64,000 nt of DNA, from contig JAANOX010000081.1 in NCBI GenBank assembly GCA_020184695.1, positions 1 to 64,000 of the forward strand, read 5' to 3'. The DNA comes from Histomonas meleagridis 2922-C6/04-290x (taxonomy: Eukaryota > Protista > Parabasalia). The stretch's first letter is position 1. Each line of letters opens with the position of its first letter. The notes under the pieces were generated by a model, which made no database searches, had not been told where the DNA came from, and worked only from the letters and a program-made list of their open reading frames with translations. This document shows positions 1 through 64,000 of this stretch, in pieces. The position numbers were made by a program, and so were the translations under genes.

Positions 1-2719
1 ATGGCTCGTTCATAAATATGGATCTTTGTTAAAAATTATATTTTACGGAAGCTGGATCAAAAGTAATCCAGTCAATGTTTGGATCAACAATACCGCAAAT
101 TCCCAGCGAATATGGTGGCCCATAACGGTGCGACATATTGGAAACAGCGAGGATTAGCGGAAAATCGGACTATTCTAGTTGCTAGAGGAGTGTGCATTAT
201 AAAGAAAGAACAGAAGAGCAAATAAATAAGTTTTGGTAAATTTTGCGTTTGAATGCGTTTTGATACGATATCCTCAGGGAAATCTCTCTTCAAATAATTA
301 ATTCGAAAGTCACTTTGCTCTGGTTTTTATTAAAATCTTTTGTTAATTATGATTTGATAAACACAATAATAACGAAATAACAAAAGTGAATTAATTTTAA
401 AAAGAAAAGTTTATTCTGAAAACTAAAAATCAAGATAAATAATCCTACATTTCTTAGATTTATTTCAGTTCTGTAAGTCTATTTCCGCTCAGCAAGCATT
501 CCAGAACGAACTACTAAGATGTCAGTTGCCTCCATATGTTCAGTGCTTTTGCCTCTTTATAAAGTCATGTTTAGTCTTTTTGGAAATCCATTACGAATCA
601 TATACATCAGCATTACATATATTTGTCACGCCATTTCATAGAGAAAAACATGGAACTTATATGGGATTTGTTTTACAATCAGTTCAATATCGTTCTAACG
701 GGTGGAAGGCATGTATATAGCTCAATACACTATAATCGGAGCGTTCTTTTGGCTATTTTGTTGGTTGATACTTTGTCTCAAAATGATTTCGTCCCTTTAA
801 CAGAACCGTTAACGGTTGATCCTCAAAGCGACCGATCGCTGCGATGGGATTGAAAACGTTTTCCAAAGTTAACAGGCGACCTGGGTTTGAGGAGTTGGTT
901 GAGAAAGATTGGGATCTAATGATTGAGTGACTGCGTGAAATACAGAATGGGGTCAGCAGGAAGACTTAGCGCTGCTTTCTCTCGACTACAGGTGTTTTGC
1001 CCACGTGTAGGGTAAGAATAAGAATTAAAATCAACTAGGAGATTGGATCAATTAAGCAGCTACTGCTTTGTCGTGGTGATGGAGTAGATGGAACACTACG
1101 GCAGGGTAAATAAGTGTTCTTCTGTCCACTGTCGCAAAGATAAAAATAATTAATTCAAACCATTACCTATCAGTGTATATTTTCAAAAGTCATATTTTCG
1201 AGTTCTGATGAGTCACGTCCTGCTAAGCATTTATAGTGAGTATTATAAATTCCTGATATGATATGAAATGACGTAACAGATGGATCATAATCAGAAAATG
1301 CAACCACATTTTGCAAAAATAGTTTTATCTTTATTCTTTAGCTTTATCAATAAGACTTATGGGTTGGTCAGTAATAGGCAGGGCAGCCGTTTCAATCTGT
1401 CATAATTGGTAAATCATCAAACCTATGCATTACCAAAGCTCAATTGGCTCTAAATAATCAACACCTTATGTTACGTCGAGTGTACCCAATAATTTGATTC
1501 TTTCTTGAGAATCTTTTTTTTTTTTTTTATTTAATCGAATTCATGGGAATAAAAAAGTATATCAGTTTTGTACGTTAGTTTTATACAGTTGTCTAATTTT
1601 ACTTCTGATGATTCAATCTGTTTATCCAATTTTTGTTCATGTAAGAAGTTTTCATTTACTACTTGAAAATTTAAAATTATGCAAAAAGTGACATTAATTA
1701 AAACAAAAAGTGACGAATACAACTTGTCGATCGGAAAAAACTCTACATTTATTAAAGATGGTCATGAAGCAAGAGAATTTATTCGTTCTTTGAGCAGGAG
1801 TCAGTTGCAGGTGTTTCGTGTAAACACCCAAATCATCTCATGGGAAAACGAGATCTTATAACAATGCACAAGCTCAAACAGGTTTATATTTTTAAGATTA
1901 TATCAAGCATTGGTCATTCTACTTCTTTATATTTTGTTTATTTCTATTATTGATAATGCGTAAATCACTCTAATCTTATCGGCAGATTATTTGTCTTTTA
2001 TAAACTGGTGATGTTCGTCAAATTGAATGATACTACAACTTTCGGTATCATGTGTAGAATGTTTAAAATTCATTTCGAACTCATAGTAGATATAATTATC
2101 CAATTGATCATCCGTTAACACGGGGAGTTTTCCTATTATCACAGAAATTTTAACAATTAACCTACCAACCCCAAATGACTAACGGGAGAGATCCGCTGGC
2201 TGATAACGCTAAATATCAACAGAGATGATTATGAAAATTCGTAGATTATTTGAAGTTTTCAAACCACACCAAGAACATATATTTCCTTTCCATCTGAAAA
2301 ATTACACTCTTAGACTGGCATAAGATTATAACTTATCCTCTTTTATGTGAACAAAAAATTGTCAAATGATTCAGTTTCAATGGGGAATGCTTAACATTTG
2401 TTTTTGTAAACTTATTCGTAGTCTTTTAAATATTCTGAAATCCTTAACCACCATTGTCCGCGGAGAAATATAATATTGATGATGGATTGAACGTTAACTT
2501 TGAAACAATTCCAAATCAACTGCGTTTCATGGTTCAAATCATTACATTTACTTCAAGCGTCAGAACGATTTCCATTACTTTTATGGAGTTTCAATATCGA
2601 AGTATTCAAACCTTAAATTTCGTACAATATTCCATTGAATGTCAAAATAGCCGATGTATTATACGATCCATTGTCAAGAAGGCCATTATTTCCGTACGAT
2701 GGAAGTCTTTAGCCTAATT

Positions 2720-3000
2720 CAGTTTGGCAACCTCAAGCGAAGAGACGGCAGACTTAATGCATTCAATTCAGTTGATTCCGTCACCTCATTTTGCCCATAT
2801 TTATACCATATCTGGCTACAGACTGGACAAATCCATTATTTATGTTTCTGAATCCTGCCGGGAATTCTCATTATTTATTCTCTTAAATATGATTATACCA
2901 TTTCGGATGTTCCAATTATCACAGCTACCGTCTTGCTGGGTATTACAACATCATATGAATTTCCCCACAAGAAGCAACTTTAAGAATTTCCGAATCTTTT
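2720..3000 (+). pseudogene. Possible decayed protein kinase fragment
   Basis: PSPHFAHIYTISGYRLDKSIIYVSESC resembles kinase subdomains IV-V (HPNIxxLY...IYIVxEYC). No intact HRD/DFG. Confidence 0.25.
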
Positions 3001-5459
3001 GATAGTTCTACTTCGTGTTGTTATTACAATTCTTTACAAAATTAATGAAAAATGCTGCTTTATCGGTAAATCATTATCTTAATCAGTCATGGATTCATTT
3101 TATAAGAGATACGGCGTATCTAACATAACAAATCTAATCTGGAATTAGTTGGGTAATCCGCCACCAGAAACATTTCAAATGAATTAACTGAATCTTTTTA
3201 TCTCAAATCAGGACTTTAAATTTACCTTCCATTGCAGAAATCTTTTGTTGTTTGAACGTTGAAGAATATTTCACATCAAATAATATCACTTATTTAAGTA
3301 AAATTCGTTGTAGGGGAATTCGATTTATGGAACTCTATTATAAATATTTATTTCAAGAAGATCTTACAAAAATCATTGATGTCTTTAAATCATTATCATC
3401 ATACCTTCATTGTTATTTGGGCTCAGTCAAGAAATAACTGGATAAAAATCGTATGAAAATGTCTTTATTTGATATGATGGATTGCTTCATTAAATTAATC
3501 CATACATCATCAATGGATGCTAACTACAAATAACATCAGATACTACAAAGCGTTGTAATTGCATACCAACGGTTTATTCATCATTTTAGAATCTATTAAA
3601 GGCCTTTAGTTGATGATCGTTCATATTACTTGTCTAAGTTAATTAGTATACAGAAGAGTTTTCAAATTATAACACACACTTAAAAAAATAAGTTTAAGAT
3701 TTCATCGTGTAGCATTTTATCAAATTGTTGCAAGTTGCTTTCAGCATTTTGGTATTATGATATTTCCTGAACTTTTAGTTGACTTGATGATAATGATAAA
3801 TATGATTTATATAATCCGTTCAACAATTCAGCACCAATTATTATTTGATTTAAATTTACATCAGCATAATATTTTAATGGTATCTTATCTAAACATTTTG
3901 TTTGATTCTCTTTGTATACTAACCTTCATATCACTAATAATGTGAATATCATATTCCTAATCTTTACATGGTAATCTCAGGAATTTCTGCTAATAACTAT
4001 TGACATGTGTATTTCAAAAACTCAATGAAAAATGAAAAGATGATAAGGCTCTGTCTTGAAGAGAAGTATTCAAAACAATTTTCAACATTTTACGTCATCG
4101 CTCATACGGTATTAAGCTAACAGTGATACATTAAATAATCTGTTAAATCATTTAAAAATGAAGAAGATCCATTTCCTAATGAAAACGTGTACCATGCAAA
4201 TATGTTAATAATAGAAATATTTGATTATTATTCGTAATGAGTTTTTCTGACTATGACGATAAAAGCACGACAGTATCTACGGCATTAACTCGACCTACAT
4301 TTGGTATAACTAAGCAAACGAATTTCTTAACTACAATGACTTCAACTATAGTTAAATACAAATACCACATTATTATCACTGCTTTCACAACTAAAGGTCA
4401 ATGTGACATACACATTCTTAATTTACAATTATGGTTTTCACGATTCGATATTAACTCGAAAGAAAACGTGATCAATGAATGAGAGCTTCAATATTGATAC
4501 AAAGGTAATAATGAGGAATTAGTAAACATTTAATGCGTTGCCGCAACACCAAATGGATTAAAAGATAAGAACAAGAAGGCGTCAACATTATTGATCATTT
4601 GCTCAATCATGAATGATGGATAATATGTTATAGCCTGAAGATATGAAGAAGTTTGTCGGTGTACGGAAATATTGTGGTTTTCTTCGTTAAATCAGAAAGA
4701 TATAACATTAGAAAGGACAAACTTGCCATTGTCATATTCCCTCGAAAATGATGAAAATGATGAAGAATTCATGTTTTCTACAAAAACTTTGTAAGAATTG
4801 GTGCATTGTTCTTCAAACCAAATGACTTCAAGCTTCGATAGTGATGATAATAAGAAAGTATGTTGATAATTAAAAGTGCAGTCTGCTGTTGTCTGAAGCT
4901 GATTCAGGTCAAACAGACGATGATATTGCTGAAGATGGTCAATAGTGGGAGGAAGTAAGTAATACGCCTTGTTACCTATTTGGTGCTAAGTTCTTCATCT
5001 TGCGTCTTCAGTGCTCTAAAGCGCTGCTCTTCAATCACCGCAGCCTGGTTGCTAAGACGTCATGATATCACGCCGCAGTTGACCTTCGATGAATTGAACA
5101 TTCCACCGCCGATCATAAACCAGCAGAAAAATGTGGTGATACACTCCACCAATTGGTGCAAAAAAGCCTGTCATTTACAATACCACTTCATTCGAAGATC
5201 CCAACATGCGTAGTCAATTTTAAGCGAAATTCAATTTAGCAAATGCTGTTTATAATCATTCAAAAATCGATTCTATATCTCCCTCAAAAGTTTTGTTTTA
5301 CATCACAAAGGTTGGGTACTTGAATGTGGTGTTTCACGATATCATTTTTTTAGCTTAGTGAAAAATTACCTTTCCCAGATTCCAGATATATCAACTCCAG
5401 GACACAAGTCAATAACAAGATCTGAAGAAGTTCTCTGCCTGAAACCACACATTCATGTC

Positions 5460-5650
5460 ATGACCATTGTGGTGCAGGTGAATTTGGGTCTGTTTTTGAC
5501 TAGTCATGGGCAGTTATCAAATTTTAGTTTAAATTCAATTGAAATTGTGGATTAAATTTTTTCCTAAACGTTCTCTACGAAGGTATATGCTGATTGGGAT
5601 GCTTTCATGATTGAAGATACCTCTAAAACGTTTATTTATGCAAACTACGA
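5460..5650 (+). pseudogene. Possible decayed protein kinase N-lobe fragment
   Basis: Translation gives CGAGEFGSVFD*SWAVIKF, resembling a GxGxFGxV glycine loop followed by a VAxK-like strand. Interrupted by stops. Confidence 0.25.
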
Positions 5651-5679
5651 AGATAAATGTCTTATTCTTAAAATCATTG

Positions 5680-5790
5680 AAATAAATAACATAGCACTAA
5701 TATCAATATTTCCTTGTTCAAGAAGTAATTTGGCTATTTCTGTATGACCATTTTCAGATGCTTCAAATAATATCATTATGATTTAATAAG
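5680..5790 (-). pseudogene. Isolated ankyrin repeat relic
   Basis: Minus strand reads ILFEASENGHTEIAKLLLEQGNIDISA, a typical ankyrin repeat, then degenerates into AT-rich insert-like sequence. Confidence 0.65.
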
Positions 5791-8126
5791 ATCGAAAAGT
5801 TTGGGACTTTTGATTTTTCTTATTAAAAGAATTGACAAAATTTATATATTAATTTTCATTGTTTTCGTAAAGTGCATGTTTCCTGTATTTATTGTTAAAA
5901 GTAATGGAATTTATGTGAAATCAAATATGGTTCATGCTTTTAGCACTTGCTCATTTCAGAGATCCTACCAAAAACGTTAATTTAAAGCGGTATCAATGTC
6001 TACAGCAATTTCAATCGTACTTCCAACCTTCATATGAGAGAATTCGACGTGGTCATTCCAGTCATTCAAATGCATGATTACTACAATAACCTGCGGCCTC
6101 AGAGCTCCCGAAGTCCAACTCATGAGGCAGCCATCAGTCACTGATGATATGATAGGCAAGAAAGCTCCTTAGGATTCTGCCTAAATTTGAAGGCTTGAAC
6201 ACAGCTGGAGGTCGTCAGATGATATTGTTTGTCTATGCTACATGACGTATTCCCAGTGATGGTGACGATGTTACTACAACCCATTGTGTTCACTGTGACC
6301 CAAATAAAAATGAGACCAAGAAACGCCATTTGAAACAATTGGATTCTATTTCTCGTGTATATGATGAGTGGTGATTTGCCCTATTGGCAAATATCTATCG
6401 AGTTCACAGATACTTCAAGGCAACTTAATGCGATTGATTGTGGTACCTATACCAGAAACCAGATACCGTTTGTTGCTGATTTAAATGGAGATTTCTAACA
6501 CTAAAGCGTTGAGAATTTTGCATTTGACTTCCAGAGTTGAGAAGATGCTTCTTGTGTGAATGACTTGAGTCAGAAATATAAATGATGCAAAAATGTTTTG
6601 TCTAGAAAAATTTTCATTTTTATTCTGTGCTATAGGAGTAGAAAACCAAAATTAGATTTGGAAAAATGAGGGAAAATAATGAAATCAAATTGATCCATTT
6701 TAAAAAAGAATCTGATATAATGTAAATATGAGGATTTTCCTCGAGTTAATATATTAGAAAAAGCCTTCAGGAATGGATCAAGATACAAACGAACTTGTCA
6801 CCCTCTCTGAAAAAGACCAAGAAAAAGCTCACCAAAAAATTATTTCATTCATGCAACTCACGGAATCACTAGAATCAATTGTCTTTAATCTCAACGAAAA
6901 TAATTTGGAAACATCAGTTCAAGTAACAATTAATTTCTTTGTAGATAGGATGACATATACATTTAACTATCTTGTTTCTAGACTTATCTATTCAGCTTTT
7001 GTTTCCCAAACAAATAATGAAAATATATATATTAAATACTTATTAACTTTAAAAGAAAAAGAAGATGAAAAAGATAAAAACAAAAGTGAAACTGAAGCTA
7101 ATCTTGTTCAAATCTTTTTGTAAATATTTACTGGGAATAGAAAAGCAAGAATCATATTTCCTTCTTGAAAAGATGATCGAACAAGAAATAATTGAACCAT
7201 CTTCAGTAAAGAACATGAATACATTATATTTTTCTCAATACAAAACAAAAAGAAGAAATAAACAAATTAATGAACAAATTTTTCAAGACCAAAACTCATT
7301 GGAGAATTCATCTCAGCACTTGATGAATTATCAAAAGATGATTAGGAAGCTTCATATGCAATATGTAAACGAAGGAGTTAATCCATTAGAAATTGCTAAA
7401 GTACTTCAAAATGATGATTTAGAAAAAGCTTCAAGAAATATCATCACATAATGAGTTTGACTTCAACCAAATAATTAGCCATCAATTTATGAAAGATGCT
7501 CATTTGTTAACAGTTTCATTAATTGATTATTGTGCATTTTATGATCTGATTAAATGTTTTAAATATTTGTTATTAAATAATTCGAATATCAAAAATACAT
7601 CTAAATATGCAATTGCAGGTGGAAACTTAGAAATTATTCATTTATGTGAACAAAACAATTCATCATTTACTGAAGCATATGAAACAGCTATAGAATTTCA
7701 TCGAAATGAAATTTTTCGTTATCTTTATGAAAATAAAATTGGAAAAATTTCCAATGACAGAAAAAATTCATCTTCAATGTTTTCTTTCCAAAATCCATCT
7801 TCAAACTCTTCTTTTACAAAACAGAATTCCAATATCGAAAGTCAAGATAATTGTAATTTAAGTGAAGAAAATTTAATATATCTTGGGAAAAAATGCATAG
7901 AATTTAATAATTATGAAATCTTCATGTTTTTAGAAAAAGAAGGAATGAAAATAAATAATAAAATTATAGAAGAAATAGCATCAAAAGGAAATGCATTCAT
8001 AATAGAAAGTGATATAGAAAGTCAACAAATTCCAAAAACAATTTTACCATATTCAGTTAAATCAGGAAATATAGAAATAGTAAGATTACTTTTTAGATAA
8101 AAGGAATTGATGTTAATTCAAAAACA

Positions 8127-8428
8127 ATTCATTTGAATAATTTTATATATGTTTTTAATAATTTGGATTATGCTTTAATAATTTGAAATATGTTTTAATA
8201 ATTTGGATTATGCTTTAATAATTTTTATATATGTTTTAATAATTTGAATTATGCTTTAATAATTTTATATATGTTTTAATAATTTGGATTATGCTTTAAT
8301 AATTTGAAATATGTTTTAATAATTTGGATTATGCTTTAATAATTTTATATATGTTTTAATAATTTGGATTATGCTTTAATAATTTTATATATGTTTTAAT
8401 AATTTGAAATATGTTTTAATAATTTGAA
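8127..8428 (+). other. Ankyrin-loop insert A (302 nt between SKT and TALH codons)
   Basis: Begins ATTCATTTGAATAAT after aaa aca and ends TTTTAATAATTTGAA before ACA GCA CTT. Composed of ~20-nt tandem units and contains stop codons. Confidence 0.8.
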
Positions 8429-8515
8429 ACAGCACTTCATATAGCAGTTAGATATAATAATATAGAAATAGTAAAATTACTTTTAGATAAAGGAATTGAT
8501 GTTAATGCAAAAAAT

Positions 8516-8615
8516 ATTCATTTGAATAATTTGTAATATGTTTTAATAATTTTTAATATGTTTTAATAATTTGAAATATGTTTTAATAATTTGAAATATG
8601 TTTTAATAATTTGAA
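8516..8615 (+). other. Ankyrin-loop insert B (100 nt between AKN and TALH codons)
   Basis: Same 5' ATTCATTTGAATAAT and 3' TTTTAATAATTTGAA ends. In-frame TAA TAA immediately before FETAL. Confidence 0.8.
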
Positions 8616-8707
8616 ACAGCACTTCATATAGCAGTTAGATATAATAATATAGAAATAGTAAAATTTACTTTTTAGATAAAGAAGGAATTGATATTAATGC
8701 AAAAACT

Positions 8708-8891
8708 ATTCATTTGAATAATTTAAAATATGTTTTAATAATTTGGATTATGTTTTAATAATTTGGATTATGTTTTAATAATTTATAATATGTTTTAATA
8801 ATTTTATATATGTATTAATAATTTGGAATATGTTTTAATAATTTAGAATATGTTTTTAATAAATTTTAGAAATATGTTTTAATAATTTGAA
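8708..8891 (+). other. Ankyrin-loop insert C (184 nt between AKT and TALH codons)
   Basis: Same conserved ends and 20-nt units as inserts A and B. Confidence 0.8.
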
Positions 8892-9300
8892 ACAGCACTT
8901 CATATAGCAGTTAGAAATAACAATATAGAAATAGTAAAATTACTTATTGATAAAGAAAGAATTGATGTTAATGCAATAAGTATTCATTTGAATAATATAT
9001 AATATGACTTTTAGATAAAGGAATTGATGTTAATGCAAAAAATATTCATTTGAATAATTTAGAATATGTTTTAACAATATTTGACTGCAATACAAATTTC
9101 ACAGCAAAAAGGTTATACAGAAATAGTAAATTTACTTCTTAAAAAATTATAATTCAGCGTCTTCTTCTACAAACATCAAATCTTCATTTTCAATAAAAAA
9201 TGGAAATGAAGCATGTTTTGATATAAAATTTACCAAAATAAAGAAGAATTTTTTGATAATAATTAGTGGTCTTAAAGAGTGTTACTGAAGATTTAACACA

Positions 9301-9549
9301 ATTGGTTCACCAGTATTTTTAACAGGTAATGTTTATGCTTTAACAAATGAAGGTAAATATATTACAAATACAACATCAACTGATTGTATTCCATCAGTTA
9401 AAACTACAGGTACTTATAAAGAATATCTAGGTATTTTTGTATCTAAAAATAAAACAGGTTATAAAGCTAATTCCAACATATTATCGTATTACCAACTTGG
9501 TTATGCGTTTAGTATTTGTTATATTGTTAACATTAATAATAATAGATAA
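9301..9549 (+). pseudogene. ATG-less coding fragment, possibly from a Maverick/Polinton-associated gene
   Basis: 82 open codons, IGSPVFLTGNVY...TDCIPSVKTTGTYKEYLGIFV, with almost all third positions A/T. From memory it resembles a highly repeated Trichomonas hypothetical protein family; not verified. Confidence 0.35.
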
Positions 9550-9819
9550 CGTAATGTTTTGTGGTTGATCTTCAGCTATAGTATTTAATGTATTAAGTAA
9601 TACAGATGTAACTAAACGATTTGGGAATGTATGTTGACAAGTGCAAAAGGGCGCAAATTAACTTTCACAAAAAACAATTCAAGAAAATATTTCAAGAATA
9701 AATTTGAATTTAAAAAACGGTTTCATGGATAAAACTTTTGCTGTTAATTTTTCCACACGAGACTAAAGGAACATTATGACTGAGAAACACTTCTATCAAT
9801 AAATCAAGCAATTTTTATT

Positions 9820-11061
9820 TTGAATGAAGAAAATTTCTCTGCATCTTTAAGTTTAATAATCAACAAATTTGATGAAATCCATCCTTTATCTTATGATTTA
9901 ATTATTATTCAAATGATATATTATTCCTTTGCAATTAAAAATAAAAATGTAGATTTATTTTTGAATATTATAAAAGAAATAAGAACATTTGAAGAGAGTA
10001 ATAAAATCAAATCTAATATATTTAATATATTTGGACGATTTCTTAATGATAAACATACACATGAATCATATTATCTTCTTGAACCAAACATTGTAAAAAA
10101 CAATCAGAGTTCTTATTTTGTACATTATATGTCTAAAGAAGAATTAGCATTTAAGGAAATATTATTTATGATTTTGTAAATTATGAAGAACTTTCAAAGA
10201 AAGTTGGGAATTACATAAGAAATTAATTAGAGAAGGACATAATCCAAATGAAATTTCGAAAATAATTCGAAATTATGAAATAGAAAAATTTCAACATATC
10301 ATCACAAAATGATTTTGATTTTAATCAAACAATTGCACCATCACTTTATGAAAGATGTTCATTTATTCAATATAATGTGACATTAACTGATTATGCAGCA
10401 TTTTTTTCTTCTGTTAAATGTTTTAAATATTTACTTATGAATGGCGCATAAGTAAAGAATACAGTTAAATATGCAATTTCTGGTGGAAATGAAGAAAATC
10501 ATTCATCATTTGAAGATGCATATGAAACTGCAATTAGATTCCATTGAAATGATATCTTTCATTATTTTTATGATAATAAATTAATAAAAATAAATAATCT
10601 AGAAGAATTAGGAAAGCTTTGTATTTTATATCATAATTATGAAATATTTTCATTTTTACTTAAAGAAGGAATGAAAATCAATGATGATATTATTAATGAA
10701 GCAGCAAATATTTTTTTCTTAAAGAGCATTCAATTCCGCATGATATATTGATATTTTCAGCTGGATCAGGAAACATCGAACTTGTTGAATACGTTTTAAA
10801 ACAAAAAGGAATTGACATTAATGCTAAAGATATTTATTTGTTTTATTTGATATTTATTTTAATAAGATGATATTTCAAAATAATATTTGGAAATTATTTA
10901 AATTATTTAATACAGCACTTATGGATGCATCTGAAAAAGGCTATACAGAAATAGTTAAATTACTTCTTGAAAAAGAAGGAATTGATATTAATGCTAAAGA
11001 TATTCATTTATTTTATTTAAAAATTTATTTTTATTATATTTACCTTCAAAATAATGGATAA
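9820..11061 (+). pseudogene. DUF3447-type ankyrin-repeat gene copy 2 (multiple frameshifts)
   Basis: Fragments TDYAAFFSSVKCFKYLLMN, KYAISGGNEE and FEDAYETAIRFH, plus ankyrin FNTALMDASEKGYTEIVKLLLEKEGIDINAKD. Confidence 0.75.
10832..10911 (+). other. Ankyrin-loop insert E (80 nt between AKD and TALM codons, non-repetitive)
   Basis: Starts ATTTATTTG after aaa gat and ends AAATTATTTAAT before ACA GCA CTT. The upstream frame hits TGA and the downstream frame is shifted. Confidence 0.75.
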
Positions 11062-11433
11062 ATTACACAACCTGTAAATCATCAATAAAATTTTTGATTT
11101 TTTTTTAGATCTTTATCATCACATGAATAAAAATTTGCTTTCAAATTGAGGAAAAAATATACAGATCATAATGGAAATTTCGAAATCAATTTTTTTAAAA
11201 AATATATTTTTGGAGACCAATATTAATTATCATGAAAGATTAAAAAATAAAAACTTATTGGTACAAGAACCTTGATTACATTCTCCTTTCTTCTCTTATT
11301 GAGAATACAAATGCAGGAACACATACCCTACCCATTATGCTACACCAATGGTCAGATGATTTTATGGTGTGTTGTCTTATGACTTCGTTCACAATGAAAA
11401 GACGAACGTTAAATGTAACAAAAGTGTCAATAA

Positions 11434-14400
11434 ATGAACCTAAAATCAAGAAGAAGAAGCTCATTTCAATCTCAAGATACTTCTGATCCTATTTATGAAA
11501 TATTCAGCTCAATAAAGGACCTTCAAGGTGCAGTTCAAGATTCGTCTTTAGATTCTGATGATTCATATTTTAACCAAATTCCAAAAATTACTGCAGAGCA
11601 ATTCTTTAGTTTTGATCCTGAAAATTTCCAATGGTTTTTTAACTACAGGAGTAATAGTCCTAGAATAATTTTAAACTTATTAGATTTTTATGAACGAAAA
11701 CCTGTTCAAATTTCTGGTGCCCTTGTTATATTATATGAAGCTACTTCTTTTTTGCTTTCTGATAATGAACATGATGAAAAAGATCTTATCAATATCATAA
11801 AAGCATTAACATTATGTCTTACAATTCCAGAGAAACAATCGCTTACTACCTATATTTTCTCAGAGATTGTTAAAAAAGAGACCAAGATCCGATTTTTCTC
11901 AGATGAGTTACTTGAACATATATGGGATCACATCAAGCTCAACAAAACCATCCAATTTGATGACTTCCATGAATCCTTTAAGTCAATCATTGAATTTACC
12001 TTATCTAAGAAAGATGAACATTTAAATCAATTAATGTTAGAAACCTTTTTATTATGTTATAATGAGAATCGCGACATAATTCAAAAGTTTCAAATATCGG
12101 AATTTCCATTTCTACAATATTTTCTTTATGAATTTGATCCCACAGCTCTAAAATTATTTCGAATCTTTTCCAATTCTAAGACACGAAATGAACAATTTGT
12201 TAAAGACACATATTCAGAATTTCCACAACATATAACAGAACACATAAAGAAGTTAAACAAATTCGAAATATTTGATACAAATATTGAAGAAGAATATTCG
12301 AATTCATTTCCTATTCAATTTTCTAATAACAAAAGTATGTTTATAAAGAAAACACATAATTCATTTGAAAATGGAATTGGATATTATCCGGACATGTTAT
12401 ATGAAATCAACGAACCAATTTCCAATAAATATAATAATTTTTTGGAAACATTAAAAGAATTTTTATGTAAGTCAAATCCCGAAAACATTCGAATTTTTAT
12501 AAAAGAATTTTCGAATGTATTAAAAAATGATTTTAATTATGATATATTTTCAGTGTATTTAACTATTATCGGTATGACTAATGTTAATAATATTATACAA
12601 GAAGAAATAGATACTATTAAACGACCAGAGTTTTTTAAGCCAACAAATACCATTTTTTATGAGAAATCAATGAACAAATTAATACATAATTTTCGTAATG
12701 AAATATTAAACTTATTTGTAAAAAAAGATTATGAAAATATATTGATACAACCTCGAACACAAACATCACTTTTATTAACAGAATATATTTGTCGAATATC
12801 ATTAATGAAAGATTTCTCATTTGATAAAATCGATATTAATACTAAACGAACAATTTGTGAGTTATCAATACAATTACAAAATTATGATGTTAACTTTCAT
12901 AGCGAAGAATTAATTAAAGCACGAAACGCATTGTTTTTATTTATCTTTAAAATGTTACAAAGTGATTTCATTAATACACTTGATGTAGGATTATTTTATC
13001 AATTTATATATGAAGAAGAAATTACTGATAAAATATTATATATCATTTCGAAATGTTATGTTAATTGTCAAGTTCAAAAAACAGATTTTTTACCATTTAT
13101 TAAATATTTTAATCAAGTATTAATTGATTGTGATGAGAAACAATCGAATCCGAATAATACAATATTATTATATAAAATAACTAAATTAATTATAAACATA
13201 ATACAACAAAATTTGGAATTAGTTGATAAGTTACAAGAAATAATACAATTATTATTTCATATTCATGAAAATATTTCTACAAATGAAATATTTGATTTAA
13301 TGTTTGATTTATTATTATGTTGTTCTAATGTTAATAAGAATTTTATACCACCATTACCATTTACAATGAATATGATTAATTTCTTAAGGAATAATGATAA
13401 AAATAATAAAGTTATTTTATTAATAATGATGTTAATTACTAATTCGAATCAATATTCATTAAATAAAAATCAAATTTATTTAATAGAAAGACCACAATTT
13501 TTAATATATTTGTTATTATATTTAAATGATAATAATGAATGTAAAAAAGAATTTTTAAAGTTAATGAAATTCTCATTAATATCTGTTTATAATTTATATC
13601 AATTATATACTGCTAAAATTGATCAAATCTTATTAAAGTTTTTAAGTTATAATGAAGAAATTAAAAGTTTTAATTTTAATGGTTATGATTTATATCTTAA
13701 TTTTACATATGAAGAACAAAAACTTTATATTATTCCATTATTAATTGAAATGAATAAATTATTTTCATCATATTCATTTGTATATAATTCGATTATATAT
13801 TCTAAAGATAATATAAATATAATTAATATGTTTAATAACTTGATTAAAAATAATGAAGAAAATTATTTTATTTCTACATATCCAACATATACATCGATTA
13901 TAGGTATTACACATGAATTTTTTAATTCACAAGATTTCATTATTACTTTTGACTTTAATATTGATACATATTTATTCCAATTAACTAAAAGTCAAATTAA
14001 TATATTAACTATTAATGATTCTAAAAAGAATTCGATACAATTTTATTTATTATATCCACATTTATATTTTAAAATAGAAAATAATTTCCATTTCGAAAAA
14101 AGTATAATGAATGTATTTGATGAAATAGAACGTAAAATTAATGATTCTTCAAATATAACTATAAAAAATAAATATCAAAAGTTTTGGAATCAATTATTTT
14201 TATGTTATAATACTAAAGAACAACGTTTTACTATTAAAGTTAATAATATTAATCGATTAGAAATAAAAATTAATAAGAAATTTAATTTCTCATCTAAAGA
14301 TGATTTACAAATACAAATTAGTAATTCAACATTACCTACGAATTCATTTATATGTGGAATCATAAAAAATATTCGATTTAAATCAACAGAAATTAAAAGT

Positions 14401-17400
14401 TTTCAACAAAATAATAATTTATTTGAATACACAAAACCTTTTATTAAATGGTTTAATAATATTAAATTAGTGAATAAATATTTAAATTCATTATTAATTA
14501 ATATGAATTTAGAATATTTATCATTATTAAAACAAATTTTCGAGAAAAATGAATTAATTCAAGAATTATTTACTGAAGAAATGTGTAATAAACTTTTAAT
14601 CTTTGTTGAGAAATTAGAAAAATATTCAACAGAAGTATATTTCATATTATATTCCATATATTTAACTATAAATAATAAAGAATTAAAGAAGTTTTTCTTT
14701 GAGAATTTAATATTTAATTTCGATTTATTAACTAAATGTGATAGTCCTAATATAATATTTAATCATTGGAATACAACGATGTTAATAACATCACAAAAGA
14801 TAATAAAGAAAAAGTCATATTTTAAGTCATTTTTATTATTTTTACAAAACAATTATTTAATATTTAATAATTCACATGAAGTTATACAAAACATTTTAGT
14901 TCAATTATCATATTATAAGTTTAATGAAGATGATTCCAAAATATTATTTAAATCATTATTAACATCGAAGACAGATGAATTGTTTATCTTTTATTTACAA
15001 ATCATTATACAATTATCATTAGCTAAACATAAAATATTATTTAAGAAATATATACCAGAAATACGAAAACAATTCACCGAAATGGTAAACTTAAATAAAA
15101 TTAATATTTTAACATTATTAATTCCGACAATATTAGTATTATCACAACCAGATTCATTTAAAGATTCATTAGTATTCTCGAATTATTTTAATAATAAAAT
15201 GGATTTAAACCCATTTTTATTTAAAGCTTTAATCTCACAAATCGAAGAATATACAGATTTGTTTCCAATATGTTGTAACTTAGCATTATATGAAGAAGAT
15301 CCTAAAAATATATCATTTGATAATAATTGGAATATTACATTTTTATCCGAATTAACTCAAAATGAACATTGGTATATATGGCCAATATTATTATTATTAT
15401 ATATTGATAATGATAAAAAACCTTTATTAATATATATAATGATTGGCTTCATTAATAAAATGAAAAATCCTTTCGAACAAGTTCAAGATATTATATATTT
15501 ATTATTATTTTTATCGGAATATTCTAAAAATAAAACAAATGAATTAGATTTATTATTCGAAGCATTAATTAAAAATGAAATATTTTTCTCAAATTATTTC
15601 GAGAAATTATTAACATTAATATTAATAACTCATATATTCCAATTAACTTGTCCAATATTTAATCATAATGTCGAATTAATTAATAGTTATAAGTCATCAA
15701 TATTTAATCAATTTTCACCTGAAATTGATTTTTCGACTTTTACTTTATTACCAGAATTTGAGAAAAATCAAATTCGAAATATTAATGACTTAAAACTATT
15801 TTGTAAACATGTAAAAGATTTAATACAAGAAAACAAAATTCGTTTTGTCTTTCATTTTAATATAACAAATTCTTTATATAAATTAATACAACAATTAGAT
15901 ATACCACAAAATTATCAATATTTACAACTTTTTAACATGTTGTTTAAAAAAGAAAAGATTAATAATAAAGATAAAACATTTTTCGAAATGATTGAAAACT
16001 TACAAAAAGATTTTACAAAGAATTTTATTAATTTCATTAAAGATAAATTCGAATATATCTCTAAGAATATTGATGAAGCAACAAAAATGAATTATAAAAC
16101 TAAATCATTAAACTCAACTGATAATTTATTCTTAGAGAAAAATGAAGAAATACAATTAGTTAAACCTAAAATCAATGAAATGAATAAAGATAATAATAAG
16201 GTTGAAATTCGGAGTTCGATTTTTATTCATAATTATCCATTTTTATTAGAAGAAATTAAACAAAAGAATATCAATGAAATGAAATTAAAAGATATTCCTA
16301 ATAATTCTAATTGTGTCTTAAAGATATTTGATCATTCGATTAAATGTATTTTTAAAATCGAAAGTTCATTATTCATAATTGAAACATTAAATAATAAAAT
16401 TATTGTTAACTTTAATGATATCATTATTATATATAAAAAATCAAAATATTCACTTGAAATATTTACTAAAACACAAAAATGTTATTATTTAAATTTCTCA
16501 ACTAATAATAAAAATTATTCACGTATTATATCAAAATTCCCCGAAAATTTATTTGGGAAAATACATTCTTTTTATTCTAATTTCGATTTCATATTACATT
16601 TGAATTATTTAAATGATAAAACTTTTAATGATTTTACACAATATCCAATTTTCCCAAATATTATATCATTAGAGAATGAAAACAATTTAACAATTAAAGT
16701 TAGTAATAATAATTCTAAAAGTACAATATTAACATATTCATTTTGGAACTTACCAATCAACAAAATACCTCAAAATAATATAACTCAATTAATGCGTAAT
16801 AATCAATTATTATCACCTGAATTTTATACATTACCCGAATTATTTAATACTTCAATATTACCAAATTGGGCACAAAATGATTCATTTTATTTCGTATATA
16901 CATTACGTAAAATTTTGGAATCACCAAATATCACTGAATCATTATTAATATGGATCGAACAAACTTGGGGTAATAACACATCGAAATATTTACAAAAAGA
17001 AATTAAACAAATATCACAAGAATTTAATTATAAAATCCCAAATAATATTAAACTATTAAATGGATATTGTTCAGATAATATAATTTGGTATATTAATGAA
17101 ATCGGAAAAATTATATTTCAGCCGATTTTAATTAATGAAAATAATATTTGTTTGTATGAAAAGCCTCAAGAATATCAAATAGATATTAATGAAATTAATA
17201 ATAACATTAAATTTAATAATGATTCATTTGTTGTATATAATTCACAAAGTTTTTCATTTTCGATTTTCTCGAAATTGAATCGAAATTTGATTTCGAATAT
17301 TTTAATGTATAATAAAAATTTGTTTTGTCATTATGATGATGATGAAATATTTTATTCACCTGAATCAAGTTTAATTATGTCGACAAAAAGTAATAAAATT

Positions 17401-17919
17401 ATTTATTGTAAATCCGCAATTTCTTCATTTAACGTAAGTAAACAATTCCAACGAATTGTGATCTCAACAATTGACGGATTATTACACATATATAATATTA
17501 ATGAAATGAAATTAATTAAAACAATTAATATATATGACGTGGCACAAAAAATCATTGTGACTGACGGATTCGGATTAATTGTTGTTCTTTTGTACCGGAA
17601 AATTCTCGTGATCTCTCCAAACGGTAACAAAATTAGAGAAGTGATCACAACAGCAAATTATACATTCATGAAATCTTTCACTATTAAAGGAATCGACTTC
17701 ATTGGATATATCGATAACAACACTGACGTTGGAATGTTCGAAGCTTTTGACCCAAATAATATATGTTACACATGCGCACAAAATGGGGCATTGTCATTAC
17801 ACTACGCACAGGAAAGAAATTGCTTGGTAATATTAACAATTTCAGGCTTAGTTAAGGTGAAAAAATTGGACATGGGAAGGCTGTTTAAAGTTTTGGATGA
17901 ATCGAATATGTATCAATAA
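11434..17919 (+). CDS. Large BEACH (beige)-like domain protein with degenerate WD40 C-terminus
   Basis: 2161-aa ORF. SNFDFILHLNYLNDKTFNDFTQYPIFP, LSPEFYTLPELF and LPNWA...LRKILES...WIEQTWG match BEACH motifs. A beta-strand-rich WD-like tail follows. Confidence 0.8.
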   Translation: MNLKSRRRSSFQSQDTSDPIYEIFSSIKDLQGAVQDSSLDSDDSYFNQIPKITAEQFFSFDPENFQWFFNYRSNSPRIILNLLDFYERKPVQISGALVILYEATSFLLSDNEHDEKDLINIIKALTLCLTIPEKQSLTTYIFSEIVKKETKIRFFSDELLEHIWDHIKLNKTIQFDDFHESFKSIIEFTLSKKDEHLNQLMLETFLLCYNENRDIIQKFQISEFPFLQYFLYEFDPTALKLFRIFSNSKTRNEQFVKDTYSEFPQHITEHIKKLNKFEIFDTNIEEEYSNSFPIQFSNNKSMFIKKTHNSFENGIGYYPDMLYEINEPISNKYNNFLETLKEFLCKSNPENIRIFIKEFSNVLKNDFNYDIFSVYLTIIGMTNVNNIIQEEIDTIKRPEFFKPTNTIFYEKSMNKLIHNFRNEILNLFVKKDYENILIQPRTQTSLLLTEYICRISLMKDFSFDKIDINTKRTICELSIQLQNYDVNFHSEELIKARNALFLFIFKMLQSDFINTLDVGLFYQFIYEEEITDKILYIISKCYVNCQVQKTDFLPFIKYFNQVLIDCDEKQSNPNNTILLYKITKLIINIIQQNLELVDKLQEIIQLLFHIHENISTNEIFDLMFDLLLCCSNVNKNFIPPLPFTMNMINFLRNNDKNNKVILLIMMLITNSNQYSLNKNQIYLIERPQFLIYLLLYLNDNNECKKEFLKLMKFSLISVYNLYQLYTAKIDQILLKFLSYNEEIKSFNFNGYDLYLNFTYEEQKLYIIPLLIEMNKLFSSYSFVYNSIIYSKDNINIINMFNNLIKNNEENYFISTYPTYTSIIGITHEFFNSQDFIITFDFNIDTYLFQLTKSQINILTINDSKKNSIQFYLLYPHLYFKIENNFHFEKSIMNVFDEIERKINDSSNITIKNKYQKFWNQLFLCYNTKEQRFTIKVNNINRLEIKINKKFNFSSKDDLQIQISNSTLPTNSFICGIIKNIRFKSTEIKSFQQNNNLFEYTKPFIKWFNNIKLVNKYLNSLLINMNLEYLSLLKQIFEKNELIQELFTEEMCNKLLIFVEKLEKYSTEVYFILYSIYLTINNKELKKFFFENLIFNFDLLTKCDSPNIIFNHWNTTMLITSQKIIKKKSYFKSFLLFLQNNYLIFNNSHEVIQNILVQLSYYKFNEDDSKILFKSLLTSKTDELFIFYLQIIIQLSLAKHKILFKKYIPEIRKQFTEMVNLNKINILTLLIPTILVLSQPDSFKDSLVFSNYFNNKMDLNPFLFKALISQIEEYTDLFPICCNLALYEEDPKNISFDNNWNITFLSELTQNEHWYIWPILLLLYIDNDKKPLLIYIMIGFINKMKNPFEQVQDIIYLLLFLSEYSKNKTNELDLLFEALIKNEIFFSNYFEKLLTLILITHIFQLTCPIFNHNVELINSYKSSIFNQFSPEIDFSTFTLLPEFEKNQIRNINDLKLFCKHVKDLIQENKIRFVFHFNITNSLYKLIQQLDIPQNYQYLQLFNMLFKKEKINNKDKTFFEMIENLQKDFTKNFINFIKDKFEYISKNIDEATKMNYKTKSLNSTDNLFLEKNEEIQLVKPKINEMNKDNNKVEIRSSIFIHNYPFLLEEIKQKNINEMKLKDIPNNSNCVLKIFDHSIKCIFKIESSLFIIETLNNKIIVNFNDIIIIYKKSKYSLEIFTKTQKCYYLNFSTNNKNYSRIISKFPENLFGKIHSFYSNFDFILHLNYLNDKTFNDFTQYPIFPNIISLENENNLTIKVSNNNSKSTILTYSFWNLPINKIPQNNITQLMRNNQLLSPEFYTLPELFNTSILPNWAQNDSFYFVYTLRKILESPNITESLLIWIEQTWGNNTSKYLQKEIKQISQEFNYKIPNNIKLLNGYCSDNIIWYINEIGKIIFQPILINENNICLYEKPQEYQIDINEINNNIKFNNDSFVVYNSQSFSFSIFSKLNRNLISNILMYNKNLFCHYDDDEIFYSPESSLIMSTKSNKIIYCKSAISSFNVSKQFQRIVISTIDGLLHIYNINEMKLIKTINIYDVAQKIIVTDGFGLIVVLLYRKILVISPNGNKIREVITTANYTFMKSFTIKGIDFIGYIDNNTDVGMFEAFDPNNICYTCAQNGALSLHYAQERNCLVILTISGLVKVKKLDMGRLFKVLDESNMYQ

Positions 17920-18437
17920 AAAGAAAATTAAAAAAAAAAAATTCTGTGTTACATGCTTCATGAGGCTTAAACTTATTGATTTTCTTCTAACTAAATGGAA
18001 TAATTACACTACATACACTAATTTAATTGAAAACACTTTCAAATTCATTACATATTTAATTGTTGGTAAGGATAAAACCGTTTATTTTATCGATAAAATC
18101 TGATAACGATAGAATATCGATAAAGTTTTTAACGTTTATCAGCAGTTTATCGATGAATCTGAGCTCAACTTAATTGTCGTGTGATCAAAATGAATTCAAA
18201 AATTTGAATGTTCAGTAGTTAAATAACTGTCTCAAATTTTTCTGTGGATACCGATGAATAAATGACACTTTTAGGCAATTGCCAGCATAACCGCTAACTA
18301 CCTTCAATCGATTGAAAAGAGATGTCACTTTTTTGACAGTCACGGTTATGACGAAATAATCGTTTTAAACTTTTTGAACGAACGTTCTATTTTAACCCCT
18401 ACAGCTAACCGCAAGCATTCAAAATTTTGTCAAATTC

Positions 18438-18445
18438 AACGGTTT
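18438..18445 (+). promoter_or_regulatory. M3-like (Myb-type) core promoter element
   Basis: AACGGTTT fits the Trichomonas M3 consensus and ends 15 nt upstream of the ATG at 18461. Confidence 0.4.
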
Positions 18446-18460
18446 TGACATTAAATCCAC

Positions 18461-19279
18461 ATGGTCTTAAAGTTAGCAGAATTCCCCGAATCAAAGCAAA
18501 TACCATATTTCTTCATTTACTGCTTCATTGCAAACCTAAGAACAAATGAGTTGATCGATAAAGCATTTGATTATGCATATAAAAAATATTGGATTTTCTA
18601 TGACCAACTTATTGAATCGGGCGATAATATTATTCATTCTCTTTGTAAACACTTTGGAACAGAAAGGATGTCGGACAGCGAATATGTTATACGTGAAAAG
18701 AAATTAGGTTATCCAGTTATTTATTCACCCGATTTTTATTACACGATTTATGATCCAACAGTTGGAATTGCAGACAACTTTCTAATAACTAACGAAAAGA
18801 ACTTTCTAATAACTAACGAAAAGAACTTTTTAATAACTAATAACGAAAAGAACTTTCTAATAACTAATAACGAAAAGAACTTTCTAATAACTAATAACGA
18901 AAAGAACTTTCTAATAACTAATGACGATGATTCTTATTATATCAAGAGAGATCGTAAAAATTTCCATGAATATACCACAGTAGGAAAATCAACAGAATTT
19001 TCCACAGCACTTGAAAAGTTGGGAGAAAAGCTTGGCGTTTACATTGATCCCAATGTAAATTATGAATTCAAACCAATTCCAAAATGTAATTATGGAAGAG
19101 CAGGAAATATTGTTTACACAGCTTACTACAGTTCAAATGCACATCGTGCTGGAATTTGTCATCATAAGTATGGTGATGAAGAATGCATTTTAGCGGATCA
19201 AGTTTCTGGAGGTCAATGGCATATTGTATACATCGAAGATCCATCAATGAGCGATGGTTATTACCCATACTGCGCTTAA
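18461..19279 (+). CDS. Hypothetical protein with internal NFLIT(N)NEK tandem repeat
   Basis: 272-aa ATG-to-TAA ORF with a promoter-like motif upstream. No family recognised. Confidence 0.7.
   Translation: MVLKLAEFPESKQIPYFFIYCFIANLRTNELIDKAFDYAYKKYWIFYDQLIESGDNIIHSLCKHFGTERMSDSEYVIREKKLGYPVIYSPDFYYTIYDPTVGIADNFLITNEKNFLITNEKNFLITNNEKNFLITNNEKNFLITNNEKNFLITNDDDSYYIKRDRKNFHEYTTVGKSTEFSTALEKLGEKLGVYIDPNVNYEFKPIPKCNYGRAGNIVYTAYYSSNAHRAGICHHKYGDEECILADQVSGGQWHIVYIEDPSMSDGYYPYCA
18776..18921 (+). repeat. In-frame coding tandem repeat, 21/24-nt units
   Basis: Six near-identical AACTTTCTAATAACT units separated by (AAT)AACGAAAAG. Confidence 0.95.
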
Positions 19280-19975
19280 CCTCATTAAAAACTGATTTAA
19301 GAAACTTTTAAAAAATTTATTTCTCGATTCAAAAAGTGAATATTCTTCGAAAATAAACTATTCAAAAACTTTCAAAATTTGAGCAGATTTTAATACTTTA
19401 CAAAAAATTGGATCCAATGAGTTTTCTGTGGACATTTTTGGAATTCTCTAATTCGAATAATGTTTCCTAAACCCACTAACAAATTTTTTTTTTTTTTAAA
19501 TATCCTATTCATAAAATAATAAATAGAAGTCGTGCCCACAACTCTTTTTCTCTTCTTCGTGAATCACTTAATGGTAATCCTACCCTTGTGGCTAAGGCTG
19601 GTGATACTATCTATAATCCAATAGAATGTATTTCATAAAATCCATCAATTCGAACAATGTTATTTAAGTTTAATGATGTTTCGAAATTTCAAAAACAAAT
19701 TGTTTTTCTAAATAAGTATTATCATTGATTTGTTATCTGAAATCATCTAAATCTGAGTATAAAACTGAGAAGAAAAAATTTCTTTGGGCTTATAGTATAT
19801 CGATTCCTTAATCAAAATGTACGAAAGTTATTATAAATCATTTCTCAATAATAAATGATGTCATCAATGAATATGAAGTGGAAAACTGTCAATTGTAGTT
19901 CTTTATAGCATTTCACGATTCAAAATAATTTACAAAAAAATAAAACAAAGATTTCGTCCAAAAATGTTTTTTACT

Positions 19976-20392
19976 TTAAGCCATTTCGTTGGCAAGATTC
20001 ATAGCTTCAACTTCCTCTGGAAGACGAACATATGCCTTCTTAAGGAACTTAGGGGTGATAAGTGTCTTGACGCTCACTGGCTTAACATGATAAAGACGAT
20101 TAATAGCAGCTGCAATTTCTGGTTTCTTGGCACGAATATCAACATAGAAGGTCATTGTGTTTTCATCTTCAAGCTTACGTGATGCTTTATCTGATGTAAC
20201 TGGACCTTTGATGATCTTGTAATCATTACGTTTTAATGAAACTGGTTGAACTGCTTTATGTTCGTATTGTGGCTTCTTTGCTGGAATAGAAGCCTTTGGC
20301 TTTTGGAATTTCTTGAAGTTCCTTGTCTTCTTAATTTGCTTTTTTTGGCCTTGTTCTGCTGCTTTTGCTGCTGCTTCGGCTTTTCCAGACAT
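19976..20392 (-). CDS. RPL23A: 60S ribosomal protein L23a (uL23)
   Basis: YKIIKGPVTSDKASRKLEDENTMTFYVDIRAKKPEI...VKTLITP...KKAYVRL matches uL23, preceded by a Lys/Ala-rich N-terminal extension. Confidence 0.95.
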   Translation of the reverse strand: MSGKAEAAAKAAEQGQKKQIKKTRNFKKFQKPKASIPAKKPQYEHKAVQPVSLKRNDYKIIKGPVTSDKASRKLEDENTMTFYVDIRAKKPEIAAAINRLYHVKPVSVKTLITPKFLKKAYVRLPEEVEAMNLANEMA

Positions 20393-20394
20393 TA

Positions 20395-20414
20395 AAAGGC
20401 ATGACCAAACCGCT
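20395..20414 (-). promoter_or_regulatory. M3 + M5 core promoter of RPL23A
   Basis: Minus strand AGCGGTTT-ggtcatg-CCTTT-ta-ATG. M3 and M5 (CCTTT) are described core elements of T. vaginalis. Confidence 0.75.
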
Positions 20415-20639
20415 TTTTCAATTCAATCGGTAATAACTTTTTAAGAGTATAAATGACCATTTATTTCTGCTGCTTGCGTGAAGGCACAATTTTCATTGCT
20501 CACATTAATCAGTGTGAGTACATATCTATTATAATAAAAAATAACATTCACGCATACAACTATTTTGGTCTTTTCTTTTGATTGTGCATTAGATCTGTGA
20601 ATATAAAGATTTTTAGGACTTTACAAGTTGTTGTTCCTT

Positions 20640-20830
20640 TATTTTATAAGTGCTGTTCGTCATAATTTTATTATATTCCAAATCTTTTATTTTGAAAATT
20701 GATATTAATTTCATCTTTTTTCAAGAAACATTTTGATGATTTCAGCACCACAATTTTCAGCTGCAAGCATGAATGCTATTTCAAAGAATTTGAACAATTT
20801 TTAGATAAAATTTTTTTAATTTAATTAAAT
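20640..20830 (-). pseudogene. Ankyrin repeat relic preceded by an insert-like 3' end
   Basis: Minus strand AATTGTTCAAATTCTTTGAA|ATAGCATTCATG gives FEIAFMLAAEN-GAEIIKMFLEK.EININ. The upstream AT-rich stretch resembles the end of insert E. Confidence 0.55.
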
Positions 20831-21188
20831 GATATTATTTTTATTATATCAAGATATTTTTATTTTATAAATCACTTTTTGAATAGGATATAGTGACGGT
20901 TTTGACGAAATGCCCTCAAAAAGTTTCTGTGAGTTTTCCAGATTTCCTATAAAAAAATTGATATACAATTGAATTGGAAATCCAATCATTTTATTAGCAA
21001 ACCATATTAAAATAAAAACAAAAATAACATAAAACACAGAGATGGTTTTATTTATATTAATTATACATTGTATATATATTATAAATTTAAATTTTCTAAG
21101 GGATCACTGGGGTATTTTTTTTTGTCACCCATTCTCTTTTTTTCTGTTCATATCGTTTTGAGCACCTTCCCATTTTGTTCAATTTCCA

Positions 21189-22340
21189 ATGATGACCAAT
21201 GTGACTAATATCATAAACACAGTAGATAAAAATTTGAATAATTTACCAACCTGCTTGAAATTCCTAATTGAGCTTGAGAAAAATATATTCAGTTTAACAG
21301 AAGAAAACTTCCAGCCGTCCGTAAAAAAAATATTGGAATTATTCGATTCAAATTATCCCTGTACATTTAATACTATTATAAGTAACATCGTTTATAATGC
21401 ATTTTCATCACAAAAACATGAATTTGATATTTACTTAAATTTTTTAAAAGCACTTCAAACTAAAGAAGAAGAAATTAATAAAAATATCTTTCAACTAATA
21501 TCAATTTTTATCAAACGTATATCTACATTCAGCACACAAGAATCATATTATTTAATCGAGAAACTAATTGAACAAAATTTGGTTGATAAAAGTATTACCA
21601 AAAATATTCATTCAAAATATTTTGCTCATTATAAAACAGAAGAAGAAAACCCAAACCAAAAAAAATTTTTATTTGGATCTAATGGAAATGATCCAAAAGT
21701 AAAATACTTTTTGGATAATTATGAAGAACCATCAAAGAATGATTGGGAACTTCATAAGAAATATATTCAAGAAGGAGCTAATCCAAATGAAATTGCGAAA
21801 ATAATTCGATCTGATGAAATGTAGAAAATACAGGTAAGTATGCAGTTGCAGGTGGAAATGTAGAAATCATTCATTTGTGTGAACAAAATCATTCTTTATT
21901 TGATAAAGCATATGAAACAGCAATAGAATTTCATCAAAATGATATCTTTAAATATATTTATGATAATAAATTAGAAAAAATACAATCAAAGCCAAAAATG
22001 TCTAAAGTCACACATTATTTGGTCGATCTTTGTATTCAAAAAGATAATTATGATATTTTAGCATTTTTGGAAGAAAAAGGAATTGATATTAATGCTTGTA
22101 ATATAAATGAATCAGCAATAAATGGAAATTTATATCTTGTTAAATGTTTCCTTCAAAATAATCAGATTCCAAAAAATATTTTGCCATTTGCTTCAAAATC
22201 AGGAAATGTTGAACTTGTGAAATATATTTTAGATAAAGAAGGAATTTTATATATTTTTTAATAATTTGGAATATGTTTTAATAATTTTATATATGTTTTA
22301 ATATTTTGAAACAGCACTTCAAATTGCAAGTAAATATGAA
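21189..22340 (+). pseudogene. DUF3447-type ankyrin-repeat gene copy 3 (internal deletion, stop)
   Basis: ORFs 21189-21824 and 21875-22261 parallel copy 1 (QESYYLIEKL, EGANPNEIAKII, AYETAIEFHQND, ILPFASKSGNVELVKY). They are followed by 20-nt units and FETALQIAS. Confidence 0.75.
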
Positions 22341-22476
22341 TTTTTTTTGATAATGATTAATATATATTTTTTGTTTATAGACTACTTTTTTGAGATTATA
22401 TTCTCTGATGTAATGCACATTGCTATTTTCAAAGAATTATTGGGTATAAACACAAGATTAGAAGGTCAGTCTTCTT

Positions 22477-23112
22477 TTAGTTAGCTTTCTTTGGGATTGG
22501 ACCACGGCGATAGACGCGACGCATGTGGTTACCACATTCAACAATTTTGCCTGAAGCAAGGTATTCTTTGTATTCTTGAAGAGTGTATGGTGTGAAACCA
22601 ACCTTTGATGAAACGATAACCTTTGATTTTCCTGGGAACTTGAATGATGCACGGCGGAAGGCTTCGATAGCGTTCTTGAGACCATCCTTTGGTGCACGAA
22701 CTGACATGATGCATTGTGGGTGGTTAACACGGGAAACCATACCATTTGGTTTACCGAAGGCATGACGCATACCTGTTTGAAGTCTATCTGCACCTGCGGT
22801 GGAAAGCATCTTGTTGATACGGAGAACATGGAATGGGTGAAGATTGATACGGATGTGATATGCTTTACCCATTGTCTTCATCATGTAACGGTTTGAGCTA
22901 ACACGAGCGGCTTCGAGTGCTTCGGCAGAAATGTTTTGCCTGTGTTCAAGATATATAAGACGAACACAATATGGGAAAACGTGTGCTGTGGCTTGCTTGG
23001 TACCAGTTTCATAACGTTGGAGACGTGGATCTGGAACACCACGGCAGAAGCGGGATTTTGGATATGGTGCACTCTTGAAGTAGCGGTAGCAACGAGCTGG
23101 ACGACGACCCAT
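22477..23112 (-). CDS. RPL10: 60S ribosomal protein L10 (uL16/QM)
   Basis: [11 protein letters not shown]...[42 protein letters not shown]. Confidence 0.98.
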
Positions 23113-23118
23113 TGTGCA

Positions 23119-23138
23119 AAAGGCTCGACCAAACCGTA
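23119..23138 (-). promoter_or_regulatory. M3 + M5 core promoter of RPL10
   Basis: Minus strand TACGGTTT-ggtcgag-CCTTT-tgcaca-ATG, with the same 7-nt spacing as RPL23A. Confidence 0.75.
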
Positions 23139-23218
23139 AAGACGATCAAATAAATAATAAAAGTGCTAACCGTTTTAAAAAATGGCGGTTGTTTTGTACG
23201 TTAAAACAAGATAAAACA

Positions 23219-24580
23219 ATGAAGAAAAAAGAGCAATTGGAAGAAATTACAAAAAAAGTCAAAAAATTGATCGATGAAATGAAATCTATAGATGCTTCTA
23301 CTCAAATTGGTTATGATAATGCTGAACTTTCTGATTCAGACTTTTCAGATTATTTATACGATATTTCAGATGATGGTTTGAGTGAAGTTAGCGATATCCC
23401 TTCTATTGCTTCTATATATCCAACTTTACCAAAGACAAAAAACGAAACCATAAAAACAAATAAAAGAAAAATTTCAAAAATTCCTGTTCCAAAAGGAAAA
23501 GGAATTCCTAAAAAAATTCAAAGCCCCAAGCAAAGTAATGTTCGTTTTGCAAAACCGATTGAAATACAGCAACAACAAGTAATCCATCCTATCAATTTTC
23601 TTGCTCCAGACTTTTCAAAATATTCCAAAGCTACGCTTTGTATATTTGAAGGCACTGGCTTCCCACGATCTCGAAATGGTGAACGAAGTACATATATAGT
23701 TGCTCGACTTCACCCTGATCTTCCACCTGTTGAATCACCAATTTGTTTTAATCGAACCAACGATGCTACGTATAATGGAGGATTTGATCTTAATATAATT
23801 GGTCTTGATTTTACATCAATTGTTCCTGTTATTGAAGTTTTTGACTTTATTTCTGAAACTCAACGTGAACTAATTGGAATGGCATTTATACAATTAAATA
23901 TGGCGCACAATGATAATGACATATGTGTTGTTTTACAAGATGAATGGATTGATATTTATACTATTAATACAAGAATGAAATGTGGGAAAATTCGAATGTC
24001 ATTAGTTTTTCATAATGAAGATGATGACATATCTCATTTGATTCACAAAAATCAAATAGAAAAAGAACAAATATCGAAGTCATCAAAACAGCAAAAAGAA
24101 AATAAACTTGATAAAGATGATGAACAATTATCTAAAAAAGAATCAACTGCTGTTCAAACAGTTCCAGAAACGCCACCGATTCAAAAAGATTTATTCACAG
24201 AAGACAGTTCAATGAGTGAAATGCATTTGGATTATTCATTACCTGTTGGGCCTTGGAAATCATTTCCATGTGAAAGTGATTCCTTAAATATACCTGTTAA
24301 AGAAATTAAAAAAGAAAAGATAAACCCAAATAAACCAGTATTATACTTCGTTGATGAAGTGGATCTTGATGTATCAGATGAATTAATAAAAGAAGAACCA
24401 CCATTAAAGACATCAAAACCATTTATTAAACCCAAAATAAAAGATGTTAACCAATACAATTTGAATTTAGATGAAAGTTTTTCTTCAACTACAGACAAAG
24501 AAGAAAAAAATATAAGAGAAACAGAAGCATCGCCTTTGATGAACAGATATGCTAAATATTCTGATTTTAATTGGAATTAA
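23219..24580 (+). CDS. C2-domain protein (C2CD3-like centriolar type, tentative)
   Basis: First true ATG at 23219. The central region ATLCIFEGTGFP...STYIVARL...PVIEVFDFISETQRELIGMAFIQL has a C2 beta-sandwich pattern, with low-complexity flanks. Confidence 0.65.
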   Translation: MKKKEQLEEITKKVKKLIDEMKSIDASTQIGYDNAELSDSDFSDYLYDISDDGLSEVSDIPSIASIYPTLPKTKNETIKTNKRKISKIPVPKGKGIPKKIQSPKQSNVRFAKPIEIQQQQVIHPINFLAPDFSKYSKATLCIFEGTGFPRSRNGERSTYIVARLHPDLPPVESPICFNRTNDATYNGGFDLNIIGLDFTSIVPVIEVFDFISETQRELIGMAFIQLNMAHNDNDICVVLQDEWIDIYTINTRMKCGKIRMSLVFHNEDDDISHLIHKNQIEKEQISKSSKQQKENKLDKDDEQLSKKESTAVQTVPETPPIQKDLFTEDSSMSEMHLDYSLPVGPWKSFPCESDSLNIPVKEIKKEKINPNKPVLYFVDEVDLDVSDELIKEEPPLKTSKPFIKPKIKDVNQYNLNLDESFSSTTDKEEKNIRETEASPLMNRYAKYSDFNWN

Positions 24581-24610
24581 TGCAAAGAAATGTTTTTGAA
24601 CGTTTAAATT

Positions 24611-24624
24611 TTAACGGCCGTTAA
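24611..24624. promoter_or_regulatory. Palindromic double Myb-like site TTAACGGCCGTTAA
   Basis: Perfect 14-bp palindrome (two inverted TAACGG) ending 11 nt before the ATG at 24636, in a 55-bp spacer. Confidence 0.45.
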
Positions 24625-24635
24625 TACCTTGGGAA

Positions 24636-26003
24636 ATGATTGTTTATAAGAAACAAAAAAGAGCAAAACTAAATTCTTACCTACAATTTATAGGGAGAGG
24701 CTATGAAGCAAATGACACAATATCTGATTTTTCTTCAAATAGTCCGAATTACAAAAATCTAAATGAAATATGTACATTATTTTCCAATGGGATGCAGGGA
24801 AAGCAGTTGGAAATGATTGGTAATTCTCTTGAGCAACTTTATGAATTCTCTGATAAAAAAACAATTTTAAATAATGCGATATTTAGACACTTCAATACAC
24901 TTCAAAATATCATGTTTGTTTTTAGCAACATTGAAATTTTTGGTGTCGATCTCCAAATTCTTTCAATCAAGATAATAAACCGATTAATTTCAAATTCAAA
25001 AGATTTAGTAGAAACAATAATTTCGTTTGGAATTATTCCAATGATTTCCAATGCTCTTCATGTCGAAAATGATTTGCTTAATATTGAAATTATTATATGC
25101 TTTACTAAGCTTGCAAATCATTGTGATGTTTGTCAAAACCATGTTGTTGGAAACATTCCTCTTGAGCAGGTCCATCAGTATGTTCGATCAAAAAACCCAC
25201 ATTTCGAAGAAGTGACAATCGATTTCCTTGTTTCAATCTCCAAATATCCACTTGACGAATCGGTAATTGAGTATTGCTTTGGTGAATTCTATTATATTTT
25301 AAATTCCACTGAGAATGACCACTTTATATCTACTTGCATAATTGGCATTAATTATCTTGTTTTACAGCCAAGTGAAATTTGGCCAAGACTTTTTGCATGT
25401 ACTAGTTTTGACAAAATCATAACTCTTCATATCATTAGTGAAGATCCTGATGTTGTTATTCCATTATTAGATCTTGTATCAAATATCTATTTCAAAGGTG
25501 AAGCGGTTAGCGGTTTGCAGTTTTTAACTATCGTCCAAAAATTGGAGTACCCCAAAATACGGCCTATCGTATCGGTTACCATCAAGTACATTATCAGGAA
25601 TAAACCCGAACTTATAAGCAAATTTATAAACATGGGGTTGCTGACAACAACTTCAAGAGTATTTATACGTTCTACATTTCAAGCAAAATCAAAAATGTTA
25701 AATTATTTATACGTTATCACTGAAATTGGATGCCCAGGCGATATTTATAAACTTATTGAATCAGACATTCTTAGTATTTTTGTACATATGATCGAAAATG
25801 GATTTGATAAAGAAGTTATGAAATCAATTAAAGCCATTGATAATTGTTTTAGAGAAATGACCAGAGAAAAGTGTTGTAGAAGACTTAGGGAAACAGAAGG
25901 TTCAGATGTTATTTTTACTCTACCAAGATACAATAATCAAGAAATTGCTGATTTCTCGAATGACTTCCTTATTAGGAATAGAGACCTTATAGAAGGTGAT
26001 TGA
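24636..26003 (+). CDS. Armadillo/importin-alpha-like helical repeat protein
   Basis: 455-aa ORF with ARM-like segments (TIISFGIIPMISNAL, KFINMGLL, KLIESDILSIFVHMI). Confidence 0.6.
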   Translation: MIVYKKQKRAKLNSYLQFIGRGYEANDTISDFSSNSPNYKNLNEICTLFSNGMQGKQLEMIGNSLEQLYEFSDKKTILNNAIFRHFNTLQNIMFVFSNIEIFGVDLQILSIKIINRLISNSKDLVETIISFGIIPMISNALHVENDLLNIEIIICFTKLANHCDVCQNHVVGNIPLEQVHQYVRSKNPHFEEVTIDFLVSISKYPLDESVIEYCFGEFYYILNSTENDHFISTCIIGINYLVLQPSEIWPRLFACTSFDKIITLHIISEDPDVVIPLLDLVSNIYFKGEAVSGLQFLTIVQKLEYPKIRPIVSVTIKYIIRNKPELISKFINMGLLTTTSRVFIRSTFQAKSKMLNYLYVITEIGCPGDIYKLIESDILSIFVHMIENGFDKEVMKSIKAIDNCFREMTREKCCRRLRETEGSDVIFTLPRYNNQEIADFSNDFLIRNRDLIEGD

Positions 26004-26051
26004 TATTATTGTGTTAAAATACTTAATTAATAAAGCGTCTTGTTAATTGTT

Positions 26052-26432
26052 TTAACCATTTGGGATGATTCTCATAGCAGAATCTAATGTAGCTTGCCCT
26101 GCAATCTTTTCTGCAACATCGCTTCTTCCTAGAACTCTGATAAAAAACGTTTTAGGTATTGAAGAATAAGTTTCCATTTCACTTTCATTTAATGGCTTAA
26201 ATACATATTGTCTATATGACTTACTAAAAACTGATATCGAAAATGTGCTGCGTGGAGTTCTAATGATTAAAGGTGTTGTTAAACTATATATATCATAAAA
26301 AGAATCAGCAAAAGCTACTAATATTTCTTGAAGGTGCGCATCAGTAAACCAATCGCCTGGAGGAGCCATAAATTCAATTGTTGCAAATCTGTCCTTTGAA
26401 ATCCTCACATATAATGTTTTTCTTCCCTCCAT
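26052..26432 (-). CDS. Hypothetical protein
   Basis: 126-aa ATG-initiated ORF with normal composition that exactly fills the gap between its neighbours. Confidence 0.6.
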   Translation of the reverse strand: MEGRKTLYVRISKDRFATIEFMAPPGDWFTDAHLQEILVAFADSFYDIYSLTTPLIIRTPRSTFSISVFSKSYRQYVFKPLNESEMETYSSIPKTFFIRVLGRSDVAEKIAGQATLDSAMRIIPNG

Positions 26433-26485
26433 TGTATCGGTCGTGATTTGGTACAGGGCACCCCAAATTTGTCACCAAACAAAAC

Positions 26486-27268
26486 ATGAAACCTTTTTTA
26501 AAAAAATTGTTTGGATGGGTTAGCGACGATGTAGAAATCCCGAACAAGCCAATATATTTAGATCTCCCGGGAGAAGATTACTACCGACCAAAATCAAATA
26601 TTTCAAATATTTTATTTCGTCCAGAGCACAAGGATACTGAAACACAAACCGAGTGTAGCTTAGTAACAGCTGCTAATACACAAATAATGACAGATCCTCT
26701 TAATTTTGATATAAATATATTTAACAAAAATCCGAAACCAGTTCCCAAAAATATTCCATTTGAACTTAAATATGACTTGTTTAACACAAAGTTTGGATTA
26801 CAAGCAGATAATGATCCGCCAAAAATAACATTTAAACCAAAAGTCAAATTCAACAAACCATTAATTTCATGTAGCACAGCACCACATTTCGAATTCACAC
26901 TTCCAGGTGCTTCTACAGAATCAGGAAATATACCATTTCCAGAGTTTAAACAAATTGAATGGAAAAGTAATCCCCAAAACACAGAACTAACACCAGTCAC
27001 ACAAAACAAAAAAGTTGAGCCTTCTACGGAACCAACCGTATACAAATCTGACAGATCTAATAGTGTGAATAATGATATTCCAGAATCAGACAACGAAAAT
27101 GAACAAGAAAACAGCAGCAGCGGTGCTGAATCGCATAGCTATCAAGAAAGTGATAGCAGTGATTCCAGTGCTGGTTCTCAATATTCTGAATATAGTAGTC
27201 TTCAAGAGGATCAATATGATTCATCAAACAGTACCCATTCAAGTTCTGAAGAAGATAGTTCCAGCTAA
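26486..27268 (+). CDS. Hypothetical protein with Ser/acidic C-terminal tail
   Basis: 260-aa ORF, divergent from 26432 across 53 bp. Confidence 0.7.
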   Translation: MKPFLKKLFGWVSDDVEIPNKPIYLDLPGEDYYRPKSNISNILFRPEHKDTETQTECSLVTAANTQIMTDPLNFDINIFNKNPKPVPKNIPFELKYDLFNTKFGLQADNDPPKITFKPKVKFNKPLISCSTAPHFEFTLPGASTESGNIPFPEFKQIEWKSNPQNTELTPVTQNKKVEPSTEPTVYKSDRSNSVNNDIPESDNENEQENSSSGAESHSYQESDSSDSSAGSQYSEYSSLQEDQYDSSNSTHSSSEEDSSS

Positions 27269-27344
27269 TAAGTTATAATAAATTTATATTCGAATCCAAT
27301 TTATTTTTATAAATCAGCCGTTTATATTTGCGAACGTTTATAAT

Positions 27345-28238
27345 ATGTATTCCCAAAATCCACAAATCAATCCTCCTATTTACGAAGGAATTAACCCATT
27401 CAAAGGAACGCAACAAAGATTTGTTCCACAAATGGGAGATGTTCCAACCGAAAATCCTAGTTTTGAACAAGAAGAAGGATATCCACCTCCTGATCCGTCT
27501 TTATATGATTTTTATGCTTCTGATCCTTCAATGCAAGCATATTTTAAATCGCAATGTCAACCACAGTTCACGTTTGCTCGAAGAATTAACAAGATGAATT
27601 GGGATCTAATTTCAAATATTGATGTTTCAACAATTGCACGCAATGGTGATTTTGCATCAATTGAATATCTTATGCATCCAATAGCATTTGCAAATATAAC
27701 GCAAGATGATTTAAAACATTTTAATGATCGAGGTGCGCTTCATGCTTTTCTAATTTTGCAAATGGCTGTTGAAGTTCTCCTTGTCAGAATAGGTAATACC
27801 CCACTTCCATCAGCCGTCAATCAACAAAAACCAATTGAACCAAATCCGCAAATCACGGCTCAATATGAAGCTAGAATTGATTTGTTGAAAAAAGACATCA
27901 AATCACGAGATAACATAATAAATAGTCTTACAGAAAGAGTTCAAGTCGCTGAACAAGAAAGGGATGAGCTCAAAACTCTGCTTCGTACGTCGAAAGAATC
28001 GCCAAAGACGTCAAAATCATCGAAACCGGTAAAACAGTCGAAACAACATAAGAAAACAATACAATATTCTTCGGAGGAAAGCGACGAAACTACTGAAGAA
28101 AGCGGAGCTTTGCATATTGACACGCAATACATTCGATATAAGCAGGAAAGACCTCATGTAGCAACAAAAAGAAAACAACCTGTTAAATATAAAAAGAAAC
28201 CTGCCAAAAGCGAATCATCTTCTTCGGGATGGACATAA
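27345..28238 (+). CDS. DZIP1/Iguana-like N-terminal domain plus coiled coil
   Basis: FTFARRINKMNWDLISNIDV...IAFANI...FLILQMAVEVLL parallels the Dzip-like_N pattern (F.FR.R...DWR....DV...ITF....LAQ..IEYLL), followed by a coiled coil. Confidence 0.7.
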   Translation: MYSQNPQINPPIYEGINPFKGTQQRFVPQMGDVPTENPSFEQEEGYPPPDPSLYDFYASDPSMQAYFKSQCQPQFTFARRINKMNWDLISNIDVSTIARNGDFASIEYLMHPIAFANITQDDLKHFNDRGALHAFLILQMAVEVLLVRIGNTPLPSAVNQQKPIEPNPQITAQYEARIDLLKKDIKSRDNIINSLTERVQVAEQERDELKTLLRTSKESPKTSKSSKPVKQSKQHKKTIQYSSEESDETTEESGALHIDTQYIRYKQERPHVATKRKQPVKYKKKPAKSESSSSGWT

Positions 28239-28515
28239 CATTCATTGTAACTAAATTTTTATATTTGTAATTTTTAAATTTTTATACCATCAAAAATTTA
28301 TTTTATTCTTTATCAACAAATCATTGTATTAGAAAATAATGTTATTTATATATGTAATTTTGTTTGATATTTAGTTGTTTATATGAAAAATTTATAGGGT
28401 AACAAAAAATGGTTTGTAATATTTACATTAATTAACACATATTTATGAAGTTTTAACTCTATATACACTCGTCAGAAAACGTGTTTTAAAATTACTGCGA
28501 TCCTAATTTCATTTA

Positions 28516-28824
28516 CTATGTTATATTATCATGTATTAGTATAAACTTGTTAACCGATCGCTGGTCTTCGATAGCTTTAGCTGTCGCGGTAATTATTCTG
28601 TCGCTAGTGCTACTTGTACAGGCAACATAACTGTTGCTACCATTAACAATTATTATATTGGTAACAGTATAGGTGGAGGTTCTAATGCAACAATAACGAT
28701 ACCTTGTATTGCTACTATTAAAAGTGATGGTGTTATGGAAGTCGGAGAATATATTGATTTTCATTATTGTAATGAAAGAAATAAACTCAAAATCAAATAA
28801 TTTAGTGTTTTTTAATGGTGTCAA
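28516..28824 (-). pseudogene. Possible relic of a beta-rich surface protein
   Basis: Thr/Ser/Asn/Ile-rich short ORF with no convincing start. Confidence 0.25.
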
Positions 28825-28884
28825 TGATAAATAAATTTTTCTTTATAAACAAATGCAAATTCAAATTCAAATACATTTTATTGA

Positions 28885-30555
28885 TTACTCACAAAAAGAC
28901 TTTACTCTAATCATAACGAACAGCGAAATCACTGCGAATGTGAACACGAGCAGCAGCACTTCTTTGAAGTGCGGCATTTCCAAAAGGCTTTTCACGTTCA
29001 AATTCGATAGCACGTGATAAGCGTAAGCGTACGACCTCATTAAAGACACAAGAAACGCGTCTTTCGGCCTCAACCTAAGCAAATCGTCCAAATGTTCCAT
29101 TGCGCAAGACATGTTATTCATATTTTCCCAAAACTTATCGAACGCTATGTAAGGATTTCTTTTCGCATAAGTTTCGATCAATTTGTTTTTTCTTTTTCTG
29201 TCAGGTTCGAATTGAATTATGTCATAAATTCTTCGGACGAAATTCGAGTGAAGCATCAAATTCATTATGTTTAAGTTTGTGTCTTGATTTTGCTTCATTA
29301 TTATGTAGTCGTTCCACATCGCTGCTTTATTGCCCATGAAAGCGAGTCGAAGATATATACGTTTTGGGAGGCTATAATCCGAAAAGGAAACTAATTCTTC
29401 AGCATGTTGAACTTCATCAATAAATAATGTGCTATCTATGAATTTACGTATGAATTTGACTTCATGTTTTTTGGTGATCTTTTGGATGTTTTGAAGACTT
29501 AAAAGAGCGCTAAAGAAATCACGTACTTCTGGTTGAAATGTAGCGTTCCAATATTTAATTAGGTCATTGACTTGGGTAATATTAAGTTCAAATGGTGGAA
29601 TAGATGTAAGTTGTAAATAAATTAGGAGCTCGGCGGTTTTTTCATCGGCGTAAGAATTATTTTCAATGAAATTCAATGCGGTCGTTAACTTTTCAGTGTC
29701 ATTCAATTTTTGATGCAGATGTTGGAATACAATGTCGAAAGAAAATATCCTTTGAGCTAAAAGAGATGTGTTAAGGAATTGCTCACAGACAGAAATTACA
29801 TCATTAGGTGTGCCTTTATGTTTAAAACGATAATTAATGAGCGCTTGATATACTTCGGTATCATTTGTGACGTTACGATGAATTATATCTTCAAATAACA
29901 TTGCAATTTTGGGATGTCTGATGTCACAAAAGAAACAATTTATGCTATCATTCGTTGGTGGGATATTTTCAAGATATTGATATTCATAATGATATAAGAT
30001 TTTTCTGGACTTTGTGCTTTTTGGCTCACTTTTAAATTCTGTCATTTTGTGAATGCATGGGAAATAATCAAAAATATATTTGCGGAAGGAATATATTCCA
30101 ATTTCATATATTTCAGCCAATGCTTTTTCATATGATTGATTAACTTCTATACCATAATAGTATCTGTGTGAACGAGAAAGATTTGCCATAATGGTATTTG
30201 ATTGATCGTGATCAATAAATGTCTCTGAAGTTTCGTTTGCTTTTGCTGATTCCAAAAGAAATCTTAAGTCTATGCAATTTTGGTCATCTGTAGTATGTGA
30301 ACAATGATATATTTGTGAAAAAGAAGCAAAAAGATGTGTTTCATTCGTTGAAAAAAATTGATTCATTGCAGATTTTGAGCATTCTTCCGATGTTTGAAAA
30401 TAGTCACAATTATAACTTACATCCATGTTTGGATCTTCTTCTTTTTTTGGTGCATTTGGATCAAAATTGATAAGATCTTGAATTGTTAATATCTCTGGAG
30501 GAAAAAATATATTCTGTTGTGATGCTTGTAAAAATAAAGTATAAATAATAAACAT
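28885..30555 (-). CDS. Type I membrane protein, degenerate SEL1/Hrd3-like
   Basis: N-terminal signal-like segment, YYYGIEVNQSYEKAL (Sel1-repeat-like), YLRLAFMGNKAAMWN and a C-terminal TM helix. Confidence 0.5.
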   Translation of the reverse strand: MFIIYTLFLQASQQNIFFPPEILTIQDLINFDPNAPKKEEDPNMDVSYNCDYFQTSEECSKSAMNQFFSTNETHLFASFSQIYHCSHTTDDQNCIDLRFLLESAKANETSETFIDHDQSNTIMANLSRSHRYYYGIEVNQSYEKALAEIYEIGIYSFRKYIFDYFPCIHKMTEFKSEPKSTKSRKILYHYEYQYLENIPPTNDSINCFFCDIRHPKIAMLFEDIIHRNVTNDTEVYQALINYRFKHKGTPNDVISVCEQFLNTSLLAQRIFSFDIVFQHLHQKLNDTEKLTTALNFIENNSYADEKTAELLIYLQLTSIPPFELNITQVNDLIKYWNATFQPEVRDFFSALLSLQNIQKITKKHEVKFIRKFIDSTLFIDEVQHAEELVSFSDYSLPKRIYLRLAFMGNKAAMWNDYIIMKQNQDTNLNIMNLMLHSNFVRRIYDIIQFEPDRKRKNKLIETYAKRNPYIAFDKFWENMNNMSCAMEHLDDLLRLRPKDAFLVSLMRSYAYAYHVLSNLNVKSLLEMPHFKEVLLLVFTFAVISLFVMIRVKSFCE

Positions 30556-30926
30556 AATGTAAATTTAATTTTTTTGATTTGAGGAGTATTTTTCTGTTCG
30601 ACTACACCTTGTCAATCAAAAAGGCCACTTTTATTCACATACAGGAAAATTCTGAGACTCAAACTTCATATTAATTAACATATATATTGAATGTTTAAAT
30701 ATAAAAATGCATAAAACGGAAATTTCATTAAAAAAATTGCTATAAAACAAAAGTAGAATTATAACTTATTTTTTTAAAAAAGTATCATTACTCAAAATTA
30801 TTTACACATAATAATTTTTTATAAAAGTTTCTCAAGAAAGTGAATAGATTTCATGTTAAAAAAATAAAATTCATTTTGAATAAACTATTTTTATTAAGTT
30901 TTAATAAAAATCTTTATTTAATTAAA

Positions 30927-32816
30927 TTACATTTGTTCAATGAATTTATCTTCTTTAAAATCTTCTGCAAAAGGATCTTCTTCAATATTTGATATGGATA
31001 TTCCTGTTGTAAATGTATTTGTAGTTTCATTTTCCTTTTGTTCCGAAACTTCATTAATTTCTTCTTTTTTACTTCGAACACGAATCAATAACACGACAAG
31101 TAATGATATTACAATAATAACTACAACTACAACACAAACAATAACAATAATTATTGTTGTTTTATCATCGTTTGTTTGTAATTCATTAGTGAAAAATATT
31201 GTATAGAAATTAGAATAATAACTATAGTATGTTGTATAAATAATAAGTGAATAATTATAATAAATAAATTCCGTTTCAATATAAGAAAATGATGATTCGC
31301 TTATAAGCAATGAAAATGATTTTGTTTGTGTTGCATAACCAGTTAATGAAAACGAAATCGATAATGAAATTGTTAATATATATGAAAAAGATATTGTTTG
31401 ATCGCTTTGAAAAGATTTGGTAAATGTATTTGAACACGTAAATGTATTCGATTTGGTAAATGAATTTGAAAATGTATTCGAAAAATTGAATTTCGATGCA
31501 GCAAATGTGTTCGTATTCGAAAACGTATTCGATTGTGAAAATGCAAGTGTTGGCATTAACGAACAGCCTTCAAAAGTGTCTGCGGTTACATATAAATTTC
31601 CAAAACTTCGATCAATGTAATCCTTCGGTACCATAACTGCTGCAGAAACATTTGCAAATGCATTTACTCCAATGTATGGCTCTTTTGTTCCATAAAAGTA
31701 AATACATTTTAGATTTGGACAGGATGAAAATGCAGAACCTCCAATTTCTTTGACATTTTCTCCAATTATAACATATTCCAAATTACTGCAAAAACAAAAA
31801 GCAGAAACTCCAATTGCTGTGACTGAAGAAGGAATTGTGATGTTTGATAACTTAGGACAAGATGCAAATGCATAATTCCCAATTGTTTCGACATTTTCTC
31901 CAATTACAACATATTCCAAATTATTGCAAAAACAAAAAGCAGAACCTCCAATTGATGTAACCAAGTTGCCAATGTGAACATACTTCAGCATTGGCCATTC
32001 ACTGAATTCGCTACTCAAAATTGAAACATTTCCGTATATCATAACACAAACAGCTGAATGCGAATATTCGTCTGCATAATCATTTTCGTTGTATATTAAA
32101 AGTGTATTATTTTCAGTAATATATATTTGAAATGCATTAGTGAAAAATAAAACAAAAAGAAATGAAAAATAATTTGTTTTCATATTATTTGGTTTTAAGA
32201 TATTTTTCAAGAAAAATTTCACATTTAAATACCTTTTGAAATATATAATTAAGAAAGCAAAGAATATTATAGTAGTAAAAAAGAGATAATTGAGTTTTGC
32301 ACCTGTAAAAATATTGAAAGAATATAATGTTTGAAGAAATCCTGATTGAAAATTAGAAATTAAATTTTTATATTGAGTAAAATTAAAATTATGAAACACA
32401 TGAAATGAATACATAAATAAACCTAGAAGATCATAAAAATTTAAAAATGAGGAATTCATAAATTCATGCTTTTGCTCAAGATTCAGTATTTTTATGTTTG
32501 AACATACAGCAATCCTTAACATTTTTTCATTTATGTCAATGATTGCTATTTTCGATTTGGATTTTGAACATGAAATGGGTAAATTCTTATGAATATTTAG
32601 TGATATGAGTTCACTAAATGTTTTGTATTTGAGTGGGGTTTGGTGATTATTTTTGATAATTAAAATGTGTTTATTGGGCCTAAAAACATTGAAAAGTGTT
32701 GTATTTTCAACATAAAATTTTTGAATGGAGTTATTGAAAAAAATCAAAAAAACGATAAATTTGTTTTTGTTATTTTTTATCGTTTTCATTTCACCTGTTA
32801 AGAAAATTTTTGGCAT
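30927..32816 (-). CDS. BspA-like (TpLRR/LRR_5) surface protein with stalk, TM and acidic tail
   Basis: Repeats such as VTSIGGSAFCFCNNLEYVVIG and TIGNYAFASCPKLSNITIP, an S/T/N stalk, a TM segment and IEEDPFAEDFKEDKF. First ATG is 32816; an alternative start lies at 32183. Confidence 0.85.
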   Translation of the reverse strand: MPKIFLTGEMKTIKNNKNKFIVFLIFFNNSIQKFYVENTTLFNVFRPNKHILIIKNNHQTPLKYKTFSELISLNIHKNLPISCSKSKSKIAIIDINEKMLRIAVCSNIKILNLEQKHEFMNSSFLNFYDLLGLFMYSFHVFHNFNFTQYKNLISNFQSGFLQTLYSFNIFTGAKLNYLFFTTIIFFAFLIIYFKRYLNVKFFLKNILKPNNMKTNYFSFLFVLFFTNAFQIYITENNTLLIYNENDYADEYSHSAVCVMIYGNVSILSSEFSEWPMLKYVHIGNLVTSIGGSAFCFCNNLEYVVIGENVETIGNYAFASCPKLSNITIPSSVTAIGVSAFCFCSNLEYVIIGENVKEIGGSAFSSCPNLKCIYFYGTKEPYIGVNAFANVSAAVMVPKDYIDRSFGNLYVTADTFEGCSLMPTLAFSQSNTFSNTNTFAASKFNFSNTFSNSFTKSNTFTCSNTFTKSFQSDQTISFSYILTISLSISFSLTGYATQTKSFSLLISESSFSYIETEFIYYNYSLIIYTTYYSYYSNFYTIFFTNELQTNDDKTTIIIVIVCVVVVVIIVISLLVVLLIRVRSKKEEINEVSEQKENETTNTFTTGISISNIEEDPFAEDFKEDKFIEQM

Positions 32817-34000
32817 TTGAATTGCACGAACATCGTTTTTCTGTAGGAATTTGGCATAAACCGCCGTTATTGGTATTGAAAAAATTGTGTGTAAAAAATG
32901 TAACGCATTGAATTTCTTTTGGTTTCTAAGAGATTTAACATTTCCCAATAAAAAATGTATGAAATCAGAATGGATTAATATTAAGTCATCATGATGAATA
33001 GAAGTGGCTTGTATACATGGAATTTTTTAAATGGATACTTTGAAGTTGAATTTTTTGATTTGAAAATTTGTGAAATCTATTGATAAAAAAATATGTTCGC
33101 TATAAAAACCATGAACTGTGTATAACATATATTGAATCAAAGACAATACCTTTGATGATAAATGGCTTTGAAAAATTGCAAATTTAATTCTTGATACATT
33201 GATTTTTATATTCTGAAATTTCAAAATTGAAGTTTCGAGCATATGCGAATTACTGTGCTCTGCTTTGTAATTGATTTTGAACATTTTAAATATTGCTTTT
33301 AGATTAAAAAACGATACTACATGTGCTGTAAGGGTAATAAATAGGGCTATTCTTAGAAAAACGACCCAAAAACATGATTTTTTCATGTTTCAAGACGACG
33401 TTTTGATGAAGGCCGCTACCAAATGTCCATCGGTTAACACAAAAGTTTAAAATTTCACGGTTAAATGTTATGAAATACTTTGCATAATATAAGTTTTTCA
33501 ATTTAAGCCTAATCACTAAATGATGTCTGCCAATGCTAAAAAATAAACAAATACAAATAATTATATATGCACTTTTAAAATAATACAATGAACACCATTT
33601 GCGTCATCATTTTAGTGATAAATTTGAGAAATAAAACAAAAAAACTGTTTAAGCATTGCGATAATTTGACACGTTTATCGAAGCTTCATTCTTAATATAT
33701 ATGAAACTTTAGTCATCCGGATGTCTTACAATTGTTTAAAGACAGAGAGAAGAAATTGTTTTAAATTGTATGATCATCACCTTGATAATAAAATTGAAGA
33801 ATAATCACTTTGCTTGAATACTAATTTGACTTAGTTCATAATAAACAATGTAATTTGTACTTTAACAACATTAATGTGATTGCAAGTAACACTGTAGCTA
33901 CAGTGCATTAGCGCATTCGCATATCAAAATGTAAACTCTTTTTATATTTAAAAAATTCATAAGATGAAACTATTCATATGTAAATAATAAAATAATAAAA

Positions 34001-35845
34001 TTAGAATTTTAATTTCATATTTGATAGTGACGCTGTTATAAAGTGCTGGTAATCATCTTCTGATATTTCCAGGTTCAAATATTGTTCTTCTTTTTGCGTT
34101 AATGCGATTTTTGCGCTTCTTAACATTCTTAAATCTGCTGCGCCCAAAACGCTTATCATTTTATCAAGGTCCACCACGAACTGATCGATAGCCTTTTCGT
34201 TTGACCAACCAATTCTTTTGATTAACATTGAATAAACGCAATTATCAATTTCTTTTGCAATATTTGGCATAAAACCGTTTTCGAAAAGTGACGCGTCGAG
34301 CACTTTTCTAATTTTTGAAATATTCGATTCAATTATTTGTAAAGCATTCAAAAGTGACGGTGTGACAGAACCGTTTTGCCATTGAATTTTGTCTTGATTT
34401 AAATATTTTTCTGCATTTTTCTTAAATAATTTTATAATTTCATTGGAAAGAATATTACAAAGTTCATCACATTTTTTCTTGGAATTTTTGGAATCTTTAT
34501 CAAGACCTTTTGTTTGACAATCATCAAGTTCGAAAATTTCATTTAGTTGAATCGAAATTAAATTAAATGTATTAATAATCAATGATTTCTTAATGTAATC
34601 GTCGATTTTCTTAAATGATTTATCGAGAATTGAAAATATATATTTATCCGCATGTAGGATACATTTCTTGATATATAAATGTCGTGAATTTGATGATAAA
34701 ACTGTTGGAAACAACTCATATAATTTGCATAATGAATGTGTTATGGATAAAGGAAAATCATTACTGCCCTGATCAATAACTGATTCTACTGATTTGGAGA
34801 TGGTTTTCACTTCGATAGACATCCATTCTTCACCGATTTTTTGGAACATTAAATCTGATAATAATTGAAACTTAATAACAGAAACTGATAACATCCATTG
34901 ATCAAAAACAACAGAGTGTTCAAATACGTTCCGATAAAATTCACATTTCCCATCATTAAACGATAAAACTTGTAAAACACATTGATGAATAAGCGATGAG
35001 GTTACTCGGTCCATTAACGGTTTCTTGGCATATTTTTCGGGGTACGACAGGATGATCAAAATGGATTGAATCGAGATTCTGAGCAAACCGATAATAAACT
35101 GAACAAGCGAAAAGTTGTTTTCTAAGCCTGAGTTTTGGCAATGATAAATAAACCGTGTGGTAAAAATTTCAGATGCTTCTTTAGATAACTGATCTTCCCA
35201 GTTAGGATCGGTTTGACGGATTTCATCAATTAAATGATAATATGACATTGATTGTGAAGAATATTCTTTTTGGTCAGAAAGAAATATAGAACTTAGCGAA
35301 TCTTGGTTGCAAACTGAAAATGTATGAAGCTTTTCATTGAGTTGAGAATATAATTTTTTCCTTTGACCTGATTTAGCTTCATCAACTTTTTGTTGAAGAA
35401 GTTTTTTAATGTTTGTATAACCATTGGTATCACATTCTTTAACATATTTCTCCAAATCACTAAGATTATTTATGTTTTGAAGTGAAATCAAGGCTAAATT
35501 CAAAACTTCATTTGTGTGATAATACTCATTGAGAACGTCTATTCCAAGTATGCTAGAATCAAAATTATTTTGACTGGATTTATAAATTTGGTTATAATTA
35601 TTTTGAAGATTTGATAAATTTGCTTCATGCTCTTCCATGCTTAAATTTTTAGATATCAATTCATTAAATTCTTGTTGCAAATCTTTTTTATTGCTCTTTA
35701 ATTTGTTTAAAGATTTTTCAAGCTCCTCGATTTTTTTCTCAGATTCTTGGATTATTGAATTCAAGTGATCTGGGTTTTCGTATAGATCAATAATATTTTC
35801 TTTTTGAAGAATAGAGGATAATAAGTCGGAGGAAATATCTTCCAT
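34001..35845 (-). CDS. Coiled-coil/helical tethering subunit, RINT1/TIP20-like (tentative)
   Basis: 614 aa with an N-terminal coiled coil and a helical CATCHR-like body ending ...EKAIDQFVVDL, similar to the RINT1/TIP20 C-terminus. Confidence 0.5.
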   Translation of the reverse strand: MEDISSDLLSSILQKENIIDLYENPDHLNSIIQESEKKIEELEKSLNKLKSNKKDLQQEFNELISKNLSMEEHEANLSNLQNNYNQIYKSSQNNFDSSILGIDVLNEYYHTNEVLNLALISLQNINNLSDLEKYVKECDTNGYTNIKKLLQQKVDEAKSGQRKKLYSQLNEKLHTFSVCNQDSLSSIFLSDQKEYSSQSMSYYHLIDEIRQTDPNWEDQLSKEASEIFTTRFIYHCQNSGLENNFSLVQFIIGLLRISIQSILIILSYPEKYAKKPLMDRVTSSLIHQCVLQVLSFNDGKCEFYRNVFEHSVVFDQWMLSVSVIKFQLLSDLMFQKIGEEWMSIEVKTISKSVESVIDQGSNDFPLSITHSLCKLYELFPTVLSSNSRHLYIKKCILHADKYIFSILDKSFKKIDDYIKKSLIINTFNLISIQLNEIFELDDCQTKGLDKDSKNSKKKCDELCNILSNEIIKLFKKNAEKYLNQDKIQWQNGSVTPSLLNALQIIESNISKIRKVLDASLFENGFMPNIAKEIDNCVYSMLIKRIGWSNEKAIDQFVVDLDKMISVLGAADLRMLRSAKIALTQKEEQYLNLEISEDDYQHFITASLSNMKLKF

Positions 35846-35979
35846 TATTATCTGTCAATATTTTCACTATCCTGTGAATGTTCACAGAATAAAATTTGAA
35901 TGAATTTTCTGCCATTTCTGTTGCGTGTAAACCAAAGAAGTTTTAGAATGAACAATTCGTTCCAAAAAACGTTTTTTAA

Positions 35980-38772
35980 ATGGGAGAAGTGATTCGGTTT
36001 CAATCCGAATCCGATTTATTATCATATGAAGAAGTTCCATGGGCCCTCTCTGAATCACACGAAGTTGAATTTTTCACTGGAAAAATTTTTAATGTCACAT
36101 TAATTTCAGTTGAAAACCCAGACTTTGAAGATTATCTTATAAAACTTGATGATGGATCTACAATTGCCCTTGATCTCGAGTGGGAAAATGAACTTTCTCT
36201 ATTTCAATTCTGCACATCAAAGGGAGTATTAATTGTTAGACATCCAAAAGGACCTGGAAATAAAATTTTACATAACTTTTTGGCCAGCCATAACTTTTAT
36301 GCAAAAGGGATTAATAATGACTTAAAAAAACTCAAAGAAAAATTTGGAGAAAATTTCTCAACACAAATTGAAGATATTGCTAAAACTAGACTTTCTCCAT
36401 ATGGGCACTCACAAAATTTTATGGAAATGACAAATAAATTTGTTGGTAATCCAACTGTTACATTCAAAGATATCAGAATCACAAAGTCTAATTGGGATAG
36501 TCCGGTTCTCACAAAACGTCAAGTATTATATGCTGCTTTTGATGTTGTTGCCTTATTTTGTTGTTATCCAAACTTCCCTCCTCCGATGAAAATCCAAAAA
36601 ACTCATCAACCTGTACCACAACGTCCGCATAAAACTCCACAACGTATACCTTTCTCACAAATCGACATTCCTAAACGCGTTCGTCCTGTCAAAGAGAAGA
36701 AAGAAACTATTACCAAAATTATCCTTAAAAAGACAGATGCCAAACTTGTCTATAACTATGTTATTTATGTTTCCTCCAGTCTTAATTGCATTGGTATTAG
36801 TAATCTTTCATCAAGTCTTCCTTTCAAAGATGATATTGATTTTATCTCTTCATATTCAATTGACGATAATCATTACCTATTTCTTTCTCTCCTCCATGAT
36901 CATGATATAACACCATACTTCTCCTCTTTTGAGAAGGTTCCACAATGTGATCCTACAGATTTTACGGAAAGTGACGTGATGTACATTTTTAACGTTCCCC
37001 AAACGGTCAACAACGCCGATAGCATCATGATGCTTCTTTATTCATTTGGCAAAGACCATCGAATCATAATTTATGATTATTATATTAGAATACAACCTCA
37101 CAACTCACAATCTTCACTTCGTACATATTCTTTTTTACCATATATAAAATTTGGCGATACACATCTTGATGTATATACAATTCCAAGTTTTTTACCAACA
37201 ATTCGGGCAACTTTACCACATTATTTTACCGAACCTGACGTGGATAACTTATTTTCACCATACGGAACAATTGTTTCGAAAGAGTTTTTAAGAAGTCGTA
37301 CTGAACAAGAACCGAAAACTATATTAATAAAGTATAAAACTGTTGAAGAAGCCGAACTTACGATCGCTTCTGTCAACTACACTAAAATTAATGATTTTAC
37401 TGTTTATGTCTGTCGATTTGTCGATGAAAATCACACTCGGTTTTTGCGGAATTTCGAGCTAACTGTACATGAAATAATTGATGATCGGTCACTTCGACAA
37501 CGTTTCGAGAAGTATGGCGACATACTTCAAGCTCATTTTGATTCAAGATTTAATGTTGGCCGTGTTCAATTTTATCGACAAAAAGCTGCACTCGCTGCAC
37601 TTTCGTCTGAGCCAAACACAACAATTTGCCCTTATGGAACGCTTGCTTTTGTCCGAAATCTTCCAATGGATATCACCAACGAGCAAGTCCTTGAACTTAC
37701 CCAACAGTTCGGTACTGTCCTTAACTTCATGTTCCGCGAGCTTGACCCTTATATGAGGACTGCAATTGTTGAGGTTACATATTCGAAACAAGAAGAAGCT
37801 ACTGCCCTTAAAAAAGCTTACCACTTGAAAAAATATTGCGGACGTGAACTTGAAATAAATGCAATTTCCCCAAATGATGCCGAAGCACCTATTTGGAAAA
37901 TGCAACAAAGGAAAAATTGGATTTCAATTTATTCAAACGATTTATCAAAAGAAAAGATTTACGAAAAGTGCTCGGGTTATGGAACGGTTTTAGAGGTGCT
38001 CCAATTTGACGATCGATTTTATGTCAAATTCTTTGAACCAAATCAAGCAACTTTAGCACTTGAAAAGCTTGATTTTGAAAACTGTGGAACAGTGTCAGTG
38101 AATCAGTTTGTTTATGATATCTGTCCTGATGATTTTGAGATTGTTCAACAAGAATTTCATCCACGAAAATATACTCCACAACAAGTAATGGCACTTGCCA
38201 TTGATCCTGTTCCACAATCTTTAGACATCAACAAAATTAATGAGATTCTGAATGGTTTACAAAACTATGAAGCAAAGTTTACAATATCACATGAATTTGA
38301 AGGCAGAAAACGTGCATTGATATATACACAAAGCAAGCGAATGGTGAATATAATACATGGTAGATTTCATAACATTAAAATCGAAGGTGAGTTATTACCA
38401 TTAAAATCATATCGAGTTGACGAAATACCATTTGGGCCAAAGAAATATCCATTCAAGGATTTACACTCACCAAAGAAGATGCCAATTGTCATTGATCCAA
38501 TTCCAGGCTCATTAACAGTTCAGAAGATAAATGAGATTTGTGCTGAATGTGGAAAATTCGAAGCGAAAATCACTCCTTCAGCAAAGTTCGAAGGAATGAA
38601 AAGAGCTATTGTTCAGCCAAAGAATGCAAGAGCAAAAAACAAATGCTTTAAGCTCCTTAACTTAACAACCATTGATGGAATGACACTTGTTGCAGTTAGA
38701 ATGAGCAAAGATAGTATTCCAAAGCCAATTGGATATGTTGAGGAGGAAGATGTTGAAGAATTTATTGATTGA
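35980..38772 (+). CDS. DEDDy 3'-5' exonuclease (WRN/EXD-like) fused to multiple RRM domains
   Basis: Exo motifs IALDLEW, KGINND and SNW...QVLYAAFD. RRMs include LAFVRNLPMDITNEQVLELTQQFGTV and LRQRFEKYGDIL...GRVQF. Confidence 0.8.
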   Translation: MGEVIRFQSESDLLSYEEVPWALSESHEVEFFTGKIFNVTLISVENPDFEDYLIKLDDGSTIALDLEWENELSLFQFCTSKGVLIVRHPKGPGNKILHNFLASHNFYAKGINNDLKKLKEKFGENFSTQIEDIAKTRLSPYGHSQNFMEMTNKFVGNPTVTFKDIRITKSNWDSPVLTKRQVLYAAFDVVALFCCYPNFPPPMKIQKTHQPVPQRPHKTPQRIPFSQIDIPKRVRPVKEKKETITKIILKKTDAKLVYNYVIYVSSSLNCIGISNLSSSLPFKDDIDFISSYSIDDNHYLFLSLLHDHDITPYFSSFEKVPQCDPTDFTESDVMYIFNVPQTVNNADSIMMLLYSFGKDHRIIIYDYYIRIQPHNSQSSLRTYSFLPYIKFGDTHLDVYTIPSFLPTIRATLPHYFTEPDVDNLFSPYGTIVSKEFLRSRTEQEPKTILIKYKTVEEAELTIASVNYTKINDFTVYVCRFVDENHTRFLRNFELTVHEIIDDRSLRQRFEKYGDILQAHFDSRFNVGRVQFYRQKAALAALSSEPNTTICPYGTLAFVRNLPMDITNEQVLELTQQFGTVLNFMFRELDPYMRTAIVEVTYSKQEEATALKKAYHLKKYCGRELEINAISPNDAEAPIWKMQQRKNWISIYSNDLSKEKIYEKCSGYGTVLEVLQFDDRFYVKFFEPNQATLALEKLDFENCGTVSVNQFVYDICPDDFEIVQQEFHPRKYTPQQVMALAIDPVPQSLDINKINEILNGLQNYEAKFTISHEFEGRKRALIYTQSKRMVNIIHGRFHNIKIEGELLPLKSYRVDEIPFGPKKYPFKDLHSPKKMPIVIDPIPGSLTVQKINEICAECGKFEAKITPSAKFEGMKRAIVQPKNARAKNKCFKLLNLTTIDGMTLVAVRMSKDSIPKPIGYVEEEDVEEFID

Positions 38773-39173
38773 AATTTTTTCTTCTTTGATCAAAAGTGTC
38801 AAAACTTTATTGAAAAGTGGCAAATTCAAGTGTTTTTTAGATATTTGTAAACATTTGTTATCAACATTTTATTGGTTAAAAATTTAATGGAAAGTTTCAA
38901 AATGAATGAGGAATAAATGAATGTGTTGCTTTAGATAAATATTATAATATTTGTTATTTTAAAGTGAAAAGCCACAATTATGATATGAAACACAAAAATT
39001 TATTAATTTCACATATTTGTTCTCATAAATTTAATGAAAAATATCATTTCGATGAAATTTATTAGAAGTTTAAGATGTATCTTCAAATGATTACAAGATT
39101 TCCACATGAAAATGTATATTTACCTATATCATTTATTAATACATTATTCATAAACAAATATTTAAAACATTTA

Positions 39174-40818
39174 CCGTCAGTGGATAAACTCGAAACACTG
39201 GATAAACTCGAAACAGGGGGGGGGGTCATTTTATAATTTTTGAAATTTCATTAAAAACATTAAAAAACTGTTTTTCACTTCATTTTTTTAATGTTATCAT
39301 CAAGAGATAGCAGAATATTAAAATTATTCGCTGCTGTAAGGTCACACAAGTCAAAATACTACCAAATGGTAACTGCAGCCGAGGAAAATCCAGGTGTCAT
39401 ACGACCAATTGCCAAAGAGTTCTTCGTTTCCACAAATTATTTTTATGGTGTCTTAATATCGTACGAACTCGGTTTAGATACAATAGCGGATTTGGGTTCA
39501 AATAAACATAAAAAACATCCGGGAACAGCACTTTATTTGAACCCACGATATCAAGAAGAATTAAAACAATGGATTATCAAGAGAAATGACAAAAACAAAG
39601 CACCAAATGTTGAAGAAATACAAAACAAAGCATATACATTCAGAGTTGAACAAATTAAGTTTGCCAATGCATTTGCTGATCTTATAAAATCACAAAAAGT
39701 CAAAAACGAAGTTAATATAGAAGTAATTAAACCCGAGGTGGATTGGGTGTACAAATTTTTAAAAAAACACGAATTAAAGCTTGTCAAGCCTGATTCATTG
39801 GATATTTCACGTGCACAAGCATCTTGTGCATCAAATATTTTATTTTGGTTAGATAACATATTTACACAAGATATTTCGTTTTTATTCCCCAAAAATGCAA
39901 TTTTTAATATGGATGAAATGGGAATCAACTGGAATGACATTACAAGGGTCGCAGCATCTAAAAATTCGTAAAGACCGGTTTGCAAAACTCAAAATCAAAT
40001 CAATAATCATTTTTCTGCTGTGATTACGTTTTCAACGAATCATGACTTCCCGATGCCATTTTTGATTAGGTGGTCTATTAAATGTTCCACAAGTGTTAAA
40101 AAATTTATCTGATGAAAAAAACTTCCCAATTTATGCAAATACGAATGGTTCAATGACACAAGATTTATTTTATGAATATTCGATTTCTTTCACCAATTGG
40201 ATTCATTCGTATGAAGAAAGGAATGGTATGGACCCCGATCAACCAATATTGTTGTTTTTGGATTCCCATACATCAAGATAAAACCCAAAAGCGATAAAAA
40301 ATTACCGAAAAAATAATATTATAGTATGCACTTTTCCGGATTATTTGACACACATCATTCAACCGTTTGATGTTGTAATTGCTGCACCATTACGTGCATA
40401 TTATAAAAAAATTGTTCGAAAGCTTAAAGCCAAATATTTGGAAAAAAATAAATCGGAAAAATTGACACTTGATCAAAAAAGAGAAATAATAATACTTGCA
40501 TTGATTTCATCAATGCAAACTGTTATCATTGACATTAATACTGAAGCAGCATTCGATAGCACTGGTTTTTTTCCAAGAAATCCATTAAAAGTTTTGGAAA
40601 ACCCAACAATCATTGACGATACGGAAAATCCACTTTTCCCGGACGGGAAAACAACCAAACGGTTTTCTTTGGCGAGCAAAATAATAACATCTGATGATGT
40701 TTATAATTTGCTTACAGAAAGAAAAGCAAAAGAGTAAAAAACACTGTAATATTGAATTTTTAAATTTTATTTTTGTAAAATCAAAAATAACCGCTGTTTC
40801 GAGTTTATCCACTGACGG
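39174..40818 (+). mobile_element. pogo/Fot1-like (Tc1-mariner superfamily) DNA transposon, 1645 bp, TA target-site duplication
   Basis: 24-bp perfect TIRs CCGTCAGTGGATAAACTCGAAACA (39174-39197) and TGTTTCGAGTTTATCCACTGACGG (40795-40818), flanked by TA at 39172-39173 and 40819-40820. Contains a DDE_1-type transposase. Confidence 0.93.
39291..40737 (+). pseudogene. DD35D transposase, disrupted (two in-frame TAA, one frameshift)
   Basis: CENP-B-like N-terminus (...WVYKFLKKH.L), IFNMDEMG (D1), LLFLDSH (D2) and THIIQPFD (D3), with 35 codons between D2 and D3. Stops at 39969-39971 and 40279-40281. Confidence 0.88.
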
Positions 40819-41384
40819 TAATTGATCTATAAAATGTTACATATTCATTTAATGATCCACTTTCTTCTTCTAAAAAGAATATCTTTCACCAGATGATATA
40901 TAATATCAAAATTTGTTTGTGATTAAATTTGTTGAAGTTTTTAGATTTCATCATTTCTAGCTATGTTTGCAATTTCATATCGATTATATCCTTTTTTAAT
41001 GAATTGTTTATGAAGTTCCCAACAATTGTTCTCTGAAATTTTATAATTAGCATTAAATTTTATTATTTTTATCTTTTTGCTTAATTTGATGCTTAAAATA
41101 ATATTTTTAGTATAAAATTTCTTCTGTTAAATTAAATATTAATTGTTTAAGAAATAAGCAATGCTAATGGCTTGACTTTCAAAATTAATGTTTACTCTTT
41201 TTAAATTTTTTGTTGTTAAGTGAAAAATCATTATATCATTTCATTACTTGTTAAACGACACTTTTTTATTTAGATATAAACTATACAAATATTTTTATTT
41301 GATTTTTCGGTTAATTTCAATCACTATTTGGTCATTGGTTTTACAAAACGGCTAAAAGTGACTCTGTTGGGCCACATTGTTAGA

Positions 41385-41771
41385 ATGTCTGCTGAAAACA
41401 CTACTGTTATCGAAAATGGTCTCCGTCAAATTAACCTTTCTGGTCACGTTGCAAAAGGTTTCAATTGCACTGTTAAGGCTATCATAAAAGGAAAGGCTAA
41501 GCTTGTTTTTCTTGCAGATGATACAGATAACAAAGATTATAAAGCTCTCATTACAGGCCTTGCAAAGAAGAACGAGGTTAAGTTGGTTGCTGTTCCAGAG
41601 AAAGAACTTCTTGGAAGAGCTCTAGGTCTTGCATCAATACGTCATGATGGAACAGTTCGTCGCCAAATTAAATGCGGTGCTTGTGCTGTCGTCAAGTACG
41701 GAAATGTTGTAACACCTGACGTTGAAGCATTTAGAGAAGCATTTGATCCTATTCCTCAAGAACAACAATAA
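41385..41771 (+). CDS. RPS12: 40S ribosomal protein S12 (eS12, L7Ae family)
   Basis: LGRALGLASIRHDGTVRRQIKCGACAVVKYG aligns with eS12 LGEW.GL..ID.EG..RKVV.CS..VV..YG. True ATG is at 41385. Confidence 0.9.
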   Translation: MSAENTTVIENGLRQINLSGHVAKGFNCTVKAIIKGKAKLVFLADDTDNKDYKALITGLAKKNEVKLVAVPEKELLGRALGLASIRHDGTVRRQIKCGACAVVKYGNVVTPDVEAFREAFDPIPQEQQ

Positions 41772-41780
41772 TTTTGAAAT

Positions 41781-41831
41781 AAATTATTCCCAGTGATGAA
41801 TCAACTATGTTTGATGAACGGGAATTAATTT
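41781..41831 (+). other. Hairpin with kink-turn geometry downstream of RPS12
   Basis: Stem AAATT-ATTCCC(A)GT / ACGGGAAT(T)AATTT, 3-nt bulge GAU, tandem G.A/A.G pairs, stem ATCAA/TTGAT and a 6-nt loop. Folded by hand. Confidence 0.4.
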
Positions 41832-43693
41832 CAAAGAAGGTGATATGACATAAGATATAAGAATAGCATTTTGTTTGTTTTCATACTTTCTTTGATATTT
41901 TTTCTCGTTTCTCTTTTTGTGATTGTTTTTGAGGTTCTGTAATGACTTTTTTTGAAAATAAGAAATTTTTTATTTGAACTGATTAACATTTCTTCTTGCT
42001 TAAATTATTGTTTAGGAACCTAACTTTAGGTGGTTCTGAGTGCACATTAAAATTTTTGGAAAATAAATTTTTTTATGTTTAGAAAACATAAAAAATCATA
42101 AGAAGCATAATATGGCTTTGACTTTTTTGTAAATGTATTTTATGTTATTCAATCATTTTATGGTTGGAATTTGCTTAAAAGCGTTACAATATGTGATTCG
42201 ATATCAAATATTGTATAAATTTAAAAATCATCATTTGGCTAAAATGTTGTGAAAAATGAATCCTCTGCATATTCCAATTGATTAACATTAACAGTAATTA
42301 ACTTTAATGAAAAACTACAAAGCTGGATCATCAGCTGATGTTTAAGTTAAGAAATATTAATTATTTGAGAAAATGTGAATTCAATTGGATACGAATTTTC
42401 ATCATTAATCATATTAAATGTATTTACTACTGTGCCAAACAGAACCAGCTTTTTTCGGATTCAATGTATTTTCTGGTGTTTTAAAAGCTAAATATGTTAT
42501 GACATTGTCAACATTACCCAGTATTGATACATTTGCTACATTAAGTAATTCATGGATCCACAACCGAAGATTGTGACCCAATTCCAACATTCACTCCATA
42601 GAGAATTTATATAATCGCTTTTACTTTAGCATGTTTATTATCATTTACACTATTTCATTATATAATGCGATGATGTCTAATTCATTTACTGTTTTACGAC
42701 AAAGATATCACAAACGTATATTCGCAATTTATATTTTATAAATATACATTAAATGCTTATTCAACGTTTTACAGTTATTGCTTAGCTTTCTTCACTTTAA
42801 TTTTCCATAGTGGGCACTATTAAGTGACGGAGGACTCACTACATCTGAACTTGCTTAAGCATTTCAGACCAAAAATTATTTATAAAACATTATGTAAAAT
42901 ATTCTTTTTGTAAAAATTTTTAGTTTTTTACAATTAATTAATTTAAAGAATGTTTACTTTGAATACATTATAAAGGTTTTATGCAAGTGCATGATGCTGC
43001 ATAATGAAACGCATGAACTAATAAAAATTCTCTTTTTGTATGTTTTTAATTCATCGTGTTTTCTTGGTTGCGAACGATGTCTTCTTCTTTCTTTTATTTT
43101 TTAACAGGAATTTTATACAATTTGGTTATGGAACCTTCTGTCACTTTTTATAATAAACATTGAGTTTCAGCTTTGTGAACATCTTCCGATGCAAAAATAA
43201 TAAAACACGTATCAGCAAAAGTTTAACCAATGAAATAACTAAAAGGCGAAGCGGTTGAAGCTCTCTGTATCGTTTTTGACTTATTTATCAATAAGTTTCT
43301 CAAGTTTTCTCACGAATGTGTTATTTCTTTTTGGCTTTCCCCATACATTTCTTTCGCTCATTATAAATTTCTCCACAAAATTCAGGTTTAAAGATTTTTG
43401 GTGATCAATTATTTATTTCTCAAACTTTCAAACATTACACTTGCCTTACTTCGAAATCCAAAGAGGACATATACTTTACATCCTCATCCCATGAAAAAGC
43501 GAATGTATCCATTAAAGTAACAAATTTTATTATTCTAAAAGATAATGAAACCTATACATTTAACATCAGTGCAGAAAAATGTCATTGGCATTTCCCTTTA
43601 TTAGAATTACCAATTTCATATGTTAAACATTATTTCAAATTCTTTTCTTTAGTATTTAATCATTTCACATTCAAAGAACACTTAGCATTTTCA

Positions 43694-44065
43694 ATGAATA
43701 ATATTTTCATAAAGAAAATGTTCAAATTCATTAAAGTTATTCAAGTTCTGATGCATAACATTTTTATTTTGGGATTTTTATTATTTTTTGAAATTAAACT
43801 TTTAATGAACAAACTGAAAACATGCGAAAAGAAAAAACATAAAAACGTTTTAATTTTTGTTATATTTTTCATAAATTCTTTTCAAATATTATATGATAAT
43901 AACTCAACATTAATAATAACAAATTTAAATGATTTTACTGAGATTGATCAATATAAAAACGTCACGAAATTTGTAAGCATTAGTGAAGGAATTTCTTCGA
44001 TTCCGAGTGGTGCATTTTCGGAATGGCCATTAATTATTTCAGTTAATTTTGGTAATTCTATATAA
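43694..44065 (+). pseudogene. Truncated BspA-like gene (leader plus first LRR only)
   Basis: VLIFVIFFINSFQILYDNNSTLII...ISEGISSIPSGAFSEWPLI parallels the BspA at 30927-32816 (FTNAFQIYITENNTLL...EFSEWPML), then stops. Confidence 0.6.
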
Positions 44066-44222
44066 ATTCAAAAATTCAGTGGTTTATTTAGGTAAAACAT
44101 CTTCCAATTAAATGCCAAGGGAAATCATCGCAAAATCTTCTTCGTTCATATGACAAATTATTGATACTTATTTTGATCAAAATACTTGTTGCTTTGTAAT
44201 AAATTGTTCAAAAAATTTAGAA

Positions 44223-44822
44223 TCAAAAGATGGTGCAAGGTGAACCATTATTTTTTTCTTGAGGTTCTTCGGGTTTTTTAGCATCTTTTTGTTGAATATA
44301 CTTTTTGATCAAAGAGATGAACATGTCATCAACACCATCTCCAGTTGCAGCGCTCGTTTCAAAGTACATGCACTTTTTACATAATTCTTCAACTCTTTTG
44401 ACCGCTGCTTCGTGCGTTATTTTGCGGGATTTGATATCTTTCAAATTTCCGCAAAAACAAAAAATAGCATCTGGTTTGGAACTTTGTGCATCATCAAGCC
44501 ATCCTTCTAAAGATTCGAATGATGTCTGACTTATTTCATCAGTTTCAGGATCTCCTACAGCAAAAACAATTATAATAATATCAGAATCACGATAGCAAGA
44601 CCTCAAAAGGTTTTTATATTGTTTCCGTTGTGAAGGAGTATCAAAGATTTTAATGTTAAACTCTTTATCATCTATAACAACTTTTTTGGATAATGCATTT
44701 AAAGCGATAGTTGCTGTTGTCTCTTGGAAAGTTCCATCAACAAAACGTGATACAACTGCTGTTTTCCCAACAAGCGAATCTCCTACAACAGCAATTGTTA
44801 TATTTCGAGGATCCTCACACAT
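44223..44822 (-). CDS. Divergent Rab-like small GTPase
   Basis: G1 GDSLVGKT, G3 DTPSQ, G4 GNLKD, G5 ETSA and C-terminal CTIF. Confidence 0.88.
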   Translation of the reverse strand: MCEDPRNITIAVVGDSLVGKTAVVSRFVDGTFQETTATIALNALSKKVVIDDKEFNIKIFDTPSQRKQYKNLLRSCYRDSDIIIIVFAVGDPETDEISQTSFESLEGWLDDAQSSKPDAIFCFCGNLKDIKSRKITHEAAVKRVEELCKKCMYFETSAATGDGVDDMFISLIKKYIQQKDAKKPEEPQEKNNGSPCTIF

Positions 44823-45240
44823 CCCAAATAAAAAAAAATGCCACTTTAATAAACGATTAAAACCAATTCAAATAAAATGTTTTCAGTTCACTTGTCAAAT
44901 TGTTGCTTAAACAAAGAATTCCTCCAAAATATAACAAAGTATTTTAATTAAACTTATATATATAAAATATAAATTAAATTCTATTTAATTGTACCTCGAA
45001 TTCCATTGACGAATTTTTTATGATATTTCAAAAATTAATAATCGAATCACAGATGCTAAATATCCTGTATAACATTAAAACCAAAGTAATTCTAAATCTA
45101 ATCGTTTTATCACGGATAAAGTTCATTTTTATTAAGTTTTTTCGTTCAACACTTCGAAATGTATAAAATAACCGCTATGTAACGATTCAAATTGAATAAA
45201 ATTTGGTGGTCTATCGTTATATGGAATTGGTAAGGGTTAA

Positions 45241-47334
45241 ATGTTTGTTTTCTTCTATTTCTTCTTATTTTCCGAAGAACTAATACTTAATGCAAAATAC
45301 AATACAACATATGCAAATGGGGCTGGTGGAGTTTATCTCAATTGGACAATTAATGATCAAGAAAAAAATCAAACTGATTATTATAAAATATTTTTGGAAA
45401 CAAAAAGCGGCTGGGAACCAGCTAGCACGCACAAATGGGGAACTACTATCAATGTTTTAAATATTTATCCATCAAATAGTATCAATGGTACAGCTTTGAT
45501 TAACATTGATGAATGCGAACCTTTTTTAACAAATGATGAAGTATATATGAGCTTTACGTCTGGTTCTATATCAAATTATCCCAAATCAGCTTCTTTAAAA
45601 GTTTGGATGGAAGGTAGCTATATTGAAAACGATAATTACGATGCTTGTGGTGCTGATTCTAATGGTGAACAAATTATTAATGTAACACTCAAATCTATAG
45701 ATGATTTTGAAAAAGAGTTGGAAAACACCAATCAAACATGGTTGTACCATTTTGATGTCACTGCTTTTGGATTTTGGGATTATAGTGACTGCTACTCAAT
45801 CAAAACAGAAACAGCAGAAGGAGTTATCAGTGATTACATTAAAAAAGGATATGGCTTTATTACTGGACATGATTCGATCGTCTCTGGTTTTGAAGATAAT
45901 GAAGGTAATGCCGAAGGTATAGTTGCTATTCGAAAGTTGTTCAATATTACAGTTAAAGACCATGATAAAGATTATTTCAATTACATAGAGTCTGACAAAA
46001 TAGAAGTTCACAAGCAAGGATTACTTTTAATGTACCCATGGAACCTCATTAATAGGGAAGAAGAAGAAGAGTCAATTAATTTTTCTCACACTTCGCATCA
46101 TAAGGCCCATGGTGATATTTGGTTTTCATTTGCTAGTACCCCCAAATATAATACAACCAACTGCAATGAAACAGATAATTTCTATCTTACCACATTTGGA
46201 AACACAGCAATGGTTCAAACAGGTCACACTGGTTCGGCAACATCTTTTGAACGAAAAATCCTTGCCAACACTATATTTTATCTTAAGCAAAGAACTAATG
46301 AAACTGAGTTTGAAGATCATTATCTTAATTTGCCTGACACATCGCAACCAGAAATTAATGAGATAGTAATAGATCAAGCAAATTATTTAATAACAATTGA
46401 AGCAAATGTTGGTACACAATATACATTTAAAGTTGTTGCATATAATAGTACAGGCCAAAGCATCAATGAGTCAGAAGTTGTTGTTAATGTTACTAAAGGA
46501 ATCGCTTATTATAATTATACATTTAGCGCTAATGCTAATTGTGAGTTACATGATTTAACAAATATAACTTATGATAATACTATTAAATTTACAACTAATG
46601 ATGTTGTGGATCAAATGTATCTTCATGTTGCTCCAACAGATAATAAAAATATCACAGGAAATATTACTACAGTTAGACTAAATTTCTCTACGAATACATT
46701 TTCCCAATCGAATACACATTCATCACACACATTCAGTCGAAGTAATACATATTCTGATTCAAATACATTTTCAGCTCCGCATTCATTCAGTAGTAATAAT
46801 ACATATTCAAAATCAAATGCATTTGCTGAATCATTTCAAAGTGATTTAACGAAATCTTTTTCATATTTATTAACATTCACATTATCTATTACACATTCGT
46901 TTACTTATTATGAATTGCAAACGAAATCGCTTTCACTAATTGCAATTAATTCATCGTATATTTATATTGAAACAGAATTTATATATTATGATTACACAGT
47001 TATTATTTATTCGACATATTATATTTATTATTCGAACTTCTTTACATTTATTTATAATAACGAATTTCAAACAAATGATAATAAAACAACAATTATCATA
47101 ATAATCGTTTGCGTTATTGTTATTATTATTATTATTATAATTTCATTACTAATTATATTATTGATACGAATTAAAAATAAAAAAGAAGAAATTGTTGAAA
47201 ATGAAATTTCAGAACAACAAAATGATAATAACCAAACAACAAACACACTCACAACAGTAACATCTATTTCAAATATTGAAGAAGATCCATTTGCAGATGA
47301 TTTCAAAGAAGACAAATTCATTGTGCAAATGTAA
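45241..47334 (+). CDS. Surface protein: bacterial-like extracellular domain on the BspA-type stalk/TM/tail
   Basis: Signal-like N-terminus; INVLNIYP...GYGFITGHD...YPW...NFYLTT.GNTAMVQTGH...ERKILANTIFYL; C-terminal stalk, TM and IEEDPFADDFKEDKF. Confidence 0.8.
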   Translation: MFVFFYFFLFSEELILNAKYNTTYANGAGGVYLNWTINDQEKNQTDYYKIFLETKSGWEPASTHKWGTTINVLNIYPSNSINGTALINIDECEPFLTNDEVYMSFTSGSISNYPKSASLKVWMEGSYIENDNYDACGADSNGEQIINVTLKSIDDFEKELENTNQTWLYHFDVTAFGFWDYSDCYSIKTETAEGVISDYIKKGYGFITGHDSIVSGFEDNEGNAEGIVAIRKLFNITVKDHDKDYFNYIESDKIEVHKQGLLLMYPWNLINREEEEESINFSHTSHHKAHGDIWFSFASTPKYNTTNCNETDNFYLTTFGNTAMVQTGHTGSATSFERKILANTIFYLKQRTNETEFEDHYLNLPDTSQPEINEIVIDQANYLITIEANVGTQYTFKVVAYNSTGQSINESEVVVNVTKGIAYYNYTFSANANCELHDLTNITYDNTIKFTTNDVVDQMYLHVAPTDNKNITGNITTVRLNFSTNTFSQSNTHSSHTFSRSNTYSDSNTFSAPHSFSSNNTYSKSNAFAESFQSDLTKSFSYLLTFTLSITHSFTYYELQTKSLSLIAINSSYIYIETEFIYYDYTVIIYSTYYIYYSNFFTFIYNNEFQTNDNKTTIIIIIVCVIVIIIIIIISLLIILLIRIKNKKEEIVENEISEQQNDNNQTTNTLTTVTSISNIEEDPFADDFKEDKFIVQM

Positions 47335-48326
47335 CTAAATTAAATATATAATAAAATATAGTGTGTATTAAAGTAAATCATTTTTAGTTTCGTGTTTTTT
47401 GTTTTTAAAAAACTTCTGAAATCAAAAATCATGAAAACTTAAAATATTTATTTTTTCAGTCAAAACCGATCAAGCTGCAAAACGATTTGACTTATTTTGA
47501 CAATAATTTGCCATAAACTGTTATTAGGGGCGCCCTGTAAATTTCATTTTAAGTAAACTATATAAATCGGTTTGTAAATCTATAAATGGCCAGTTGGTTG
47601 TAACATCATGTTTGAAAATCATAAAAATTAAAGATAAATAATATGAACATATTCATTCACCATATTTTATCTCAATCAAAATTAACTTATTGAATTTAAT
47701 GATTATGATTTCATAAGAAGATGATCATTTGTGATTGATTTCATATACTGTTATTTCCGCTTGAATTATCATATTAAATTTGAAACGCCAAAAATAATAA
47801 GAAAATTAATAAGAACCCTATCATCTTCATCAGCAACAGCAAAAATTACAAAAAGAATTATGGTGGCAAATATCGAAGCTGCGGGTAATATTGTATTTGT
47901 AAGTGATAATTGATAAAGAGTATTTTCAACTTTTAAGTTATTTTTTGAAATAATCACGCTACCATAAATTGAATTATGGGAGCTAATTCAGTAAGTTGAA
48001 ATATACCTAAAAATATGACGAAGGCTTCTCCAACTGTTTCCATTTTGCAGAAACAAATTAATTTTATAACAATTCAAAAATTCTCTTTCATCACTAAACA
48101 TCTTCTAAATTTTCTTCTTTTCTCTTGGTTTAATAATATATTCTACTACTTATTGAAATTTCAATAAAAAATTTATTTTACAAGATAACAAATATCTAAA
48201 AATGATAAATAACCACTAAGTAAATAACTATAAGATAGTTACAATGATCATGCAAATTAAAAACCGTTGCGAAACAAAAGTGAAATGAACAAAAATTCTG
48301 TGGTTTACAAGGTGTTAGATTCTTGA

Positions 48327-49262
48327 ATGGGAGAGAAAACCTGTTTCCAAAATCCAGTTGAAACATGTGAATCAGAAGATCCACTTGAACTTACAAAGCT
48401 CAATAAGTGTATTAACAGCGAAGCCGATATGGTTAAATGGGAAAGTTCGCCTGCATATAACAATATTTTTAGTGTTCTCCAACTTTTAAATAACTCAGTA
48501 CAATCTAAACCCCGCAGTACCCCACATCCAAAGAGCCCAATAGTTGTTGCTTTATTAAATTCGTTGGGAAAAGTTAGGGAAATTTTGAATTCAGTTGAAC
48601 CACTTCAACAACCAATGCGTTACGGTAACCGCGCATTTCGCACATTTTTGTCCACGGTTAATGAAAAGCGTGCAGAAATTTTGAAAGATGTAACTGATAA
48701 TTGGGAAGCACATGATTATTTTGTCCAATCATTTGGAAGCTGGACTAGAATTGATTTTGGCACAGGCCATGAGTTGAACTTTCTTGCATTTATAACATCA
48801 CTTGCTGTCCTAAATTTGATAACTCCCGAAGATGGGCCAGCAATTGTCTTTGATGTCTTCTGGGAATACTGGAATTTACATACTGAGGTCAAAGCGAAGT
48901 ATCACCAAGAGCCTGCTGGTTCACATGGTGCATGGAGTATTGATGATTATGTTTTCCTTCCATTCCTTTTTGGCTCTTCTCAGCTTATTAATCATCCCGA
49001 CATCACGCCTGCAAATGTTATTGACCCAAACGTTGCTAAAAACAATCGAGATGAATATGCATATTGTCGATGGATCGATTATATCTATCATGAAAAGTTC
49101 GGAGCCTTTGCAGAACACTCAAGGATGCTATACTCATTGAGAAATCTTCCTCATTTTGTTAAGCTTAACGGAGGAATGATTAAAATGTATCAAGGCGAAG
49201 TTATGGACAGATTCCTTGTTGTACAACACTTCAGGTTTGGAACATTGCTTAAATGGGAATAA
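48327..49262 (+). CDS. PTPA: PP2A phosphotyrosyl phosphatase activator (PTPA/Rrd)
   Basis: MRYGNRAFR, SFGSWTRIDFGTGHELNF, EPAGSHGAWSIDDY.FLPF.FGSSQL and FAEHS.ML, followed by VVQHF.FG. Confidence 0.97.
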   Translation: MGEKTCFQNPVETCESEDPLELTKLNKCINSEADMVKWESSPAYNNIFSVLQLLNNSVQSKPRSTPHPKSPIVVALLNSLGKVREILNSVEPLQQPMRYGNRAFRTFLSTVNEKRAEILKDVTDNWEAHDYFVQSFGSWTRIDFGTGHELNFLAFITSLAVLNLITPEDGPAIVFDVFWEYWNLHTEVKAKYHQEPAGSHGAWSIDDYVFLPFLFGSSQLINHPDITPANVIDPNVAKNNRDEYAYCRWIDYIYHEKFGAFAEHSRMLYSLRNLPHFVKLNGGMIKMYQGEVMDRFLVVQHFRFGTLLKWE

Positions 49263-49576
49263 AATATTTTTCATCCTTTTTATTTATTTTGAACGCATTG
49301 AAGTTTTTATACATTTATTCCTTTTTTACCAATTCAACAAAGAGGAGCATTTTTCTATTTGACGAGAAAATCTTGTATTTGCATACATCTAGATGATTTA
49401 TGTGAAAATAATTGATAAATTTACATATTAATATAAACGTAAAAATAGTAGGAAAATATGTTAAGTGAGATGCCTCATTTTCTCTTTAATTTTAAACTAC
49501 GATTGTTCGCAAATTAGCGCAGAAATTGAAGCTTTGTTTTGGAAACGATTATTTTCGTCTGAATTCAGACAGATTT

Positions 49577-49596
49577 GACGGTTTGGTCATGCCTTT
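49577..49596 (+). promoter_or_regulatory. M3 + M5 core promoter of second RPL23A copy
   Basis: GACGGTTT-ggtcatg-CCTTT-ta-ATG. Confidence 0.75.
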
Positions 49597-49598
49597 TA

Positions 49599-50017
49599 AT
49601 GTCTGGAAAAGCCGAAGCAGCAGCAAAAGCAGCAGAACAAGGCCAAAAAAAGCAAATTAAGAAGACAAGGAACTTCAAGAAATTCCAAAAGCCAAAGGCT
49701 TCTATTCCAGCAAAGAAGCCCTGAAATGCGAACATAAAGCAGTTCAACCAGTTTCATTAAAACGTAATGATTACAAGATCATCAAAGGTCCAGTTACATC
49801 AGATAAAGCATCACGTAAGCTTGAAGATGAAAACACAATGACCTTCTATGTTGATATTCGTGCCAAGAAACCAGAAATTGCAGCTGCTATTAATCGTCTT
49901 TATCATGTTAAGCCAGTGAGCGTCAAGACACTTATCACCCCTAAGTTCCTTAAGAAGGCATATGTTCGTCTTCCAGAGGAAGTTGAAGCTATGAATCTTG
50001 CCAACGAAATGGCTTAA
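49599..50017 (+). pseudogene. RPL23A: Second RPL23A copy with a local +2 frameshift/stop (or assembly error)
   Basis: By eye identical to the reverse complement of 19976-20392, except CCCTGAAATGCGAACAT replaces CCACAATACGAACAT near 49720. Confidence 0.9.
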
Positions 50018-50259
50018 AGTAATAAATGCTTCTGAAGTTCCCAATTATTTTTTTTTATTCGTTTATTAGCTTTTTACCATTAATTAAAAAAATTGATTCA
50101 TGAATTTAATTGATCAAGTTCTTTATCCAAAAAAATCAAAAGCTTTCAATCGTTGGATAAAAAAGTTTAACGTTTCATTTACCTTTTATTAATTACATAA
50201 TTATTCCTAAAAGAAAATATATAAAATTTGATGTAACTTTACAACACTTAAGTTAATAT

Positions 50260-51309
50260 CTAACTGTCGTCCAGAATTTTCACCACGTCCGCTGGCACAA
50301 GCCCCACACAATCATTTATGTTCTTGCACCTCAAGAAGTCGCCGACTTGCTCCAGCACGAGCACTCGTTCGTCAGCTCTTACATCAATTTGTTCTCTCAC
50401 GCCTCTAAAGTCCTTTGTCGCATATCCAATCTTTGCACCATTTGCAATATCCTTTTCCCAACACTTCGATAAGTTGAGAAACTTCGATGTAGTTGGAGGC
50501 ACAGTGACCCATTGGAAATTAATCGATGCTTCGGGCTCTTTAATGTCGTTGAAGCTCGAAATCGTTTTCGCATCAGTCGTTAAATCATGTTCGTTAATAG
50601 CATCTTTGATGCCTTTCGAGGTGTCGTTGAAGAGACGAGCTGTGCGCTCGAGATCATTAGAAAGTTTAGTAAGTGTTTCGCGTATGCTCGTAATACGCCA
50701 TTGTTCAATTTGCTCAAAATCAGAAAGAACGCGATCATATTCGGTGGACATGGAAAAGCGTTGATAATTGAATTCTTTGTGGGCTTCAACTGCTGCATTT
50801 TGCGCTTTGACAAATTCATCTCGAAGTTGTTGAAGTTTGGGAGATTTGGAGTCATACGCTTCTTGAACTGCTTTCCAGGCATTTTCATATTGTTTACGCG
50901 CTTCGCGATAATGTTCATTTGCATTTTTGACTGAATGAACACTTTCTAATGCATGGCGAAGTAAATCTTCACATTTGGATTTGTACTCATCCATTGTAAT
51001 CTGAATGTTATCGGCAGCTCGAAAACGGATTGCTTGCATAAGATGATTAAAATTGGATGATGGATTAATTACATTCTTTGAAAGACGAAGCCATGTATGG
51101 TGAAGATCCGATCGAAATTTGCCTTCAGGTGGATATAGTTTTGACAGTGGTTCATTTGATAATTTTTGAAGATCTTCGACAAGTTTTTGAAGTTTTTCTC
51201 CATTATTTACTAGATGTTGATGAACAATGCTCATTACATGGAAGTTGCCCCGACAAGTTGCTCTGATAAGTGAAAATGTTTCTGTGTATTTGAGAATATT
51301 TATTTGCAT
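50260..51309 (-). CDS. F-BAR (FCH) plus C-terminal SH3 protein
   Basis: Long helical coiled-coil body with ...FEQIEQWRI..IRE, then an SH3-like tail YATKDFRGVREQIDVRADE.VLV...RCKN...VGLVP. Confidence 0.8.
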   Translation of the reverse strand: MQINILKYTETFSLIRATCRGNFHVMSIVHQHLVNNGEKLQKLVEDLQKLSNEPLSKLYPPEGKFRSDLHHTWLRLSKNVINPSSNFNHLMQAIRFRAADNIQITMDEYKSKCEDLLRHALESVHSVKNANEHYREARKQYENAWKAVQEAYDSKSPKLQQLRDEFVKAQNAAVEAHKEFNYQRFSMSTEYDRVLSDFEQIEQWRITSIRETLTKLSNDLERTARLFNDTSKGIKDAINEHDLTTDAKTISSFNDIKEPEASINFQWVTVPPTTSKFLNLSKCWEKDIANGAKIGYATKDFRGVREQIDVRADERVLVLEQVGDFLRCKNINDCVGLVPADVVKILDDS

Positions 51310-51613
51310 TTCATGTGGAACCGTTAACTTTTATATTTTAAAAAAAGTCAAAAAAATTTATGAAATGAATTGAAAATTGAAGCATAAAATTACGGTTATT
51401 ATCCTCACTCTGGGAACTTCCCAGTAAAAATTTTTAAGTTTCGAATGCATTCGGATAATTTTTTGTTTTTATCCTAAAAGAAACCAAATAAGAAAACAAA
51501 TGCTGTCAAAAAAATTGTTTTAATTTGATTTTCTAATGTATGGAAAAGAATATAAAAACTAATGCTTCTTATCCAACGTATAAAACAAAATAGAATATGC
51601 TCGTTAAACAATT

Positions 51614-52261
51614 TTAGTCAAGTAAAGATTCCCTTTTTCTTTTGAACCTTCTTATTAAAGATGCAATTTTTTGCTTGTTAGAGTATATTAAAAGAGCAAC
51701 TGCAGCAAACGCAATGACAAGAAATATTCGGATTCCTTTTCTTTGTTTTTGTGGTGGATTTGATACAATTCTTTGTCTTGGTTTTTCTCGATCTACATTG
51801 TTTCCAATGACAGCGTAGTTGGCGTTGTTGTTTTTTTCACTTATTCTACTAAACACTGTATTACGTTGATTCATGCGATTTATTCTTTCTCTTTCCAAAT
51901 CTCTTTGAATTCTTTCGTGATTTAACCTATCATTCATGATGTGTATGCGATCGTCTATAATTCTTCTGAAATCTGGAAAATCATTGGTGCCTAATTTTTT
52001 AATTTCATTCATGAAAATATGGCGTTCATTTTCTTGTTCATCTTTAGGAAGATGGGAAACAATTTCTTCAAATTCATTAATGAATTTTGCTTTCTCATTT
52101 TCTCTAAGTTCATTTGGCATATCATTGAAAAGATGGAATACATGATCAAGATGTCGATAAAAATCTATCAGCTCTCTTTCTACACTATGTGATGGAGGAA
52201 CACCGATGTCGAAATCTTTTTCTATTGAGCTGTGAAAAGAAAGCAGCAACAAAAAAATCAT
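51614..52261 (-). CDS. Hypothetical single-pass membrane protein
   Basis: ATG at 52261, signal peptide MIFLLLLSFH, charged helical domain, TM IFLVIAFAAVALLIY and a basic tail. Confidence 0.7.
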   Translation of the reverse strand: MIFLLLLSFHSSIEKDFDIGVPPSHSVERELIDFYRHLDHVFHLFNDMPNELRENEKAKFINEFEEIVSHLPKDEQENERHIFMNEIKKLGTNDFPDFRRIIDDRIHIMNDRLNHERIQRDLERERINRMNQRNTVFSRISEKNNNANYAVIGNNVDREKPRQRIVSNPPQKQRKGIRIFLVIAFAAVALLIYSNKQKIASLIRRFKRKRESLLD

Positions 52262-52619
52262 TTTGTGAATCAAACGGTTATTTTTGAATGGTTAACAGCC
52301 GTTCGGGGCTTCAATTTAAACCGCCCTGATTTGTGTTGCTACTTGGCCTCGAAAAAATGCTTAGTTTGACAAAACAACTAAATATTGAATAAAAAATAAT
52401 AATAAAATTAACAACAAAGTTGCAGCCTGTTATAATAAACCTTAAGTGACATATTCTGTTTCTTTTTTGATCAAATAAAAAAATACCTTTTCCAAAAAGT
52501 CAGTGTTATCAAAAAAAGGTAACCGTTAAATGGAACCAGACATTTAAACGGTCGGGAATGGTTTTTAAAAAAACAAAATAGTCAAATATTTAACTGGTTC
52601 TGTTAATTTACTATGCAAA

Positions 52620-54446
52620 ATGATTTGGGAATTTATTCTTTCATCTTCAATATGGTTTGGTTATGAGATAATAAATATATTCTCACCAAAATCATGGGAC
52701 CAAATTCCAATTTTTGCATGTGGTGCTCCATTTGGAATGATTTTAACTTCCTACTTATATATTTTTATCAGGAGATTTTATATTTTAAACACTAAAATTG
52801 GACTTGTTGTTTCATTTATCCAAGTAATGATATGTTTAATCCTACATTATTTCAACCGTAAAAAACAACATTTCAGAGATACAAATTTTGCAAATATGCT
52901 TATTACCACATGTATTACCTTAGTTTTTGTTCTTCTATTATTTGTAGTTGCTTTATACACAGGTATGACTTCAAATCCATTTTGTTCGATACTCCCAGTT
53001 GATCTTCATTTAATTTCATCATTTACAGTTGGTGTGAATAGTGGAACGCAACAACTCAAATCGCCATTTATGTCAAACGAGGCCATCCACTGTTCATTTA
53101 TTCCTGATTTTTATTGCTCTATTTTGATTTCATGTGGAAATTCATCACCGCGAATTTCAATATGTATAATCTCATTGGTTCTTCTTGTTTCAATGTTTCA
53201 AGGGCTTTCGATGCTCGCAAGGCATTTCTCGCACAAGAACTATGCGATGGAACTGAGCGTTGTTGTGTTTGTTTTAGTTGGCGGAATCAATTATAAAAAT
53301 GATTACAAAGAAAAGCAGACTACAATAATCGACTATTCCGAGAAATCGTTTTGGCCGCAGTCATTTCTGAGCTACGCTGCTCTCCACAGAGATGTTTTAT
53401 TCGCTCTTCCAATTACAATTCTTTGCATTTCGTTGATAATAATTTTTAATGAAAAGCCTACAAAAGGACACTCTAGTGCATTTTTATGTGGTATATTAGT
53501 TGGCGTGCTGCCATTGGTGTCTTATCATTTTTTCGTCGGGATTTTGCTTTATTCATTTTTTTTACTTGTTATCACTTTTCCTTACAAAAGTAAACGTGTG
53601 TGGAAAAGTGCCCTTTTTGTGTGGTTTATTTACGGAGTGACCGTTTTGATGATTTCAATACCACAATTCTCTGTTATTAATATATCTCCAAAATTCCATC
53701 CAATTTATGCAAAGGCGTGTCCATCTGTCTTTGGATTCTTTAGGTTTTGGTGGGAATCACTCGGCTTATTCTGTATTTTCTCACTTGTATTTGTTTGGTT
53801 CACAAATTCAAAATTTGAAAGTAAGTACTATTCACCTGCTGTATGCGTATGGGTAGTAGCAAACATTATCACATTCCAATCAGATAATGAAGAGGATAAT
53901 ATCAAAGTATTTTATTCAACATGGTATCCAATAGCTATTATTCTTTTCTCCCAATACTTGATTTTATTTGGAAACTTCTATAACAGCAATCCAGTCACTT
54001 CTTTTTGTGTAATTCTCGTTTTAATTGGTGGGACATTTTCCAATTTAAGGTGTTTATTCAAAACTCTCTTAAGTCAGTGTAACCTATTCAGCAGCAAAGA
54101 GAATCGTTTAGGGAAATGGTTTATCAATAATACAAAGACCGATTCTGTAATTTGGAATGTTAACAATTACAACATAAGTGCAGTTGCATCAATTTCAGGA
54201 CGGGTTCTCGCATTTGGGTATGATGCAATGAAGACATTTGTCGGCTTCAATCGCACTGAGAGAATGCTTTCACTTAGTAACATTGATGTGAACGATAGGA
54301 AAACGGTCGAAACTTTTGGCATAAAGTATGCAATTGTGAACGATACGTTGATTCACCCGTTTAATGAAGGCTTATTAAATTGGATTTGCTTACTCAAGTC
54401 AGGCAACATAAGCGTCTACAGATACCTACAAATTCCTGTTATTTAA
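52620..54446 (+). CDS. Polytopic membrane protein, possible GT-C-fold glycosyltransferase
   Basis: More than 10 hydrophobic helices, a DLHLISSF motif in the first large loop, and a C-terminal soluble domain (WFINNTKTDSV...ASISGR...GY...YAIV). Confidence 0.55.
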   Translation: MIWEFILSSSIWFGYEIINIFSPKSWDQIPIFACGAPFGMILTSYLYIFIRRFYILNTKIGLVVSFIQVMICLILHYFNRKKQHFRDTNFANMLITTCITLVFVLLLFVVALYTGMTSNPFCSILPVDLHLISSFTVGVNSGTQQLKSPFMSNEAIHCSFIPDFYCSILISCGNSSPRISICIISLVLLVSMFQGLSMLARHFSHKNYAMELSVVVFVLVGGINYKNDYKEKQTTIIDYSEKSFWPQSFLSYAALHRDVLFALPITILCISLIIIFNEKPTKGHSSAFLCGILVGVLPLVSYHFFVGILLYSFFLLVITFPYKSKRVWKSALFVWFIYGVTVLMISIPQFSVINISPKFHPIYAKACPSVFGFFRFWWESLGLFCIFSLVFVWFTNSKFESKYYSPAVCVWVVANIITFQSDNEEDNIKVFYSTWYPIAIILFSQYLILFGNFYNSNPVTSFCVILVLIGGTFSNLRCLFKTLLSQCNLFSSKENRLGKWFINNTKTDSVIWNVNNYNISAVASISGRVLAFGYDAMKTFVGFNRTERMLSLSNIDVNDRKTVETFGIKYAIVNDTLIHPFNEGLLNWICLLKSGNISVYRYLQIPVI

Positions 54447-54872
54447 ATGTTTTTATGTTATCCTTTATCTTTTTTTAATTTCTGTAAGAAATTCCAAAAG
54501 TATATCAACATGCATTTGCTAAAGGGATATCGCTCTATTTTATCCCTCGACCTTAAATATATGATTAAAGAAATTCATTACCCTTGTTTTTTTATCTTTG
54601 GAAAGCAATGCTCCTCAAGATGCGTATGATAATTATTTATTCATATCCATGAAATTTAAATATTATCAAAAGTTCAAGAAATCTCCCTATTCAAAATGAT
54701 GAAAAGATATGAAATTTGGAAATGCAACATCTGATTTTTCATTTATAAGAGTGCCTCGTGATTGAATAGTTTACAAAATCATTCTTCAGCTTTAATTATT
54801 TGGCTTCTTTAAGCTTAATTAAGCACTTTAGTATATTTACATTTATCAACAACAACTAATAGATGACACCGT

Positions 54873-55961
54873 TTATTCTATTTTTGGGACAGGTTCAATC
54901 AAAATTGCGCAAATTGCAATTATTGTTATCATTAACGAACACACAGCGATTCCGAATATCACTTTTTCTTTTGCTCCTTTACCTTCTTTCTCTCCCTCGA
55001 AATCCACCTTCATTTCCAGCTCATCATTTTTAGCCTTTGTTAATAATTCATTAATTTCATTGTTCGCTTGTACATTTTCGTAAACAGCGCATTTGGTTTG
55101 GTTCTTGTCCAAAATAAGTAACGCGGGCAATTGCGTCTTTACGAGCTTCATGCTCCGGAGGTGTAAGTTTGCCATGTTCAATGTGGTCTTGCCGATTATA
55201 AATGAATCGGAATTAGATTCGGCTAAATGCTTAAAGTCAAAAAGAGTCTGTGTGTTGGAATAAACAAGAAGAGCAACTCGCCGGGACGAAAATTTCACAT
55301 CGGATAAATGCCAATTGCCAAGCGGAGAGTTTTTGAAATCTGATATGAATTCTTTGATTTCGGCTAAATTGGCAGATTTGTTACGGACATACTTTTCTTT
55401 GTTAACAAAGACACCGAAACTGTCATTGCCTTTGTGCGTGGAATTAAGGTAAAAATTATCTGATGTAAGATTGGAATATTTGATAAGGTCACCAAGTGTA
55501 TGACAAGTATAACTACTGTTGGCACCAATGGTGAGAACAAAGGCTGGAAAACGTTTGGGAATACCTTCCAATTTGTTGCAAGATTTTTCTTTATACTTGG
55601 TTTTAAGTTCATCCGCTTTCTCACTAAATCCTTCAAGTGTACGCTTTGGATAAATTTCAGTTGTACGTCCATCTTCTATGTAAAGATATGTTGGGTATCC
55701 GCGAATTTTATGAATTTTATCTACAATCTTAGCTTCTTGAAGAGCATTGATTTCAGCAACTAAAATGCCTTCGTCTTCAGCATACTTTTTCATAAAATCG
55801 TGCCATGCAGGATGCATTTTGAGACAATGCCCACAATATGGTGAATAAAATACAATAAATACAGGAATATCGAATGACTTTTTTATAACCTCCTTATAGT
55901 TTTTACTATCTACTACCATTTGGAGAGATGATATTAAGGAGTAAAAAAGAATCAAAATCAT
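54873..55961 (-). CDS. Thioredoxin/protein disulfide isomerase-like membrane protein
   Basis: Signal peptide, FYSPYCGHCLKM, IRGYPT, a second degenerate Trx fold and a C-terminal TM. Confidence 0.88.
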   Translation of the reverse strand: MILILFYSLISSLQMVVDSKNYKEVIKKSFDIPVFIVFYSPYCGHCLKMHPAWHDFMKKYAEDEGILVAEINALQEAKIVDKIHKIRGYPTYLYIEDGRTTEIYPKRTLEGFSEKADELKTKYKEKSCNKLEGIPKRFPAFVLTIGANSSYTCHTLGDLIKYSNLTSDNFYLNSTHKGNDSFGVFVNKEKYVRNKSANLAEIKEFISDFKNSPLGNWHLSDVKFSSRRVALLVYSNTQTLFDFKHLAESNSDSFIIGKTTLNMANLHLRSMKLVKTQLPALLILDKNQTKCAVYENVQANNEINELLTKAKNDELEMKVDFEGEKEGKGAKEKVIFGIAVCSLMITIIAICAILIEPVPKIE

Positions 55962-56414
55962 GTTTTGGGTATATTTTGTAAATAATTGAATTTATATGTA
56001 AGATAAACGGTTTCCATACTTCTAATAATCATAGAGATGTAACTTGTTAGAGATTTTAAATTACACACTAAGAAATTCAATATCCCTGAAGAAAATAAGT
56101 AAAAAATTGATTTTTTGTATAGTTTTTCATTTTGGGCAAAAATCGAACAAAATGTGAACAGTGTTCTGAATCTTAAATAATCACTTAACAAAAAATTATT
56201 GTGCCCCTGTAAACAGCGATCTACTAATGAAGGAAAAGCAATTATTTTTTGATAAATAAGAAAATTATGTCTTCTTATGATATTAATCCATTAGTTACGT
56301 ACAAAGACAAAAAATAATGTTTAAAATGTTAACATTTATTTGCTGCTTTGGTCAATCATATTAACAAATATCAACATAAAATTTCGATTCCATAATGTTT
56401 ACACAATTTATTAT

Positions 56415-57983
56415 TTATTGCCATTTCGCCAACTTATTTGATTTCGTATCGCTTATATCTATTGATGTCTCATTCTGGTTAATGGGCACGAGCGATATTG
56501 TGTTCCCTTCGACCATTAGCTCCACGAAAGGCACCGGGCCACTTTCGCTTGTGAAGTTATATATTGTTTTTACAAGCAAAAATCCGATTGAAGCAATTCG
56601 TGCAGCTTCGTGCGTGTCCACGACGTCCATCAGCCCTGCGAGGTGCTGCGTTAGCTCTGATTTCCGTTGCCCCGAAAACATTCTCGATATCACTGATAAT
56701 ATCTTTTGGATTCCGTGAAGATTTTTCTTCGTTACTCCAATTTCAACCGCAATTGAAATAGATTTGTTATCGATGTTATCGAGAATATGAAGTTGCTGAA
56801 TTTCATTCATAAAATATGCTAAAAGTAAAAGTGAAATCGCATGATAATATGATAACTTGTAATGATTAGGTGTTCGCAATTGTGATATCATCTTATCAAT
56901 TGATGCTTTGATGTTGTCATTATACTTATGCTCATAATTCATCGCATCTTCGATAAATTTGGCATAAAATGAAATGTATCGTTGATCATATTCAATCGTT
57001 GAAATCCAAATTGGATTAAGTTGCGGTCCAACTTTTGGAGGCTTAACATATTGGGATCGCAATGTCGGTAGTTGGGATTCTAATACTTTGGTTATTTGTG
57101 GGACTTTGTTGATTTTCTGTATAAAAAGTGAGATGTATCGTTCTCTCAATTTTCTTAGAACGATAGGATATATTTTGTCAGGGCACTTTTCTAAAAGTGT
57201 CTGTACAAAAAAACCGGCTTTAGGAAAAATGTAATTAAGTTCATTCGCAACGATAATACTGAGCCTTGCTGCTTTAGGCCCATGGGAGCGTAAAAGACGG
57301 TAAACATTTTTATTCTGCGTAATCATGACATCTAATTCATTTCCATCGTTTTCACTATCTTGGACATCATCAGAAACTTGAGCAATTTCTTTGTTTTCAC
57401 TTGGATTTCTGGCATCGTCGGAACCTGTAGAAACCCAATAATTATTGAGAACATCTTTTTCATATTCACTCTGACCACTGCATTTTGGAAGTCCAATCAT
57501 ATAGGATTTATCAGAATAACTACCAATCTTTTCTATACCTATTTCTCCGCATGAGTCGGGATTTGATGTTTCAGCAAAAACTGTAATTGGTCTTACATTA
57601 AAATCATAACTATGAAATTTTACAAAATCTTGAATATCATCTTCTGCAAATGTATTGTCATCTTCAAAATGCTTTATAATATCTGCGTTGGAGACGGGGT
57701 TACCTGGAAGATTTAAAAAATCATAAAGATAATCTTGCATTGATGTTGAAACATTTGGAATTTGATATGGGTAATATGACAAATGTGCTGGTACATTGAA
57801 ATTGCAATTGATCATCTGAGGAATTTTGTTGCAATTATTTTCTTGAAAATTTTGAGTAAGAGGTGAAAGAAATGAAAAAACAGGAAACTCCGAGTTAATA
57901 ATAAAATTCATTGATAAGTTTATGTTATCGGATCCATTATTTGATAAAAGCTCGACGAGCTCTTCTCTCAGCTCCTGACCCAT
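56415..57983 (-). CDS. Hypothetical protein
   Basis: Long ORF, first ATG at 57983 (MGQELREE). No family recognised. Confidence 0.75.
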   Translation of the reverse strand: MGQELREELVELLSNNGSDNINLSMNFIINSEFPVFSFLSPLTQNFQENNCNKIPQMINCNFNVPAHLSYYPYQIPNVSTSMQDYLYDFLNLPGNPVSNADIIKHFEDDNTFAEDDIQDFVKFHSYDFNVRPITVFAETSNPDSCGEIGIEKIGSYSDKSYMIGLPKCSGQSEYEKDVLNNYWVSTGSDDARNPSENKEIAQVSDDVQDSENDGNELDVMITQNKNVYRLLRSHGPKAARLSIIVANELNYIFPKAGFFVQTLLEKCPDKIYPIVLRKLRERYISLFIQKINKVPQITKVLESQLPTLRSQYVKPPKVGPQLNPIWISTIEYDQRYISFYAKFIEDAMNYEHKYNDNIKASIDKMISQLRTPNHYKLSYYHAISLLLLAYFMNEIQQLHILDNIDNKSISIAVEIGVTKKNLHGIQKILSVISRMFSGQRKSELTQHLAGLMDVVDTHEAARIASIGFLLVKTIYNFTSESGPVPFVELMVEGNTISLVPINQNETSIDISDTKSNKLAKWQ

Positions 57984-58459
57984 TGGGATTGGGGTGCCCC
58001 GAATCAAGATTTTTTCATGAAAAGTAAATTACATTAAACGAATTATAAATTTACTTATTATATAAATAAATGTGTAACTCACGATTACATGAAATTGGTA
58101 TATCAAATATATATAAATAATTTTGTGGGTTTGATTTAAGAACATCAGAATTAGTGAATTGTTATGTAATGTAATGCTATGGCAAACGTATTCATTCAGG
58201 AAACATATCCTTTTATTTTTACAATCATTTCTTCATTAGTTTAATATATAAAATAATATAAATTCGTTTATATTGAAAATTTTTTTCTTTGTAATTAGAA
58301 ATCGTCTTTTACGCTTTATAAATTAATGTACATTAATATTGAAGTCTTCATCATCAAAAATAATTATTTTTGCAAAAACATTTTTCAAAAATTCGATTTG
58401 GCCAACATTTATTAAAAACATAATTTGACACATTTATATATATTTATTTACATAAATCA

Positions 58460-59485
58460 TTAATCTTCATAAGAATCGCTATCGCTCGTTTCGCCTCCGG
58501 AAGTTGCACCGCCACTTGTTTCACCTTCACTTGCAGTTGTACTAATTCCAGAGCTTCTATTTCTATGCGCAGCCTTTTCATCCAATGTTTTAATTTCTAG
58601 CGACAACTTATCCAAAAAGCTTGGATCATTTTGATACATTTTTCGAACATTTATTTCTCTTTCTTTAGCTTGTGAAACTTTATCTTGAATTTCACGAAGT
58701 GTACGATTAGATAGGTCGGAAAACGAAATAACATCTTCTTTGTCTTCCTGTCTATTATATTTTTTTTCGCGTATAAGTATTTCAACAATTCCTTCAAGTA
58801 GCTCAAGAGGGAGAACGTTTATGTCCTTTGCGAGTTCAAATTTTTCTTTTGTTGTCATTATGTCGTTACGAAGCACTGTAGAAGGCTCATGTCTGGTAGA
58901 TTTGTTACGGTCTGTATTGGAATGCTTGGACTTAAGTTTGTTGGGTTTGGGAGGATGTGATGGCATAAGAAATAATTGAAGTGATTCTTTGTTGAAAATT
59001 TTTTTGTCTGAAAGGGTTTTGATCTTTTCAATGTTATCTGCAATACGAAGTGGAATTGTGGGATCTGTGATATTAACATGTAAATTATAGATTTCATCAA
59101 ACTTGGATTTGATTGTTAAAGCAATAGTTGATATTTCATTGTTTAATGTGTTGAAAACAATACAGTTAGACCAAATTAAGTCAACATCAGCTTTGAATTC
59201 GTTAATAGACCGATATGATTGTTCATATATTTTTGCTTCAATTGTGGAAATACACATTGGATGTTTTATTATGTCATAATAACCAATAATGGTGTCGGGT
59301 ACATTTTCTATGAAATTCTCAATTCCTTCTTGTTTCCGAAGGAAATCAACGAATTTTAAACATTGTTGTAAAAAAATCGGAAGAGAACTACTATCATACT
59401 CAGATGTAAATCTGATCATAGGCGTTGAGAAATGAGAATGATGATATTTAGTCTGGTCAAAATAAAAAACAATTTTTCTTCTCAT
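58460..59485 (-). CDS. Bromodomain plus ET (NET) domain protein
   Basis: GYYDIIKHPMCISTI...Y.S..EFKADVDLIWSNC..FN (bromodomain) and MTTKEKFELAKDIN.LP...ISFSDLSNRTL.EIQ (ET). Confidence 0.9.
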   Translation of the reverse strand: MRRKIVFYFDQTKYHHSHFSTPMIRFTSEYDSSSLPIFLQQCLKFVDFLRKQEGIENFIENVPDTIIGYYDIIKHPMCISTIEAKIYEQSYRSINEFKADVDLIWSNCIVFNTLNNEISTIALTIKSKFDEIYNLHVNITDPTIPLRIADNIEKIKTLSDKKIFNKESLQLFLMPSHPPKPNKLKSKHSNTDRNKSTRHEPSTVLRNDIMTTKEKFELAKDINVLPLELLEGIVEILIREKKYNRQEDKEDVISFSDLSNRTLREIQDKVSQAKEREINVRKMYQNDPSFLDKLSLEIKTLDEKAAHRNRSSGISTTASEGETSGGATSGGETSDSDSYED

Positions 59486-59740
59486 TGGATACGAAATGTT
59501 ATGTGAAAATGAATAAAAAATGTTTTAATTTTGCTCTTGTTTAAATCACAAATGATCATATGTTCAACAAAACATAACTTAATTGTTTTTCTCTACTTAA
59601 AATATGTTTTTTGGATATCATTTAAATTTTGTTTAATCAATTAAATAATTAATTATTTAATTAATAAGTTCATATTCGTTGAGTTTTTTTTTTAAGTGAT
59701 AGTAAAAAATTATAAAAACAAAATACAAACAGTGTTTATT

Positions 59741-62700
59741 TTATATGTTATTATCAAGAAATGTCATTACTTCTTTTACAATAATTTCTATTTGTTGTTC
59801 AGATGATAGCTCTATTGCAATTGCAATATCTCTATCCATCTTTTCGATCAATTGATTAAATTGTTCTTGGTGTTTTGGGAGTGTAACACTTTGAATCCAA
59901 CTTTTCACATCGTCGATTGAATTATTCAATAGCATAAAGTTTTTGATTGGTTTACAATAGTTAGCATCGCTTCTTGTCATTTTGACCGAATTTTTCCAGA
60001 GAAACAAATTTGCCTCGTTTAACTTTTCCTGATTAGCTTGTATTAACTCAGCAATTTTTTCAATTTCTTTATAACGATTTAAGCAACCGATAATTTCTCC
60101 TAATACATCGAAAGCAATTGATTTCAAATTTCTAATTCCTAAGATTGCGATATCCAAAACACATGGCAGAATACTCTCATCAGCCTTTATAAGTGACTCG
60201 AAGTGTTTATTACACATTATACATATTAAATTTAAAATAGCATCTGCTACAAGAGGATACATATATACTGTTTCCCAAGGAATCACATGAAAAACATTAC
60301 AAAACAATCGAATTGTATCAACTAAAATTGGGTCATCATAAATAACGAACACATTAAAACACAAAAAATTCGACGAAAGTAAATTTGCGAAAATTATTGA
60401 ACAATTTTTCATATTTTTAAATTCATTTTCAGGATTTTGTTGTATTGCCATAAAATGATTTAAATATATTTGAAGAATCGAACAAACATCTTTAAACAAA
60501 CATAAACCAATTGGCGAACAACTTTGTAAAACTATTTCTTCACGAAACGGATCATTTAATGTTATATATTTCCACATTTTCAAGACCGAATTTTTAATTA
60601 GAACATATTTACAAATTTCATCCATTTTCTGGACGAATATATTCATTTTGTTTGGGTATAAAAACGAAATCATTTTCTTATAAATTTTATTTGTTTTTAT
60701 GCCAAAAAATATTCCACGAATATCAATTGAAAGATAAAATATATCATCGAAGTTATTAATGCTAATGAATTTATGTTCAATACTTTGTAAGAATTTATTA
60801 AAGAATAAAATGTTCTTCGAACAATGATATATTAAAGTAGTATAAAAGTTCGATCTAAGTTTAATATATTTTAAGTCCTTAAAGATTTCGATGTTTTGTA
60901 ATTGTAATAATGTTTGGATTTGATTATTTGTTATGTTTAAATTCCTTAATGAAGAAATCGAAAATTCGATGAATGCATTTGTATTAATCGAAAATATTAA
61001 TCGATTTAAAAGAAATAAATTTGCACTTTCTAATGACGGCAATTTAATTTTCTCATTTAATATTTGATATATTTCATTTGTTTTATTATTAATACTCCCG
61101 AAAATAGTATCTTTGAAGATAGAGATAAAATTAATAAAACTTATTTCTAAATAATTCGGCGCTGAAATGTTCATTATATATTGTTGTGATTCATCAAGAA
61201 TTTTAAAGATTTTACATATCAATTCGATTTGATATTGGAATATTCTGTTTTCATTCGTGTTTATATTTGTGATTCGAATGATTTCTATAAATATTTGTAC
61301 ATATAATGAGATTTGTGCTTGAAGATTTGTTACATTTGGATTTCCTTCATTAATTGATGTAATAAATTCTTGTTTCTTTTCGATGTATTGTGTAAGTATT
61401 GTTTGACATGCTTTTGCTTCATCACAAAATATAAATTTTCGAATCGGATGTACATATGGTGAAAGTTTTTGGTGATTTAATTGTAAAATCTCAATGTTAT
61501 CATTTTGGATGTTAAGTAATAAATAATTTATATAACTAAAACAAATGTTATATATATATTCATTAAGTTTTTCATTGATTTCAGAATATGTTGGATCATC
61601 ATTAAAAATTGATTTGATGTTATTCCAAAAGGTTGTAATTCGTTTAACATAGATTTCACTTCCATCTGTAATCTTATCTTTTTGAAATATATAATTTGTA
61701 AAATTAAAAACTGTTTCTAAAAATTTATATAATAATTCAATTTCTTGGACGTCACTTTTGGAATATTGCTTTGAAATATAATGTAAAATGGAAGTTAGCC
61801 AAAAAACATTTTGTGGAACTGAAAAACCGACGTGGCCGTTAAGGATGTTCATAACGTTCGCTATGATGCAGTTAAAAAAATTTGGTGTTTGTTCTGGAAT
61901 AAAATATGTCCGTGGAATAGAAATTAAAGAATTAATACATCGAAGTGCTTCTGTTATTCCTCTTCCGGCAAAAATATTAAACAATTGCTGAATTAATTGA
62001 TAATTGGAATATGGTTCTTTTAACGAATTAGGAGTAATAGGAAATCTTTCTTCAACAATGCTTTTGTCTGTACTTAAAGAAAACGAAAATATCTTTTGGA
62101 ACAACATCATTATTTCTTTTAATAATGAATTATCAGGTGTATTTAAAACGTGCTCTAATACGCATTGAACACTAGCAAATATTTTTGGTAAATAGGCTTC
62201 ACCAAAAATGAACTTAACTTCAGGAGAATTAGACGTTGCTAATCTCAATAGAATTTGAAGATAAATATTAATTCCTTTTTCTAAGTATGGTCCATTTTCT
62301 GTTGGATTAAATAAAATTGAAATGCGTGAAAGAATTTCATTAATCAAAGGTGATGGAGGATTCAGCTGAATAAATTTTTCAAAAATTAGAGCAATTACGC
62401 CTGAGCAATCAATCGTGAAGTGTTGACATACCTCCTTATATTTTTCATAGAAATCAGTTAAAAAATGAAATACTGTTTCAAAAACATGTAAAGTAAAATC
62501 TGTTGACCATGAACCAACAAAATTTTTTGTAATTTGTAAAACTGAGTTTGATGCGAAAGCAAGGAGATAATTTTTATTGGCGTGTAACTCTGGGGTTGAT
62601 ATGATCTGAAAACAAATATGAATATTATCTAAGTTTTGTTGAAAATTATCAATATTTTTATTTAAAAATTCTGAATGTTCCTGGCTGCCATAAAAAGCTT

Positions 62701-62746
62701 CTGCCATTTTGCTAATTTCTCCAAGTTTTGCTGGATTGATTTCCAT
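59741..62746 (-). CDS. XPO7: Exportin-7/RanBP16-like karyopherin
   Basis: ALRCINSLISIPRTYF, SCSPIGLCLFKD and SNFLCFNVFVIYDDP parallel XPO7 LVQIAS.RRSLF, SSPNGILLFRE and YVNFGVF.LYGD. Confidence 0.75.
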   Translation of the reverse strand: MEINPAKLGEISKMAEAFYGSQEHSEFLNKNIDNFQQNLDNIHICFQIISTPELHANKNYLLAFASNSVLQITKNFVGSWSTDFTLHVFETVFHFLTDFYEKYKEVCQHFTIDCSGVIALIFEKFIQLNPPSPLINEILSRISILFNPTENGPYLEKGINIYLQILLRLATSNSPEVKFIFGEAYLPKIFASVQCVLEHVLNTPDNSLLKEIMMLFQKIFSFSLSTDKSIVEERFPITPNSLKEPYSNYQLIQQLFNIFAGRGITEALRCINSLISIPRTYFIPEQTPNFFNCIIANVMNILNGHVGFSVPQNVFWLTSILHYISKQYSKSDVQEIELLYKFLETVFNFTNYIFQKDKITDGSEIYVKRITTFWNNIKSIFNDDPTYSEINEKLNEYIYNICFSYINYLLLNIQNDNIEILQLNHQKLSPYVHPIRKFIFCDEAKACQTILTQYIEKKQEFITSINEGNPNVTNLQAQISLYVQIFIEIIRITNINTNENRIFQYQIELICKIFKILDESQQYIMNISAPNYLEISFINFISIFKDTIFGSINNKTNEIYQILNEKIKLPSLESANLFLLNRLIFSINTNAFIEFSISSLRNLNITNNQIQTLLQLQNIEIFKDLKYIKLRSNFYTTLIYHCSKNILFFNKFLQSIEHKFISINNFDDIFYLSIDIRGIFFGIKTNKIYKKMISFLYPNKMNIFVQKMDEICKYVLIKNSVLKMWKYITLNDPFREEIVLQSCSPIGLCLFKDVCSILQIYLNHFMAIQQNPENEFKNMKNCSIIFANLLSSNFLCFNVFVIYDDPILVDTIRLFCNVFHVIPWETVYMYPLVADAILNLICIMCNKHFESLIKADESILPCVLDIAILGIRNLKSIAFDVLGEIIGCLNRYKEIEKIAELIQANQEKLNEANLFLWKNSVKMTRSDANYCKPIKNFMLLNNSIDDVKSWIQSVTLPKHQEQFNQLIEKMDRDIAIAIELSSEQQIEIIVKEVMTFLDNNI

Positions 62747-63183
62747 TTTTTTTGAGAAAGGGTGAACGTTAATTTTTCATCAATGAAAACATCTGATTTA
62801 TGAGCTTTGGATGAATTTTGTCACCAATTGATATTATGAAAAGAAATGAATATAAGTTAACTTAAAAAAATTTGTATCTACTTATAAATAAACAATATAA
62901 GGTAAGTCTAATTCATTTGCTCAGTTAAAAAATTTTTGTTTGCATAGTGGTGAAAAATATGATGATAACAAGAATACATTACATTTTGATTACAAACAAT
63001 ATGAGATCACTGGTGGTTGCATATCACTAGTACTTTATGGAAATGATATTAAAGAGTCAGTCCTATAAAGGTTTCCTTTATAAAAAGCTTTTATATTTTT
63101 TATATGTAAGAATATAATTTTTTTTCATTTTTAAATCATTTATAATAGATAAAGATATTGATATTTTTTTAATTTTTAATTCA

Positions 63184-63684
63184 ATGAAAAATGGGACAAA
63201 CATTAAAAATGATTTATTTAAACTATTTGATACTTTAAAAACTTTTTCCCATTTAAACATTATTAATTAAAAAGAATATTTTGAAACCTCGAAAAATATT
63301 ATTCTTGTTATGGAATTTGCTGAAGGCGGTGATTTATCTCAAATGATAAATCACTTCAAACAAGAAAAAACATTCATTCCAAAAGATAAGATAATACGCT
63401 ACTTTCAACAAATGGCATTTGGCGTTTAATATCTTCATCATAAAAAAATAATTCATCGTGACTTAAAAACCCAAAATACATTTCTTACCAAATCAGACAA
63501 AATCAAAGTGGGTGATCTTGATGATATAAAAATCCTAGAAACTCTTCATCAAAATTGTATAACAGCTGCAAGAACATATGCTTATATGTCATCAGAACTT
63601 GTTAGTTTTCGGTCATATGATTTCAAAACAGATATATGGTCATTAGGATGCATTCATTATGAATTATGTACACTTATTACTTGA
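63184..63684 (+). pseudogene. NEK-family protein kinase pseudogene
   Basis: HLNIIN*KEYF...ILVMEFAEGGDL...GV*YLHHKKIIHRDLKTQN.FL...KVGDL...KTDIWSLGC...ELCTL, with in-frame stops and a broken DFG. Confidence 0.85.
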
Positions 63685-63828
63685 GCCTCCATTTAAGACA
63701 AATGGAATATCAAATACGTATTCGTAAATTAACATTAAAAGAAAATATAATTTAATTTTCATTATATTCATACTTCCGTTTTACATCTAAAAATTAAAAC
63801 CAAAATTTTTATTAATTAAATTCTTTCT

Positions 63829-64000
63829 TCATGCGTCTAATTCAACTTGTGTATTTCTTTCAAAATTCTTTACCATAGAATTGATATCGAAAATGAATAA
63901 TTTCTTAGAAAGAAAAGCATCGAAAATCATTTTCCTGTAATCATTAATGAAAACTTTCGCTTTTGATGATGTAAACACAATCGAAGACTTCATTTGGTTC
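63829..64000 (-). CDS. Possible 3' end of a gene continuing beyond the window
   Basis: 56 open codons from the window edge (NQMKSSIVF...NTQVELDA*). Confidence 0.3.
   Translation of the reverse strand, partial: NQMKSSIVFTSSKAKVFINDYRKMIFDAFLSKKLFIFDINSMVKNFERNTQVELDA

Follow-up and report, generated by a model that had tools for sequence, protein, structure and literature searches.

Introns without GT-AG borders are found in Fritillaria and Oikopleura and in euglenids, where they are numerous, interrupt coding sequence and are thought to derive from repeated DNA; in the nonconventional introns of euglenids the two ends pair. Bypass elements, such as those of T4 gene 60 and of Magnusiomyces mitochondria (byps), have matching take-off and landing codons and usually need a structure. 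The spliceosomal 'type B' introns of T. vaginalis and T. stableri are 23-28 nt long (PMC12316389). Introns have been reported in ankyrin and other repeat-protein genes, with one intron per gene in T. vaginalis and at most two in T. stableri (PMC12316389).

The window analysed here is the whole 64,000 nt stretch of Histomonas meleagridis contig JAANOX010000081.1 (positions 1-64,000), in which ankyrin loops are interrupted by 17-nt spacers. Like type B introns the spacers are parabasalid, very short and T-rich, and the 5' ends of those that start with G (GTTTAT, GTTTTT) fit the published GTWYWD motif (PMC12316389). They differ from type B introns in length (17 nt against at least 23 nt), in that many (42 of 104) begin with AT, and in a 3' end of TTT instead of AACAG, with the CTAAC branch motif absent; they stand in arrays split by single codons, 4-15 per loop and tens per gene, and their removal is something we infer. 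With the introns of Fritillaria, Oikopleura and euglenids they share their number and the interruption of coding sequence without GT-AG borders, whereas those introns range from tens to thousands of nt and have ordinary exons on either side, and we know of nothing comparable to one-codon exons in these organisms. Unlike in euglenids, no pairing is predicted for the inserts (RNAalifold). Like bypass elements the spacers are short, stop-bearing gaps of constrained length inside an open reading frame, but without matching codons or structure. The 20-nt unit and its copy numbers of 4, 5, 9 and 15 in one window recall coding minisatellites and introns born by tandem duplication; unlike in these the unit is not a multiple of 3, the flanks are under coding constraint and only 3 of the 20 nt are coding-like.

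Ankyrin genes and loop arrays in the window

The initial annotation reported four complete inserts, and their coordinates are confirmed: 8127-8428 (302 nt), 8516-8615 (100 nt), 8708-8891 (184 nt) and 10832-10911 (80 nt). All four are preceded by an AK(N/T/D) codon, begin with ATT(C/T)ATTTG, close with TTT plus GAA or AAT and are followed by ACA GCA CTT. None has a length divisible by 3 and all carry stops in all frames. The partial copies were also recovered (8982-~9008, 9044-9083, 11002-11061, 22247-22310 and, on the minus strand, 20660-20676). The arrays are distributed over three genes and one fragment as follows.

6773-9152, plus strand: gene A, DUF3447-ankyrin pseudogene (Pfam DUF3447/Ank matches, ORF list, 1-nt exon indels)
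8127-8428, plus strand: gene A loop array 1, about 15 modules, slots mostly GGA/GAA/TAT (TRF periods 20/40/60, module parse)
8429-8515, plus strand: ankyrin exon TALHIAVRYNNIEIVKLLLDKGIDVNAKN, 29 codons, open
8516-8615, plus strand: gene A loop array 2, exactly 5 modules, slots GTA TTA GAA GAA GAA (module parse)
8616-8707, plus strand: ankyrin exon copy, frame broken by homopolymer indels
8708-8891, plus strand: gene A loop array 3, about 9 modules, some spacers 18-20 nt (decayed; module parse)
8892-9043, plus strand: ankyrin exon, truncated spacer from 8982 and an internal deletion fusing into the tail of the next exon (...LLDKGIDVNAKN)
9044-9083, plus strand: two modules preceding the last exon, slots AGA and TTG
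9084-9152, plus strand: last ankyrin exon TAIQISQQKGYTEIVNLLLKKL and stop codon
9820-11061, plus strand: gene B, paralogous pseudogene (in-frame stops, frame break, deletion)
10832-10911, plus strand: 80-nt array in the canonical form, four units of one 17-nt spacer and one codon each, slots GAT GAT GGA AAT (module parse)
10912-11061, plus strand: ankyrin exon TALMDASEKGYTEIVKLLLEKEGIDINAKD, then a decayed array from 11002 with the third slot now TAA
20639-20779, minus strand: decayed ankyrin fragment; its single 17-nt spacer (20660-20676) separates ...RFG from R-TAL
21189-22340, plus strand: gene C, third paralogous pseudogene (TAG 21822-21824, partial DUF3447 deletion, truncated ankyrin part)
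22247-22310, plus strand: 4-nt remnant and three modules (slots GGA, TAT, GAA) directly 5' of TALQIAS

The N-terminal region of gene A is spread over three frames (ORFs 6773-7123, 7065-7451 and 7489-8100), followed by the ankyrin repeats with loop spacer arrays, and the gene has 78% nucleotide identity to its intact relative L009. Array 1 totals 302 rather than 300 nt because several spacers are 18-19 nt. The slots of array 2 read KN-VLEEE-TAL with a stop in none. In gene B the in-frame stops are TAA at 10449-10451, for which the counterpart is presumed to be CAA, and TGA at 10545-10547, where gene A and relatives have CGA; the frame also breaks near 10180, and the DUF3447 region has an internal deletion. 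In gene C the NAKD exon end is deleted ahead of the three modules.

The ankyrin codons between the inserts had been described as clean. Not all of them are: single-nucleotide indels occur in the gene A exon copies at ~8080-8126 and 8616-8707, and frameshifts, a deletion and in-frame TAA/TGA in the N-terminal regions of all three genes. The three carriers in the window are pseudogenes with independent frameshifts, stops and deletions. They are not the live genes they were taken for and are uninformative on function, and evidence that the inserts are tolerated comes from relatives only.

Module structure

The insert is a tandem array of 20-nt modules, each composed of a 17-nt T-rich spacer (RTTT...ATTT) and one codon (the slot). 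In the basic 80-nt form, D-sp-x-sp-x-sp-G-sp-x-TAL (sp, spacer), the spacers occupy four consecutive phase-0 codon junctions of the ankyrin beta-hairpin loop, after ...N-A-K-D, and the four single codons therefore spell the canonical ankyrin xxGx loop. What the initial annotation took for a single insert at one fixed loop position is in reality a series of separate 17-nt spacers, each behind one loop codon. The supposed 'repeat-rich' and 'unique' types are one element with differing copy numbers of the 20-nt module, and the 'repeat-rich' inserts of gene A are expansions to 5, 9 and 15 copies.

Statistics come from 26 loops (104 slots) of this window, of H. meleagridis and of relatives from gut metagenomes. 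Spacers follow the consensus R-TTT-w-TT-y-AAA-TT-A-TTT. The first dinucleotide is GT in 42/104 (40%), AT in 42/104 (40%) and other in 20/104; the last is TT in 82/104 (79%) and AG in 0/104. T makes up 59% and A 29%, on the coding strand only. The conserved columns are the spacer ends, and the triplets between spacers are variable and A/G-rich. About 31% of the spacers hold an in-phase stop, which makes read-through impossible, as had been proposed for the inserts.

Autocorrelation within the inserts is highest at lags 20 and 40 (0.49, background ~0.38), and TRF reports periods of 20/40/60 with 36.7 copies across 8132-8889. Besides the basic four, arrays of 1, 2, 3, 5, 9 or 15 spacers were found; the window arrays of 2, 3, 4, 5, 9 and 15 head-to-tail units, with their variable copy number, agree with the definition of a minisatellite, which covers units of 10-100 nt. 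Exon starts are spaced exactly 170 nt (90 + 80) in two loci, L001 and L007, and likewise with one exception in L011. Spacer 3 of the array at 10832-10911 is identical in L010 and L005, while the exons of the three loci differ. The 9-mer ATT[CT]ATTTG alone is not rare, with 21 matches against about 12 expected in the AT-rich window; the signal is that the motif is tied to the ends of ankyrin exons, that it comes with a 20-nt period and that it recurs in other genomes.

Host family and distribution

The host genes belong to the parabasalid DUF3447-ankyrin family (Pfam PF11929 followed by Ank matches), with homologous proteins in H. meleagridis, T. foetus and T. musculus among others. Truncations of the type 'DINAKDIYLF...stop', mentioned in the initial annotation, do exist: at least 20 of the closest homologues break off directly after the first NAKD, including H. 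meleagridis proteins annotated as 'caskin', T. foetus TRFO_21112 and one T. musculus protein. Proteins of spacer genes were labelled truncated by the genome annotators. The inserts are a systematic, conserved trait of ankyrin genes, the hosts looking otherwise functional in related organisms, and the array layout is kept across several species at about 75% nucleotide identity. In T. musculus the inserts at the same loop are 53, 85, 55 and 26 nt long and all begin with GTTT, with open exons in changing frames; the 26-nt insert is GT...AG. The clean 17 + 3 module was not found in the inserts of T. foetus or T. musculus, and in genes of both only some loops carry an insert. No spacers outside ankyrin loops were seen in ~25 other genes of the window or in the neighbours of L003, and this restriction points to a co-amplified family feature more than to a general class of intron. 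A further protein search gave no match, which counts against spacer removal.

A small DNA element, mobile or self-copying and site-specific, could also have colonised ankyrin loops, with its hosts either tolerating it or being killed by it. It would account for a shared structural position across many repeats and genera, for T. foetus and T. musculus genes in which only some loops are occupied, and for the local multiplication of the module in gene A. This explanation, also raised in the initial annotation, is improbable: the spacers have diverged as much as the host repeats (p-distance 0.42), a target duplication is not evident, copies always follow the orientation of the gene, and T-richness on the coding strand only means that there are no inverted termini. 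To our knowledge 17 nt is far below the size of any mobile element. A MITE or DNA transposon was likewise rejected, the one-strand composition and gene-following orientation giving no sign of TIR and TSD. Rfam 15 covariance models had no match at E <= 1 in 6500-11500.

Short, AT-rich, precisely bounded segments that break coding sequence are also a property of the internal eliminated sequences of ciliates. Programmed DNA elimination, by which spacers would be lost from the expressed genome copy, is the least probable explanation, as the spacers are present in bulk-cell genome and metagenome assemblies and lack TA/TTAA boundaries, and we know of no germline/soma split in parabasalids.

Comparison with intron and bypass signals

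The absence of a GT-AG or AT-AC rule that rescues the frame was upheld by enumeration over 27 homologous 80/83-nt inserts. A frame-restoring GT-AG pair is lacking in 20 of the 27, and AT-AC solutions exist by chance, with no common position. A U2-type intron was rejected on its 3' end, as AG with a fused (A/T)CTAAC branch motif does not occur and the spacers end with TT (82/104) and never AG, and on its size, 17 nt being below the known Trichomonas range of at least 23 nt (PMC12316389). The U2-type 5' GT (GYAYGY/GTWYWD) is seen in the 42 GT spacers, as opposed to 42 AT and 20 other, and all four T. musculus inserts start with GTTT. For a U12-type AT-AC intron (5' ATATCC, branch TCCTTAAC, 3' AC) the spacer consensus ATTTAT...ATTT does not agree. 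RNAalifold predicted 0 pairs in the 27 inserts with flanks, and the end pairing with covariation of a euglenid-type intron is thus absent. Since neither GT-AG nor AT-AC fits, an unrecognised removal step is the best inference, in line with the initial annotation.

Translational recoding, with ribosomes hopping each spacer as in T4 gene 60 and the yeast mitochondrial byp elements, would account for coding gaps that carry stops and for a spacer length as strictly conserved as in bypass gaps. It is very improbable. A bypass element was rejected on the mismatch of take-off and landing codons, the slots being RAW/GGA (GAT/AAT/GGA-like) and the triplet ahead of the next slot TTT; a conserved structure is absent, and with four hops in each of 5-20 repeats hardly any full-length product would be made.

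Length variants

Two observations set the unit at 17 nt: the 20-nt period, and variants in which 17 nt are present or absent. Exactly one spacer is missing in the 63-nt variants, the first in L005 and Hm13008 and the fourth in Hm15400, which leaves GGT AAG ACA (G-K-T). The 26-nt class minus 17 nt gives K-G-K-I/V-R-N-A-L, matching the spacer-free paralogue L-R-K-V-R-N-S-L. In the 83-nt variants (n=5) the extra 3 nt are a second codon in a slot and the spacers remain 17 nt. The parsed variants thus consist of 3-nt gains in slots and spacer losses as exact 17-nt units. An 18-nt spacer in one H. meleagridis gene is an exception to the rule and may be a defect or an assembly homopolymer error. A permissive path-finding test did not single out 17 as the sole workable skip length.

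These variants bear on the version in the initial annotation, one larger non-canonical intron per loop, whose removal in a single step would take the entire insert or spare just a few codons at its ends; the internal triplets would then owe their conservation to splicing and not to coding. The T. musculus inserts of 53-85 nt, with their common GTTT start, and the 26-nt GT...AG insert resemble single units, and a cut from the start of the first spacer to the end of the last also preserves the frame. Exact 17-nt presence/absence variants, stop avoidance, synonymous Gly codons and ankyrin-like slot residues (see below) would be left unexplained, and boundary dinucleotides are not shared. The junction suggested initially, keeping ATT CAT/TAT plus TTT GAA/AAT, fails in many intact relatives, where the second codon past D is a stop (GAT ATT TAA); the retained codons are found at 20-nt spacing, giving KD-DDGN-TAL for 10832-10911. 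We regard a larger intron as an improbable explanation, no better than the mobile element.

Selection on slot codons and exons

The slots contain 0 stops in 104 against 5.6-6.5 expected from column shuffles (P 5e-5 to 1e-4), and the register one base upstream has 47 in the same set. Slot 3 encodes Gly in 21 of the 26 loops with synonymous variation (GGA 16, GGT 4, GGG 1). The slot residues N/K, D/N, G and N/K/R/W are the same as in ordinary ankyrin loops, and a held-out test on a second H. meleagridis gene gave the loops NLGQ, KSDQ, KIDS and NNGK. At least 25 of the downstream 30-codon ankyrin exons are open, with pairwise p-distances that rise from 0.25 (codon position 2) through 0.42 (position 1) to 0.50 (position 3), a coding-type conservation. 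More than 20 relatives have an intact N-terminal ORF, of 260-506 aa (dN/dS 0.24-0.57). In the H. meleagridis gene L013 a 505-codon C-terminal ORF, starting with half an ankyrin repeat, lies beyond four arrays. The comparisons show that the isolated slot codons have changed in the manner of loop codons of an ankyrin repeat, and the 90-nt exons in that of its helices.

The genes could instead encode the N-terminal DUF3447 part only, with a stop in the first loop, and the downstream exons and slots would then be slowly decaying relics of an ancestral array, frameshifted by a 20-nt minisatellite. All database proteins stop at the first loop, the window copies are plainly decayed, one H. meleagridis spacer is 18 nt, and the spacers are limited to the DUF3447-ankyrin family with no known removal mechanism. 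We consider such dead tails unlikely, although more plausible than the other alternatives, given the diverged open exons with conservation in the order position 2 > 1 > 3, the slots without stops (P about 1e-4) and with Gly kept through synonymous changes, the 3-nt slot indels and exact 17-nt spacer losses, the 505-codon ORF past the arrays, and a layout that persists in several species at about 75% identity.

Proposed spacer removal

Single codons kept readable by selection suggest that the spacers are probably removed, and continued decoding of the loop codons would demand exact removal of every 17-nt spacer; on the sequence evidence we see the case for this as about evenly balanced. The process would probably match no known intron type. 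Excision at the RNA level appears the most likely route, judging from slot and exon conservation, and the spacers may have arisen from the short type B introns of parabasalids, as an extreme form that lost the CTAAC...AG 3' signal. We know of no machinery that removes 17-nt segments without a 3' AG/AC, and 3-nt exons with a tiny intron on either side would seem to give a spliceosome little room.

With a little less confidence, we tentatively propose that the 17-nt segments, with their RT...TT ends, form a so far unrecognised class of intervening sequence in tritrichomonad parabasalids, cut out of pre-mRNA with precision even where the adjoining 'exons' are single codons; a 20-nt minisatellite would thereby become a frame-neutral device. 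If true, this would require a spliceosome whose demands on 3' site and size are radically relaxed, or else a novel activity for excision and ligation, and the target-binding loops of ankyrin proteins could gain or lose residues one at a time. After spacer removal 20 nt of DNA would become 3 nt of message, so that minisatellite-like growth and shrinkage would only lengthen or shorten the loop. The 5-, 9- and 15-module arrays of gene A may be what such expansion looks like.

Inserts in the ankyrin genes of the window

With a GC content of 0.18-0.35 the window is AT-rich, and long intronless ORFs fill it densely; its DUF3447-ankyrin and BspA-type LRR genes point to a parabasalid. The DUF3447-ankyrin copies share about 76% DNA identity with Histomonas meleagridis paralogues, and on this identity the window is taken to come from a relative and not from that species. 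Three of them, genes A, B and C, carry arrays in the ankyrin loops, that is, tandem 20-nt modules each made up of a 17-nt T-rich spacer and one isolated codon (the slot). Two loose fragments are also found.

6773-9152: gene A, DUF3447-ankyrin with arrays
about 9820-11061: gene B, DUF3447-ankyrin with arrays
21189-22340: gene C, DUF3447-ankyrin with arrays
20639-20779, minus strand: loose ankyrin fragment
5645-5776, minus strand: loose fragment, an isolated ankyrin helix pair (ILFEASENGHTEIAKLLLEQGNIDISA) with a spacer-like 17-mer (5676-5692) and GAT after it

The helix pair at 5645-5776 (minus strand) has no recognisable surrounding gene.

Four inserts (8127-8428, 8516-8615, 8708-8891 and 10832-10911) are located between AK(N/T/D) and ACA GCA CTT. 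They begin with ATT(C/T)ATTTG and end with TTT followed by GAA or AAT, their lengths are not multiples of three and all four contain stops. These features, and the presence of partial insert copies, are as described in the initial annotation. The 9-mer at the start is not rare by itself, with 21 matches observed against about 12 expected; its signal is its context and not its rarity. The claim that the inserts follow no GT-AG or AT-AC rule also held when every pair within +/-15 nt of the borders was enumerated for 27 homologous inserts: a frame-restoring GT-AG solution is absent in 20 of the 27 and the AT-AC solutions have no common position. With no consistent solution, such borders are ruled out as a rule.

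The copies in the window are pseudogenes. In gene A three frames share the N-terminal region, and 1-nt indels are present in two ankyrin exon copies. Gene B contains an in-frame TAA (10449-10451), presumably derived from CAA, an in-frame TGA (10545-10547), which is CGA in gene A and relatives (a C-to-T change), and a deletion. Gene C lacks part of the DUF3447 region and the end of the first ankyrin exon. Sequencing error is an unlikely source of these lesions, since long ORFs elsewhere in the window are intact at an equally high AT content. The region of the gene B stops together with 8-10 kb is the most AT-rich ankyrin DNA of the window (GC 0.20-0.25). An uninterrupted ORF of 2161 aa is found at 11434-17919 in DNA of only 18-25% GC, and the assembly is therefore reliable in homopolymer-rich sequence. 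A 27-nt tandem repeat at 18776-18927 (5.9 copies, 95% matches) is situated within an ORF without a Pfam match (18461-19279). Because the window copies are pseudogenes, the tolerance of inserts cannot be read from the window and relatives are needed.

Relatives carrying the arrays

Protein searches with the N-terminal ORF identified the family in ENA gut-type metagenome assemblies, H. meleagridis, Tritrichomonas foetus and T. musculus. The N-terminal ORFs of the relatives are intact (260-506 aa), with dN/dS of 0.24-0.57 between members. The truncations of the type 'DINAKDIYLF...stop', which the initial annotation mentioned, are real: at least 20 of the closest members end within a few codons past the first '...DINAKD', for example with KDI*, KDILLFLSKFHSII* and NEKYIYFFSLEFF*. 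Beyond the stop, more 30-codon ankyrin exons are found in the contigs L001, L007, L011 and L004 and in the H. meleagridis loci L003 and L013. All of these exons are open, each is in frame +2 relative to the preceding one, and their starts are in most cases exactly 170 nt apart. Among 25 repeat units, exon divergence is highest at codon position 3 (p = 0.50) and lowest at position 2 (0.25), which is the signature of protein-level constraint; the inserts overall have no codon-position periodicity in the same comparison. The relatives thus show the inserts to be a conserved trait, carried by genes that seem functional.

The H. meleagridis locus L013 (L013:7001-10614) has two NCBI models, a 'caskin' protein of 506 aa, ending at the first loop, and a second model of 505 aa with its start ATG within the last spacer. 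The latter opens with half an ankyrin repeat ('MFK-TALMWASDEEHNEIVK...') and continues as a long Ser/Thr/Pro-rich tail. Most simply read, the two models would belong to a single gene that the annotation has cut at the arrays, its parts being an N-terminal domain, five ankyrin repeats and a C-terminal tail. A protein search with the C-terminal ORF gave no transcript-derived protein spanning the loops. The annotations of H. meleagridis, T. foetus and T. musculus present such genes as truncated proteins or divide them in two. The effect on annotation is immediate, in that the true set of ankyrin proteins is under-called in these veterinary and gut parasites.

Module structure and slot codons

The inserts have a modular architecture. 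The 80-nt insert consists of four degenerate copies of the 20-nt module, and the autocorrelation of the inserts peaks at lags 20 and 40 (0.49 vs about 0.38). The conserved columns are R at position 1 and TTT at positions 2-4 and 15-17, while the three columns from one TTT to the next R are variable and A/G-rich. When the inserts were cut 17 + 3 + 17 + 3 + 17 + 3 + 17 + 3 and the four triplets translated, the slots yielded NDGC, HEGR, YDGK, KSGK and NHGK, and DDGN for the window insert at 10832-10911. Placed between KD and TAL, these residues make up the canonical xxGx hairpin of ankyrin. No stop codon is found in the 104 slots, where column shuffles predict 5.6-6.5 (P = 5e-5 to 1e-4), and the register one base upstream has 47. 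Slot 3 encodes glycine in 21 of 26 loops, with GGA, GGT or GGG as codon. Selection is thus seen on the slots as well as on the exons. A second H. meleagridis gene, fetched later as a test, followed the rule, with NLGQ, KSDQ, KIDS and NNGK in the slots and 16 spacers that are each exactly 17 nt long; one H. meleagridis spacer is 18 nt, against the 17-nt rule. About 31% of the spacers have an in-phase stop, and read-through is therefore impossible.

The 100-nt insert of gene A (8516-8615) is exactly five modules, with the slots GTA TTA GAA GAA GAA. The 302-nt insert has about 15 modules and the 184-nt insert about 9, a few of the spacers being 18-20 nt; the last loop of gene A (9044-9083) has two modules and the gene C remnant three. 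TRF gave periods of 20, 40 and 60 for the gene A arrays. The separate 'repeat-rich' type of insert proposed in the initial annotation is not retained, as the module counts show the basic element after minisatellite expansion of the 20-nt module. The idea of a frame-neutral minisatellite suggests, in a form open to test, how protein-binding loops could vary rapidly.

The discreteness of the 17-nt unit is seen in length variants of the inserts, where it behaves as a thing of its own. Variants of 63 nt have exactly one spacer missing, the first in L005 and Hm13008 and the fourth in Hm15400, resulting in GGT AAG ACA (G-K-T). The 26-nt class is 9 nt plus one spacer; subtraction of 17 nt gives K-G-K-I/V-R-N-A-L, matching the spacer-free paralogous loop L-R-K-V-R-N-S-L. 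The extra 3 nt of the 83-nt variants (n=5) are a second codon in one slot, and the spacers remain 17 nt. The main rival explanation sees the ankyrin tails as dead relics. It is unlikely, and under it the stop-free slots, the synonymous glycine codons, the 3-nt indels falling in slots and the long downstream ORF would all have to be explained away.

Possible handling of the spacers

From the sequences we infer that the spacers are removed from the RNA singly, which would mean excision one by one. Translational hopping across the spacers looks worse than such excision, as matching take-off and landing codons are absent, and so does programmed DNA elimination, which is without basis in these organisms. 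A mobile element as the origin of the spacers is likewise a poorer explanation, fitting badly with the strand asymmetry and the age of the copies.

The stop maps rule out one -1 frameshift and likewise a pair of +1 shifts at stops, because several inserts combine a stop early on in the upstream frame with late stops in the downstream one. Read as coding in the downstream frame, the 3' half of the insert ('FQNNIWKLFKLF') seemed conserved in five loci; over all loci this reading fails, with stops at codon -3 and a 3-periodicity that is only weak, and the module model took its place. A piggyBac-like TTAA excision leaves 20 nt behind, out of frame. An RNA structure with paired ends is ruled out, as RNAalifold predicted 0 pairs of conserved structure in the inserts and Rfam gave no match. 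A path-finding test with skip lengths of 11-26 nt singled out no length, being too permissive in T-rich sequence.

A scan for T. vaginalis-style intron motifs gave matches within coding sequence only, and no description of the spacer feature was found in the literature. The G-starting 5' ends of the spacers fit the type-B motif GTWYWD of known parabasalid introns, but the TCTAAC...AACAG 3' element is missing from the spacers, which fall 6 nt short of the minimum known for Trichomonas introns, have A and G equally often as their first base and are separated by single codons (PMC12316389). In T. vaginalis there is at most one intron in any gene (PMC12316389). For all these differences, and the one-intron limit, the spacers are not filed as spliceosomal introns.

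If excised, the spacers would rank with the shortest known intervening sequences. As a class they would then be the first without a canonical 3' dinucleotide, arrays of exons only one codon long would also be a first, and the view of what an RNA-processing machine can recognise would change. If they are not excised, a large conserved gene family would be truncated at one codon with the downstream constraint unexplained, and the finding would still be useful.

Distribution

Interrupted ankyrin loops occur across these tritrichomonad genera. At the T. musculus locus (L014:4471-4974) inserts of 53, 85, 55 and 26 nt, all starting with GTTT, are found at the equivalent loop; the exons are open, the frame changes follow insert length, the loop residues K-N-G-V are contiguous in one case and the 26-nt insert is GT...AG. 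The annotated proteins of this locus and of the T. foetus one read through or stop in the loop inserts, and more ankyrin exons lie past the annotated stops. T. foetus TRFO_21112 (L012:4001-6560) has an 87-nt in-frame insert that was read through by the annotators, and further inserts that truncate the model, with two more ankyrin exons past the annotated stop. Elsewhere in these Tritrichomonas genes the loops are ordinary. Within the set of loci examined, only Histomonas and relatives had the strict 17+3 module, and a scan of JGI metagenomes gave one distant locus only. In a scan of the window and L003 for 17-nt spacers splitting other ORFs, only two chance-like matches were obtained, both inside long intact ORFs; the spacers were seen in ankyrin loops only.

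A Tc1/mariner-like transposon with terminal inverted repeats of roughly 28 nt (GGGGGGTGGAAAAGTACC...) and a decayed transposase ORF splits a DUF3447-ankyrin paralogue of H. meleagridis (L003:11211-12480, WSYJ01000186.1), and the annotated 421-aa protein P0030 ends within the element. A DDE_Tnp_IS1595 domain is present in a 299-aa ORF (L007:4380-5279 and L008:4622-5521, minus strand) located 2.3 kb downstream of the ankyrin gene; the two metagenome contigs are independent and share 99.96% identity.
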